A stretch of DNA of 62,943 nucleotides, filler included, from Stramenopiles sp. TOSAG23-3 (lineage: Eukaryota): NCBI GenBank assembly GCA_900128585.1. It is 27 parts of 27 records of this genome, joined end to end, with 100 filler letters (N's around TTAATTAATTAA, not from the genome) between each part and the next. Parts side by side here need not be neighbours in the genome. Positions count along the whole stretch, not along the records: positions 7,038 to 9,281 come from LT644950.1; 26 more parts are not named here. One strand, written 5' to 3'. Positions within the stretch are counted from its first letter, which is position 1, and each line of letters opens with the position of its first letter. The notes under the pieces are model-generated. The model did not search any database. It was given only the letters and a program-made list of their open reading frames with translations, and was not told the origin of the DNA. Below are positions 1 through 62,943 of the stretch, one piece after another. Made by a program: the position numbers and the translations under genes.

Positions 1-1
1 G

Positions 2-733
2 CAAAGGCAGATAACAGATTTATCGAAGAAACTAAGGCAGATAAAAAAGGCAGAGGAAAAGAGGCAAAGGCAGATAACAGATTTATCGAAGAAACTAATA
101 AAGTTGACAGAGATCGTTGCCAGTACTGAGGGTCCTGTCATTGCTGGTGCCACTGAGGGTCCTGTCATTGCTGACACTCCGATTTCGGAGATAAGCATAG
201 AAAATCCAATAAGACCCCCAAATAGCCACAAACAAACAGAATCTGTACAGATCCGTACAGAAAATAAAACAATATTCCAGTCGATCCTTTTTGGCGGAAT
301 CATTCATGCAATCACGGCGGGCATGAGAGTTACAAATGAGTATACTGGTGGAGCTTCTCTGTCGAAAAGGACAAAGCTTATACATTTTTCAACATATGAC
401 GCGACGCTTGTTATTTATGAAATTTTTAAAGAGTTGCTTCCAGCAGGTGATTACCTTGTTAATAACCTTCCTGAAAAAATAAAATTGGGTGTGCCGGAAA
501 CAGTTTGGATGGAAACAGACGATGAAATGGTTGTTGTGGAGGGAGAAAAAAAAGCAAAAGTTATTGAAGAATGCCTTCCCGGCACAATCATTGTATCGTT
601 AGATACACGACAATATGTGAGTATATCTTATGGCATTGCCCAGGGGAAAAAGGTGTCGGTAAAGATCGAATTCTTTCGACGATGCCAGATTCCAAATCGA
701 CGCGGCGATGGATGGAGAGAGATGGGGGATTGA
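2..733 (+). CDS. Hypothetical protein, 5'-truncated, with short internal repeats
   Basis: The frame is open from the contig start (QRQITDLSKKL x2, TEGPVIA x2) through ORF 104..733. No recognisable domain. Confidence 0.5.
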   Translation, partial: QRQITDLSKKLRQIKKAEEKRQRQITDLSKKLIKLTEIVASTEGPVIAGATEGPVIADTPISEISIENPIRPPNSHKQTESVQIRTENKTIFQSILFGGIIHAITAGMRVTNEYTGGASLSKRTKLIHFSTYDATLVIYEIFKELLPAGDYLVNNLPEKIKLGVPETVWMETDDEMVVVEGEKKAKVIEECLPGTIIVSLDTRQYVSISYGIAQGKKVSVKIEFFRRCQIPNRRGDGWREMGD

Positions 734-776
734 TGTACTTTGTACATACATAATAAATAACAATATTAGAAAGCCT

Positions 777-2247
777 TTATTTTGCAAACTCGTAAAGCTT
801 GGCATTTGACGCAAATTTATCCCATGCGTCTTCAAGTTTTTCTTTGTCATACTCAACTTTACTTGATTTGGTGTACATATCGATCAGATGTGCACGCATC
901 TCACTACAGGGCCTTTTAAAATAACACTTTATTGTAGCATTTAGCAACTCCTGTAAGTTGGTTAATTCTGAAAAATTAACAGTGCCTTCGATATCTTCAA
1001 ATAAATTAATGAATTTTCCGTGTGTTTTGCTGTCCGCCAGACCTAGCATATACGATTCCGACGGATCTAATGATATATCATCAGCTTGCTGTCTTTTCCG
1101 CTGTGGAGATTTGTCAATCATGTTTCCATAGATGCTTACAAAATAAAATTTTGCCATCCGCTGTTGATGAAGGCTCATAAGACGCTTTGTACCCCCTGTC
1201 TTAAGAGGTACAGTCTTTCCCCTTGGCCTCCTGCAAGCGACAAGATTTTTCCAGTACCAGTTTATACGTTCCATTGTTTGACAACTGAATGCACCTGGTG
1301 CGCAGTTATATTCTCTTTCATACATCTTGGCATAAAACGGGGCTATACAATTAAGTTGATGGCTGTAATTTGATTTACCAATACCATGTAGGCTTAGGGA
1401 ATAAAGTTGGTTCAGCGCAACACCTATGTGCTCCAAATACTTGGTGTTCTTTCTAATTTCAATTTTAACATGTTCTTTCTTCAACAGTTGTGAAGGAAAA
1501 AAGCGTTTGCTGCTTGTACTTTATATACTTTGCATAAATTATCTAGCAATATACGACAAAGCATGTTTGGATCTTTAGCTAGGACTTTGCTAGCTTTTCC
1601 ACTTAATCGGGGTTCATGGGCAGTTGATAACGGTGCATCTTCAGAAATAAATGCCTTTGCCTTCTTAGGGGCCTCCTCAAGTATATAATCGACAAAATTT
1701 GTAAATTCAGAAGTGTTAAATTGTTTGAAGCCCTTCAAGAATCCAATAGATACGGGACCTAAGTCTCCATTTGGTAAATCATATGGTTCTAATCGTTTTG
1801 AAAACAAAAATAGTGCTTTGCAATATGAGTTGAAAACGATGGAATATGCATGTAGAGGATCAATAGAATTTCCATCAACGTTAACATGGGATTTTTCACC
1901 TGAAATTCCATGCTTTGCTTCTTTGGCGTGGAGCAATCGAAGATCATGCAGTCTTTTCTGCAGTACTTCATCTTCTATAGGCACTTTCGCCATTGCATCA
2001 TATTCATCTAAATCTGTTTCATCAAGGTGCATCTCATGTCCACCTTTAATTGGCTGAAACACATTTGTACCACCAACTCGTTTCCGTTTCCTTGGCCTAG
2101 ACTGCAGTTTCTTCTTTCGACATCGTTTTAACCGTGACAATGCCAGTTTACTAGCTTTCTCTTTTTCCTCGCTGACATTAATTAGGTCAGAGACGGCTTT
2201 TCTGAGAGCTTCTCGGTCATCGTGGGTTAAATATTTCCAATCATCTT
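777..2247 (-). pseudogene. Hypothetical protein, 5'-truncated, probably one gene split by a frameshift near 1497-1502
   Basis: ORF 1481..2140 is open upstream to the contig end (DDWKYLTHDDREALRK...). ORF 777..1484 has only a TTG start, and its frame is open back through a T6 run (...FPSQLLKKEH). No known domain. Confidence 0.45.
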
Positions 2248-2347
2248 NNNNNNNNNNNNNNNNNNNNNNNNNNNNNNNNNNNNNNNNNNNNTTAATTAAT
2301 TAANNNNNNNNNNNNNNNNNNNNNNNNNNNNNNNNNNNNNNNNNNNN
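2248..2347. other. Artificial contig linker N44-TTAATTAATTAA-N44 (first of 26 identical linkers)
   Basis: The same 100-bp spacer with stops in all six frames recurs about every 2.3 kb up to 60621-60720. Contig lengths fall steadily from 2247 to about 2223 bp. Confidence 0.98.
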
Positions 2348-2349
2348 AC

Positions 2350-2571
2350 CCTCTCCATAAGGAAGGGGTGTCTTGCGTGATTGCTGGTGCGACAAAAATT
2401 GACCACGTGTCCGGGAATGCGAAGGCGGGCGAGGTCCGCCTATCGGATGAATTGATGACAGAATTGGACGAAGCGACGAAAGACCTGAAAGAAGCCATGG
2501 GTCCAAACTGTGATTTGTGGCAGGGTACGATATCAGGTGGTTCCCAAAAAGACGACTCCAGAATAGAGTGA
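2350..2571 (+). CDS. Aldo/keto reductase family protein, C-terminal fragment
   Basis: PLHKEGVSCVIAGATKIDHVSGNAKAGEVRLSDELMTELDEAT matches the AKR C-terminal pattern (vtsvI.Ga....ql..N..A....Ls.e....ld). Confidence 0.75.
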   Translation, partial: PLHKEGVSCVIAGATKIDHVSGNAKAGEVRLSDELMTELDEATKDLKEAMGPNCDLWQGTISGGSQKDDSRIE

Positions 2572-2644
2572 CAAGCAAAAACAAAATAAATATAATTACT
2601 TTGTAGAATCTTTTAAAAATTAAATCCATTTAATTGTCTCTAAA

Positions 2645-2689
2645 TTTTAAGAACATATAACAGCCAATTTTCTTGTTTTTAAGAACATA
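2645..2689 (+). mobile_element. 19-bp truncated copy of an interspersed repeat flanked by a 13-bp target-site duplication
   Basis: TTTTAAGAACATA (2645-2657) + TAACAGCCAATTTTCTTGT (2658-2676) + TTTTAAGAACATA (2677-2689). The insert equals the end of the repeats at 4693-4800 and 18751-18858. Confidence 0.7.
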
Positions 2690-2843
2690 CTTCGTACTAC
2701 CAGGTATTAGATTGTTTTTCAAAGAGTAAAAAAAACAAATTTATATAGTAATAAAATGCTCTGTTGAAAAAAAAATTATATACAGTAGTAGTATTTTTAA
2801 TAATATTTTATCGCGTCTGCTTGATCATTTTCTACCGTACGTC

Positions 2844-4187
2844 TCACTGTGAGAGTGTCGGCTTCCGTACGGACAATGCAATGTACAAGGCAAACGCTAA
2901 GAAACACATCTGCGCTACAAAAGCTCTAACTGACAGTAAACTTCGTCGGGGTGGGTTTTCTATCAATGAAGAGCATAACTTGTCCAATTTATCTCCCAAG
3001 GATTGACGGGAAAACATAGCTTCCACGCGTTTTCTACCGGCCAAGCCCATCTTTTTCGCCTTGGCGGGATCTTCGATCAGACGAAGCATGGCGCGAGCAA
3101 AGCTTTCCGCTGTGGGCTCGCATAAAAACCCGGTCACGCCACTCTCGACGGACTCTAGAGGGCCGCCGGACGCACATGCAATAACTGGTTTGCAGGCCGC
3201 CATGCACTCCACGGGAACGATACCGAAATGCTCGTTCGTTGGCGTGTACACTACCGCAGTAGCATCCCCCAGCAAGGTCGATTTTTCCTCGTCGGAAAAG
3301 GCGCGTTTCCACGTAATGCAGTCGAATACGTTTCCCTCTTTAGCAATGTTTTGCAACTCCGTGAAATGGTCCACGTTTTCTTTGACCCTCGTGTCATAAC
3401 CACCTGCTACAACCAGCCTGATCTTGTGCTTTTTAAACTTTGCCTCCCCCAGAATGTTGTCGCGCAGTTCAATGAGGGCTTTGACGGCCAGGTGAATGGC
3501 TTTTTTCCGTTCGAAACGATTGATGGACAGAAACACAACATCGTCCTTCCCCCATGCTTTCGAGCGCCCCTGGGGCAAATCTTCGACGGGGGTCAACGGC
3601 ACGCAAGGATACAACACTCCTGGAACATCCGTCAGCCTTGTAAACGTTTTCTTGTACACGTTCTTGGTAAATTTGGAGTTTACAACTACCAAATCCGACA
3701 TTCCAGTGGTGAACTCCTCGACGCGATCAAAAGGGTACCTGTACAGACTTTTCAAAAGGCTGGTTCTGGGGGAAAGAAGTTGGTCTGGGAAATGGCAATA
3801 AAACAACACCTTTGTCGAAGGGGAGAAAAATCGCAAAAATGGAACACTAATAGACACTTGGTCCACGATGAACACATCGTACTTTTTGCAGGAAAGGCCC
3901 ACCCGTGTAGCTAACCAAATATTTCTGAACATAGCAAAGAATATGTGAAACCCTTGGCAAATGTGCCGGGGAATGTAGTCCCCATACACCTCGATGGAAA
4001 ACAGTCCTTGCCTCGTTTCTGAAAACGATCGCTGCTCCTCATAGTGCGAAGTGTACATCGTTATATCATGGTCATGGTCTTTTAAGCCAACCGCACAGTC
4101 CACAATCAAGCGCTCGGCACCCCCAAGCCCAAGGTCAGGGTGCAGGAAGGCAATCTTCAAAGGTTTAGTTTTTCCACCGCTCGACAT
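2844..4187 (-). CDS. ALG2: Alpha-1,3/1,6-mannosyltransferase (GT4 family)
   Basis: 447 aa with IAFLHPDLGLGGAERLIVD, FYCHFPDQLL, SINRFERKK, YTPTNEHFGIVPVECM and a C-terminal hydrophobic segment. Confidence 0.96.
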   Translation of the reverse strand: MSSGGKTKPLKIAFLHPDLGLGGAERLIVDCAVGLKDHDHDITMYTSHYEEQRSFSETRQGLFSIEVYGDYIPRHICQGFHIFFAMFRNIWLATRVGLSCKKYDVFIVDQVSISVPFLRFFSPSTKVLFYCHFPDQLLSPRTSLLKSLYRYPFDRVEEFTTGMSDLVVVNSKFTKNVYKKTFTRLTDVPGVLYPCVPLTPVEDLPQGRSKAWGKDDVVFLSINRFERKKAIHLAVKALIELRDNILGEAKFKKHKIRLVVAGGYDTRVKENVDHFTELQNIAKEGNVFDCITWKRAFSDEEKSTLLGDATAVVYTPTNEHFGIVPVECMAACKPVIACASGGPLESVESGVTGFLCEPTAESFARAMLRLIEDPAKAKKMGLAGRKRVEAMFSRQSLGDKLDKLCSSLIENPPRRSLLSVRAFVAQMCFLAFALYIALSVRKPTLSQ

Positions 4188-4692
4188 CCCCGTACAAGCT
4201 TTCTTCTCTTTGCAACAGTTACAATACGCTGTATAGTTTCAAGGCTACTCCCTTGAAGAAAATAAACTCAACAAATTAATATGCAAAACTTCTTCTTTCT
4301 GTTCAATGAATGAATCTCTTCTTTTTGCTTATCCAACTCTCATATGCTAATACTTTGTTCGTTTACAGTCAGCCGTTAAATGAAAACTCATTCGTGTCTA
4401 TAATGAATATGTAATGTACGAGTTCACCATCACTGGTTGGTACATATTTTAAAACCAGTCACATCGTCGATCAACTTCTTATTTTCATTAAAATGGTGGA
4501 CGGACGGACGGACGGAGCCATTTTTTTTTTTATTTTCATTATTATTAGTTTTTTTTAGTTAAATAATTATATTTTTTTAGCAGACTAGTGTCNNNNNNNN
4601 NNNNNNNNNNNNNNNNNNNNNNNNNNNNNNNNNNNNTTAATTAATTAANNNNNNNNNNNNNNNNNNNNNNNNNNNNNNNNNNNNNNNNNNNN

Positions 4693-4800
4693 ATTGACAA
4701 CCAACAACGAAAAAACAAAATTTCAGAATCAAGTTAGGATTAGGGTATGAGGAAGCTAAATTTAATTACTTCTTAAATAACAGCCAATTTTCTTGTTTTT
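4693..4800 (+). mobile_element. 3' end of an interspersed repeat (candidate SINE/non-LTR tail)
   Basis: Closely similar to 18751-18858 (ATTGACAACCAACAA...GTTAGGwTTAGGGTA...GAAGCTAAATTTAATTACTT...AAATAACAGCCAATTTTCTTGTT). Both copies sit at contig starts. Confidence 0.7.
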
Positions 4801-5017
4801 AATTGATTTAAAATGAGAGTCTTAAAGCAAAAGTATATTTTAATAAGTCAAAAAAGAAAAGAAAAAAGAAGGTAAAACCGTTCAAGAACCCAAACTCCTC
4901 CTAAAGCATACTATATAATTTGTTTTTTCTAAATTAAAAGTAAATGTTTCAATTTGATGTTAAACCACTCACGGCTAATTTGATGTTAAACCATTCAGGT
5001 CAATTTTTCTTTTTCAG

Positions 5018-5420
5018 ATACTGACCCCCCCCCTCAACGGATATGTGCACCTCATTGGGTGCAAGTCACACGGCCTGCGCTTCTACCCACACCAACCGCG
5101 TGGAGGACACTCTATAAGCGTGCTACCAAGACGCTCTACGCACCAGGATAACCAGAGGACAAGCATTTACATGCCCCAATGAAGACAAACGCCCCGGAGC
5201 GATCGGGAACCTTGTCGCGTCCATCTCTCGCACACCTTGGTCGTATAACGCTGAGTACGCTAAAATCGATGAAGGGGACCAAGCCGACGGCCTCACAATA
5301 TATGGGGGTCATCTCCTTAGCGACCTATTCCCGATAAACAACAGCGCACCCAATGTCAACCAAAACTCGAACAGCCTAGCGAGACGGAAGGATCAGTTCA
5401 TCGCCCTCCTCAGGACATAA
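5018..5420 (+). pseudogene. Degraded coding remnant of unknown origin
   Basis: GC-richer island with a start-less frame of about 100 codons (ACYQDALRTRITRGQAFTCPN...QFIALLRT*) preceded by an in-frame TAA. Confidence 0.3.
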
Positions 5421-5578
5421 TTGACAATCAAATGGTGGAAACATTTATTTCAAAAACAAAATAATGGATTGTTTTGTTTTCATAAATAGTTACACTTGGC
5501 ATTTTGTTTTCTAATATTTTTGCGACTGAGGTAGCACATTAAGCCGTGAAAACTGATCTTTAGTGGGAATCGTAAATA

Positions 5579-6646
5579 CTATCCAGAAGCCTCAAAAACT
5601 TGTCCAGAACTATAATAGTACCCGGCAACAGGGATGCAACTGCTGTGGGGATTTTCTTTCGCCAACATTGTTGCAATTTTTTCATCTGCAATACTACCGC
5701 TGCTACATACGATATGATCTGCCGCAAAAGCCAGTGGCACAGTAGGGGCAGTTCTGTCATCTGATTCATGGAGCTGTATGTGCAAATGCGGTCGTGGGCA
5801 AAATCCTACATCTCCTGATTGACATATTTTTTGTCCTCGTCGTACTTTCTGGCCAATTTTCACTGATACACTTTTTGCTTTAATATGAACGTACTCAATG
5901 AATTTTCCGTCATTTAGTCGCAGCATAACAGAATTCCATTTATGAAGATTGCTCACATGAATTCCTGAAACTACATTACTATCTTCAATATTAACGACTT
6001 CACCATCAAAGATTGATAATACTGGAGTTCCAACAGGGCATTCAAAGTCCAAGGCATGCAAAGTACCTGGGAAAAAATGAGTAAACGCCCCACAAACACC
6101 TTGGCTACAAAGGAAAGGCCCTTCCCCTGCAAGTGGAAAAGTATATTGACTCGCAAAACTGTGCGGTACTTTTTCAAAACAAGAGCTCAAATTTGGGACA
6201 TCGCAAATGTCCGAATAGAGCTGGGAATCGTTGCTAAAGTATGGGATTTCTGATCTTTCGATGTTTGGAGACACATAACATACGTCCATTGAACGCCGAG
6301 GTTGCACCACGATAACAAGCGTAGTGCACGAACGAACTTTTCCGTCGGAATCGCGATATGTACCACATTTAATTTTTAGTCTTTGGCGATCATATACAGA
6401 ACAACTCATGGAGATAAAGAAACTTCGCCTGCACGTTGAGCTTTTATTTATACAAGTTAACAAGCCTGAATTGGGGTCAATCATCATATCTGGAATGATC
6501 TCCTCCTCTTCGAGAGCCACGTCAAATTCGGCGGGATCATAGTCTTGAACGCCAACGATGCGCGGACTCTTACAAGGCTCGTGTACGACGAAGCATCCCG
6601 GGGTGGCGGCAAGAACACAGTTATGCTCCAAGGTTATCTCGGTCAT
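5579..6646 (-). CDS. Peptidase M23 (LytM-like) domain protein
   Basis: HxxxD (HALDF), GTPVLSIFDGEV, EYVHI, VKIGQKVRRGQKI and HxH (PHLHIQ) motifs. No obvious signal peptide. Confidence 0.88.
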   Translation of the reverse strand: MTEITLEHNCVLAATPGCFVVHEPCKSPRIVGVQDYDPAEFDVALEEEEIIPDMMIDPNSGLLTCINKSSTCRRSFFISMSCSVYDRQRLKIKCGTYRDSDGKVRSCTTLVIVVQPRRSMDVCYVSPNIERSEIPYFSNDSQLYSDICDVPNLSSCFEKVPHSFASQYTFPLAGEGPFLCSQGVCGAFTHFFPGTLHALDFECPVGTPVLSIFDGEVVNIEDSNVVSGIHVSNLHKWNSVMLRLNDGKFIEYVHIKAKSVSVKIGQKVRRGQKICQSGDVGFCPRPHLHIQLHESDDRTAPTVPLAFAADHIVCSSGSIADEKIATMLAKENPHSSCIPVAGYYYSSGQVFEASG

Positions 6647-7037
6647 TTTTCCCGCCCGTAGTTTGGAGTAAGATTGCGTCTCGTCGAGAAATTTCTCATG
6701 ACATGTTACAGAAGGAAATTGCCATCAAATAACCGCTTTCAGAGACTAGGTATATTATTATTCAACAATACTACTCCCGCTTTTGTTGTGCTGTCTTGTG
6801 CAATATGTTGTCGGTCGTCTTCTTCTTTTTTGGCTTAGTATTATTGGCAATTAGCACCCTCTTTTAAAATAATAACGAAATATATAATGTGTTATAATAT
6901 TAATGTTATACTGTAACACACTTTTGAAGTACAAAATNNNNNNNNNNNNNNNNNNNNNNNNNNNNNNNNNNNNNNNNNNNNTTAATTAATTAANNNNNNN
7001 NNNNNNNNNNNNNNNNNNNNNNNNNNNNNNNNNNNNN

Positions 7038-7113
7038 ACATACTATATAATTTGTTTTTTAAACCGTCCGATGTAGCTCGTCTTTTTGTTTTGTTGCGTG
7101 GCTGACCTATTCT
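7038..7113 (+). repeat. 76-bp terminal direct repeat, left copy
   Basis: ACATACTATATAATTTG...GCTGACCTATTCT is identical to 9206-9281. Confidence 0.97.
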
Positions 7114-7653
7114 CGCCCTCTTTCTCTCCCTATTACTTTCTGTCTTTTTTGTCTGCCATCTTCTTCTCCAAGCAAAGAATTTACACACTGTAGCACCACG
7201 CAACCGTCTGGTTTTTATGTGGTAGCAAAGGGCAGCTGTGAAAATATCTACGAAATGAACGGGATTGTTTTCACGGAGTTGGATACGGACAAAAACGGTA
7301 ATTATTTGGTTCCCAGCAGCTCAGACATGTCTCTTAGAGTAAAAGAAGCGTGCCCATCGCTTGTTGCCACCGTAGACACATCGATTCTTACGTCAAAAAA
7401 GTATGCGAAATCGAATCTCGAATCGGTCGGTATTTTGGAGAAATTAGTCTGGGTCGCGGATAATTGCTATTCGCAGTTTACCGTAAAAATTGGCGAAGAA
7501 GTGATCTACGAAAATACTCCCAAAAGTATGCTGGATAGTGTAAAGTTAAAGAATAGGTCAGCGTTCACGTTTATTCCAAACGTGGAGATTAGCGGCGCCA
7601 TATCGGTCACTGGCGACTGCGACGTTCCTTTAAATATTATACACAATACGTAG
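7063..7653 (+). pseudogene. Hypothetical protein with a disrupted 5' end
   Basis: The frame is open from 7063 to 7653 but lacks an early in-frame ATG. An out-of-frame ATG at 7071, downstream of TATATAA (7044-7050), is followed directly by TAG. Confidence 0.5.
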
Positions 7654-7780
7654 CAATTGATAAAAAAAATTTATTGTACCACGTACTTTGGTACAGGCGC
7701 CTGTGGCATAACTGTTCTCGTCCCTCCATTTTACAGGCGCTTTGTTGTCATTACAGTTCTCGTACACTGGTACCGACACA

Positions 7781-8176
7781 TTAATCGAGCTGTGGATCAT
7801 ACCTAAGCCCTCTTCGGGAGTTGCAACGACTCCGTAAGGCTCCGTTACTGTTGTAGTACCAAACCCTTTGCCATGCTGGACAGCCTAGTCGACGGTGTTG
7901 TGATGGACTTGTTTCCAACTCCTCGAGCATTCTGCGATAACCGAATGTGACGCTGAGTTGACTGTCGGGAAAGCATTCTTCCAGACATGTACGGTATTCT
8001 GGATGGCAGTCGCGCATGCATGTGCGGCTAAAGCACCTGTCTTGTGCGCCGAAGCAGTCGACCAAGTCGCGTACGCACGCAGCGCGGCAGGATTCCTGTT
8101 CCGGGGTGTGTCGGGATGCGGCTTGCCCGACTAGGACAGCCGCCAACGCAACGGTGAACATTGTTGAGATTTTCAT
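7781..8176 (-). CDS. Secreted Cys-rich prepro-peptide (131 aa)
   Basis: Signal-like MKISTMFTVALAAVLVGQAAS, an 8-Cys domain, RRML, an acidic spacer, RRLG, a 2-Cys peptide, RRGL. The ATG at 8176 follows an (ACA)n-rich leader. Confidence 0.8.
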   Translation of the reverse strand: MKISTMFTVALAAVLVGQAASRHTPEQESCRAACVRDLVDCFGAQDRCFSRTCMRDCHPEYRTCLEECFPDSQLSVTFGYRRMLEELETSPSQHRRLGCPAWQRVWYYNSNGALRSRCNSRRGLRYDPQLD

Positions 8177-8304
8177 GGTCGCTGTTGTTGTTGTAGTTGT
8201 TTTCGTTGTAGTTGTTAAGTACCAGTGGAGTTGCCTACAGTTTTGTCTACGAAATTCGTTTGAGATTTGGAACACTTTACAAATATTTTACACTATACTT
8301 ATAC

Positions 8305-8352
8305 AAACCAGTTATTTTACCCACTATTAAACCAGTTATTTTACCCACTATT
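8305..8352 (+). repeat. 24-bp tandem duplication
   Basis: AAACCAGTTATTTTACCCACTATT x2, exact. Confidence 0.9.
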
Positions 8353-8584
8353 CTAAGATGCTTTACTACACATTATTTTAGATACCAAGGGTGTACATAA
8401 TCATTTTTTTTTTTAATCTTTAGGGCACACCTTTCCTCCTCAAGTGGTATTTTTTTAAGGCACATAGCAAGGTCTTTTTTTTGGAATTTGGGCACACCTT
8501 GCCGTAAAAAAATGTGCTGAAACTTCTTCTTGTACCCTAATTATAACACTACGTAAGACTTAATTTAACAAAAGACTCTGAGCT

Positions 8585-9045
8585 TTAAACAACAGTCTCG
8601 AATACTCGCTTCGGCAAAATTTCTCCATTATTTAATCGTTCGATATAATCGTTCATTTCTTTGATCGTCGCGTTTATAGTCTGTATATCTCTCGGTACAG
8701 CTCTGTATTATTGCTCTGCGCTGTCTTCAACTTGCAACTGTCGCGGAGATCGCCCATTGTTCTTTGTGTTCTTTTATGTACGCAACGCTTCCACGAACTG
8801 TAACGCGTGTAGTACTCCTCCAGAATGTCTTGCAACGCCGCCTCAGTCCAAGCGGTCAGCGACGTATAAGTCCTTTTTGGAAAAATCGGGCTCAGCTCAG
8901 AGTGGCGAAATTTACGACACTTGAAGTCGGCGAGGACCCCACCGCGTGCAATGCTCGCGGTGAAATAATTTCTCTTGAATGTGAAGTCTATAATATCGTT
9001 TTCTTTTAATACGCCAGCGTTTAACATATCTTCGAGGCTAGCCAT
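8585..9045 (-). pseudogene. RAMA-domain protein with C-terminal coiled coil, frameshifted near 8676
   Basis: SLEDMLNAGVL...IDFTFKRNYFTASIARGGVL...YTSLTAW...SSWKRCVH...TMGDLR fits the RAMA fold pattern. The helix ELYREIYRL* continues in another frame as NATIKEMNDYIERLNNGEILPKRVFETVV*. Confidence 0.65.
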
Positions 9046-9090
9046 TTAACAGACCCCAACGGTTATTTATACTGAAACCAATCGCTCCAA
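9046..9090. promoter_or_regulatory. Candidate compact bidirectional TATA-type promoter
   Basis: 45 bp between divergent ATGs (9045 minus, 9091 plus) with a central TATTTATA (TATAAATA on the minus strand) about 20 nt from each. Confidence 0.45.
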
Positions 9091-9273
9091 ATGCCGCAGG
9101 TAAGCAAGTGCGCAAAGTGTAAAAAATCGTTTTTGATGAGCACGTATCAGCTATTAGAGCATTATCGATTGTGCCCTACTAGCCCTGATCTTAAGTTTCG
9201 ACATGACATACTATATAATTTGTTTTTTAAACCGTCCGATGTAGCTCGTCTTTTTGTTTTGTTGCGTGGCTGA
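9091..9273 (+). CDS. Small C2HC zinc-finger protein
   Basis: CAKCKKSFLMSTYQLLEHYRLC = CxxC-x13-H-x3-C with the F and L core residues. Confidence 0.55.
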   Translation: MPQVSKCAKCKKSFLMSTYQLLEHYRLCPTSPDLKFRHDILYNLFFKPSDVARLFVLLRG

Positions 9274-9281
9274 CCTATTCT
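9206..9281 (+). repeat. 76-bp terminal direct repeat, right copy
   Basis: Identical to 7038-7113 and ends exactly at the contig end. Confidence 0.97.
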
Positions 9282-10284
9282 NNNNNNNNNNNNNNNNNNN
9301 NNNNNNNNNNNNNNNNNNNNNNNNNTTAATTAATTAANNNNNNNNNNNNNNNNNNNNNNNNNNNNNNNNNNNNNNNNNNNNTATTATACCAAAGAAGAGT
9401 CAAAATAGTTGGAAAAGAAGGGAAGAGAAGCAAGAGAGAAGAGAATGTGATTAATCCCAAAGAGGGAGCGAAGAGGCGGTTCGGCCCCCCCCCCCATCCC
9501 CCATCCCCCTTTGATTGTGGCAAACGCTAACAAAATATTAGTCTACAATATAATAATACCATACTGTACCTGCAGAGGAGCGGTAAAGAATTTCATCTGT
9601 TGCTCTTTTTTTGTTGTGTGATTTGTGAGTTTGATAGATGTATTATTTTCTTTTGGTCTTTGTTTGTGATGGGTTGGTAGTCTAACTACGTTCGTACAGG
9701 TATTAAAATATTATACATATTTATGCTAGACTATATGCTCTGAGGAAGTTTATTTACATTAAATGGGAACGGAGAAATATAATAAATAATGCACCATCGG
9801 GGGCACACAGCTTTCATATTAATATACCTATTACACGTAGAGGGAGGATATTTTAAGAGCATAAATGGGTTAAGACAATACCGGTATCGTACGTATTATA
9901 TTATAAAAATAAAAAAAATATTGAAGTTGTTTTTTTAAAATTTTTATATTTTAAGTTCAATATTTTTCTACCTCTATGCTATCTATATGTATTATATGTA
10001 TAATCTCTTCATTCTCTTCTTCATCATCACCACTTTCTTTCTTTCTTCTTCTTCTTTTTGTTTTTTTTGACTAATTACTACCATACCTACCTACTACTAT
10101 AAATATCTATGATTTTGTACCCCTCTTCTTGTGGTGGTGATGACTGTTTGTGGAAGTATGCATGAAACAGAAATTAGATTTTTTAAAAGAAAACCAACCA
10201 GGGAACAAGAAACAAAAGAACAACGAACAACAAAAACGAAAAACATTACAACTTTCAAGCAACAAACTTTTATATACCTCAAAG

Positions 10285-11082
10285 ATGAAATCAGTGTTCC
10301 TTGCATTTTGCATCTTGGCCGTTGCCACCATGACGTCTGCTGCCCGCTTGTCGATGAACCAAATGGCCGTGATCTGGAAACAGAACGGGGGGATGGACTG
10401 CGAGACTGCCGTCGCAGTTGGTTGGGCAACAAGCATGGGAAACACCAACAGTAGGATGCGCAGTCGCCAAGGTGGAGTTGACCGTGGGGTCTGGGGCATT
10501 AACTCTGTGCGCTCTCCAGGAGTGTCGGTTAATTGCGCGCACAGTGCCGACTGTGGCGCGACAGCTGCCATTGGGCAATCCATGAACGGAGCGGACTGGT
10601 CGAAGTTTTCAGCGTTCAATAATGGAATGCACATGCCTCATATGCAGCGGGCTCGAATGGCTTGTGGCCCAAGCGGGTTCGATATGATGGAGGAGGAAGC
10701 GTTTGATTTGCAAACCGATCTACAGCTTCCCGTACGGCGCCTTCGAGGCGGCAAACATCTGTCCATGCACCAAATGGCAATGCTATGGAAACGGCAAGGT
10801 GGAATGGACTGCTCGACTGCCGTCGCGATTGGTTGGGCAACCAGTATGGGAAACACCAAAGCTAAGACGAGAAGCGTCATGGGTGGTAAAGACCAAGGAC
10901 TCTGGGGCATAAACTCCATCAGCGCTTCGCACGTATCGCGCCAGTGCGCCATGTCGGCAGATTGTAACACGGGGGCAACCCTGGCTCTGTCGTCGAACGG
11001 GGCAGATTGGTCTCAATTTTCTGCGTACGTAAATGGCATGCACCTGGCTCACATGCACCAATCCAGGGCTGCATGCCGATGA
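10285..11082 (+). CDS. Secreted tandem lysozyme-like (SLT_3-type) domain protein, predicted catalytically inactive
   Basis: Signal MKSVFLAFCILAVATMTSA and two ~108-aa repeats (C.TAVA[VI]GWATSMGNT...D.G[VL]WGINS...NGADWS.FSA..NG) joined by an acidic linker ending in RRLR. Confidence 0.75.
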   Translation: MKSVFLAFCILAVATMTSAARLSMNQMAVIWKQNGGMDCETAVAVGWATSMGNTNSRMRSRQGGVDRGVWGINSVRSPGVSVNCAHSADCGATAAIGQSMNGADWSKFSAFNNGMHMPHMQRARMACGPSGFDMMEEEAFDLQTDLQLPVRRLRGGKHLSMHQMAMLWKRQGGMDCSTAVAIGWATSMGNTKAKTRSVMGGKDQGLWGINSISASHVSRQCAMSADCNTGATLALSSNGADWSQFSAYVNGMHLAHMHQSRAACR

Positions 11083-11762
11083 TGAATTTCTCGGCTTGTC
11101 TTTGTACATATTGAGATTAAGACATATGGACATTTTTTAAAATCGATGTTTAAAAGCACAAAAATTAAATATGAGACATACTCAGACATAATTTTTTTTT
11201 TTAAATATGAGCCTTTCCGCTTGAACGCCGTGTAGCGCCTCACCTCGTCCAAATACTTCACCTCTTCGCCCGAAAGCTTGTCCTTCAGTCGCCACAGCTG
11301 CCCCGACCAATGACACTTTGCGTACCAGTCCACCTTTTCCAACCCCACCGCCGCCATCTCAACTGGTCGCCCACACTCGGGGTCCGCGTGGCGGCTCGAC
11401 GCAATCACGTTGCTCTAACGACCTCCACCACCACCTGAAAGAAGAATTAAATTATTTTTATTTAATAATAATAATAAATATATACCGTACCAATATCTTA
11501 CTTACTTACGTAGTTAGTAAATATTAGTAAATATGTAATATAAGTATATCATTGTTATTTTTATTCAACTAAACTTGTTACGTGATTTGGATATCTTTTA
11601 AACTTTTAACGTGATTCGGAGTTGNNNNNNNNNNNNNNNNNNNNNNNNNNNNNNNNNNNNNNNNNNNNTTAATTAATTAANNNNNNNNNNNNNNNNNNNN
11701 NNNNNNNNNNNNNNNNNNNNNNNNTGTGTTTAACTTTACGAGAATACGTTGGACCTGCCATT

Positions 11763-13163
11763 TTACGTGAATTTTCTCTTCTTTTTTCCCTTTCTTTTGC
11801 CAAGGCCAGCATTCGCATTCTTCAAGTCGTACCTCCACAGGCTGCCATCATCGCAGCACGCAAGAATTGTTTTTCGATCCGGGCTGAAGGCCACATGCCG
11901 AACCGTGGCCGTGCATTTTATGTGTGTCAAGCATGCCATTGGCTTTACTTGTATATCGTCGTTATCATGAATGTTCCACAAAAATACCTGCCCACAACGG
12001 TTGCCACATGCGAGCCCGTCTAAATTGTTGTCTGCTTCGAAGCGAACAAACCAGATTTCTGCATCTGTCATGGTAAACTCACGTAAGATGGAAGCAGAAT
12101 CTGGACCTCGCGCGGGTGCGGGCTTCCACAAGCATATCTTGTTTCCTGTCGATTTGGAGAGCAGTAGGTCGCCCATCCATCGCACGCAATCTACGTAGTC
12201 CGAGTGTACCTTACTGGTACTGTACGCTGGAAACTGAAAAAAACGAGTAGCAAACGGTTTCTTGGAGAAGTTCTTGGAAGAAATTGTCCCAGCCCCGTTG
12301 GCTTGCTCATCGCCTTCGCTGTTGCTGGCCCCGGAGCTGATGCCGCCGTTTTCGCCGTCGTTGCCGATTCCAGATGGCTGTGCCGCAGTTTCGTTGTCTG
12401 TTGAAGTGGGGGTTGCCTCAGAAGGTGCAGATGGAACATATAATCTAGAAACCCCTTGCTGTACATCATACGAGTCTTCGACTGCACTCACTAACTTCTC
12501 ACTATCCAGCGCCCATACTTTCACAGTATTGTCCATGCCGCAGGACGCAAAACAATTTCCAACGAGGTGCACATCCAGAGAGAGAACCTCATCCCTATGC
12601 CCCTGGTCCCCAGCAAAAATCGCTATACATACACCATTCGCTACATTCCACAACCGAATGCTTTCATCTTTGCTGGCTGTAAACACTAAATACTCGTCGA
12701 CGGGGTGAACACTAATCTCGTTAATAGAGTTGCCGTGGCCTATAAGGGCATTCACCATACACTGCTTCCTGCAATCAATAACTTTTGCAATGCCTTTGTA
12801 CCCACCCACTACCAGAAGGGGGCTATCGAAGCGCTTATCATACGTCCACTTGCATGTGTACAAATCTTCCTTGTCGTCATCGTCGACGTAGACTTGCCGC
12901 ACATCAATGTGCCCATCGTCCAGGCACTCGTAAATAGAAGTTCGGTTCCCGCCCACTGTAGCAAATATATTCCCAAAATTTCCTCCCAAATTACAAAAGG
13001 CAACGTTGTAGATAGCTCGAGCTTCTTCACTTTCTTCTACAACGCAGGTAGTAAACGCAAACTTCGGCCGCCGTCGCCACGTACCTACTTTTCTTGGGGT
13101 CCTCGCCTCACCATTTGTTTGCTCAGCTACTGCTGCTTTGCCAGGTGCCTCGCTTGCGCTCAT
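11763..13163 (-). CDS. EED: Polycomb PRC2 WD40 subunit EED/ESC/FIE
   Basis: FATVGGNR, EDLYTCKW, LIGHGNSINEI, SKDESIRLWNV, IFAGDQGHRDEVLSLD, SCGMDNTVKVW, VHSDYVDCVRW, IWFVRF, CDDGSLWR. Confidence 0.95.
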   Translation of the reverse strand: MSASEAPGKAAVAEQTNGEARTPRKVGTWRRRPKFAFTTCVVEESEEARAIYNVAFCNLGGNFGNIFATVGGNRTSIYECLDDGHIDVRQVYVDDDDKEDLYTCKWTYDKRFDSPLLVVGGYKGIAKVIDCRKQCMVNALIGHGNSINEISVHPVDEYLVFTASKDESIRLWNVANGVCIAIFAGDQGHRDEVLSLDVHLVGNCFASCGMDNTVKVWALDSEKLVSAVEDSYDVQQGVSRLYVPSAPSEATPTSTDNETAAQPSGIGNDGENGGISSGASNSEGDEQANGAGTISSKNFSKKPFATRFFQFPAYSTSKVHSDYVDCVRWMGDLLLSKSTGNKICLWKPAPARGPDSASILREFTMTDAEIWFVRFEADNNLDGLACGNRCGQVFLWNIHDNDDIQVKPMACLTHIKCTATVRHVAFSPDRKTILACCDDGSLWRYDLKNANAGLGKRKGKKKRKFT

Positions 13164-14067
13164 ATCTCAATGGGCAATAACACCGTAGTTCACGGTTTAT
13201 CGTTCGGACTTGGAACGATTATGGAAAATACACCTGGGTTCGCACAAAACAAAATCTATGGTGGTGGTGCGGGCAATTTCTACAATCAACTCTTTTAACT
13301 ATATACGGAAAACGATAAACTCGTTTTCATAAGAACACTAACAAATGTCACGGTTGGTGGTAGAATTTATTACATTTAAAAACATTCTATGGTACTAGAC
13401 TAGTCGTCTAGTTTACATATTTTGATTGACACGCTCTCCAAAGTAGACGATATACAATGATGATGTACATATTATTATATAATAATAATAATAATTATTA
13501 TTAATTTGTTTTTTCGATCCAACCTCCGTCCTCCACCTTCTTCTCTTCCACCTTCTTCCTTCCACTACTACCAACCAAAAAAAGTAATAAAAAACATTGA
13601 CAGAGCATCAGGAAGCAGGATGTATTAATACAAATTACACACAGCAAGACAGTTCCAAACGTCTGTTCAGAAAAATGGATGCTCGTCTGTTTGCTTTTTT
13701 TGGGGGGCCTTAAATACATTAGCATAGCATTATGAACAAAACTAATATTAACATAGCATTATAAAATAAGGTCTAAAATCATATAGTAAGGAGTATACTT
13801 GTATTCGTATTCTCTAAGTTTTTTTTTTTTTCAAGTTTCATAAAGTGGCCCGATCTTGTACGCCTGTTGGTATAGGTAAATAGCGTACTAGTTAATATAG
13901 AAAGATATTTTTCAGAAACTTATTTTTTGGGTTAAAAGAATTAGATTCCAAGGAACAACATTGACACNNNNNNNNNNNNNNNNNNNNNNNNNNNNNNNNN
14001 NNNNNNNNNNNTTAATTAATTAANNNNNNNNNNNNNNNNNNNNNNNNNNNNNNNNNNNNNNNNNNNN

Positions 14068-14799
14068 AGAAGATGAAGAGGAGGAGAAGGGCAATTGGGA
14101 GGCAACGTTGTATTGCCCGAGAACGAGGTCTCCGCTAAGCTTTTGCGATAGGTGTTGGATCCCCCCGATTGTTGAGGGAGAAAGCAGTTGGTCGCATTGC
14201 CGGCCGTCTTTTCCCTTGCAGAAGCAACGCAGCCCTCCCTTGCTCAGCACCATATGCTTATCTTTTATCGCGGCCCAGCACTGCCGCGTCAAGCACGAGA
14301 GACAGCCTACGTGCCCCGGGTGGGCATCGCACACTCGCATGATTTCTTCGGACGGATACAACAGATGACAGCACTTGCATTTTGTCATCGTTTTCGACGT
14401 CCCGGTGACTTTGACGATCTTGCGTTCGCAACTCGGGCATTCGCGACCGAATTTCTTCATTATTTTCGCCGCGCAGTCCCTGCAGTGAATTAGGCACGGT
14501 GCCGCACCGTCGTGGTGGTAAACGACCTCTGCTGTCTTTTCGTGGCACTCTAAGCATACGGACGCTTGCGGACTTTTGGGCAGTTCGGCCCATTCTAGCA
14601 AACGGTCCCAGCCGGTGTCCTCGCCCTCGCCCCCTGTCTCGAACGTCGTGTCGCGTGCCTCTTGTGCACCGTTGTTAAGGTTATTATTTTTAGCCTTTCC
14701 CATCGTGTTGTCTTCTGCTCCGCGGACGTCGTTTTGGCGAGTGTCTGTGGGCCTTGACGTACTTTGGGCCGCTGAACCTGCTCCGTTGCAGCCCGACAT
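14068..14799 (-). CDS. RING-finger protein, probably an RBR-type E3 ligase, 3'-truncated
   Basis: A RING-like CLEC...HCRDC...CPSC followed by a RING1-like CKCC...C...HVGCLSCL...LRCFC...C. Runs off the contig. Confidence 0.6.
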
Positions 14800-15039
14800 G
14801 GAGTGGGCGCGTCAGTTTACTGCTGAGTTATAGACGGAAGAAATGAAAAAGAAAAACAAAACAGAAACGAAATCCGTGGAACAACTCTTTTCTATGTAAA
14901 AATTTTCGCTTCACAAACAAACATTTTCATTTGTTCTTTATGGTTTGACCTTTACAAGCTTTTATATATATATACATGTATAATGAAGCAATCGAACATT
15001 TTGTTAGTTTGTTGGAATTTTTAACTAACGCGGAAACAC

Positions 15040-16050
15040 ACAGAGAACGACAGAGGAGAAGAAGGAAGAAGAAGAAGAGAAGGAAGAAGAAAAAAAAAGA
15101 TTTTTTTATTATATTTTTTATTATTTTTATAATAATAAATATTATTAATATGACACAGCATTGAGAATACTTATAGGAATGAGGTTGGTTTGAAGTTTTA
15201 TTAATTAAAGATATTATTATTCATCATTATATTTATTAATCATTTCTTCTTTCTTCTTTCTTTCTTCTTCATTGTTGATTCTTTTTTTTAATATGATGCT
15301 ATGATGATGCTATTATATATTAATAATAATTATATTATTATTGAAGAAGAAGAAAGAACAACAACAACAAAAAAGAAATTTCTTTTTGTTTCTTTATTTT
15401 GTTTGCAAGTACATAGCATCAAGAAAAAGAAGAAAAATAGAAGAAGAAAAAAAAAAGAAGAAGAAGAAAAAAAGCCAGAAGAAGAAGAAGAAGAAGAGAG
15501 AGAGAAGAGAGAGAGAAGAATATATTAATAACTGAGTATTATTACTCTTCTTCTTCTTTCTTTCTTCTTCTTCTTCTTCTTCTTCTGTTATATCTTCTTC
15601 TTTTATATCTTCTTCTTTCTTCTTCTTCTTCTTTTTTTTATAATAATATAATAATACCAGTAGTATATCTTCTTTCTTCTTCTTTTATATCTTCTTCTTT
15701 CTTCTTCTTTCTTCATTCTTCTTTTCTTCTTTCTTCTTCTTTTTATAATAATATAATAATACCTACCAGTTAGCCAGTTAGTAGAATATCTTCTTCTTTT
15801 TTCTTCTTTCTTTCTTCTTTCTTCTTCTTCTTGTTTCTTCTTTTCATTCTTCTTCCTTCTTTTTTTTCTTCTTTTTTTTTTTTCTCTTTTTTTTTTTTCT
15901 TCTTCTTCTTCTTCTTCTTCCTCTTCTCTTCTTCTTCTTCTTCGATCGACGAGAAAAGCGAGAAGAAGTAGAAAAGAAGACAGACACACAGAAGACGACA
16001 CACAGAAGAGAAGAGGAGCAGAAGACAAAAATTTATGGGTTATACAATAA
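15040..16050. repeat. Low-complexity (GAA)n/(TTC)n/(TAA)n intergenic region
   Basis: Alternating purine and pyrimidine tracts between two divergent genes. Confidence 0.9.
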
Positions 16051-16168
16051 TTATTGAAAAAACACAGAAGAGAAGAATTATCAATTCGGTTCTGAGGGCA
16101 ACGACAATTTTAAGTTTCATGTTGAAGTCATTTGTGTTCTGCTGTATTCTGCCGTGATATTGTATTCA

Positions 16169-16309
16169 ATGGAGCGTATCCAAGAAACATTCAAGGGGTT
16201 TCTTGGTGGGGAAGATGCAAAGCAGTTGCGGGACAAAGCAAGGGCCCAGGCAAAGTGCCAGGAACTAGTGGCGGCGAGGGAAAAGTGTTGGAGAGATTCC
16301 GCTGCTCAG
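16169..16309 (+). CDS. Small CX9C-motif protein, 3'-truncated (possible mitochondrial twin-CX9C protein)
   Basis: MERIQETFKGFLGGEDAKQLRDKARAQAKCQELVAAREKCW. Only one CX9C is visible before the contig ends. Confidence 0.4.
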
Positions 16310-16409
16310 NNNNNNNNNNNNNNNNNNNNNNNNNNNNNNNNNNNNNNNNNNNNTTAATTAATTAANNNNNNNNNNNNNNNNNNNNNNNNNNNNNNNNNNN
16401 NNNNNNNNN

Positions 16410-16477
<68 letters not shown>

Positions 16478-16478
16478 A
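16410..16478 (+). repeat. (AAAG)n microsatellite at contig start
   Basis: Direct reading. Confidence 0.95.
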
Positions 16479-16831
16479 GAAGAGAATGTTCACTAACTAT
16501 TATATTATTAAATAAAATATAGAAATATAAAAATATAAATAATACACACATTATTAATAGAGAAGAACACAAGTACAAGTTGATGCCTCCTCCTCTTCTT
16601 CTCCATCTCCGATGATGATGGGGTTGTGAGTAGTTGGAGGTAATAGTAGTAAGGAGGAGGAGGGTGGAGATGTGGGAGATGTAACAACTCTAGACTTTGG
16701 AATTTATCATAATAGTTAGAGAAGAAACACAATTCTATATATAAAAATGAATGAGAATAAAAACCAAATGGATAATCAGGAACAAACCGAGAGGAAGGAT
16801 TTAGTGCAATCCAAGAAGTACATAACTAAAA

Positions 16832-17845
16832 ATGTATTCTACTAGGTTTTTAGATACGCACTCCCGTCTCTTTCCTTCTCCTACCTCGCCAACCGTGGAG
16901 GTGGAGGACGCCGGGCAAGTCGTTTTGGAAACTATTAGGCAGAAAATATTCGCTTACTTTTACAAGTTAAGGGACGCTTTTCGTTGTTTAGACGCTAATA
17001 AGGACGGAAAGCTGTCCAGGGAAGAATTCGTTTCGGGGATAGAAGTGCTTGTGGGAGAAGGGGCATGGGACACAGAAGACTTGGGAAACGTTTTTTCCAT
17101 GTTCACCGAGTCGCCGCACATAGAGTACATAAATTATTTTGAATTCTGTAGAGTTATACAAGGCAAACAGAGCTTCGGCCATGCGCAGCTAGGGAGCAAC
17201 CTCGCGTCAACTTCTTCGCCGACAAGTGTTCGACAAATGAACAATAGCCCAGACATGACGCGTTCGCACGATCATTACTTCCGAAACAACGCAGAAACCA
17301 AAACGAAAGATTTGATGTGGGTAGAGGACGGCGTCACGCCTAGAATATATATGATGGGCGAACGCCCGACGAGCGCCCCCCCCCCTGGTTCGTCTCAGGA
17401 AAATCAGGTAGCCAATACTGAGTCCCTCGGGATCGACGCCCAGAGCTACAACAGCAGCGCGCGTTATAATGAAGCCGAAGACTTTAGGGTAACGTCCTAC
17501 CTTGGAGAAACGAAAGCTTCGAGAGTTACAGCTGTGCTGCAGTCTTTAAAAGGTTTTCTCTGGGGAACGAGCCGAAAATTGTCTGACCTGTTTACCTCTT
17601 TCGATTTGAATGGCGATGGTTGGATCAGCAAAGATGAACTTCAGAAGGGAATAAACTGTATAACCGATTTAAGCTTGGGAACAGAGGAAGTAGAAGAACT
17701 CATTTCATTGTTTGCAAGCCCCAACAACGACGCACTTCGCCATTGTGATTTTATGACTTTACTTAGGAGTGGTGTTCACCACCCTGCGCGTTATTGTCAG
17801 TCTGGTCTGCCTGGTCCCGAACTGGCGCTATACAAAAAGAAATAA
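16832..17845 (+). CDS. EF-hand calcium-binding protein
   Basis: Canonical loops DANKDGKLSREE and DLNGDGWISKDE, each paired with a degenerate EF-hand. Confidence 0.85.
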   Translation: MYSTRFLDTHSRLFPSPTSPTVEVEDAGQVVLETIRQKIFAYFYKLRDAFRCLDANKDGKLSREEFVSGIEVLVGEGAWDTEDLGNVFSMFTESPHIEYINYFEFCRVIQGKQSFGHAQLGSNLASTSSPTSVRQMNNSPDMTRSHDHYFRNNAETKTKDLMWVEDGVTPRIYMMGERPTSAPPPGSSQENQVANTESLGIDAQSYNSSARYNEAEDFRVTSYLGETKASRVTAVLQSLKGFLWGTSRKLSDLFTSFDLNGDGWISKDELQKGINCITDLSLGTEEVEELISLFASPNNDALRHCDFMTLLRSGVHHPARYCQSGLPGPELALYKKK

Positions 17846-18750
17846 GAATAAATTTAGGAATAGAGTGCATAGGCAGTATAATGATAATTGTTTTGTAGGC
17901 GACGAAAGGCCCCTGCTAAATAAAAGATATAAGAAGTTTTAAAAAATGTTTTCCCCTGGATTTAACCAGTTAAAAATGTTGGGAGGACTGACGTAACAAC
18001 AAAATAATGGCACTAAAAAAAGTAGAATAGACACACACACACCCACACCACCACAGCAGACAGCAAACAGCAAACAAACGCGAAGAAATGTTGTTGCTGT
18101 TGTTAGTTGGCAAACTGGAAAAAATATATTCTCGTCATTATTCCTATGTATTATAATTTTATTTTTGTTGTTGTTGTAGTGGTGCCATAGTATTAATATT
18201 TTAAGTGGTGCCATTCATTCATTCTTCTTCGTCGCACCCTCCTCCTCCTCCTATTAAAATACCTCCTGCCTCTTCTCAGCAGCAGCGGCGGCAAGCATTT
18301 ACCGTACTGCTATAATATTACGACGGTACACCACCCACCGTTCGTTCCGTCGTTGTTTGTTGAAGAAAGAAGAAGAGAAGAAGATAAAAAAAGAAGACGG
18401 AAACATCTGGTCTGATATTTGCACATGCATTTCCATATCCTCCTCCCTCCCACCATCAACCACCCCATTCACTGTTTAAACCGGTACATCCATACAAAAC
18501 GAAGAACGAAAGGGCATGGGGGTCGTATATCGATTTACAAAAGTAAAAGAAGTGCGTTACGCAAGGAGTAGTTCCCAATGCCAACATGGAAAACATAGGA
18601 AAACCCGTGCTTTTCGAGCAGCGCTTCGAAGATAAGTTCATAAATGTTGTNNNNNNNNNNNNNNNNNNNNNNNNNNNNNNNNNNNNNNNNNNNNTTAATT
18701 AATTAANNNNNNNNNNNNNNNNNNNNNNNNNNNNNNNNNNNNNNNNNNNN

Positions 18751-18858
18751 TGATTGACAACCAACAATGAAACAAAATTACAGAACCAAGTTAGGTTTAG
18801 GGTACGAAGAAGCTAAATTTAATTACTTAGTCTAAATAACAGCCAATTTTCTTGTTAT
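18751..18858 (+). mobile_element. 3' end of an interspersed repeat (same family as 4693-4800)
   Basis: Similar to 4693-4800 and ends in AAATAACAGCCAATTTTCTTGTT. Confidence 0.7.
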
Positions 18859-19190
18859 TTCAACGTAGTAGTTAGACTAGGAGGCTAGGAGGAGGAGCGG
18901 CGAGCGGCGATGCGAAACCCAAACGGGCGGGCGGCGGCGGGAAATTCAAAAATGTATTATTTGAGTGTCTATACGTATGTGCTAGACTATCAATTATCAA
19001 TAATATACGCGTACAAAAAAGATAATTGATTATAGATAAAACAAGGAAATGTTAACGTGTGCCGAAGATATATTCTGGTTTTGTTTCCTACCGTTTGCGC
19101 TTTAACGAAAGAACGGGTCTATTTGAGTCATAGGCATTATCGGTTCGTGGTTTAATATATTTTCGTTTTCAGAACACAGTGTGGGACAAA

Positions 19191-20741
19191 ATGGAGTCTC
19201 GAGATAACTTGTCGTACAACGTCACGTCCCCGGTGAAGTTGGTGGCCCAGCGCGCCAATGTGCCGGGAAAAATTAGGAAATCGCTCGATTTGGGCGGCGA
19301 GGGGCCTCCCCAGAAACGCATGAAACCATCCCCTTCCGTTTCGGGGCCGGTGAAGGAGAAAATATTCAACGATTCGATCCATGGGCACGTTTCGATCCAC
19401 CCCTTGTGCATTGCTTTGGTCGACACTCCGCAGTTTCAACGGCTTCGGGACTTGCTGCAAGTCGGGCCGACGTACTACGTGTTCCCGGGCGCGTCGCATC
19501 GCCGCTTTGCGCACTCCATCGGCGTGTCGTATTTGTCCGGGGTGTTCGTCGACAACCTCCGAAAAAATCAGCCTGGGATCGACATTTCTCCCTCCGACGA
19601 ACTGTGCGTCAAGATCGCGGGACTCTGTCACGACCTTGGGCACGGCCCATTTTCGCACACGTACGACGGGAAATTTGTGAAGATTCTGCGTGGGAAAGAC
19701 CCGGGGTTTTCGTGGGCGCACGAGCACGCGTCGGCGTCGTTGCTTGATCACCTTCTTGAGACAAACGACCTGATGCCAACGTTTGGGGCGTACGGGCTGG
19801 GGCCGGACGACGTTCACTTCATCAAGGAGTTGATCTTTGGGTCCCCCGCCGACGCGCCAAAGGGATGGGAGTGGAAGGGCCGAGGGGCGGGGAAGGACTT
19901 TCTGTACGAAATTGTGGCCAACCACAGAAACGGAATCGATGTTGACAAATTCGATTACTTCGCGAGGGACTGCAAGCACTTAGGAATCCCGACGTCGTTT
20001 GACGCCCACCGCCTGATGCGGTTCGCCAGGGTGCTGACCGGCCCCGACGGAAAGACGCAGATCGCCTACCACGAAAAGGAGGCGTGGAACATCTACGAGC
20101 TATTTCACACGCGGTACAACTTGCACAAACGAGCGTACCAGCACCGCGTGGCGCATGCCGTGGAGGCCATGCTGGTCGACGCCCTCGTGGCGGCAAACGA
20201 CGTAATTGCGTTGACCACGGGGGGCGGGGAGGTGGTCCGAATGAGTCACGCGATGGAGCACATGGACGTGTACACCGACTTTACCGATTCGATTTTCAAG
20301 CGAATAGAGTGGGAAGCAAAAACGAACCCAGCCCTGAGCGCGTCCAAGACCCTGCTGTCCCAAGTCAAACGGCGCGAACTATACTCGTTCGTGGGGGAAA
20401 CCTTGCTGGCCAGCGGGAAAAGTGGCGACCCCGACGATGTAATCATGGCCTCGCTGCTTTCAAAATGCTCGTCGGACGCAGAGAAGCAAGTCTTCCAGGG
20501 CGTCATGTTTGTGAACCGGGTCAGAATCAATTACGGGATGGGAAACCAGAACCCCGTCGACCACGTCTTGTTCTATTTGCGCGGGGACCACGACACCGGA
20601 GGTTACCTCTCGAAAGACCAAGTCAGCTGCTTCATCCCAGAATTTTTCCAAGAGTCTTATGTCCGCTTTTATGTAAAAAGTCGAGATCCTGCTCTCTGCA
20701 AACGGGCAAAGGAACTCTTCCGCGCATGGAGCAAGGATTAA
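19191..20741 (+). CDS. SAMHD1: SAMHD1-like dNTP triphosphohydrolase (HD domain, no SAM domain)
   Basis: KIFNDSIHGH, DTPQFQRLRDL, VFPGASHRRFAHSIGV, LCHDLGHGPFSH, HEHAS, NGIDVDKFDYFARD, LHKRAYQHR. Confidence 0.92.
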   Translation: MESRDNLSYNVTSPVKLVAQRANVPGKIRKSLDLGGEGPPQKRMKPSPSVSGPVKEKIFNDSIHGHVSIHPLCIALVDTPQFQRLRDLLQVGPTYYVFPGASHRRFAHSIGVSYLSGVFVDNLRKNQPGIDISPSDELCVKIAGLCHDLGHGPFSHTYDGKFVKILRGKDPGFSWAHEHASASLLDHLLETNDLMPTFGAYGLGPDDVHFIKELIFGSPADAPKGWEWKGRGAGKDFLYEIVANHRNGIDVDKFDYFARDCKHLGIPTSFDAHRLMRFARVLTGPDGKTQIAYHEKEAWNIYELFHTRYNLHKRAYQHRVAHAVEAMLVDALVAANDVIALTTGGGEVVRMSHAMEHMDVYTDFTDSIFKRIEWEAKTNPALSASKTLLSQVKRRELYSFVGETLLASGKSGDPDDVIMASLLSKCSSDAEKQVFQGVMFVNRVRINYGMGNQNPVDHVLFYLRGDHDTGGYLSKDQVSCFIPEFFQESYVRFYVKSRDPALCKRAKELFRAWSKD

Positions 20742-21225
20742 AAGCAAATTTAAAATAATTTATTATTATTATTATTATTATAAGAAGAGAAATAAACTTT
20801 TTTTATTCATTTTTTAGATAAAAAAATATTATCTAGAAATAAACACAGCCCTTGTTGAAGGTAAATGAAGGTTGAGGTCCTTTTTTCCACATTGATTTTA
20901 TTGCTATTCTATGCTCTGTCTATATTAAATATTTAGATTTATGATTCTAATCAATAATAACCCACCACCTCCACATTTTTTTTATTCTANNNNNNNNNNN
21001 NNNNNNNNNNNNNNNNNNNNNNNNNNNNNNNNNTTAATTAATTAANNNNNNNNNNNNNNNNNNNNNNNNNNNNNNNNNNNNNNNNNNNNAAGGTGTAAGA
21101 AATTTAAATTGTAAATTTGCGAAATAATTTCAGTCTATTTTAACAAATGCCAGAAAGGGCACATACTTCTTCTTTTCTGGAAACTGAAAAATGTGATGAT
21201 TCAATTCGCGCGGTTTCTATATTTG

Positions 21226-23327
21226 TTACTTCTTCTTTTTCTTCGGACTCTTAGATTTGCCTTTCTTTTTTGGCTTCTTTCCAGACACTTTCTTTTTGCC
21301 TGCTGTTGGAAGGACTTTCGGGACGACCTTCAATGTTTTGACCAGCCTGATGGATGGATACGCAGCCCTGGCACTTTCCACGGCTTCGTTTGAAAGTTTC
21401 GGGCAATTGTTTACACTGAGGCGTTTTAGGCTTCTCTTTTTTCCTTCTGCCAAGATTGCCGAAAGGTCTTTCTCACTCAACTTCAAGCATCCGTCCAAAT
21501 CCAGGTTTTCCACGCCGGGGCATTTCTGAAGAAACGCCTGGAAGTTGATGGATTTCGTCCCCGCAAAGGAAACTGCGCGGAGGCTCTCGCTGCACCACGT
21601 CGTCAGCTGCTTAACGGCCTTCTCTGCCAATTGCGTGCAGCCGCTAAGGTCCAGTGACCTAAGGCTCTCACAAGCTCGAGCCACCGATCCCATCCCTTCC
21701 GAAGTCAAACACTGCTGGTTGCACGTTACAAATTTTATAATTTCGATGTCGGGGCAAAGGGCTGTAATCCATGCCACGCCGGAATCGTCGATCTTGTAGC
21801 AGCCCGACAAATCCAACGTCTTCAAGGCAGCCCGAGGCAACGGAGCATGTTTTCGCGTCCCTTCCGCTAAATCGGCCAACGCGTCGGCAGCCTCTTGCCT
21901 TACCGATTCAATGCCCTGAACCAGCTCTTTCATTTTCTCCTGAACGCGATTCAGATTCTTTTCCGCGATTTGCAATTTTCGGTCGAGAGTTTTTAAATCT
22001 TTTTTCTGCTTTGCATTCAGCTCTCCCTCTGGATTTTCCTTTTTGGCCTTCTGCTTCAACTCGTTTATTTCCATGAAAAACATGCTGGACTTGTGCTGAT
22101 AGGTTGCCACTTGGTCTTGTATATCTTGTCGGTCAATTTCAAACTGCTCCTCGGCCTTTGCAAGGCCGGCGGTTTGTTGCAGTTGATCTTCTGTCACCGT
22201 CCATTCACCGGTGAGGACCCACTTGTTGTACTCGTGCCAGCCACTACCCAAGGGGCCTTCATTACTTTCCGTAAGGCTCGGGGCAGACCAAGCCAGCAGT
22301 TGATGGGGTCCCAGGGAGGTGCAGTAGCTAAGGTCCAATTCTGTCAAATGCTTGTTTGATCGCGAGATCACATTAAGCAGCCCTTTGCCAAGGTCTTTGT
22401 AACTGTTTTTCTTCGTTTCAAAGTCACTGACAAAATGCCCCAGAGTTTTGACTTCGGTATTTCTATCGGACATTTCTGTCGCACGCTCGTAGCAGACTTG
22501 TAAAATAGAATGGTACTCTTCCTTGCCCACAACATTCAACAGTGCTTGAACAAATCGACGAAAGTTTTCTTTCTCTCTTGTGTTCACCCCTTCCTTCATA
22601 AACGAGCGCATGATATCCTTCTGCGCGTCGCCGTCCAACTCCCACTCGCTCCCTTTAAAGATGGAGAAGAGCGGGTCAAGCTCTACGTCCCCGTCTTCAT
22701 CCGTAGTTATGCTAGCAATCAGCTTGCCAAACACCGACATTTTTTTTGACCTTTTTTTCTGTTTGGACGATACGAACGCTAGCGAACCCCGGATTATCCG
22801 TTCAATTCCTTCATTCTCTTCGCTGGCGTTCATCGGATAGCGAAGGATAGAGTTGTACACCAGATAGGTCGCTTTGACGGCAGGCACTACGTTTATCATT
22901 GCTTCCAAACTGTTTTTGGCCGCCTCAATAATCTGCTGCCAGGCAACAGCCGCAGATGGCGACCCAAATCCCCGTTCTTTGTCAAAAAGCTGAGCACAGC
23001 CGTGAAGTTTTAGCTGGCGCAAGAAAATCCACCTGTCTACACATCGCAGAAGCCCATTTGAAGAGATGCCGCTGCACCCGCTCAGGTCCACGCTCGCTAT
23101 TCGCGGGCAACCCTCCCCCAGGGCGATTAAGGCCGCGTCGTTCATTTGCCGTAGGTTTCGAAAGTTAACGGTCTTTAAATTGGGGCAGTTCATTCCTACC
23201 TTCGGCAATGTTGCGCTTTTGAGCCACCGCAGGTCTGACAAATCCAGGTTTCGTATTTCCGGCGTCAGTTCCGACAGTATGGAATTGTTGTCTTTGAAGG
23301 AGACTCGGGTGGAAAAAAGGGTGCCCT
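21226..23327 (-). CDS. Cys-containing leucine-rich-repeat (FBXL/AMN1-type) protein, 5'-truncated
   Basis: Repeated LxxLDLSGCxxI motifs at both ends, a central coiled coil and a Lys-rich tail. The frame is open to the contig end. Confidence 0.8.
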
Positions 23328-24369
23328 NNNNNNNNNNNNNNNNNNNNNNNNNNNNNNNNNNNNNNNNNNNNTTAATTAATTAANNNNNNNNNNNNNNNNN
23401 NNNNNNNNNNNNNNNNNNNNNNNNNNNCAAAGAATTCTTTACTTCTAAAATCATTCAAATATATGTGGTTGAACAATGTGATGCTAACAAACTCCAAATG
23501 GTGATGAACATCTCGATAAAAAATAAAAAAGTATTATTATATTTTTATTTGTTTTCTTCCTCCTCCTCCTCCTCCTTTTTAATTTTTTTAATAATAATAA
23601 ATATATTCGTATAGCGACTATACGGTATTGTAACAACAATTTTATAATTTTTATTTTTAAATAATTATTTTTTAATCCGTTGAATGAAGATATTAATATA
23701 CGGTTACATATTTCAATGCTATACTATGTAATATATAAATAATAAAAGAATAGAAATAAAGTAGATAAGATATTCGTAAAAACTATACGTAGAATGCTAC
23801 GTAGGAGGGATGGGATGGAGAGAGACGAACTAAGCCATCATTAAGGTTTGTGTCTTTAGTGGATGAAGTGTTTGTGTTTGATAGGGATTTAGATTTGACC
23901 CTTTAAGAATAAATACATTTGGTGATTTCATATACTATGTATATGTATAATTAAAATCCAGTTGAATAAAAAAAACAAAGTTTTTATTGCCAAGACAGAC
24001 ACGCATCCTTACTCGAGAAGGAAGATATCCTTAATATTCGATTTCACCTGCGTCGTCTTCTTGTTGTTGTTGTCGTCTGTTCGTCGTCTGTTGTAAATAT
24101 AATAATAAAGAAGAAATAATAATAGTAGAAAAGAGAAAAAAATAATTACTATTTCTGTTGATTGACAAAACTGTGGTGTATGTACAGAATACACTTCCCT
24201 TCCTTCATATCGTTTCATTTGTAAGAGGAGTATATGGTGTTTATAGGAACAATAGATCACGCATAGAATTAAAACATTTAATACAAGTGAATTTGAACAA
24301 AATAACAGGGACAAAAAGCACAGAACAATAGAACAGCAATTGTTTGCACGCTTATTCTTTGTTGGGCAA

Positions 24370-25663
24370 TCAAGACATCATCATGAACATAGATAGAATA
24401 AAGACCCCGGGAAAGAGGCCTGTCATTTTGACACGCGCCGGGAGAAAGAGAAAACTTACAAAGAAAACAGTAGAACGAAAGACCGCGATGACCCTGAAGC
24501 ACAAACTGACTCTCCTCTTTCCAATCCCGTTCTCCGACGCAACCAGCAAGTCTTGCAGCGCCATCGACTGCTCAGGTGTTCTCGTCAATCCATTTGTCCT
24601 GAGCTCTTCATTAATAATGTTTAGCAACGATGACCGTGTCATCATGTCTGTTGTGTGCTCTGCAGCCCTCTGCAAAACCTTTGGCTTAAATATATGCATC
24701 ATTCGGCTCGGGCTGCCGTCCTGAGGGCCTTTCGGGGACTGAAACCGATCGGGGGATGTGTCTGTAGCGCCATTGCCCGAAAACATATCCGAATCCCTCG
24801 AGCTGTTTACATTCACCGGGCTTGCTCTCCTCTCCCGTTCTGCCGCTTCTTGGTGCAGGGCATCCTGTATTTCGCGCATCACCAGTTCCATGTTGACATC
24901 GTCCAACGTCATCATGGCATCCATCGATTTCACATGGTTATCCACCGATCGAAGAAAGAATGCAACGCGGTTGTTGCACCTGGACTCCTTCATAAACTGT
25001 CGCAGTTTGTTTTGGCTGTCCGTCAGTCTCCCCAACATGTACTCTATAAATTCCCCCTGGCTCAGGAATAGATCGCCGCTCTTGTCGACCGACCGCATGA
25101 ACTCCAGCACGTTCTCTTCGGAGGGTTTTTTCCGGTCGTTCTGGGCAATGTCACACATCATACTGTAGACTTCATCCGTTCCCAAGACATCTTTGACCCA
25201 TTCGCTCCTCTCCGCAACGTATTTTGGCTGGGAGTAGTCCGTGAACAGTTGGTACAAAAATGCCGCCCGGCGATCCAACCGCTTCCTCACGTTTTTGACG
25301 AATTGGAACACTTTCATTACGATGAGGCGGTTTTCATGCCCACCTCCCACCAAATCGGTCAATTTATTTACATTCATTCGAAAGAACATGGTCATTTTCT
25401 TTTTAAACTGACAAGAATCTAATATCGCATCCCCCGTGTCATCGATGGCGGTAATGAACGTCTCGGCCTCTTCCTCCGACACTGGCTGATAAATTTCAGT
25501 CCCATCTTCGTACTCTAATGACATTTGACGGAACTCAGTTGCGCCAATATAATTGTGGCCGTCAACGTCAAAATCAGAAAATACTTTTTCGAACGCTTTT
25601 TCCAAGAATGTTTTATAGTTTATGACCTTCTTTACGTGCCGGAGTACCGAATCGTTCCTTTCT
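24370..25663 (-). CDS. Multi-EF-hand protein, 5'-truncated
   Basis: Loops DVDGHNYIGATE, DDTGDAILDSCQ and DKSGDLFLSQGE. The frame is open to the contig end; the exact C-terminus is uncertain. Confidence 0.75.
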
Positions 25664-25928
25664 NNNNNNNNNNNNNNNNNNNNNNNNNNNNNNNNNNNNN
25701 NNNNNNNTTAATTAATTAANNNNNNNNNNNNNNNNNNNNNNNNNNNNNNNNNNNNNNNNNNNNAGAGCCATAGCATTAACGCAGATATAGATGCTATTTC
25801 ACACCCACAGCGGACCCTCCGCCACGCATTTACACCCCATCACCCGCATCGTCACCGTTTGACCCCAATGGTCGGACGCAATCACCGTCATCAGATGTCT
25901 ATCGTTTCTGCATCTATTTGGAGCCAGA

Positions 25929-26178
25929 ATCAAGAGGAAGATAGAAGTAGAAGAACGAACGCGTGGTTTGGTAAGATCGGGGATGTAGTTGTCTTAGTAG
26001 AATCTTTATGCACTCTTTAAATCTAGAGGAAGATAGAAGTTTAAAAACGAACGCATGTTTTGGTGACATCGGAGATGTAGTTATCTTACTAGAATCTTTT
26101 TGCACTCTTTAAATCAAGAGGAAGATAGAAGTTTAAAAATGAACGCATATTTTGGTAACATCGGAGATGTAGTTATCT
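25929..26178 (+). repeat. 92-bp tandem repeat, about 2.7 diverged copies
   Basis: ATC(A/T)AGAGGAAGATAGAAGT... starts at 25929, 26021 and 26113. Confidence 0.9.
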
Positions 26179-26182
26179 TGAG

Positions 26183-26635
26183 GTCGAGGGTCAGCCGTAT
26201 GCTTGGCGGCAAGGCGCACGCCGTAAAAGAGCAGCTCGATAGTTCATCGCTGAGTTGGAAGAGGACATTGCCATTTGGATTCAAAGGAAATCGCTGCTGC
26301 AGAGTAGCAAGGACAAGGACCGAAGGGCTCTTTTGTCTCAAAAAATCGATGGCGCCAAAAAGGAAATCGAAGGTCACAACAAAAAACTGGCAAAGTTGCA
26401 AGAAGAAGAATCTTTGCGGCGTTCCGTGCGGCTTCAAAAGACGCCCCGTTCCACGTCGAAATCGCCCCATACCGTTCCCCTGAGCGACGAGAGTGGCAGA
26501 GCATCCAAGCGTCAACGCACCCTCTCCACGGCCATCGATTCGGAAGGAAGCACCGGTGTTGTTTCATCGGCGGCTGCTCCAGGCGAATCTGCTCCAGCCG
26601 AAATTGCCTCCGCCGTTCAAACCACTCAATTTTGA
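26183..26635 (+). pseudogene. Coiled-coil protein remnant
   Basis: No ATG, and an in-frame TAG at 26240-26242 precedes FIAELEEDIAIWIQRK... (ORF 26255..26635). Confidence 0.4.
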
Positions 26636-27355
26636 AGGTTAACAAGAGTTGAAACAAAAAAATTGGGGTAAAAAAGGGCCGAAAACAAAAAAATTGGGGT
26701 AAAAAAGGGTCGAAAAAAAATAAATTGGGTGGAAAAACACCCGAATATTTTTAAATTGAGCGAAAAAATAGCGGAAAATTGAGTGAAAAATTGAGTGAAA
26801 ATTGATTGTTTTTTGAATAATCAATAAATATTTTGATTGAACTGTCCCATTCTGGATAACTGTCCCATTCGGCTGTTTCTTTTGTGTGTTTTTTCTTAAC
26901 ATACATTTAGTATATTTTATTACCATTTATCATCTTAATAAATTATATAAGTTAAATAAGTAAAATATAGTTTGTTGAAAAGTGGGATGGTTGGGATAGT
27001 GGGATAGTTTTTTGAGTTTGTTACAAAATGGTAAAAAAAATATTGGTCTGTTAAAAAAAAAATGCAGTGTTTTAAAATGGAATGAAAATAACCGTCCAAC
27101 TGTCCCACTGTCCCATTTTTTGTGCTAAATCAACAAAACATCGTTCGTTCATTCATAAAATCACCGGAGTTGAATCACTCACAAAATCGCGGGTAATACT
27201 AATAATCATTATCACTCACAAAATCGTGGGTAATGGTCGTGAAAAAAAAAAAGCATAAGGAAAAGGTTAAAGAGCATTAAGCAAATATTACTACAAAAAA
27301 ATTCTAGTAATATTAAAATAATAATGGGAGTCGAGTAGGGCGATTAGTGGGTGAT

Positions 27356-27603
27356 TCGTAGTATAGCACGAATTATTACAGGAAAAAAATCGTAGTATAG
27401 CACGAATTATTACAGGAAAAAAATCGTAGTAAAGCACGAATTATTATCGGAAAAAAATCGTGCGAATTATCTTTGAGATAAAATCGTAGAAGAGCACGAA
27501 TTATTATAGGAAAAAAATCGTAGAAGAGCACGAATTATTAGCTCCTGAAATTCGTAGTAGAGCACGAATTATTAGCTCCTGAAATTCGTAGTAGAGCACG
27601 AAT
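27356..27603 (+). repeat. 34-bp tandem array (about 8 units), each with a TCGT-N8-ACGA inverted repeat
   Basis: TCGTAGTATAGCACGAATTATTACAGGAAAAAAA and variants, including one shortened unit at 27458-27483. Confidence 0.9.
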
Positions 27604-27650
27604 GCTGAAATTCGCTGTAGACTACAAAATCGAATAGGCTGCCATTCAGT

Positions 27651-27890
27651 ATTATTGGCACTTTCTGTAATATGACGAAGTAGGATTTTTAAACTAGAAT
27701 TAGTAAAATAATAATAATAAAAGAACAGAAAATAATAGAATCTATACTAGACTATTGTAAAATTAATAGTATTATCAAAGAATTATTGGCACTTTCTGTA
27801 ATATGACGAAGTAGGATTTTTAAATTAGAATTAGTAAAATAATAATATAATAAAAGAACAGAAAATAATAAAATCCATAATATTGTAATA
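27651..27890 (+). repeat. About 131-bp tandem duplication
   Basis: ATTATTGGCACTTTCTGTAATATGACGAAGTAGG... at 27651 and 27782. Confidence 0.85.
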
Positions 27891-28099
27891 TAATAACTAC
27901 CGGGAATTATTGGTCTTGTAAAATAGAATTAGTAAATGAAATCATTAAGAAAAAGACTAATGCTACTATAGGGAATTCTATAGTAAAGAAAACTATCCTN
28001 NNNNNNNNNNNNNNNNNNNNNNNNNNNNNNNNNNNNNNNNNNNTTAATTAATTAANNNNNNNNNNNNNNNNNNNNNNNNNNNNNNNNNNNNNNNNNNNN

Positions 28100-28203
28100 C
28101 TTCTTCTTGCTTCATTTTTTTCTTCCTATTTTCTATTTTCTATGCTGTGTATACCTAATACTTTCCTCCAATTTTATTTTCAAACTTACTTTTCTCGGTA
28201 CAG
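28100..28203 (+). other. 3' part of a probable spliceosomal intron
   Basis: Long pyrimidine-rich stretch, a CTAAT branch-like motif near 28155 and a CAG at 28201-28203, where composition shifts to coding-like. Confidence 0.6.
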
Positions 28204-29633
28204 GGACATTCACCCCCGCTGCCCGTACGGAAAACTGGTGTATGCTCTCTGTCTGTTTATGGTTTTTGAACAGAACGAAAGGGCCTTGGAATTGACTAAA
28301 GAAGCGGCTGCAACTTATGAATCTCGGTACCCTTGGGTCGAAGTCAACGTCCCGGTAGACACCAGCGAAGAAGAATGCGATTGGTCAAAAGAGTTGGACG
28401 AGGCATCTGGCAGCGAGTACTATTTGAATAATGTGACCGGCGAGACGTCGTGGACCGCACCGCAAACGTCGTACTGGTGGAACACAAAAACCGACATCAC
28501 CACGCAAGTGGGCGAGCCGAAACCAGCGAACAAAATGCTTTGGAATGCTACTGAGCAGTCAAAAGTGATTGCAAGGGTCGTCAAGAAAAATAATTCGGCA
28601 GCAACGACGATACAAACGTTTTGGAGGGGCTCAGTAGGACGGCGGGAAGGAGCGGCGTACTTTTTGCAGATGCTTGCAAAGCAAAAAATAGCGGTCGACA
28701 AAGTCATGCGGTACAAGGCCCAACAGGACGAAATACTTCAGCGCGAGCTGGCTTTGAAAAAGCTGCAAAAGAAATGGACTAAGTACAACGAAAAACTCAA
28801 AAAAAAAACGAGAAGCCCCTGTGTCGTTCTTCAGATTTAAGCGAATAATGTCGTGCGCCAAAGCAGGCATTGAGTACTACTCCGATGACTACGATTCGAG
28901 CGACGAAGAAGACTCGCAAGAGACCGCCTCCGTTGCTTCGGAACAAAAGGTTGTAGTGGACAACGAAGCCGCCGAACAATACATGTTTTATCAACACTTT
29001 TTCAACCACGACTATGCAAGGTCAAAGGCGGACTACGCTGGATTTCGAGCGCTACTTCCGGAAAACAAAAAGTTGCAGGTGGGCGCCCTCCTGCTGCCCC
29101 TGTTCAGTGCCGAATCCGAAGATGCTTGCCTTGTCGCGTTGAAGGAATTTTCCAGTTTGGACACGTCCATTTTCGAGCAGGAAACGCTTCAAGTTATCGA
29201 CAGAAATGTCCTTCAGCTCGCGCTCCGCCAGCATCGTCATAAAAAAGATATAGTCTTGGAGGGCATGTCTTTGTTCTCCTGCGCCCTGTGGCACCAGCTG
29301 CTTTTGAAAGAATACTTCAAAGCGCACGAATTCTACAAGCGGGCGTTGGCGATTTTACCAAACCACACAGCAATAACCTCCAACTACGCCATTTTCATCG
29401 ACCAAGGCCATGGCAAGTGCATGTCCCCAATTCTGCGAGAGCGCAAGGAGAAAATGCAAAGAATGCGCGACAAAATCATATGGCGAAGGAACAAGTTACA
29501 GGCTCAAAAACGAGAGGAAAGTCTGTTAATTTGCCGGTCCATCGTCAAGCACCTCGTGAAGCGGGTTCAGAAGCAAGTGAAGAAGCGTGCCAAAGTGCGA
29601 AAGCAAATGGAACGCATTAGCGGCGGGGATTAA
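28204..29633 (+). CDS. WW + IQ + TPR-like protein, 5'-truncated, frameshifted at an A10 run (28799-28808)
   Basis: WW (WSKELDEASGSEYYLNNVTGETSWTAP), IQ (IQTFWRGSVGRR) and TPR-like (AHEFYKRALAILPNH). ORFs 28142..28840 and 28821..29633 join across the homopolymer. Confidence 0.7.
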
Positions 29634-29958
29634 TTTGGTCGTCTACGATATATGTATTATACTTATTTTGATAGGTGATTTCAATATTTACAATACAACT
29701 TACTACAGGATGAATGACGACGCCATCGGCCATCGTCGCACGAAATGATGAAGAAGATACACCACGTATTTCATTCCATGCATCAATCTCAATGCTCCAC
29801 AACTCCCATTTCGACAAGAGTACTGCCACAAAGCGTATCTTTATACCAAATCCACTATGATTTCTATAACGGGAACACCGTGAAAGTCCATTTTTCGAAC
29901 GAACTCAACGTTTGTTTCTCCACCTTGTTGCTTTTGTCTTGTAATCGTTCTTGCTGCC

Positions 29959-30334
29959 ATGACGGAGATCGTAGAAAACGAAAAGGAGGTCGCCCCCAGC
30001 GAACTGACCGCGGCGGTCGGTGTCTTGGGCGGGCGTTTGGTAGACAGTGATGGGGTCAACAATGGGCTGATCAGGTGCCCTCGGTGCACTTCGCGAATTC
30101 TTACAAAGGCTGGAACTCTGGTGAAGCGAGAGGGAAAAGACCAGATTTTCTTTTTGCCTACTAGGCCAGATGGCGGAGACGATAACAATGACGACTTTGT
30201 GTACAAAGAGCAGGTGCACGAGTATTGGTGGCGGGTGGCGGACACGGACATGTTTGATAACTTGGGGCTTTCGCGCGTCGTTGATACGCCCGGGGGGCGA
30301 ATGAAATTTATCATTTGCTCCGATTGCGGGATGG
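29959..30334 (+). CDS. RABIF: Rab GEF/chaperone MSS4 homolog, 3'-truncated
   Basis: IRCPRCTSRIL...WWRVADTDMFDNLGLSR...KFIICSDCGM matches the Mss4 CxxC, F[ED]N.G and CxDC motifs. Confidence 0.88.
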
Positions 30335-30714
30335 NNNNNNNNNNNNNNNNNNNNNNNNNNNNNNNNNNNNNNNNNNNNTTAATTAATTAANNNNNNNNNN
30401 NNNNNNNNNNNNNNNNNNNNNNNNNNNNNNNNNNGAGTTAAGTTGAACCACGTGACCACCTGACCACCTCACACATGATATTTAACTCGTTGTATAACGA
30501 CGTATGAGAATACTATCATACCTGGGTTTCAAATAAATAATTTTAATATCATATAAAAAAACAATAAAATATTCAATTTATACGTATGCACTGACACTTT
30601 CCATCTGAAAATTTGTTGTTTGACTGAAACTTTTTTATTACATCCATCCCTCATCATCCAATTACTTACACCGAGGAGATACCTTGGGGGGTCGAACTGC
30701 CAACGCGGCATGCT

Positions 30715-32376
30715 CTACCATTTCAGCCCATTTTCTTTGCACCATTTCTTGATAATCCTAATAAAATATTCTACTTGTGGGTTGCTCGTGTTGCGCAGCA
30801 TTGCAAGGACCTCCCGCAAGCTTTCTTTAGGCTCCATGCCGGCAACGACTTGTTGGAACACGCCGACACATGCGCCTCGCTTCCCTTCCCAGTACTCAGG
30901 GTCGGGGTCCAAACGCTCCAACACGTCGAACGCTTTGGCGGCGTAGAAAAATGCACCCATTTTGTAGGAGTCGTTTGCAATGAGCTGTAGCAAGTTGAAC
31001 GATTCGTTCGTGTTGTCCATCTTCAAGTAGAGTTCCCAGGCCAACCGGGCTTTCTTGTTCATGATGTAGCATCGGGACAACCAACTTAAGTAACAATACT
31101 CGCTGCGGTACTTGTCGCTCTGGACTAGCAGTAGCGTTTCCTCCGCTTCTTTAAAATTCCCGGTGGAGGCCAGCGAGATGCCGTAGTTCCAGTTGAAATC
31201 GTCGTCGTTGTACAGGTAGGCTTTGATGGAGTTCAAGTAGATGTTGACGTCCTCGAACTGCTTCAGAAGGAAAAAGCACGACGCCATGCACTGGCGGCCG
31301 GGGATGGTGTCGCACTCGCTAGCACTGGCCCCCACTAGTTGGAAGAACTGCTGCGCCATCTTCAAGTGCTCCCTGCTCCCCTTGTTCTGCCCAACGCAGG
31401 CATTCACGACCCCTTTCAAAATGTACTCCTGCGGCGTCGTCGGCTCCACGTCCTTCACAAGGTCGTACGCGTCCCCGATCTCGTCGTTCCGCAAATAGTA
31501 AATGACCAAGTTCAAGCGGGCCTCGGGGACAAAGTCCACGAGCGGCGGCAGGACTTTCAGGGCATTCTCCCCGTTGCGAAAGACTACCTTGTTGTGACGG
31601 ATCAGGTCGTTGTCCGCGATGTTGTGCCCTTGGTCCGTCAGCGACTTGAGCTCCGCCTCCGCGGCCTTCCCGTTGTACAGGCGAAAGTGGTTGCAGGCCT
31701 TCAGGTTGATGGCGATCGCACTGTCTGGGTGGGCTTGCAAGTACACGGCTAATATCTCCAAGCTGACGTCGTAGTAGTCCAACTTGTAGTAGCACATCGC
31801 CACGTAGACGTTCAGGGCAAGGTCGTCCCTGTTCTCCAGCAGCAAGCGCTTGTAGATGTCCGTCGCCTCCTGGAAGTGCGACCGAAGGTAGTGGATTGCC
31901 GCCAAGGAGAGCTGGTCCTCTTTCGTATCGTTCAGGTTCTGGTGGAACACCATAAGCTTGCTCTCGTCGTTGGTCCGGTGCGCAATGTGGAACAAAAGGC
32001 GGTTCTGGAGCCCTACCTTGGGGCCTCGTTTCGCGGACTCCTCGGCTTCCGCGTACTGCTGCAAGTAAAAGTAGCAGCACCCGATGTACAAATGGACTTC
32101 CTCCGGTGCCTCCCCGGTGCTTTGCCACGCCTGGTACGCTTCCAAGGCTTTCCGGTAGTCCCCGAGGTGAAACGCCGCGTACCCCAGCCACGGCAAGACC
32201 TCCATCTCTTCCTCGGTGGTGCTGGCCCGCTGGAATTCCATAAGGGCGATTGCCCCCGTGTAGTCCCTATTCTTGATGTACTCCTGGAGCTGCGGCGTCT
32301 TCTTCGCATTTTCCACCTTCTTGGACGCCCCGAACTTGGAGGCGCCCCCAACACCTTTCACTCGTGACATGCGCAT
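30715..32376 (-). CDS. IFT56: Intraflagellar transport protein 56 (TTC26/DYF-13)
   Basis: [78 protein letters not shown]. Confidence 0.97.
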
Positions 32377-32770
32377 GATGGTGCTACAATATGTACTGCT
32401 TCAATGTCCTCAAAAGGGTCTGTTTATTCAAACACCGTATATACGCGTGTGTATATTTATGACCCTTCCCTTTCTCTAATTATTTACCTGAAACTTTTCT
32501 ATTCAATAAATACTCTACCCTAAAACGTTTCTTTCACTTTCTTTTTTTCATGGATGGTACAATAATAAATAATAATATAATAATAGTTTTTTTCTTCCTT
32601 TTTTTTGTTTGTTGGGTAATGGTATTTCTATGTAGTATAGGATGTTATTTTATTATTTCTTCTTCTTCTNNNNNNNNNNNNNNNNNNNNNNNNNNNNNNN
32701 NNNNNNNNNNNNNTTAATTAATTAANNNNNNNNNNNNNNNNNNNNNNNNNNNNNNNNNNNNNNNNNNNNG

Positions 32771-34646
32771 GAGGAAGTTTCTAATTGCAGTGCATGTACA
32801 AGAAATGCTGGTTGTGGTTTCTGTCACTCAACGTTAACGTGTCTTACTAGTGGGGGGAGCATGTCTGGTACAAGTGGTTCCGTAACAATTGCAACGTCAA
32901 ATAGTGGTGCAACGGGATCAAGTGGTTCCTTGGATTTAAAGACGGGAAATGCTGGTAGTGGATCTTCTGGCTCAATATCTATTGAAACTGGTGCCTCCAA
33001 CGGTGGTCGTTCTGGTGGTATTGTTTTAAGCGTTGGTAAGGGATTTGATGGACAAGGTGGAGATATACTTTTGTCTGGTGGTGACAGCGGAATTGCTACC
33101 GGTGGATCGGTATATATCGAGAGTGGAAAAAGTTTTAAATCGTCAAGTGGAGAGATTCGTATTTTCACTGCAAATGGAGGTACAGATGGTGGTAGTGGCA
33201 AATTGTTGCTCTCAACAGGTATATCAAACGGTGGCACTTCTGGAAGCATAAATTTATTGACTGGGGCATCAAGCGGTGGTGCCGGTGGAAATATCCTTTT
33301 GGAAGTGGGGTCTGGCGCCTCTGGCAAAGGAGGTGATATTGTACTCCGTGCCGGCGACAGCGAATTGTCAACTGGGGGTAGTGTTGATATTTTAAGTGGT
33401 AAAGGTTTGGAAGGTGCTAGCGGGGCAGTAGTTGTAAAGAGTGGTGGGAGTGGTAACAGCGGTGGAAGTGGTGCGATAGATATCATGACTGGTCTAGGAG
33501 GATCACAAGGCTCTAGCAACCACGGCAGCATCAACTGGTGGAAGCGTTTCGATAATGAGTGGTTCAAGTTCCTCAAAATCAAGTGGTGCTATTATAGTTA
33601 AGACTGGCAATGCAGGTAAGAATGGAGTCAGTGGAAGCTTAATGTTCTCCAGTGGTACTACGAGTAGTGGGGCGTCGGGGAAAATACAAATAGAAACAGG
33701 TGCTGCTACTGGGGCTGGAGGTGGCAGCATAGTCCTAAGTGTTGGAAGCGGGACTGTAGGTGTTGGGGGGTCTGTCAACTTGTTATCTGGGCAAAGTTCA
33801 GCTGCAACTGGAGGAGAAATATCAATAATGACTGGAAGAGGAACATCAAGATCTAGTGGCTCTGTTAAAGTATCAACATCAAATGCAGGCTCTAATGGAG
33901 TAAGTGGAAGTTTAACATTTTCATCTGGCACAAGCAGCAGTGGAACTACTGGCTCTATTACAGTATCTACAGGGAGTGCAGTAAATGGAAAAGGTGGAAG
34001 TATTATTCTTAGTGTTGGGCAAGGAAACGTGGGCAATGGGGGATCGATAGCTATAACTGCGGGTAAAACAACAGCAGGAAGTTCTCGTGGCGGAGACGTC
34101 TCAATTGTTGGAGGTCAAGGTACCAGCGGAAATGGAGGATACGTCTATCTTGAAGGAGGAACGGGGTCATCAAATGGAGGTAACGTGTACATAAAAGGAG
34201 GTAGCGGCAATGTTCAAGGCACTATTTATTTCCAAGACGCATCTAATAGCGTGAAAATGGAAATATCAGATTCTTCGATTACTGTGAGTACTACTTTAGT
34301 TGTGCAAGGGACGATGACTACATCTTCGACTTTCGCAGTTGGGTCGGACCCTGCAACGAGAGCAACAATCAGTAATATATATACTGGAACATTTTACAAC
34401 AATAATAATATAGGTGCAAACTCTGAGTATGAAAAAGACATATCCGTATCAGGAGTTAGTGAAGGAGATATAGTCATCGTGAGCCCAACAGCTGATTCTA
34501 CTCCAGGAGATACTAGTCGAGGAGTTTTGTGGAACGCGTGGGCAAAAAACAATTACATAACTGTTCGATTTTCTACTGTAACAGCTTATCAATATCAAGC
34601 AGATGGAAACTGGAGGTATCTTGTTATTAAGGCAAACGATCCTTGA
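32771..34646 (+). CDS. PSI domain + Gly/Ser-rich beta-repeat protein with a phage-fibre-like C-terminus; 5'-truncated, frameshifted near 33510
   Basis: Open from the contig start (CSACTRNAGCGFCHSTLTCL = PSI-like), then many GGxIxIxxG repeats. It continues in the frame of 33555..34646 and ends ISVSGVSEGDIVIVS...ITVRF...WRYLVIK. Confidence 0.65.
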
Positions 34647-35103
34647 AAGGCGACGAACGGCTTATACAGTATATGTGAATGGAAACAATTAACATAAAAA
34701 TGTACGAAATCTAAATAATTCCTTTTAATTTTAAATTTCATTCTGTTAACTTAACGTCCTGCTTTTAAAAGCAAAACAAAAGAATGGCTGTTATTCCAGC
34801 ATCGCCCGACCCTAGTAGTGTCACCCTCGGCTGACGACCCAGAGGCACAGTCTTCAATACAATCATCAGGAGATGGGGGCCAGAGCATTGCCAGCAGGAC
34901 GAAACTTCGACGGGCACGCCGACGACTCCCAACCATCGCATTGCCTACCGACTCTTCACCATTGGAACAGCACTCACAAACGCCGATTAAGAACACTGAC
35001 TCANNNNNNNNNNNNNNNNNNNNNNNNNNNNNNNNNNNNNNNNNNNNTTAATTAATTAANNNNNNNNNNNNNNNNNNNNNNNNNNNNNNNNNNNNNNNNN
35101 NNN

Positions 35104-35931
35104 TGATGGCAACTCCCAAACGTTCAAAATCGAGTCTTCTCCGACTGTTGCAAAGACGTTAAGAGCTGGGTGTAGATCCAACCCGGTAATCGCTCTGCAA
35201 TGTCCGCTAATCTCGGTGTGCAGACTTTTCTCACTGATTGAAAACACCCTAACATGGCCCGTAACGTACGCGGCGATGACAAAGTTGTCGCGCCCAGCAA
35301 CTCCAGAACATGGGTACCCGTGTCCACCAAATCGGCAATATTCTACATAATCATCGTCTGCATCCCAAAGAACAACATTGCCATAGTCGTCGCTGCTAAT
35401 CAGAGTGCTTTCTATGTTACCAAGGGCACATATTGGGTACTTGTGGCACGCTTTCGTTTCCGACAAATTAATACCCTCGCTAGACGACACGTCAAACGTA
35501 AAAATATGCCCCGTAGAGGCACCTACGCATATTTGATTCGTCTTTGCAATGTGGGTGATTCCTCTTGTGAATTGCGCCCCCTCAGAATCGTCACCAAATT
35601 CGATTTCGGATGATTTCAGCGGAAACACGTATTCGACCGTCTTTGCGTCGTCTCGAAAGATATGGATACCGTTAGAAGACGAGGTAACTAGGTAAAAACG
35701 ACCGTCCGCGAAACACCAACGCGCTTGAGTGACGTCCGAGTTATCCTTCAAAGCAATATCAGTACAATTTGGTTCCATTGTCCCATTGGTAGCACCTTCA
35801 AAGAAGCGGTACACGTTATTTCCCTTTACGAAGGTACAATAGTGCCCATTGCAGGAGAGGTTGTTGAACAAAGCCGACGGGGAGGTTTTCAAATCTACAG
35901 TGCCAGTATCACCTTTTGAAAACCGAGCCAT
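35104..35931 (-). CDS. WDR54: WD-repeat protein 54 homolog, 3'-truncated
   Basis: SPSALFNNLS, FTRGI, ICVGASTG, SSDDYGNV, GHGYPCS, HCRAITGLDL and GEDSILNVWELP follow the WDR54 pattern. Confidence 0.75.
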
Positions 35932-36282
35932 TGTGTTCCACTAGACGTTCTGCGTGTTTAAGTATCGCCTAAGAAACATAAAATATGAGGCGATATATAG
36001 ACATACACTGTCGTTCTCTCTTTTTCTAAATGAACACTCGATGTTTGTTTCTCATCAATTGCTTCTCTTCTTTCTTTTAATGTCGTGTGACGATTGATTC
36101 AATTTTGTTGAAGAATTCAATTCAATTATTCAATTTTTTTTAATTTTCTCTCTCCCCTCCTCTTCTCCTCCCTTCCCTTTTTCTTCTCTTCTGCTGTCGT
36201 GGTGTTGTTGTTCTAAAAAAAAAATAAGAAGAAGAAGAAAAAATTCAAAAAAAAAAAATGATGCTACTATCTCTATAAGGAG

Positions 36283-36345
36283 GTACAGGTACCGGTACGT
36301 ACCTGGTATTACCATCGTACCCGTACCTGGTACGGTACCAGTAAC
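36283..36345. repeat. GTAC-rich cluster (8 GTAC)
   Basis: Direct reading; about 350 bp upstream of the WDR54 ATG. Confidence 0.8.
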
Positions 36346-36446
36346 CAGGCACAGGACAGTAGCAACATTATGTGTTGTTATATATTTCCAACTTAAAATA
36401 CTTCTTAAAATATACAAGTGCAGTGTCTAGTTTAGTTTGTGGTGGA

Positions 36447-37337
36447 TTAAGTTTCTTCGAGGGGTGGTCCTTGCGACTGGGGATCGCCATCCTGGTTGTT
36501 TTTACCTTCTGGTTCTTTTGGGGTATTTTTTGCGGTTTCCGCTGCACGCTTAATTGCTGGGTGATCCTTTCCCAAAGCTGATGTTATGGCGGATGCATCT
36601 TTCATTTTTGGCCGTTGGCCGAACCTTGATCCTTCGTTCATTTCACTTGGTGGTGGCAACGGTTTATCGGGGTCGCTATCATCCTCGGCGTTCTCTGACC
36701 CGGAACCCCCTTCACTTCCACTCCCAGAATCAGATCCTTTGTCTGGCCCAGATCCAGAGCCTTGGTCAGAACCGGACCCTTGATCATTACCACTCCCAGA
36801 ATCAGATCCTTGATCAGACCCAGACCCAGAGCCTTGGTCAGAACCGGACCCTTGAGCATTACCACTCCCAGATCCTTGATCAGACCCAGATCCTTGGTCT
36901 GACCCATTGTCGCTATTTTTTCCCCGGTTTTTAAAAGCTCCATTTGCTATGTTCGAAAACACTCTGCCGCCGCTCCCACTCTCAGATTGGCTACTGCCAC
37001 TGCCATTGTCGCTTCCACTTCCAGACCCACTACCACTGCCGTTGTCGCTTCCACTCCCAGGTTGGCTGCCACTGCCGCCGTCGCTTCCACTTCCAGAAGC
37101 GCTGCCACTGTCGTTGTCACTTTCACTACCAGAACCGTCTCCACTGCCATTGCCTTCGTTGACCGGAACGCCAAATGTAAACCTACCAGATCTACGCGGG
37201 GCGCCATCATTACTATGTGCATCACCGCCGTGGTTTGGTGAAATTGGAACCCCAGCCTGTCGCAACCGCTTTTCCCTCAGCTCTCTTACCTTTGCCTTTA
37301 ATTCCGCCAGTTTCTGCTTTTTCTCTTCCACACTACC
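36447..37337 (-). CDS. Gly/Ser/Asp-rich low-complexity protein, 5'-truncated
   Basis: A coiled coil followed by GSGSD[NQ] repeats. Open to the contig end. Confidence 0.6.
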   Translation of the reverse strand, partial: GSVEEKKQKLAELKAKVRELREKRLRQAGVPISPNHGGDAHSNDGAPRRSGRFTFGVPVNEGNGSGDGSGSESDNDSGSASGSGSDGGSGSQPGSGSDNGSGSGSGSGSDNGSGSSQSESGSGGRVFSNIANGAFKNRGKNSDNGSDQGSGSDQGSGSGNAQGSGSDQGSGSGSDQGSDSGSGNDQGSGSDQGSGSGPDKGSDSGSGSEGGSGSENAEDDSDPDKPLPPPSEMNEGSRFGQRPKMKDASAITSALGKDHPAIKRAAETAKNTPKEPEGKNNQDGDPQSQGPPLEET

Positions 37338-37611
37338 NNNNNNNNNNNNNNNNNNNNNNNNNNNNNNNNNNNNNNNNNNNNTTAATTAATTAANNNNNNN
37401 NNNNNNNNNNNNNNNNNNNNNNNNNNNNNNNNNNNNNCGAAAGAGCAAAGATAGATTTCAGTTCGCAATTCGCAATATGAAAAGTACATATATTATAAGT
37501 TAAGTTAATTTAATAGAAAAATACTTATAATAGAATAAGTTTTTTCGTTGTGGTTTTTAAAAAAAAATAAAAAATATTAACGAATTAGACGACTATTATT
37601 ATTATTATAGT

Positions 37612-37670
37612 GTACTAGGTACCAGGTACCAGGTACCGTACCGGTACCGGGTACGGTACGGTACAGGTAC
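37612..37670. repeat. GTAC-rich cluster (10 GTAC in 59 bp)
   Basis: Direct reading; about 330 bp upstream of the ankyrin gene ATG. Confidence 0.85.
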
Positions 37671-38002
37671 TATTATGAAATGTGTTCATATAGACGACTA
37701 ACATAATAAAACTAAAAAATAATACAAATAAAAAGTAGCCGACCGAGTACGAGGAATATTAATAATAGACAACACAACGGAAAATCAAGTTTGGTACAGG
37801 CATTGAAACAAAGGAGAGACGAAAGGCTCTTTCGTTTGTGCTTGTGCGTGTTTAGATAGAACGTTGCAAACATTTTTGTTGATATTCAGACAGGGCCATA
37901 CCTATGGTATGACTTACGAGGAATCGTAAGGTGTTACGGAAGGTGATTCGTACGACAGGAAGGTTGGCCCGCGTTTCTTGCGCACGGCGTGGGGGCTAAA
38001 GA

Positions 38003-39669
38003 ATGGCTGAGGAGCACCTGTTGAGGGAGGCATTTTCTCTGGTTCGTCACAATCGGCATAGAAAGCTCAAGGCATTTTTGAAATCCCATGAGGCGGATTT
38101 AGACGTAGATACTAGGGATGAAAAAGGAAATACTATGCTTTGCGTTGCCTGTCAAAATGGACTTAAACGCATGGCAAAAATTGTTTTGAAAAACGGTGCT
38201 GACATGAACGTTCAAAATAACTTGGGAAATACGCCTCTTCATTTTTGCTTTCAGTATGGCTTTGCTGAGTTGGGGGCTTATTTGATTACAAAGGGTGCAG
38301 ATACAACGATTTGTAATAACCGTGGTGCCCTTTGTACCGATGGTCTCGGTCTGCGAGCGATGAAATTATTTCAAGATGCAAAAGCCGAACGGGAAAATAT
38401 AGAAAATGGAACTACGGACGACGGGCAGGATATTGACGATCTCAGTACCGTGGGGAGTTTAACCGATCGCAGTGACTACGGGGGAATGTATACTGATAGA
38501 TCAAATGGTAATCTGACGGATCGGTCTAGCGGAATGTACACGGACAGAGGTTTTGACACGTTCTACACTATCGATGAGGGGGATCAACCATACACGATTG
38601 AGGAAGGAAACGAGGAAGAGTGTATGGAGGAAGAACAACAGCAGGAATATTACGAAGGGGACGAGCAGCAGCAGGCGCTCCCAGTTGTTCAGGACAGTGC
38701 ACCTCCAAACTTTCCGCAGCCCGCCATTGTCCAACCCAAAAAGCAGCGGACGTGGCGCCCGCTGCCAAAGACACCGATGCCCCGCCCGCTCCCGAAAGGC
38801 CCCAGACCAGAACCGAAAGGACCGCGGCCAGGCACCGAAGGCATAAAACCGAAAAATACTGATGGGGGACCACCGATTGCGAAAAAAGTATCGCCGTATG
38901 TCGTTTCTACCGCGCCACCCGGTCCTGCGCCAAAAGCCCAAGAGCCTGTACCTGAGAAATTGTCGGCAGATGGTGTGAAAGGAGAACCGCCCAGCTCAAT
39001 GCCGACTCCCAAGGCTGAAGATAAAATCAGTTTCAAATACAACAGTTTGGTTCAGGCAGTCCAAGCCAAGGACAAGGACGAAATAGGCCGAATGGTAGTC
39101 AGCGCGCCATTGCAAGACATTGATGCTGCCGTCCAGGCGTGCGGAATCATTGGTGGCGCGTTTGCCCTGCCAGTGCTCATGCCGAAAGCCAGCCATGCGG
39201 TGTTGCATCGATGCCTTGGTACAGCAGCTTCGAACAATCGGTTGCGGACTGTCGAGACGCTCCTTGAATTTTTTGCGGGAAACGAGGTTGTATCAAACGG
39301 GGACGGTGCTGAAACCGCAGGGAATAGAATAAGAATGATAGATATGCCGGACACGTTGCAGGCTATTGATAGGGCGCTCTCGCGTGCCGCGGCCCACAAT
39401 CGTTCGACTGCCAGTAAACTTTTGGCAGGATATGCGAGCAGCGAAGCCATTGTAAATAGTCTGTGTACCGCCGCGCATCATAAGAATGCAAAAGTAGTAA
39501 AGCGCCTGTTGCCATGGGGGGAATCAAAAGCCCTGGATCAGCTTATTGGGACGACCAGCTCTTCTGGTGACGCAGACGTTATGCTTTTGCTGATACCATA
39601 CCTGTCCACGGATTGTGGGCAGTCCGTAATCGACCAAGGGGTCGAATCGGCCAGTGCCAAAGGACACAT
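38003..39669 (+). CDS. Ankyrin-repeat protein, 3'-truncated
   Basis: DEKGNTMLCVACQNG and NNLGNTPLHFCFQYG, then an acidic/Pro-rich linker and degenerate ankyrin-like helices. Confidence 0.85.
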
Positions 39670-39975
39670 NNNNNNNNNNNNNNNNNNNNNNNNNNNNNNN
39701 NNNNNNNNNNNNNTTAATTAATTAANNNNNNNNNNNNNNNNNNNNNNNNNNNNNNNNNNNNNNNNNNNNGTATGTGTATACGAACCCGAAACGATCAAAC
39801 TCAATACCGATCATTATTTCATTGAGCAGTACCACAGACAACGAGCCCATCAAAACAATTTATGCCGCTGTGTACTTTTAAGACCAATCAATTGGAATCT
39901 TGGCCAGAACTTGGGGAGGATCTGCAATAGGAGGAGATATTGTTCTTGAACTGACTCCGGTGCTTTCTGTTTTTC

Positions 39976-40320
39976 TTAAAGAAATATCGCTTTTTTAGCC
40001 TTTTTTGCCGCGCCACCCTGACCCTCACTACTGTTCGTCTTCTTGGGGCGTTTCCGACTTGACAATGCACTGCCTGGCACAGGTGCGGCATTGGTATCAT
40101 CGTTCTGCTCTAGCATTCTGCTCTAGCAGAGCAATCATCCCATTGCGTTTTTTTCTCCCCCACTTTATACTACGGCGCCGTAACTCCCGCTTCAGTTCTG
40201 CATCGCTCTTTTCTTCGTAGTTCTGCTTTCCCCTCCGCGAAATTGCGCGCTCGCCCTCTTTCTTTTTCTTGCCGAGCCATTACGCCGCGTATGCCTCAAT
40301 TTGCTCTGCCTCAACACGGA
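39976..40320 (-). pseudogene. SAP-domain protein pseudogene
   Basis: YEEKSDAELKRELRRRSIK-[frameshift]-GEKKRNGMIALLEQN fits a SAP motif. There is an upstream in-frame TAA, a 13-bp duplication (TGCTAGAGCAGAA) and an NLS-like RKRPKK tail. Confidence 0.5.
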
Positions 40321-42469
40321 AAATATATATAAGGTACATGCAATAAAAAAAATAATTTGAAAGTGATTATTATCCTACTAGCGATCTACTGTATTCGTCA
40401 AACTCTTCGTCATCTGGAGACGGAAGTACAATCCTTTGAGGACGACGAAACTGAACCGTACAGTTCAGCACCTGAGATGGGCAGTCACATAGTGGCAGCA
40501 GGGACGATTGTCCTGCTACATTTAGAGGACGAAACGGACCAGCATGGCTCTACAGCAGGCACACAGAAACCGATCCTACCAAAACAATCGGTTATTCACT
40601 AGCGGCTAATCGCATTTTTTAATTTTCCGGTGACCTGCCATTTTATTCATTATGTATTCTAATGTATTTTTGATAGGATCATCTAACACACAGGCAGATA
40701 GTCGGGCAGGTTTCCAAAAACGTTTAAGGACGAGTCCCTTCTGTTTTTTTTTAATATGTGGAATCGTTTCGGTGTTAGTTTAAGGTGCTAATCTAAAAAG
40801 ATCGTCACAGAATATGCTGACATTTGTAGTGTAAAATTCATTATTCATTTTACCGGCGACGTAAGGTAAAAATATATATGAACCCAATGCGCACTTGCAT
40901 TTTTTCTCTTAGATATATATACATGAAAGCTACTTCCTAATTTTGGTTTTGCTACCACCAATTGTAGTTTAAGAGTGGGGTAATAATTTATTTATATTTA
41001 AAATTACAAGTACAAAAAACATTGAATTTTATCGCAAAAACTTTAAATATCATACTTGTAATTAAGTTACCAATAGAAATTGGTATAGTGAAAATAAAGG
41101 AAAGAATTTTTTGTGAAATAAAAAACACTTCTGTGCTACAGTATTATTATACTTGAACACCATTAAATTGCTAAACTGTCAGAAATTTGTATGTACTGAA
41201 CAAAGTTTGTACCAAAACTGACTCAAAGTTTTATTTTACGAGCGCGTGATTCCCATCAAAGCATATACTCCTTAAAGAAGTCGTCACAAAAGTGACACAA
41301 ACCGGATTAATTTTTTGTGCCAGGCGCATCCGGTAAATGGACGTACCATTGCCAGCCAAGACGGACCAAGTGTACGAAAACGCTCGACTGCAGGTACACA
41401 CCATTTTATTCAAGATTCGTCCTCTGCGCTAATCGCAAACAGAATATGCTTCACCATGAGATGAAAGATAAACAAAAGCTACAAGGAAAAAGGAGCCAAA
41501 GATTGTGTTTATAATATTACGAATAATATTGCCCAGGGAAGAAACGCGGAAAAACGGATCTATTTCTTGCGCACCGACAACCATTCATTTGGAAACTTTA
41601 CGCCCCTTAAAAGAATAATCCAAGACACATGACGGGTTTTACATAAGAATAGGCTTTAAAGAGAGAAATCGCGAACGAAGAAAGATATGTTTTTGAGACA
41701 TCTGTTTGGGTTGTCGGTGAGTAGTGGTTGTAGAAGAGAGAAGAGAAGAGACGCCGGAAAAACAATAATAATTAATTAATTCTTTTATTTAATACAACAA
41801 AGCTGTATTATTATATTATTTATATCATTAGCTAAGGTCGAGCATCTCTCCCTTCGCTACTTCTTCAATCTCAGAGAGAGTCAAAATTACTACTACGCCT
41901 AGGGGAAATGAAGTACCAAACATCAAAATGTTGGATATCATATTAGGTCATGGGCCCAAAAACATATCCACCTGTGCAAAAGACCCCAGGGTAAACTTGC
42001 CNNNNNNNNNNNNNNNNNNNNNNNNNNNNNNNNNNNNNNNNNNNNTTAATTAATTAANNNNNNNNNNNNNNNNNNNNNNNNNNNNNNNNNNNNNNNNNNN
42101 NTGTCGTTTCTGGCAAATTGATACTTGTAAATAAGATTATCAGTGTGATACAACCATGAATCCCAGAATATGTTACCCTTATTTATTGTTTTATGTTGCT
42201 TCTTGCAGCAATTATTATTATTATTATTTATTTTATTAGACGACTGACTATTCTTCTTCTTTTTTATATATATTTTTGTTTTTCTTCGAACAGACGGAAG
42301 GGATTGTCTCGTTTCTAGATCTGAATCGACGTCCTTTACTCAGTGCACCGATCGAAGTTTCCGGCCGTTAATTAATAGGACCGAGCACGTTCTCTCTCTT
42401 TCATTCTTTTTTTTTGGGAATCCTTTTCGCCGTTGGCAGTTATTTTTTTAGTTGAACGCGAAAGGTAAC

Positions 42470-43027
42470 ATGTCTGCTGCGTCACTCCGTCAGTTGGATG
42501 CAGAATTTGCGAAAATACAAAAGAAGTTACAAGAGGGTTGGGCCAAGCAGAAACATTTGGCTGAGCAGTTTAGCGCAAAACTGAAGGGTGGGGAGAATGA
42601 AGGGCACATTGGCCTCATCGAAAGTCAGCGGTTGCGGGTGAAGAACATCGACTCTGCCATCGTGGCAAGTCGCCAACCCGGGTACTTTGAGCTTTACCAG
42701 CACCCTCCGCAAGTCAAACAGATCGAGACGAAGAATGAGTTGAGGCAACTAACGCTGCGAATACGGGACAACGAGCGCGAGCTTGAACAGCTTCGGCAAG
42801 AAGAGGCTAGCATCGCCAAGCAGAAGAAAGAGTTGCTTGCGATGAACCCCCCACAGATCAATAGTTTACAGCAGTGGTTTGGCACGTACGGAAAGCCGGA
42901 GAAGCCTACTGTTCCAGGATTTATGTCTAATTTTCAGAGAAACCCCAAGACGTACGGTGGAACGAAGCACCACAGCGCGTTCAAAACGTTGTCGAAGACG
43001 ATGAAGGCAGGGCGGTTGATTCGGTGA
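42470..43027 (+). CDS. Coiled-coil protein of unknown function
   Basis: 185 aa from the first ATG, with heptad-rich helices and coding-like composition. Confidence 0.7.
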   Translation: MSAASLRQLDAEFAKIQKKLQEGWAKQKHLAEQFSAKLKGGENEGHIGLIESQRLRVKNIDSAIVASRQPGYFELYQHPPQVKQIETKNELRQLTLRIRDNERELEQLRQEEASIAKQKKELLAMNPPQINSLQQWFGTYGKPEKPTVPGFMSNFQRNPKTYGGTKHHSAFKTLSKTMKAGRLIR

Positions 43028-43153
43028 ACGACGGAGGAGTACGCGTTTGTATCTGTTGGGTATATTGGATAATTTGTTTTTAAAATGTACAATATATAAT
43101 GTAAAAAAATGTACGGAGTGGAGTCGTTTACTAAAACAGAGAGTTGGAATTTT

Positions 43154-44332
43154 TCAACTGTATGGAGAGTAGACTTTCCATGTAAAAATGCACCCATCGC
43201 TTCCCCCACAACTTAAAACAACAGAATCGTCCCGTTTGATCCAACGTACACACATTATGTGAGAATGGTGACCTGAAAATTCCCGCCCCACCGCCCCTCG
43301 AACACATGGAAATCTAAATAGTTTCACGCGTCTAAAGTCATCCCCAGTCAGAACTAAGGTGCCAGTCGTTGATCTTACGACCGAATTCACATCTGTCGCA
43401 TCGGAATTCTTATTCCATATACCTTGAACGGACCACCCAAATATATTAGTCCATTGGTCCCAAATAACGTTTGCCATTTCAACCGAGTGTGTTTCATGAG
43501 CAAACGGATGTTTTGTGTCGCCCGGTTGTTGTTTCCAATACAACAGCTCATGAGCACCGTCGGAACTTTGCAGCTTTTTTGAATCGATGGACCAATCGAT
43601 GGACAAAACAAACGAGCTATGGCCGCGTAATTGAGACAAAAGCTTAAAATTTTCATGAACGGCGAAAACGTATATGTAGTTGTCTCTAGAGCCTGCAGCT
43701 AAATACTCTCCATCGGGAGAATACGCGACACACTGGATTTCTTCGTTCGATTTCAGCAACTTCTGAGCCGCAGGCCCCTCTTCGGCCTTTTCCCACGGCA
43801 AGTGCTCGGGTTCTTCGCTTTTTTTCTGTTTGGAACTTTTTATCCCGGCACCAACATAGTGTTTGTACTTCATGCACATGTCTAATTTACCCTGCTCCAC
43901 TTCGCTTGCGGAGCATAGCTCCAAAACAACCAATCCAGCATTTACCAATCCGACTGTCAATTGCAACCCCTTGGGGTGCAAATCAACGGAGCACGCAGGG
44001 GCAGGTAGGGACATCCTCGATAGGCACACGTGGTTTACAGAGTCCCACAGCCGAACCGTCCGGTCCCTGCTAACCGACACGAAATAATGTTCGTCAATAT
44101 TTGCGGCTGCGCATTCCACCGTGTGGCCGTGACCATATTGAAGGACAGTAACTGTAAATTTAAGCCGTTGGGTAAGCCATTGGTTGTGTGCGGGCGTATC
44201 GAACTTTACCTGTAATATTGTGCTGGACTTTAAGCCGGCGACAAGGACTAGTTTGCGAGGTTTCTCTTTTTGTTTACTTCGCCCCGAAGGCCTTTCTGCA
44301 CGCTTCATAAATGGAGACGCTTCTTTGTTACC
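43154..44332 (-). CDS. Echinoderm microtubule-associated protein-like (EML5/6-type) C-terminal WD40 region, 5'-truncated
   Basis: YSPDGEYLAAGSRDNYIY, GHSSFVLSIDWS, WTNIFGWSVQGIW, DATDVNSV, TGDDFRRVKLFRFPC, GHHSHIMCVRW. Confidence 0.88.
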   Translation of the reverse strand, partial: GNKEASPFMKRAERPSGRSKQKEKPRKLVLVAGLKSSTILQVKFDTPAHNQWLTQRLKFTVTVLQYGHGHTVECAAANIDEHYFVSVSRDRTVRLWDSVNHVCLSRMSLPAPACSVDLHPKGLQLTVGLVNAGLVVLELCSASEVEQGKLDMCMKYKHYVGAGIKSSKQKKSEEPEHLPWEKAEEGPAAQKLLKSNEEIQCVAYSPDGEYLAAGSRDNYIYVFAVHENFKLLSQLRGHSSFVLSIDWSIDSKKLQSSDGAHELLYWKQQPGDTKHPFAHETHSVEMANVIWDQWTNIFGWSVQGIWNKNSDATDVNSVVRSTTGTLVLTGDDFRRVKLFRFPCVRGAVGREFSGHHSHIMCVRWIKRDDSVVLSCGGSDGCIFTWKVYSPYS

Positions 44333-44432
44333 NNNNNNNNNNNNNNNNNNNNNNNNNNNNNNNNNNNNNNNNNNNNTTAATTAATTAANNNNNNNNNNNN
44401 NNNNNNNNNNNNNNNNNNNNNNNNNNNNNNNN

Positions 44433-46662
44433 ACGACGGCTTTCCTATCAAGTGGCGCATGTTGCGTTGTAAGTCATGGGGCAACCGGACCAAAATATTC
44501 AGGGACAGCTCCACGACGGACAGCGATTCAATGGTGATGGCACCGTCCTTGAAATCTTCGACGCTATCAGAGTCCGCTTTTTCCAGCAAGCGGATCAAAA
44601 ACTGCACCAGAATCAATTTGGTGCGATGATCGTCTATTTGATCCATTACTTTCTTGCACACAAGGGCAGACTCGTACGGAGGCAGCGCTTCCAATCTTTC
44701 GAACGCCTTTGGTTTGTTTTTAAATTTCGTCAGCAATTCCAAAATATAACTGGTTTCGAATTCGATCTGCACGAGATTTTTGCCGTCCCCCAGGGAAAAC
44801 TGGGCCATTATTCTCGCGACCAGCTGGTGCTCTTGGAGGGCGATCATTTTTCGCGCAATCTCGACGGGGTGTTCGGTGCACATGCGGCTCACCTCTTGCC
44901 ACGACACGAACGTGGTAGAGTTGACTACTATGATAGACTTGTACAGCCTTAACCGAGTGAGCGATTCGCCAATCTCATGCTGCAGGTTTATTAAAGCATG
45001 CTCGGCATCATCGTCTTCCAGTTGAAATGCGCACATGTATAGCAAATCAATGGCTGTGTCGGCATCAAAGCGCTCGAGGTGCTCGAGAGTCAGCTGGGCG
45101 GCGTGAACGTGGTTTCTCATTCGCTTTATGTACTGCGCGATGGACGCCCCGCTCCGCCCTTCCTTCACTAGCGCTTCCAGCAGAACCTCGACAATTTCAT
45201 GCCTGTGCTGAACCCCGCCATCGGCCAGGGCGAGCGCGTGGGTGTACTCTCCGGCGCGTTTCAGCTGCTCGACGCACAGCTCGTAGAATTGGCTGTCGCT
45301 CAACGCGTCATCGTCGTACATTTTCGACAGGCAAAGGCACAGGTGGGGGTCGCTTGGGATGTACACGTTCACCATGTCCGGTTTGTTTAGCAGGACGCAG
45401 TCGTGAACCTCGTTTTTCTGTTCCAAAAAAATTTGTTCCAGGTGGGAGAACGCCTGGGCGCGATGGCAAACCCACCGGTGCAGGGACGGAAAGTGTTTCG
45501 TGTGCTCCAACGCGTAGGAAACGAAACGGTCAGAGAACGGGGGGTTAGTCCATTTCTGCATGCAGACGAGGGAGGCTAGCAACGGGGGCGTGGCCGGACC
45601 CAACACGTGCGAGTCTCTTTCCAAGGTCGCTACGTACTCGACGACTTTCATGTTTAGTGGGTAGGTGGGTTGGTTGGTGGGGGTGGAGGAAGGGGAGGAG
45701 GTTAAGCCGCCACCGCTGCCACTCTCTCGTAAAATAGACGTATTGCAACAGCTACGTAAGAGAACCCTCAACAGATCAATGCGCATGACTTTTGCCAGGT
45801 CGCGGGCCTCCGAGAATCCGTTGAATTCCAAAACCAGGGAGGAGAGAATTTTCCGAGGGTTGCTGCTCAGAATGGACAAAAAATCAACGGGACCGTCCCC
45901 CCCGGAATCCTCTGCCCTCGCCGACTTCACACCGTTGCTTATTTCCATAATGTAGGTTAAAAAACTAGCCAGGTACTGCATTTCCACATCGTCGTTGGTG
46001 GCAAGGGTCCCGGCCGACGCCAGCGCCGGGAGGGATGTTTTCCGTGTTGCGGATTGGTTCCCCTGGGAGAACTGCTCGAGGACGGACTCTAGGAACGATT
46101 CCATTTTCAATTCGGACGCTTTCCCCTTCGCCCCAATTCTGACACGGTCGAATACGGCGCGAAGGTTGTCCAGTGCCTGGACCCGGCTCTGCACTTGCGA
46201 GAGGTGGGATTCGAGTATCGTCGGCTCTATCGGCATGTTTTCCACTCGCTTCAGCAGCTTCCACAAAGGTGGGAGAGGGGCTGAAGATTTGACATTGACT
46301 CCCTTGGCTGCTACCAGTTTGTTTTGATTGTTGATCAGCTTAGTGTAACGCTTGATTACGAACGTAGAAAAGTACTGGAACAGTTTCTTGTAGAATGCCT
46401 GATTTGAGTTTGGGTCTGGACCTTTCGCTCCTTTGCCCTGCTTCTTTGAGTCTTGGCCGTTCGCCCCCCATGCCTGCTTCCAGCCCTGAAGGATAGTTTG
46501 GGCGTGCTTCAGAATCACTTGCGATTGTCGGATAGTCGGCGCGGCACTAATGGCGAGGTCAATGCTAATGTAAAACGCGTGGAGTTTGTTGTGAAGGTTG
46601 GCGGTGGACCCGACCGTTGCAGCGGCGTCTTCGCAAAGTTTGGACAGGCGCGAGGTAAAGCT
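44433..46662 (-). CDS. ZFYVE26: Spastizin (ZFYVE26/SPG15)-like protein, internal fragment
   Basis: Open across the whole contig. ALALAD, AAQLTLEHLERFDADTAIDLLYMC, SWQEVSRMCTEHP and LNILVRLP...LIGKP resemble conserved SPG15 segments upstream of the FYVE region. Confidence 0.7.
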
Positions 46663-47080
46663 NNNNNNNNNNNNNNNNNNNNNNNNNNNNNNNNNNNNNN
46701 NNNNNNTTAATTAATTAANNNNNNNNNNNNNNNNNNNNNNNNNNNNNNNNNNNNNNNNNNNNGAAGAGACTTGATAATTTATTTTAAGAGATGCTGTGTA
46801 TATATAAAATACCGATTGCAAACACAAAAACAAAAAACAAAAAACAAACAAAAAAATGCAAAGGAAGAATTGTTGCTGTTAATTCTCTAATTAGTGGAAT
46901 TGCAATAATTAGAAACATACGAAGCGATTTTATTACAATAATATAAAAATAATATAAGTGAAAAGTATTCTTAAAAGTTAATCTTTAAAAAAACATGGTT
47001 CGCCCTATCTTTAAAATGTAGGAGGAGGAACGAAAACTAAAACGTGTTTGTGCCGTGTGTGACACATTCGCAAGACAACT

Positions 47081-48535
47081 TTATTTCCCGGCCTGGGTTC
47101 CCCGGATTTTTTTGTCTTTCGATGCAGCATTAACCAAACCCTCCGCACTTGATGCCGTCTTTCGTTTTTTTTCAAGTCCCTTATTGTCCATCTTTTGGCG
47201 CAAAGTCAATTCCTGTTCCTGCTGAAATTCGCGACCATCAGTATAGTAAGCCATTCTTTTTCCCTCGATCCCCCCTGATTCTACTGGGTACTCTTTTGTC
47301 TTTTCCATGGTGATCATCCGCCGAGAGTAAAAACTCCCGAGAGGATCTTCGCAATTGAATACTAACTTTAAGCATTCGTGCCTTGGTATGTCTGCATCAG
47401 TATAAATAGCCCTCTCAACGGGAAGGAAATAGACCAGTCGCCCCCCCACCACCAAAAAGGTAGCGGCCATTTCCAACAAATCTAACATAACTTCCGTCCC
47501 ATGGTAAGGCTGCGTCTTTGGAATGTGGTCTTTAAGCTTGTGATCTGGAATCTTCTCTATTGTCTTTCTCTTACTACCACACTTCCGTGCACCGGCGCGA
47601 ACCCCGTACGGAGGGTCGCACAAGATACCATCAAAAATTGGTACCTTTCGCAAACAATTCCCGCGGCGTGAAACATCTGCCCGAAGGGTGCACGGTGGTG
47701 AAAAACCGTATTGGTCGTAATTACTAAATTGGTCGCTCGTCTTGTTGAACCTCTTCGCGTGCAAGATTCGTATATCAATATCGACACCAACGCAGTGAGC
47801 GCCAAAGGCTTTGGCAGAGATCAACAGACTCCCAGTCCCGACGAAAGGGTCAATGATAAAACTTCCTGACCTTGCCAACACGCAGTTTGACATTATAAAG
47901 GACAGCTCAGTGTCCATAGAAGTAGGCCCAAGGAACTGGCGCTTCTTCAGAGTGTACTTTTGGACCAAGTCGGCCCTACCAGACGATATTTCAAGCAAAA
48001 AGTATTTACACCTGGGGACCCGCTCATCGGCCGTATTGCACTTTACACCGACTTGGGTGTACTCTTCCAGGTACCAAAAAGTCCGGTCCGGTTCTTTCAA
48101 CTTGACTGGCCCTTTGAAAGGAATAAACGCCAACTTGTCTCGCAAAGTCTTTTGGTCGTGCATTTTTAATTTCTTTCCAAACGCCCCGACTTGAATGCAC
48201 CAGCTGCACGCTTCGCTATACGATGAAGCCGTAAAGGCAGGGTCGAGGCCCTTAATGGCCTGGTGTAGTGCCGCGTCCGTCTTTCCGTGCCCCCAGTATT
48301 GGTACACCCGAGTGATTAACACACAGCGCGAGCTTACTTGTTTTGCTACATCTATACTTGGAAAATTTACAAAGAGAAACGGAGACTTATTGCCAAGAGT
48401 AAGATGCTCTTCATTATAAACGTCTTCAGGGCTTAAATTGTTCAGCGTCAGCACACTATCAAACTCTGCTTTCCAAAAGTCCACGTGCTTCCACCCAAAC
48501 TGAACGACAAACTTTGTGTTGATTTTCGTGCTCAT
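47081..48535 (-). CDS. TRMT11: tRNA (guanine-10-N2)-methyltransferase
   Basis: LKKRQFLGPTSMDTELS, DPFVGTGSLL, FDGILCDPPYGVRAG, LVVGGRLVYFLP. Confidence 0.95.
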   Translation of the reverse strand: MSTKINTKFVVQFGWKHVDFWKAEFDSVLTLNNLSPEDVYNEEHLTLGNKSPFLFVNFPSIDVAKQVSSRCVLITRVYQYWGHGKTDAALHQAIKGLDPAFTASSYSEACSWCIQVGAFGKKLKMHDQKTLRDKLAFIPFKGPVKLKEPDRTFWYLEEYTQVGVKCNTADERVPRCKYFLLEISSGRADLVQKYTLKKRQFLGPTSMDTELSFIMSNCVLARSGSFIIDPFVGTGSLLISAKAFGAHCVGVDIDIRILHAKRFNKTSDQFSNYDQYGFSPPCTLRADVSRRGNCLRKVPIFDGILCDPPYGVRAGARKCGSKRKTIEKIPDHKLKDHIPKTQPYHGTEVMLDLLEMAATFLVVGGRLVYFLPVERAIYTDADIPRHECLKLVFNCEDPLGSFYSRRMITMEKTKEYPVESGGIEGKRMAYYTDGREFQQEQELTLRQKMDNKGLEKKRKTASSAEGLVNAASKDKKIRGTQAGK

Positions 48536-48917
48536 ATTTCAGGGGGTGGGGTAGGAGAAGAAAAGGGAGGCAAACAACAACCAGGTAACTTGGTCAAAAA
48601 TTAAACAAACGTTAGAACAAAAACACCCTCTTGTCTGTAATATCTCTTCAACCCCTATCATAATAAGAACTGATTCTTAAACGTCTCTGCTGATTCACGA
48701 ACGTCGTCTTCTTCGTCTTAGACTATATATTTTCTATTTTTATTACTTCTCTTCTTCTTGGATGGTATTATATTAAAGCAAAATATATATTATTATAGAC
48801 GAGTACTCCTCGTAGCTGATATATCACCACCACCGAATTATATGATGGTGTGTGGTGGTGTTGTGATTTGGAGAATATTATTAATCTCGTATTTATATTA
48901 TTAAATATCTCATCTCT

Positions 48918-48991
48918 CTTCTTCTTCTTCTTCTTCTTCTTCTTCTTCTTCTTCTTCTTCTTCTTCTTCTTCTTCTTCTTCTTCTTCTTCT
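48918..48991 (+). repeat. (CTT)n microsatellite at contig end
   Basis: Direct reading. Confidence 0.95.
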
Positions 48992-49093
48992 NNNNNNNNN
49001 NNNNNNNNNNNNNNNNNNNNNNNNNNNNNNNNNNNTTAATTAATTAANNNNNNNNNNNNNNNNNNNNNNNNNNNNNNNNNNNNNNNNNNNNTC

Positions 49094-50455
49094 ACCTCCG
49101 TGACAGTTTGCCGGTACCGGGACAATTATAAATATTCGTCCGTGGAGCTCCGTTTCACTTCTGAAAACGATGCGTTTGGGGTGATATTTGAAGTTGGCAA
49201 TCGTTCGGGTAGGGGCGTGTCTATGAAGCAGATGGAAGCTTCCTTTTTCCTGGTACAACAGAAAAAGCGCCACCATGGGAAGGACTCTTCGTACGAGTTT
49301 GGTCATTTCTATTTTGAAATTTACATGCAGAGTGACGAGGATAATTTGTGGCATTACATCAGCAGCTCTACTCACTTGGCAACTCGGACCGTTTCCAAAG
49401 ACACAGCACTCTTGAACGGGGGAAAATACTTTGTCGTTGTAAGGTGTTTGAGCTCTGGCGTTCACTTTCAACTCACAAGAAACGTAGTTTTCGGCTCGTA
49501 CGCCGAATCCTACCTGGAGTTTAGCACGTCAAAAAATGAAGATGAAATCCAACGGGTTCGCAATCAAGGGCTTCAACTAGCCATTTCTCAAGATGGAGAA
49601 GTGGTGGTCGACAAAAACGGATCGAAAATATATTCATGGCAAGATGAGCACGGCTCAGTCCTCGCGTTGCTGTTTCAAGCAGGCCCCAACGATGTGTTTT
49701 GGGTGAACATGGACGGAGAATTCAAAAATATGGTCATGAACGAACAGTTCCCTGGGCTAGTAGACCAAGAGGAGGTGAGCGCTGCGAACGGAACGGAAAC
49801 CCGAGCGAAAAAAATATTTTACAAGCTGAACCGCGCAGCGCCAGAAAAAATGGTAGAATTTTCTACCATTTGCCGGCAGTCTGGCAGCAACAGCACGTCC
49901 TGGAAGTTAAGCTCTATATCAACGGCGACCGAGCGGTGCCTGCAATGCAAAGACCCGGTCGGCATAAGCATCGCTGACAAATTTTCTGGAAGTTACTATT
50001 CGGAAGACACCGGTAAAGTTCACAGTGAATGCTACACGAAGTATCGAATATCTCACGCCGAAAGGTGCTTGCATTGCAAAGGACCGGTTATGGCCATCGA
50101 AGACAAGTATACTGGAACGTACTACTCCGAGGACAACGGAAAAATCCACGAGGAGTGTTGGCAGTTGTACCAAGAAGTCCATGCTGAAAGATGCGTGCAC
50201 TGCAACGGCCCGGTCATCAACATCGAAGGGAAATACAGTGGGAGGCACTACACTCTTGATGAAGGAGGAAAGGTTCATTCCGAGTGCTGGAAGAAATACA
50301 AAGAAAACCACGCAGAAAAATGTGGTCATTGCAAGAAACCAGTCATAGAACTAATCAGTCATTTCAGTGGCCAATATTACTCTCCCGAAGAGGGCATCAA
50401 GGTTCACGAGGAGTGCTGGAAAGCTTACAAAAAAGCGCGGCAGGACTCGTTTTGA
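49094..50455 (+). CDS. Protein with a calpain-domain-III-like region and four half-LIM zinc repeats, 5'-truncated
   Basis: Four 41-42 aa repeats CxxCxxPV...[FY][ST]GxYY...K[VI]HxEC. The N-terminal TVCRYRDNYKYSS... resembles the end of protist calpain cores (tentative). Confidence 0.6.
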   Translation, partial: TSVTVCRYRDNYKYSSVELRFTSENDAFGVIFEVGNRSGRGVSMKQMEASFFLVQQKKRHHGKDSSYEFGHFYFEIYMQSDEDNLWHYISSSTHLATRTVSKDTALLNGGKYFVVVRCLSSGVHFQLTRNVVFGSYAESYLEFSTSKNEDEIQRVRNQGLQLAISQDGEVVVDKNGSKIYSWQDEHGSVLALLFQAGPNDVFWVNMDGEFKNMVMNEQFPGLVDQEEVSAANGTETRAKKIFYKLNRAAPEKMVEFSTICRQSGSNSTSWKLSSISTATERCLQCKDPVGISIADKFSGSYYSEDTGKVHSECYTKYRISHAERCLHCKGPVMAIEDKYTGTYYSEDNGKIHEECWQLYQEVHAERCVHCNGPVINIEGKYSGRHYTLDEGGKVHSECWKKYKENHAEKCGHCKKPVIELISHFSGQYYSPEEGIKVHEECWKAYKKARQDSF

Positions 50456-50640
50456 GGTTTTTAAAATGTTTTTTAAATAGTCACTGAACACGTGCGTTAA
50501 ATAAATATTTAGATCAGTAAAGGGCACACGTTACCTGTTTCAACGAGTCTAATTCGACATGTAGACCTTTTGTCTCAAAGCCTATGCGGGAATTCTCTCT
50601 CTAGTCTCTACGCGTTCCTTCTGATTTCTTAAAAGTCTCT

Positions 50641-51129
50641 CTACAACCCCTCCTCTTTCTCTGAAGCATCGGTTGCAGCCTTTTTTTTGTAGCACTTTAA
50701 ATACCAAATCAACAATACGACAAGAAACTGAGAAATAAAAGGGTAAGGGCCATGGGGGAAATGCGGCGTCCGGCTTGCGATGTCCGGTAAGCGGCAGTGT
50801 GGGATAATGAACGTGCTTGCTTCTTTAGAAACTTCAGTTTCGTACACTAGCCGGTTCTCCTCTGTGTTTTCCCTGAACCTCCAAACATGTCCAGGGTAGG
50901 TTAATGTTCTTCTGTCCTGCCCGGGGTGAAGGAAACCAAAAGGCTTTTCACGACCCTGAAAATCTACCCATAAACACTGAATTACCCCTTTAAACTCATT
51001 TCGAAAATAAACATTAACCTGTTCGCTTCCCTTCTTGGTGGATCTCCCCACTACTCTAGAAGGGCAGTCGGGCAAAGAGCTAGCAGGGCAATCAGACGAC
51101 GACGCGGTGCATTCTTTTGACGGGGCCAT
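50641..51129 (-). CDS. VHL beta-domain protein with C-terminal hydrophobic helix
   Basis: VYFRNEFKGVIQCLWVDFQGREKPFGFLHPGQ...TYPGHVWRFR, then FISQFLVVLLIWYL followed by KCYKKK. Confidence 0.75.
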   Translation of the reverse strand: MAPSKECTASSSDCPASSLPDCPSRVVGRSTKKGSEQVNVYFRNEFKGVIQCLWVDFQGREKPFGFLHPGQDRRTLTYPGHVWRFRENTEENRLVYETEVSKEASTFIIPHCRLPDIASRTPHFPHGPYPFISQFLVVLLIWYLKCYKKKAATDASEKEEGL

Positions 51130-51421
51130 TCGGGATTATACCCCAGGAAAAGCTACAAAAATTTCGTCGCTAAAGTGTTCGTTTCGCAGTCAAAAATTGA
51201 ATAAGAGAGACAAATACCAATTACTACTTTGCTCAGTAGGTTTTCGTTCTACTTCTATCTTCTTCTTCGTAAAATTAAAGTTACAATTAGCGGCGGGCGG
51301 CATCTCGTCTCGCTCGTCGNNNNNNNNNNNNNNNNNNNNNNNNNNNNNNNNNNNNNNNNNNNNTTAATTAATTAANNNNNNNNNNNNNNNNNNNNNNNNN
51401 NNNNNNNNNNNNNNNNNNNAG

Positions 51422-51712
51422 TTAGGTACTTCGGTCGTGTACAATAGACCAGATGACATCAAGGCGTTTTTGATCCAAGAATTGAAGCGACTTAAAGAGA
51501 TCCAGAAATCCCAGCAGCTAGGAAGTGCCATATTTACAGAAAAAGACGTCGAGACGATGTTTGGAATGTTTGACCCAACGGGGACCGGAGCCATTTCGAA
51601 AGAGCAGGCAAAGCAAGGTTTTGTGTCGTTGTGTTTGACAGTACCAGAAATGGGAGACATCGTGACGAAGGAGGAGTTTTGCCGCCTTGCAAAAGAAGCT
51701 CGGGCTTTGTAG
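51422..51712 (+). CDS. EFCAB10: EF-hand calcium-binding domain protein 10-like, 5'-truncated
   Basis: VYNRPDDIKAFLIQELKRL (docking-domain-like) followed by IFTEKDVETMFGMFDPTGTGAISKEQ. Confidence 0.75.
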   Translation, partial: LGTSVVYNRPDDIKAFLIQELKRLKEIQKSQQLGSAIFTEKDVETMFGMFDPTGTGAISKEQAKQGFVSLCLTVPEMGDIVTKEEFCRLAKEARAL

Positions 51713-52261
51713 AGAGAAAAAGGGACGGAGGGTAAGAGAGAGAGGTAAAAACACACTCGGTGGATTAGACTTGATTCAATTAGAATTTCGATTCTTTTTG
51801 CTCACAAGTCGTTTCGAACACCCGAAGAAAGAGAGAAAAAAAGTATTATTACTACTACACAATTTTGTATCTTTCAGTTAAACAATTCCCTATATAAAAG
51901 TAGAACTTTGTCCTTTTAATTGATGTTATTAATAGGGTTCTCACTACATAATTTGTTTCAGCAGAAAAATAGCTCTTTATGAGATGGAAATAGCATAGAG
52001 ATTAAAAAACCTTGAAGAAGAACAACAACAAGAAGAAGAAGCCGAAGAAGAACAACGGGAACACCCGAACCGGTACCGGTACTTCGTGTGAGTGTGAAAC
52101 CCAAGGTGTGAGATCAAAAGGTATGTTATAGAACCGTTATGACCTCTTCGCTTCATAATGGTAAGAATGCTTGCTTTTGCCATATTGCATGACGTCTTTT
52201 GTTAACCAGAAACTACAGTTGATCGCCTTGTTAATTTTAACATAAATTATTTCGTAGAAAC

Positions 52262-53646
52262 ATGTTGTTCTCATGTGCCTTGTTCGCAGTATTCCTGACC
52301 TTCTTGTCGTTGGTTGCTTCATCAGCTCAAGCAAGCCCGGGCTTTGGAAAACCGATTTATGGGAGAAAATATTTGAATCAGACACAGGCATTCCCCCATG
52401 GGCCTGGCATGAAGCCAAGTACTATCAAGTACAATGTTGAGCACCACGACGACGTGGTTCACTTTCGCCAGGCAGAATATGGCGTAAAGAAAGCGAGGTG
52501 TACTGCTGAGCAAATGGTCCTCAGTTTCGCATCGCATGAGGCCATGGCAAAGTTCTACACTCTCGTTAACGGGGTAGAGGGAAACAGTACAAAGATTCTC
52601 GCGGGGGGATGTCTTGACATGAACAATCTCGATATCATAGGCGTCTGCTCGAAAGTTCTAGATACCAAAATAAGGCAAGATCTTCACAAGAGAAGCAAAA
52701 CAATTGTGGTTCGGGTGAGACCTGCGGACTGGGACGAAGTGTTTGTGAACGCTGATATTTTCGCCAGCATTCAACCACAATACGCCAAGGCATCGGGCCG
52801 AAGGCTGGGCAGTGAGTGTGATAAGAGCGAACCGGAGTGTGAGACGGACGTTGGCAAGGAATTCAAATTACCCGGCTTCAAAAGAAATCTGAACGGCAAG
52901 CAACTTGCCGAATGGGGGGCCTTGTCCGTCACCTGTGAACAGTGCGAGGTAGATTTCCAACCCACCATCAACTTTGCGTTGAAAATAAAGTGGCTGAAGC
53001 TGCAACATGCGAAACTCATGGTTTCAGGAGACCTAAACGCCGCGGTGGTATTGAAAGCATTCGCACAATTTAGCGGAAATTCTCACAACGAGAAGATCCT
53101 AGCATCGTTGAAATTCCCTGACATTGTTTTTTCTGTGGGCGTTTTGCCAATCCGCATACAATTCGCTGCCCCAATCAAAGCCAGCTACTACGCGGATTTC
53201 GATGCGAAAGCAACCCTTACCGCAGGGCTTACTGCGAGTATAAAGGTGGATGGAGGGTTAGCTTACACGAATGGCAAATTCGGCCGTATTGGTGGGTTTA
53301 CGCCTGTTTTCAGGGCAGTTGAACCTCACTTAGATGCAGAAGCAAATGTATATGCAACCCTTAGTGCTGGCTGTGATTTGCAGTTAAGCGTAAACAATAT
53401 TATGCATGGGCACCTGGATATTAGCCCAACCGTGAGATTTACCGGAAAGAGTGTGGTGGACACCCCAGACGTAGACATGAACGCCAAGTTGGACGGTAAC
53501 CTGAAAATTACTGTGGGGGGTGAGCTTGGGGTACGGATTAAAAACCGTAACATTGGCCCACGTTTGAAATTGGCGGACAAAGGCATTGTAAACAGCAACC
53601 GGACACTGTGGAAGGGAGAACTCAGCTTCGATACTGATGAAATGTT
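52262..53646 (+). CDS. Secreted beta-rich protein with a prodomain and RRL site, 3'-truncated
   Basis: Signal peptide, GRRLG near residue 180, then a VTCEQC motif and long amphipathic beta strands resembling uncharacterised secreted fungal/protist proteins. Confidence 0.7.
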
Positions 53647-53748
53647 NNNNNNNNNNNNNNNNNNNNNNNNNNNNNNNNNNNNNNNNNNNNTTAATTAATT
53701 AANNNNNNNNNNNNNNNNNNNNNNNNNNNNNNNNNNNNNNNNNNNNGG

Positions 53749-54603
53749 ACGGGGAAGAAATGGATCGGTATCCAACGCCAGAGCCTTTCGGCAAAGTTGA
53801 AGACGAAGAGCAAGACGGAGAAGATGGTCGAACAGTTGGAGGCGTACAAAGCGTTGAACCCGAGCGCGTTGGGGGACGCGGCCATGCGTCGGCTGCAGAT
53901 ATTTTCGACGACGACGGTAGATGATAGAAAAACGGACGGACGGACGGCGTCGTCCCCTACCCCTTCCTTAGCATCGACGGGGCAGGAGAAACTAGTCAAG
54001 GCGTTTTTAGGTTCGAAACTGTTCGAGAAAGAAAGCAAGAATTTGATCGAAGCGCGGCGAAAGCGGACCCGGGAAGTCCGTCACTTGAAAGAGCGAATGG
54101 GGCGGAAAGACCGGCGAAAGGCCAAAGTCGAAGAGAACAAGCTGAACCCTAAACGGGCCCCGCTGCCGTCGCAGAAGGACATGTACTTGGACTCGTTGAA
54201 CAGTTTTGATCGTAAGCAAAAGCCGAAGAATCGGTTGGGGCAGCGAGAACGCAAACGTAGGGCGCTGGAACGTGAACGGGAGGAGGCGCTCCGGGAGAAG
54301 AAAGTGAAACCAGGGAATCGGAAAGAGAGGCGACGGTTGATCCAGGAAGGGGTGTTGCCCCGGCCGGAGAAACGGGCAAAGGTGGAAGAAGGGGCGGGCG
54401 GGGAGGAGGAGGAAGGAGGGCAGGCGAGGACGAATGGAAAGGCTGAGAAAGAGACAGAGGCCGCTGATGCGCACGAGCACCACGCGTCGTGGGCGTTGAA
54501 ACGAAAGCGGGAGGAAGAGCAAAAGAACGCAACGTTTACTGGGAAGAAAATGACCTTTGATGATAGCGGAGGGGAAAGCGAGTACGACGACGACAGCGAT
54601 TGA
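53749..54603 (+). CDS. BUD22/SRFBP1-like ribosome biogenesis factor, C-terminal part
   Basis: KNRLGQRERKR...HHASWALKRK...FTGKKMTFDD matches the BUD22 domain (KNR.GQRAR...HPSW...FQGKKITFD). Confidence 0.82.
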   Translation, partial: TGKKWIGIQRQSLSAKLKTKSKTEKMVEQLEAYKALNPSALGDAAMRRLQIFSTTTVDDRKTDGRTASSPTPSLASTGQEKLVKAFLGSKLFEKESKNLIEARRKRTREVRHLKERMGRKDRRKAKVEENKLNPKRAPLPSQKDMYLDSLNSFDRKQKPKNRLGQRERKRRALEREREEALREKKVKPGNRKERRRLIQEGVLPRPEKRAKVEEGAGGEEEEGGQARTNGKAEKETEAADAHEHHASWALKRKREEEQKNATFTGKKMTFDDSGGESEYDDDSD

Positions 54604-54817
54604 TTGATTGGTGAATGGGGGACACGAAGGCGAGCAGGGGGTGGATTTGTTTTGCATATTTTTTAATATAATTTTTTTATACGCGTAAATATTTCTTACG
54701 TAAACGTGTGTAACTTTTCTCGGGGTCAAAGAGAGGAGATACGACCACGTAATTTAGCTTACCCTTTGAGGAGCCTCTTAAAACTTGTTCACAAGTAAAA
54801 TAGAAAATAAATTCTCT

Positions 54818-55961
54818 TCACATGCCTGGTCGCCATGTCATATTTTTTGGTTTCGGTGCCGGGCCCCCGCGTCCACGGCCACGGCCNNNNNNNNNNNNNN
54901 NNNNNNNNNNNNNNNNNNNNNNNNNNNNNNNNNNNNNNGCCGCCATAACGATACGCTTCGTCGCCTCCGTAGGACCCTTCCCCACCGTGCTGCTCCTCCT
55001 CCTCCTGCTGTTTCTTCCGCAAGGCTTCGGCGGCTTCTTGAAACATGTTCTGCCCTTTGTTGAAATCGGCCTTTCCCATACGGCCCATGCTCTGTTTTTG
55101 CGTTTGCTTCTTTTTCTTCTTTCCGTTGAACGGGTGCATTCCACCGTCGTCGCGCCGACCGTTGGATTGCAAAAATGGGTTGGGCACGCTGTTGTTTTGA
55201 AACGGGTTGTTGTTTCCCTTGTCTTTTTTCCCACCACCGCGCTTCGTCGATTGGTTCGTCCGGTTCGGCCCGGCACCGCTCAAGAAAGGGTTTGAGTTTC
55301 GTCCATCCCCACTTTGCCTTGCAAAACCATTCCCCTTTCCATCCCCACCGAACGGGTTCTTTGCCCCGGAACGGTCCCCCTTTTGCCTCTTTCCCGGTTT
55401 CGTCGGCCCATTGCTGAATGGGTTGCCTCCTATACTACCGTTCGACGCTTCCGCCGTGCCAGAAGGCGCCGGCCGCTTCTTTGGCCGCCGAGAACTGCTT
55501 CCAAACACGACGACTTTCTTTTCAATCGTTTCTTTTGAAACGGCAACGGGGGGGTCTACGGACTCGTCGACCGCCAGGGTGGCAGCCGGTGGGGGAAGCG
55601 TCTCCGCAACCTTGGTCGACGGTGGGGGGGCAACGTCTGCTTTGCTTTCGGTGGTGCCCTCGCCTGAAAAGTACTCGCTTACCCACTGGCAAAGCTGCAA
55701 CGTGACGGCGTGGTTCGCGTTCGCACTCTCGTCCACCATCAACTCGTCTATTTCCCCGGCAACGTCCGAAAGCGTCTTGTCATCGTTCAACAACATGACC
55801 ATGTAATCTACGAGATCCGAGTCGGCAGCTTCTCCATTCTGAAGCGATGTCAACTTCAGCAACGCTGCTTCCTGAAACGCTACCAATTCGTCACTATCGT
55901 CCGCCAACGGTGTTTTCAACAGAAACGACGACCAAGCCTGGCCTTCAAACGGTTTCACCAT
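54818..55961 (-). CDS. PWI-like (Nab2/ZC3H14-type N-terminus) protein with NPF repeats and RGG tail; spans an internal N gap
   Basis: DSDLVDYMVMLLNDDKTLSDVAGEIDEL...LCQWV, five NPF motifs, and RGRGRGGPAPKPKNMTWRPGM* after the gap. Confidence 0.65.
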
Positions 55962-56072
55962 AACAACGCGAANNNNNNNNNNNNNNNNNNNNNNNNNNNN
56001 NNNNNNNNNNNNNNNNTTAATTAATTAANNNNNNNNNNNNNNNNNNNNNNNNNNNNNNNNNNNNNNNNNNNN

Positions 56073-56081
56073 AAAGAAACA

Positions 56082-56149
<68 letters not shown>

Positions 56150-56150
56150 A
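56073..56150 (+). repeat. (AAAG)n microsatellite at contig start
   Basis: Direct reading. Confidence 0.95.
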
Positions 56151-56265
56151 AAATAATCGATCCTCCATTCTCGTTGTTCGGGGAGGACGGAATCAAAATA
56201 AAAACAATAAAACGAGTACCCGTACCGGTATAATATCACTATCGTAGACCATACCATTCGTATAG

Positions 56266-56287
56266 TTAGGGTTAGGGTTAGGGTTAG
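56266..56287 (+). repeat. Interstitial (TTAGGG)3 + TTAG telomere-like repeat
   Basis: Direct reading. Confidence 0.8.
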
Positions 56288-56772
56288 TATTAAATTAAAT
56301 TATTCGTACTAGACACTAATAAAGCAACAAGACAAAAAAAAAATATTGTGGTGGTTGAATAATATTTCTTTTTTTCATCAATTTTTTGATCCACTCCTCT
56401 TTTGCTGTGTTTCTGTATTGATGAATTATACGAGTACTCGTAGTTGCTGTACCGGTATTTATTAAAGGCTGACATGTGATAGATATATGATGATGGATGG
56501 ATGATAGGAGCTAAATGATCTGCGCGAAGAAGAAAAAAAGTCATTGAACAACAATGTAGGTCCGACACATCGTCCTCAAACAAACAAACAAAAAGTCAGA
56601 ACGGACGTAATATTTCCATTAATTATAGACACGGAAAGCTCCGAGCTAAATAGGTTGAAGTGGGAAGAAAAGTTGAAACAATTGGAAATATCATTCGGTT
56701 GAAGAAATATTGAAATCGGCGAGCTGTAAATACGTTCCAATTGCCGATATTTCTACAGCTTTCCTCCCCACT

Positions 56773-58296
56773 ATGTCCGCTACTCCCGAAGACTTGAGGT
56801 CACCGGCCGTGGCGCAGAGCATTGCCGCTGACGTCACGGGCCACGGTCAGGTTCGAAAACGCTCCATTTCGAATTCGTTGGAGTTCGACAAGAGCTTGGA
56901 CGATTTAGCAGCAATGCGAACGCCTACGTTAGTGTCGCCGTCGTCTTACGATCGGCGTAATCCATCTGCCAGTGACGTGCGCAACCTTTCCTGCCTCTTC
57001 TGGAGTTTGTTCTTTTTGCAGATTACTGTCAACTTTGATAACGGGTGCGTGCCCGCCGTGTTGGCGGACATTACGAAAGAGTTCCAGTTCACGCCAATTC
57101 TCCAAGGCTACCTCCTTAGCTTTCAGTACGTGGGCCTGACGGCCATGTCGCCGATTAGTGGGATTATTTTGCAAAGCAGGTTGAAGAAAAACTTTGTCCT
57201 TGGAACTTGCATTGTGGTGAACTCCTGCGCCGTGCTAATGTTGGCGTTTGCCCCGGCTAGTGCCCCGTGGTTGGCCCTCGCGTCGCGCATTTTGATCGGT
57301 CTCTCTCAGTCCACCTTTGTTATTTACGCCCCGGTGTGGGTGGATGAATACGCCCCGAACAATAAGCAAGCGCTGTGGCTGTCCCTTTGCCAGGCAGGCA
57401 TACCCCTCGGGATCATGGTAGGCTACGCGACTGCGGGGTCGATGAAAGCTGCAAATGCAGGGTGGAGGGTGCCACTGATCATCCAAGGGTGCGTTCTCGC
57501 GCTGTTTGGGAGTACCCTATTCTTCGTTCCGAACCGTTTTTTGGACGTAAGCCACGAGAACGCGGAGAGTTTAAAAAGCGCGCAGAGCAGCAGCAGTGGC
57601 AGCTCCTCCTCGTCCTCTTCGCACGGTGGGAACAGGGTTCGGAATCGCAGCAGGGGCTCGACGGGGTCTGGCGGAAGCTTTGAAAACTTCAAGCCGAGCA
57701 AGCAAAGCGCCCTTCGTCGAGACGCCGAACGGTTCGGAGACGATAACAGCAACGAATTAGACCAAAACGACCCGAATGATTCGTTGCTTAGCAACCGCGA
57801 CGAACCCAGCGACTCTTTGTCTTCCGCCAACAGTTCTTCCAGTGCTAAGGGGCGCCCCGCAACGAGAAGCCGGGCAGATTCACTGGCCGGAGATGGGAGC
57901 CGCATAGATAGCGTTGTGCAGTTTAGAAACCATACGTCTCTCAACGTGTGCAAGCAGCTGCGACTACTAGCCAGTTCTTCGCTATTTGTGTATATGACGC
58001 TGGCCCTGAGCTCCCTTTTTTTTGTTGTGACTGGGATCCAGCAGTGGATTACCGTCTACCTGACTGATGCTGTGGGAGCCAAGTACGGCGATGTCGTGCT
58101 GCTCTTTACCATTTGTTCTGCGACTGGCCCAACACTTGGAGTGTTTTTTGGGGGGTGGTTCTGCGACAAGATAGGCGGGTATCGCGGGGTGGAAGGGCTG
58201 GCAAGGTCGTCCAAGCTTGTGTGTTGCTTTGCCATCTTGGCTGTTGGGTCTGCTTTTCCAGCGGGGTTTACGTCCGATTTAAACTCAATTATGTTC
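56773..58296 (+). CDS. MFS transporter, Spinster-like, 3'-truncated
   Basis: VNFDNGCVPA, SRILIGLSQSTFVIYAPVWVDEYAP, PLGIMVGY, FFVVTGIQQW and TGPTLGVFFGG, with multiple TM helices and a Ser-rich central loop. Confidence 0.88.
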
Positions 58297-58476
58297 NNNN
58301 NNNNNNNNNNNNNNNNNNNNNNNNNNNNNNNNNNNNNNNNTTAATTAATTAANNNNNNNNNNNNNNNNNNNNNNNNNNNNNNNNNNNNNNNNNNNNCCCC
58401 CCCCTCTCTCTCTCTTCTTGAGTGTGGGGAAATGATCTGAGGGTAGAAACGTTGGCTGCAACTCAAATTGGCGTTC

Positions 58477-60620
58477 ATGAGGCGTTCGAAAAAGAAGAAG
58501 CGCGTTCGAAAGGCAAAGCCCCGTGGTGGCGTGAAGAAAAAGGTCGAAGAGGAGGAGCCGGTGGACTCGGAGGAGCTTGCTTTGGGGAGGAAGTTGAAGC
58601 AGGACAAGCTAGACCTGTTCGAAGTTCACAAGTATGGCCTGGACTCGGTCGCGCAACTTCATGAGCTACGCAAGCTGGCGGAAGAGCACCACCGGCACAT
58701 TGAGCAGCTCTTGGACGACATCAAATTGTCAGAGGAGACGTACAAGTTTGCGTCCGTAAGAGAATACTACGCAACCAAGGCGGAAGCGACGGAAAAGTAC
58801 GACATTACAATTGAGCAGCTTTTGAAAGACCGTGAGACGGCAAAAGCGCTGAACCAGCCCAACGTCAAAGCGTACTACGATTTGAGGGACGAGGGGCTGG
58901 CGTATCGCGTCACGCCCCAGCAGCTGCTGAAGGACCGGGCAGAGGCGCGAAAGCTGCACTTGAGCGACGTCAAAGCCCTGTACCGGCAACGGTTGGAAGA
59001 GAAGGCGAGGGAAGTGAGGGTCACCATTGCCGGGGCGGGGGCCCTGCACTGCAAGGTTGTGCGGAGCAAGGTGGCCGGAGACTACGTTTACTATGGCGAC
59101 TTTTTGAACACCGAAATGTACAGGTTCGACCGTTCCTGGCAGAACAGCAACGGCTCCTACACCAAAAAAGTGGTCAGGCGCGCGCAGAAAGGGCTGCCGT
59201 CCTGCGTTATCGTTCACCGACCGTGGTACAAGCCCAAAGCACTGGGAGCGTGCGTGGCCTCGTCCCTTTTCCCGGCAGGGTTGTTCGGGACTGGGATGCT
59301 GAACGGCGACGGCGACGAGGGGCCCCCCCTGTCCGTGTCGGAAGAGATCGTTGGAAAGCTGGTCGGCAAAAAAGAGAGGTACGCGACCAAGGCGGCATTC
59401 TTCAAGATCGTCACCGCCCCGGCAGGGGAGTCGTTCCCTTACACATGGGATGAGGAGGAGACAGAGTGGTCAAAATACGACAGTCAAGAAACCGTACCAA
59501 TGGCCCCAATCGCTTCCGTAGAAGCCCTGGTGCAGCTCCTGTCCAGGGCCGTGCGTGCGCCGGTGGATCGGAAAACGGCAGGCGATGGCGACCACCAAAA
59601 GAAAGACCCGTACGCTATCTACCGAAATGACGAGGAGAAAGAGCCCAAGAATGCGGGGAAGAAAGTCTACGTGCCAAAGTACGTTGGCAAAGGCCTGAAC
59701 GTGGGGCAACCGACCATCGCACCGCCATGGCTGTCCGGCCCTGGCGGTTTCCCGACAACCATGAACTCCGTTTTTGAAGAGCAAACTACTTGGGTTCTAC
59801 GGCTGGTTGTGAAACGGGTGCCAAAGAACAAGAAAGAATCCTCCCGGTCCAAATTGAAGGCTCGGTGCGGGGTCATTTCGTTGGTGGACCTCTGTGGCAA
59901 CGCGGACAAATCGTTCACGTTTCGGAACAAGGCCATTGCTCGCAACTTTAACGCCGACCTGATTGGAGTGCAGAACACGCTGAAAGCGTTTGGCTCGAAC
60001 AAGCACCAGGTGCCCCCTGAACTGTTCAAGAGCAACTTGGTTTACCACCTGCTGCGCCCGAGCTTTCCGATCATTCCATGCCTAAAAGTTCCCCCTATAT
60101 CAAAAAAGGCAATGAACGACGATTTTGAAACTTTCGAAAAAATACAAAGCTTGAGCCAGAGCTACTACGGGACCTTTGCGATTGTGATTGTGGAGCTAGG
60201 GAAGCACAACATGGACCATGTCGATCGACTGGACAGCTGGACCCAGGTTTATCAAGCCTGCACCGGGTACCAAAACGCGCTGATCATTCAGATGAGCATT
60301 CGGACTTGGCTGGCAAGAATTAGACTGCAGCGCTTGCGAGATGCGAAACAGCTGAGGCTCGAGAACGAAGCGGCCATTAAAGTGCAGACAAGAATACGCA
60401 TGAAGTTTGCGAGAAAAATGCTTCGAAAGAAACGAATAGAACAGAAGAAAGCCCAGCTAAAAGCGAAGCAAGACGCGATCAAAGCAAAGAAGCGGAAAGA
60501 ACTGCAGCAAGCAAGGCTCCAAAAAAAGCGCGCTTTGGCAGAGAAAAAGAAAGGAAAAGAAAGAAAGAAAGAAAGTATACGAAAGCACGAAAGAAAGAAA
60601 AGAAAGAAGGAAGAAACAAA
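58477..60620 (+). CDS. Degenerate kinesin-motor-like protein with two IQ motifs, 3'-truncated
   Basis: GVISLVDLCGN (cf. DLAGSE), NADLIGVQNTLKAF (cf. NKSL..LG.VI.AL), VPPELFKSNLVYHLLRPSF (cf. VPYR.SKLT.LL..SL), IQMSIRTWLAR and VQTRIRMKFAR. Confidence 0.55.
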
Positions 60621-60722
60621 NNNNNNNNNNNNNNNNNNNNNNNNNNNNNNNNNNNNNNNNNNNNTTAATTAATTAANNNNNNNNNNNNNNNNNNNNNNNN
60701 NNNNNNNNNNNNNNNNNNNNCT

Positions 60723-62942
60723 GGAAAGGGCGCCTGCGCCGTTTCCTGCGAAGAAAAGCAATGGATTGACGGCGGGGTCGCCTGCCAGTACAACGCCCGG
60801 GGAACAAAGGACCTAGAAATGGACGTTCGCGTGACGGTTGGTCCAAAAGGGCACGAACAACCGAGCAACTTGGCAGGGTACCAGTATGATTTTGACAAAG
60901 GCACGCTCACAGGCATCCTGGAAGGTAGACAGCGCGTGCTCGAAGGCGCCAACCTAACCTACCGGCTTGCTTTGACCACCGGCATTGCTCCCAAGCAAGA
61001 CAATGTAACGGTGCTGCTCATTGCCTCTGGGTGCACCGTTTTCCCGACCGCTGTCATGTTCTTAGTAAACCGAGACCAGACACACTCGGTGGTTGTCGGT
61101 ACCGTGAACAACAAAGTGGACGAAGGAGAAGACATTGCTTACTCTTGCACCGTAATCCACACGATCGAGACGACGGACCGCCAGTACAGAGACAATATCG
61201 ACAAAAAACTAGAAATAGATGTGCTGAACGACGACGAAGCGGGGATGATGCTGGGGACGCTGAAAAGCGGCGGTGCCCATGCCTACAGCTCCAAAGTTCT
61301 ATCCTTCTACATGGAAGAAGGGGGAACGAGCGAGTATTTGATCACGCTAGACACAGAACCGAGTGCGAACGTGTCCGTGCATCTAAATATCACACTTCGA
61401 GAAGCAGCAGTCCATGCCCCGGAAGTAGTTGCCGTGCCTTCTGTGGTCCACTTCAGTCCTTCACTGTGGAAATTATCCCGGGCAATTCGGATTCAGTCCA
61501 TTGACGATAATATCGACTATCCCCTAACGGAATTTGAAGTGTTTCATACGGTGGTATCAGAGGATGGTGTATTTCAAAAGAAAATAAACGCCCAGCGGGT
61601 CGTGGCCCTCCTGCAGGTGAATGACAACGATACTGCAGGCGTACGTTTCGCATCTGACGCTCCCCTGATCATCCTTGAAGGGGGGCGGCCTGGCAGTATT
61701 AACATTTCAGGGCTTATGAGCGAGCCGCTGTGGGATGTCTATGTCCACGTGGACATGCCCCAGGGGGGGCTGGAGTTGGTGAGCGAAAGTCCCATCGCTA
61801 TTCAAAGGTTATCGTGGGCCAAAGTTGGCCGAACGATTGACCTCAGGGCGCCGGTTGGAGCGTTCAACGCTGCCGGCGAAAATACGATAGATCTGCGGTT
61901 ACGCCTGGAAAGCCAGGACGCAAAATACAACGGAGCCATTACTGCAAATACGATCATCATCCAGCCGTCGATAGACTCTGTTCCGCCTCCTTCCCAACCA
62001 ACCATTGCCGTGGGAAGCAACCTGTTTCTAATGGTTTTAAAATGGAACGATAAAAGCAACGCTAGTAATTACGAAGTTCAGTGGAGCAAGGACATAACAT
62101 TCGGCGACGTGGCAAATTTGACACTGACCAACAGCACCACAATTGAATTGAAGGTTTCCAACTCCCTTGCCACGAATGTAGTGTATTCCCGTGTGAGGAA
62201 AGTTATGTCAGGGGACGCTAGCGCTTGGTCGGTAGTGTCGACCATATGGACCACGGCTTCCGAGTGCGACATCACAAGGCAGTACTTGAATGCCTCGTCC
62301 AACAAGCCACGGGAGTGGAAGTGCTCTACGTGCCCCAATGGTGCGTCTTGCTCCGGGGATATCACGTGGGACGGTGTGACAGCCCTTTTCGGCTGGTGGC
62401 GGCACACTCCCGGTCCCCACCTTAGCAAGTTTTCAAAGTGTCTCTTTCCGCCTGCCTGCCTTGGGGCCAAAAATCCGGTCTTCGAAAAGTCCTTTTTTAT
62501 GAACGATGGGAGCAACCCAGCCACAGTGGATCACAACGAGTCGTGCAACGTTGAGATTGGCTACGCCGCTTCCTGCAGTCGCGAAGTGAAAGGCCGGTGC
62601 CGCTTGTGCGGCACTTGCAAGTCCGGCTACCGGCGGCGCGAATTGGGAAGTGCAACCCGCTGTGACAAATGCCCGGAACGGGGTGCCAACACAGTGCTGA
62701 TGGCATGTGGCGTCCTGCTTGCCGTGCTCATGCTCTCGGTCCTGCTCGTACAGCACATAAAGAAAGGAGGAAAGCGCTCACTGACAAGCATGCGAAAGGT
62801 TATAATCATCAATTACTTTCAACTCATGTACATGATTGCAAGCCTGGACGTCCCATGGCCGGAGCCACTGCAAATTTTATTCGACGTGGAAGGCGCCGTC
62901 AGTACAATTGGCGAGCATTTGCTAAACCCTGAGTGCGAGGTA
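60723..62942 (+). CDS. Large surface/membrane protein fragment: Calx-beta-like repeats, FN3, Cys-rich region and start of a multi-TM domain
   Basis: A frame of about 740 codons with no stop (my translation; absent from the ORF track). It shows EG...NDDEAG / DNDTAG repeats, LKW...YEVQWS...YSRVR, CSTCPNGASC...GWW, CRLCGTCKSGY, a TM helix and KVIIINYFQL...DVPWP. Confidence 0.8.
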
Positions 62943-62943
62943 A

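What the first reader, a model, noticed from the sequence alone, without database searches (positions are those of the whole stretch)
7038..9281. Self-closing 2168-bp unit: decaying virus-like genes plus an intact secreted peptide precursor
Seen: the contig begins and ends with the same 76 bp; I saw no such terminal repeat on the other contigs. It packs four intronless genes, with a 45-bp divergent intergenic region and TATA-like motifs about 20 nt before ATGs, unlike the long low-complexity intergenic DNA of the host contigs. The RAMA gene is frameshifted and the 7063-7653 gene has a broken start, while the secreted Cys-rich precursor is intact. Established: k-mer-sized terminal overlaps mark circles or collapsed tandem arrays in de Bruijn assemblies. 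Inference: this is a fragment of a large DNA virus (Nucleocytoviricota- or Mirusviricota-like), episomal or tandemly amplified in the host, possibly kept for the dosage of its peptide cargo. No Rep, integrase or capsid gene is visible, so it would be non-autonomous.
Basis: partly seen in the sequence, partly recalled or inferred. Interest (0 to 1): 0.8.

Follow-up and report, generated by a model that had tools for sequence, protein, structure and literature searches.

The report
Mirusvirus scrap carrying expressed peptide gene
This is not a DNA circle but a single-copy piece of a marine herpes-related giant virus, most likely sitting in a protist chromosome, whose three viral genes are damaged while an intact gene for a probable antibacterial peptide is lodged inside it and turns up in RNA data, so a virus may have carried a protist defence gene from one host to another.

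Summary
The 76-bp terminal repeat is real, but the circle/array reading is not supported. In a second single-cell sample the unit lies between two copies of a 135-bp repeat. That repeat has twice the body's depth (49.2 vs 24.1; a metagenome gives 13.6 vs 7.4), and unique DNA enters and leaves it.
The 2.03-kb body is a 1.1-kb mirusvirus-like fragment. It holds a membrane-protein gene lacking its first ~118 codons, a RAMA-like gene with two lesions, and a zinc-finger gene running into the repeat. Relatives lie in terminase-bearing virus contigs.
A 0.9-kb cassette interrupts the last viral codons, bounded by an imperfect 17-bp repeat. It holds an orphan secreted precursor, a poly(A) signal and upstream boxes shared with host secreted-peptide genes. 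One laid RNA run covers only this gene. Its RRL-flanked, one-disulfide cationic peptide resembles beta-hairpin antimicrobials (untested).
Best reading: endogenous virus scrap kept for its cargo; virus-first capture about 0.4. The scan earlier noted other mirusvirus contigs in this assembly, not this locus.

The parts
7038..7169 (.). Repeat R, left copy (last 132 of 135 bp); CT-rich, origin unknown
   Evidence: table 8: 135-bp record laid on 7038-7169 at depth 49.2 (X3) and 13.6 (X5); unique DNA continues behind 7169 in X3, X5 and X6 (table 7)
7170..7652 (+). orfA remnant: 3' part of a conserved mirusvirus-type membrane-protein gene; first ~118 codons (including the TM helix) missing, last codons out of frame and split by the cassette
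   Evidence: 83% identity over 156 aa to intact 280-aa P0073 from its residue 119; 34-45% to neighbours of RAMA-like genes in L004-L008
7636..7652 (+). Left copy of the imperfect 17-bp repeat at the cassette ends (6-bp core exact)
   Evidence: 15 of 17 columns match 8540-8555; p about 0.008 (shuffles) and 0.010 (AT-matched window pairs)
7653..8549 (-). Inserted 897-bp host-type gene cassette (upstream boxes, precursor gene, poly(A) signal)
   Evidence: last residues of P0073 are found in two pieces on either side of it; unbranched in the X3 and X5 graphs
7670..7675 (-). AATAAA poly(A)-type signal about 17 bp from the cassette end
   Evidence: sequence (position); function inferred
7781..8176 (-). 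Intact 131-aa secreted precursor: signal peptide, 8-Cys helical-hairpin prodomain, RRM/RRL sites, C-terminal peptide
   Evidence: RNA contig 7732-8205 in X15; alleles P0001, P0044, P0045 intact
7817..7885 (-). Predicted mature peptide core (residues 98-120): 23 aa, net +3, two Cys, predicted beta-hairpin
   Evidence: model strands at low confidence (pLDDT 53-54); a second RRL follows in the common allele (7810 variant in 4 of 4 runs)
8487..8524 (.). Upstream boxes shared with other secreted-protein genes of the host assembly, 310-350 bp before the ATG
8540..8555 (+). Right copy of the imperfect repeat at the cassette ends
8550..8563 (+). Displaced last codons and stop of orfA, overlapping the original stop of the RAMA-like gene
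   Evidence: frames compared with the ends of P0073 and P0049
8560..9045 (-). RAMA-like viral gene, broken by a frameshift near 8680-8690 (polymorphic) and an internal deletion near 8590
   Evidence: 82% over 119 aa and 74% over 34 aa in two frames to P0049; allele P0046 lacks the frameshift but ends at the deletion; 42 relatives
9046..9090 (.). 45-bp divergent viral intergenic region with TATA-like words
9091..9202 (+). Small C2HC zinc-finger viral gene; its frame runs on into repeat R to a stop at 9273
   Evidence: 41-42% identity to 50-60-aa ORFs in G001 and G002
9203..9281 (.). Repeat R, right copy (first 79 of 135 bp)
   Evidence: body record ends at 9232; a 108-bp outside record enters at 9203 in X3

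Best explanation
The contig is an assembler loop made from a linear, single-copy locus: flank A - repeat R (135 bp) - body (2033 bp) - R - flank C. The body is a 1.1-kb stretch of a mirusvirus-like genome (orfA, RAMA-like, zinc finger) with a 0.9-kb protist-type gene cassette inserted at the overlapping stops of the two convergent viral genes. Shown: this architecture, the viral origin of three genes, their lesions, the cassette ends, the shared upstream boxes, and an RNA contig over the precursor alone. Inferred: (1) the locus lies in the protist chromosome (about 0.75), where viral DNA was captured at a break or template switch that duplicated 135 bp of the site; no integrase is involved and it is not self-mobile. 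(2) The viral genes decay neutrally while the cassette is transcribed from its own host-type promoter. (3) The precursor enters the secretory path, is cut after RRL by an aspartyl or dibasic protease (about 0.6), and releases a one-disulfide cationic beta-hairpin peptide that acts on prey or competing bacteria (about 0.45). (4) Order of events: the cassette entered the viral DNA before the fragment reached this site (about 0.4 for capture by a live virus followed by delivery to this host; otherwise insertion into an already endogenous scrap).
For: Graph and depth: X3 flank 30.1, R 49.2, body 24.1, flank 16.9; X5 R 13.6, body 7.38; the same outgoing flank in 3 of 3 DNA runs laid. Contigs of 2586, 3072 and 4800 bp, longer than the unit, hold its proteins. 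Viral origin: orfA and RAMA-like genes lie within 1 kb of each other in the 5 closest of 19 virus loci and in 1 of 1 metagenome locus, convergent and abutting in L007; the zinc finger has homologues in 2 of 7 records searched. G001 and G002 carry terminase, topoisomerase II and heliorhodopsins, and G001 also RPB1 and M16 peptidase. Decay. Host-type cassette: a 14-mer occurs 17 times on 14 contigs of G000 (reversed control 0), and 8 of the 14 have a signal-peptide-type gene 250-500 bp downstream in the same orientation (judged by eye). The 18-mer occurs once in IMG/VR, inside an unrelated coding frame. Chromosomal setting: held by 4 runs of 2 single-cell samples (one may be the source) and by metagenome-type runs of 6 further studies; only 1-2 substitutions over 2.1 kb; remnants of the same gene families sit among host genes on C15 and C3775. 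Age order: the cassette-end repeat differs at 2 of 17 columns while both R copies collapse into one record.
Against: Contigs cannot phase A-R-body against A-R-C: a chromosomal empty site plus a circle of equal depth gives the same graph, and X6 has a 360-bp record that may be an empty site. Only 24-30 letters of each flank were seen, and they are not in G000 (flank C also not in IMG/VR), so no host gene is yet linked to the locus. G000 also holds apparently intact mirusvirus DNA (terminase on C176 at 79% identity; gene-dense C3138). R has a TATA-like word before an ATG, like the viral promoters. Codon usage did not separate the precursor from the viral genes. One RNA run of 6 was laid, as contigs, and 6 of the 14 motif contigs lack a same-orientation secreted gene. 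Antimicrobial activity and RRL cleavage are untested; the model is low-confidence (mean pLDDT 56.6). Contig assemblers collapse small differences, so the age argument is soft.
Confidence: 0.65

Rival explanations
1. The locus is part of a mirusvirus genome (free, episomal or a large provirus) associated with this protist: the virus captured the host cassette and local rearrangements then damaged three dispensable genes.
For: G000 contains other mirusvirus-like DNA; the flanks are absent from G000 and unlinked to host genes; the cassette sits at a site a live virus could tolerate; R carries a TATA-like word before an ATG.
Against: All three viral genes are cut or broken, with lesions shared across samples and years and further lesions segregating; two single-cell samples hold it almost unchanged; the other viral DNA in G000 is a different lineage (orfA 48-54% identical; RAMA fragment groups elsewhere).
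Confidence: 0.17
2. One reading: a 2168-bp episomal circle or amplified tandem array kept for peptide dosage.
For: The source assembly emitted an isolated loop with an exact 76-bp overlap and lacks both flanks, which phi29 amplification of a circle in the source cell could cause; recombination between the two R copies could pop out exactly this circle.
Against: R/body depth is 2.04 and 1.84 in two independent samples, and flank depth is similar to body depth, so copy number is about one; no origin or Rep gene.
Confidence: 0.08
3. Amplification chimera or assembly artefact joining viral and host DNA.
For: The source appears to be amplified single-cell DNA (small runs), in which chimeras are common (own knowledge).
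Against: An unamplified-type marine metagenome gives one 2106-bp record across the whole body with 1 substitution; 20 of 24 listed runs hold the stretch or part of it.
Confidence: 0.02
4. The precursor is a native viral secreted protein rather than a captured host gene, and the shared upstream boxes are coincidence or convergence.
For: No paralogue in G000 and no credible homologue among 1.84 billion representatives; relatives of this virus encode many secreted proteins.
Against: 38 of 43 bases match the upstream region of a host peptide gene; the box is absent at up to 2 mismatches from all virus loci fetched except one unrelated coding hit; the closest intact orfA relative lacks the insert.
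Confidence: 0.08

Closest known systems
Mirusviricota, marine polymerase-encoding lineages (Gaia et al. 2023, PMC10132985; provisional order Demutovirales, PMC12768974; passages read)
   Same: Relatives of the three viral genes lie in contigs with terminase, RPB1, heliorhodopsins and M16 peptidase, features the paper lists as hallmark or enriched; compact intronless packing.
   Different: Only 1.1 kb of non-hallmark genes is present, all damaged; the donor lineage sits on a long branch and no genome of it was found.
Endogenous and episomal mirusvirus elements in protists (PMC10827195, passages read; bioRxiv 10.1101/2023.06.15.545109, listing only)
   Same: Mirusvirus DNA inside a protist assembly; stramenopiles are known hosts.
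   Different: The circles described there are 275-325 kb, unbroken and carry marker genes. This is a 2-kb, single-copy, direct-repeat-flanked scrap with an inserted expressed cassette.
One-disulfide beta-hairpin antimicrobial peptides such as arenicin-1/-2 and thanatin (PMC13001179, passages and section 17 read)
   Same: About 21-23 residues, cationic, aromatic, one Cys pair closing a predicted hairpin, released from a larger precursor.
   Different: No sequence match; the prodomain is an 8-Cys helical hairpin in a 131-aa precursor; lower net charge in the core; 'protist' does not occur in that review; no activity data.
TEXEL/RRL processing by Toxoplasma ASP5 (PMC6212819, passages read)
   Same: Signal peptide followed by RRL directly before the predicted mature peptide; RRL repeats recur in other precursors of this assembly.
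   Different: Free-living host; the protease was not identified (8 TAXi_N-type aspartyl protease matches in G000, none tested for orthology); a dibasic convertase could act instead.

Membership tests
Mirusviricota-derived DNA | Genes have homologues in large DNA virus genomes with conserved neighbourhood | tested here: met
   orfA beside RAMA-like in 5 of 19 virus loci (the 5 closest) and in L029; zinc finger in 2 of 7 records
Mirusviricota-derived DNA | Relatives carry a duplodnavirus terminase together with own RNA polymerase | tested here: met
   Terminase_6N just over cut-off in G001 (22.1 vs 22) and G002 (24.2 vs 22); RPB1 in G001 (35 proteins scanned, 32 of them from the 93 long ORFs of G001/G002)
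Mirusviricota-derived DNA | HK97-fold major capsid protein, portal, triplex proteins | tested here: inconclusive
   a candidate capsid protein had no Pfam hit and folded at pLDDT 31
Nucleocytoviricota-derived DNA | Double jelly-roll capsid and A32 ATPase in the relatives | tested here: inconclusive
   0 of 7 records for each family, but records are 8-29% complete, 12 of 19 were not held, and the capsid search had no positive control
Episomal circle or tandem array | Body depth above flank depth; no unique entry and exit | tested here: not met
Endogenous viral element | Physical linkage to host chromosome DNA | tested here: inconclusive
   unique flanks exist but only 24-30 letters were seen and they are not in G000
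Endogenous viral element | Gene decay and presence in independent host cells | tested here: met
Transposon or Polinton-like element | Terminal inverted repeats, transposase or integrase, multiple copies | tested here: not met
   no terminal inverted repeat, no such gene, one copy in G000
RAMA domain (PF18755) | Score over the Pfam cut-off | tested here: not met
   13.5 vs 35.2 bits; best family member E 6.4e-4
Beta-hairpin antimicrobial peptides | Short cationic peptide with a Cys pair and predicted hairpin | tested here: inconclusive
   composition fits; model strands at pLDDT 53-54 only
Beta-hairpin antimicrobial peptides | Experimental hairpin, disulfide and killing activity | not testable with these tools
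   required by PMC13001179 section 17

The most novel reading that the evidence does not exclude
A mirusvirus captured a complete protist defence-peptide gene with its promoter and poly(A) signal at the junction of two convergent genes, and a 2-kb piece of that virus later integrated into the chromosome of this protist, where the viral genes rotted and the cargo stayed active and spread through ocean populations: virus-mediated transduction of a eukaryotic gene caught with its viral wrapping still on. The cargo would belong to a set of RRL-processed secreted peptides under a shared upstream motif in an uncultured marine protist; my searches found no paper describing either.
Probability: 0.4. 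Interest if true: 0.75.

Novelty: new variant of a known kind. Interest (0 to 1): 0.5.

Why it matters
Gene exchange between large DNA viruses and protists is documented (bioRxiv 10.64898/2026.07.28.741200, abstract only), but it is usually inferred from trees. Here both junction sets, the donor gene order and the cargo's promoter are still readable in 2 kb, so the order of events can be tested. A chromosomal remnant would also tie a mirusvirus lineage to this uncultured host more firmly than co-sorted viral contigs do. The cassette exposes a set of orphan secreted peptides with a shared upstream box, a direct lead on how such protists kill bacteria. It is also a caution: a k-mer terminal overlap can come from a single-copy locus between two repeats longer than k.

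Tried and rejected
Intron across the junction: a GTAAGC word at 9100 and a pyrimidine tract in R looked like splice signals, but the zinc-finger homologues align through the would-be donor from the first residue; rejected. R as the degenerate TM region of orfA: the only match to P0073 is E 0.26; not supported. Upstream boxes as transposon ends: similarity is limited to short boxes, duplicated in tandem in 3 loci, except among paralogues; cis-element preferred. Codon usage and GC3: uninformative. Precursor relatives: 1 cluster, itself; 3 hits in 1.84 billion, being itself, a repeat-rich 2691-aa protein and a Cys-spaced 110-aa protein at E 5e-4; no Atlas hit; no PDB fold match at E<=0.001; no PDB sequence match for residues 99-121. 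Single-protein scans of virus contigs found nothing, nor did prokaryote genomes; the one metagenome scan gave 1 distant locus. Atlas had no hit for orfA. Capsid search in G000 found nothing, with no positive control. RAMA was not found in the readable supplements of PMC10132985, but 8 of 19 files were not searched, and these may list the two viral gene families. No complex prediction was run.

Full report
Setting. The window is a string of 27 short contigs joined by N spacers; the finding is one whole contig (7038-9281, C6155 of G000, a 28.4-Mb assembly in 7088 contigs). Earlier notes of the scan call the host an uncultured marine stramenopile; I did not test that. The 76-bp terminal repeat is exact and unique in the window.

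Not a circle. Twenty of 24 listed runs hold the stretch or part of it, among them a second single-cell sample and metagenomes of several studies. I laid four runs, all kept as contigs. In X3 the pieces are: a 135-bp record over 7038-7169 at depth 49.2; a 2091-bp record over 7140-9232 at 24.1; a 108-bp record entering at 9203 at 30.1; and a 1477-bp record leaving at 7169 at 16.9. X5 gives 13.6 for the 135-bp record and 7.38 for the body, and the same outgoing flank appears in X5 and X6. The ratio of repeat to body is 2.04 and 1.84. The simplest reading is flank-R-body-R-flank with one copy of the body; the source assembly lost the flanks and printed the loop. An empty site plus a circle of equal depth gives the same graph, but would need equal depth by coincidence in an amplified cell and a metagenome. 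One 360-bp record in X6 may be an empty allele or a low-depth merge. The flanks are not in G000. Proteins of the unit occur on public contigs of 2586, 3072 and 4800 bp.

Three viral genes. The RAMA-like protein has 42 relatives; a profile found 19 virus loci. In the 5 closest, a homologue of the 7170-7652 frame (orfA) lies within 1 kb, convergent and abutting in L007; the other 14 loci, a more distant subfamily, have none in the fetched flanks. A metagenome contig repeats the pairing. The small zinc-finger frame has homologues in G001 and G002. These two records encode terminase, topoisomerase II and heliorhodopsins, and G001 also RPB1 and an M16 peptidase; no NCLDV capsid or A32 was seen in 7 partial records (weak test). 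This matches Mirusviricota as described in PMC10132985 (passages). The RAMA name itself is below cut-off.

Decay. An intact 280-aa relative of orfA (P0073, 83% identical) aligns only from its residue 119, at window 7171, the edge of R; the start, the transmembrane helix and a conserved motif are gone. The RAMA-like gene has a frameshift near 8680-8690 that one public allele lacks (P0046) and a deletion near 8590 that this allele shares; the old C-terminus survives out of frame down to 8560. Two of three orfA cluster members carry a further change in the N-terminal part. The zinc-finger frame runs into R at 9203. No laid run shows an indel at the frameshift, so it is shared by X3 and X5, which cover it.

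The cassette. The last residues of P0073 are found in two pieces, before 7653 and at 8550-8563, where the orfA stop overlaps the RAMA-like stop. Between them lie 897 bp bounded by an imperfect repeat (15 of 17 columns, 6-bp core exact; p about 0.01). The insert holds a 131-aa precursor, an AATAAA near its left end and upstream boxes. The boxes recur in the host assembly: 11 matches of a 17-mer at up to one mismatch and 17 exact matches of a 14-mer on 14 contigs, reversed controls 0. Eight of the 14 contigs have a signal-peptide-type gene 250-500 bp downstream in the same orientation, by eye; four of these eight are one paralogous family, and one of those has lost the core of its signal; one more contig has such a gene in the other orientation; five have none. 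The neighbours of these genes look like host genes. In X15 one 474-bp RNA contig covers 7732-8205, the precursor and little else.

The peptide. After the signal peptide come eight Cys modelled as two long helices, then RRM and RRL sites, then a 23-residue core with two Cys, net charge +3, modelled as a beta-hairpin at low confidence. All four laid runs and three public proteins have a second RRL after the core; the window carries a rare variant or error there. RRL is a known cleavage site for Toxoplasma ASP5 (PMC6212819, passages), and G000 has 8 matches to a related aspartyl protease family. Another box-bearing gene, on C5660, has four RRL sites and a Lys-rich amphipathic segment after the last. 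No homologue or fold match was found. An antibacterial role is inference from composition and from likeness to arenicin and thanatin (PMC13001179).

Host chromosome or virus. For the host: all viral genes are damaged, two cells and distant metagenomes hold the locus with 1-2 substitutions, and separate remnants of the same two gene families lie among host genes on C15 and C3775 (these could be amplification chimeras and come from other lineages). Against: no host gene is yet linked, and the assembly holds other mirusvirus DNA. I put the chromosomal reading at about 0.75.

Order of events. Three soft arguments favour capture by a live virus. The insert sits within about 25 bp of the overlapping stops, one of the few harmless sites in 1.1 kb of packed genes (though AT-rich ends may attract inserts anyway). 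Its end repeat has diverged more than R appears to have. No parent copy shows in G000 (incomplete assembly) or as a branch in the X3 and X5 graphs. Against: the closest intact orfA relative lacks the insert, no virus with it was found, and the boxes match this very host's genes. About 0.4 for capture and redelivery.

Verdict. Real and more interesting in anatomy than in topology: a single-copy mirusvirus scrap with an intact host-type peptide gene. Endogenous mirusvirus DNA is known (PMC10827195); this compact, cargo-bearing form and the peptide set did not appear in my literature searches, which cover only the held library.

Noticed in passing
G000 contigs C5660, C2204, C895, C1324, C6409, C1722, C129, C6462 (L002, L026, L057, L056, L032, L071, L033, L037): A shared upstream box precedes several orphan secreted precursors, many Cys-rich with RRL or acidic spacer repeats; C5660 ends in a Lys-rich amphipathic peptide. 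Candidate regulon of secreted or antimicrobial peptides.
   Followed up: partly
G000 C15:10756-10911 (L024 1501-1656): A 5' fragment (about 50 codons) of another RAMA-like gene, ending at a splice-donor-like word, between host genes including a sugar transporter; 69% identical to P0022.
   Followed up: partly
G000 C3775:614-832 (L040): A 73-codon 3' piece of another orfA homologue directly upstream of a host-like gene.
   Followed up: partly
G000 C3138 (L055) and C176 (L067): Gene-dense virus-like contig with an orfA homologue and a pyrimidine-dimer glycosylase, and a terminase piece 79% identical to that of G001: other mirusvirus DNA in the assembly.
   Followed up: partly
window 7101-7113 and 7550-7562: A perfect 13-bp inverted match between repeat R and the orfA remnant; may be chance or a trace of template switching.
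   Followed up: no
window 8305-8352: Exact 24-bp tandem duplication in the cassette's upstream region.
   Followed up: no
window 7059-7073 and the incoming flank in X3: The incoming flank ends with a word that recurs 36 bp later inside R, so the site already held a short duplication.
   Followed up: no
G000 C3569 (L036): Several of the upstream boxes lie next to a frame that looks, by eye and from memory, like a retrotransposon RNase H remnant rather than a secreted gene.
   Followed up: no
P0049: The closest RAMA-like relative has an unusual N-terminus starting with the same three residues as the window's zinc-finger gene; it may itself be rearranged.
   Followed up: no
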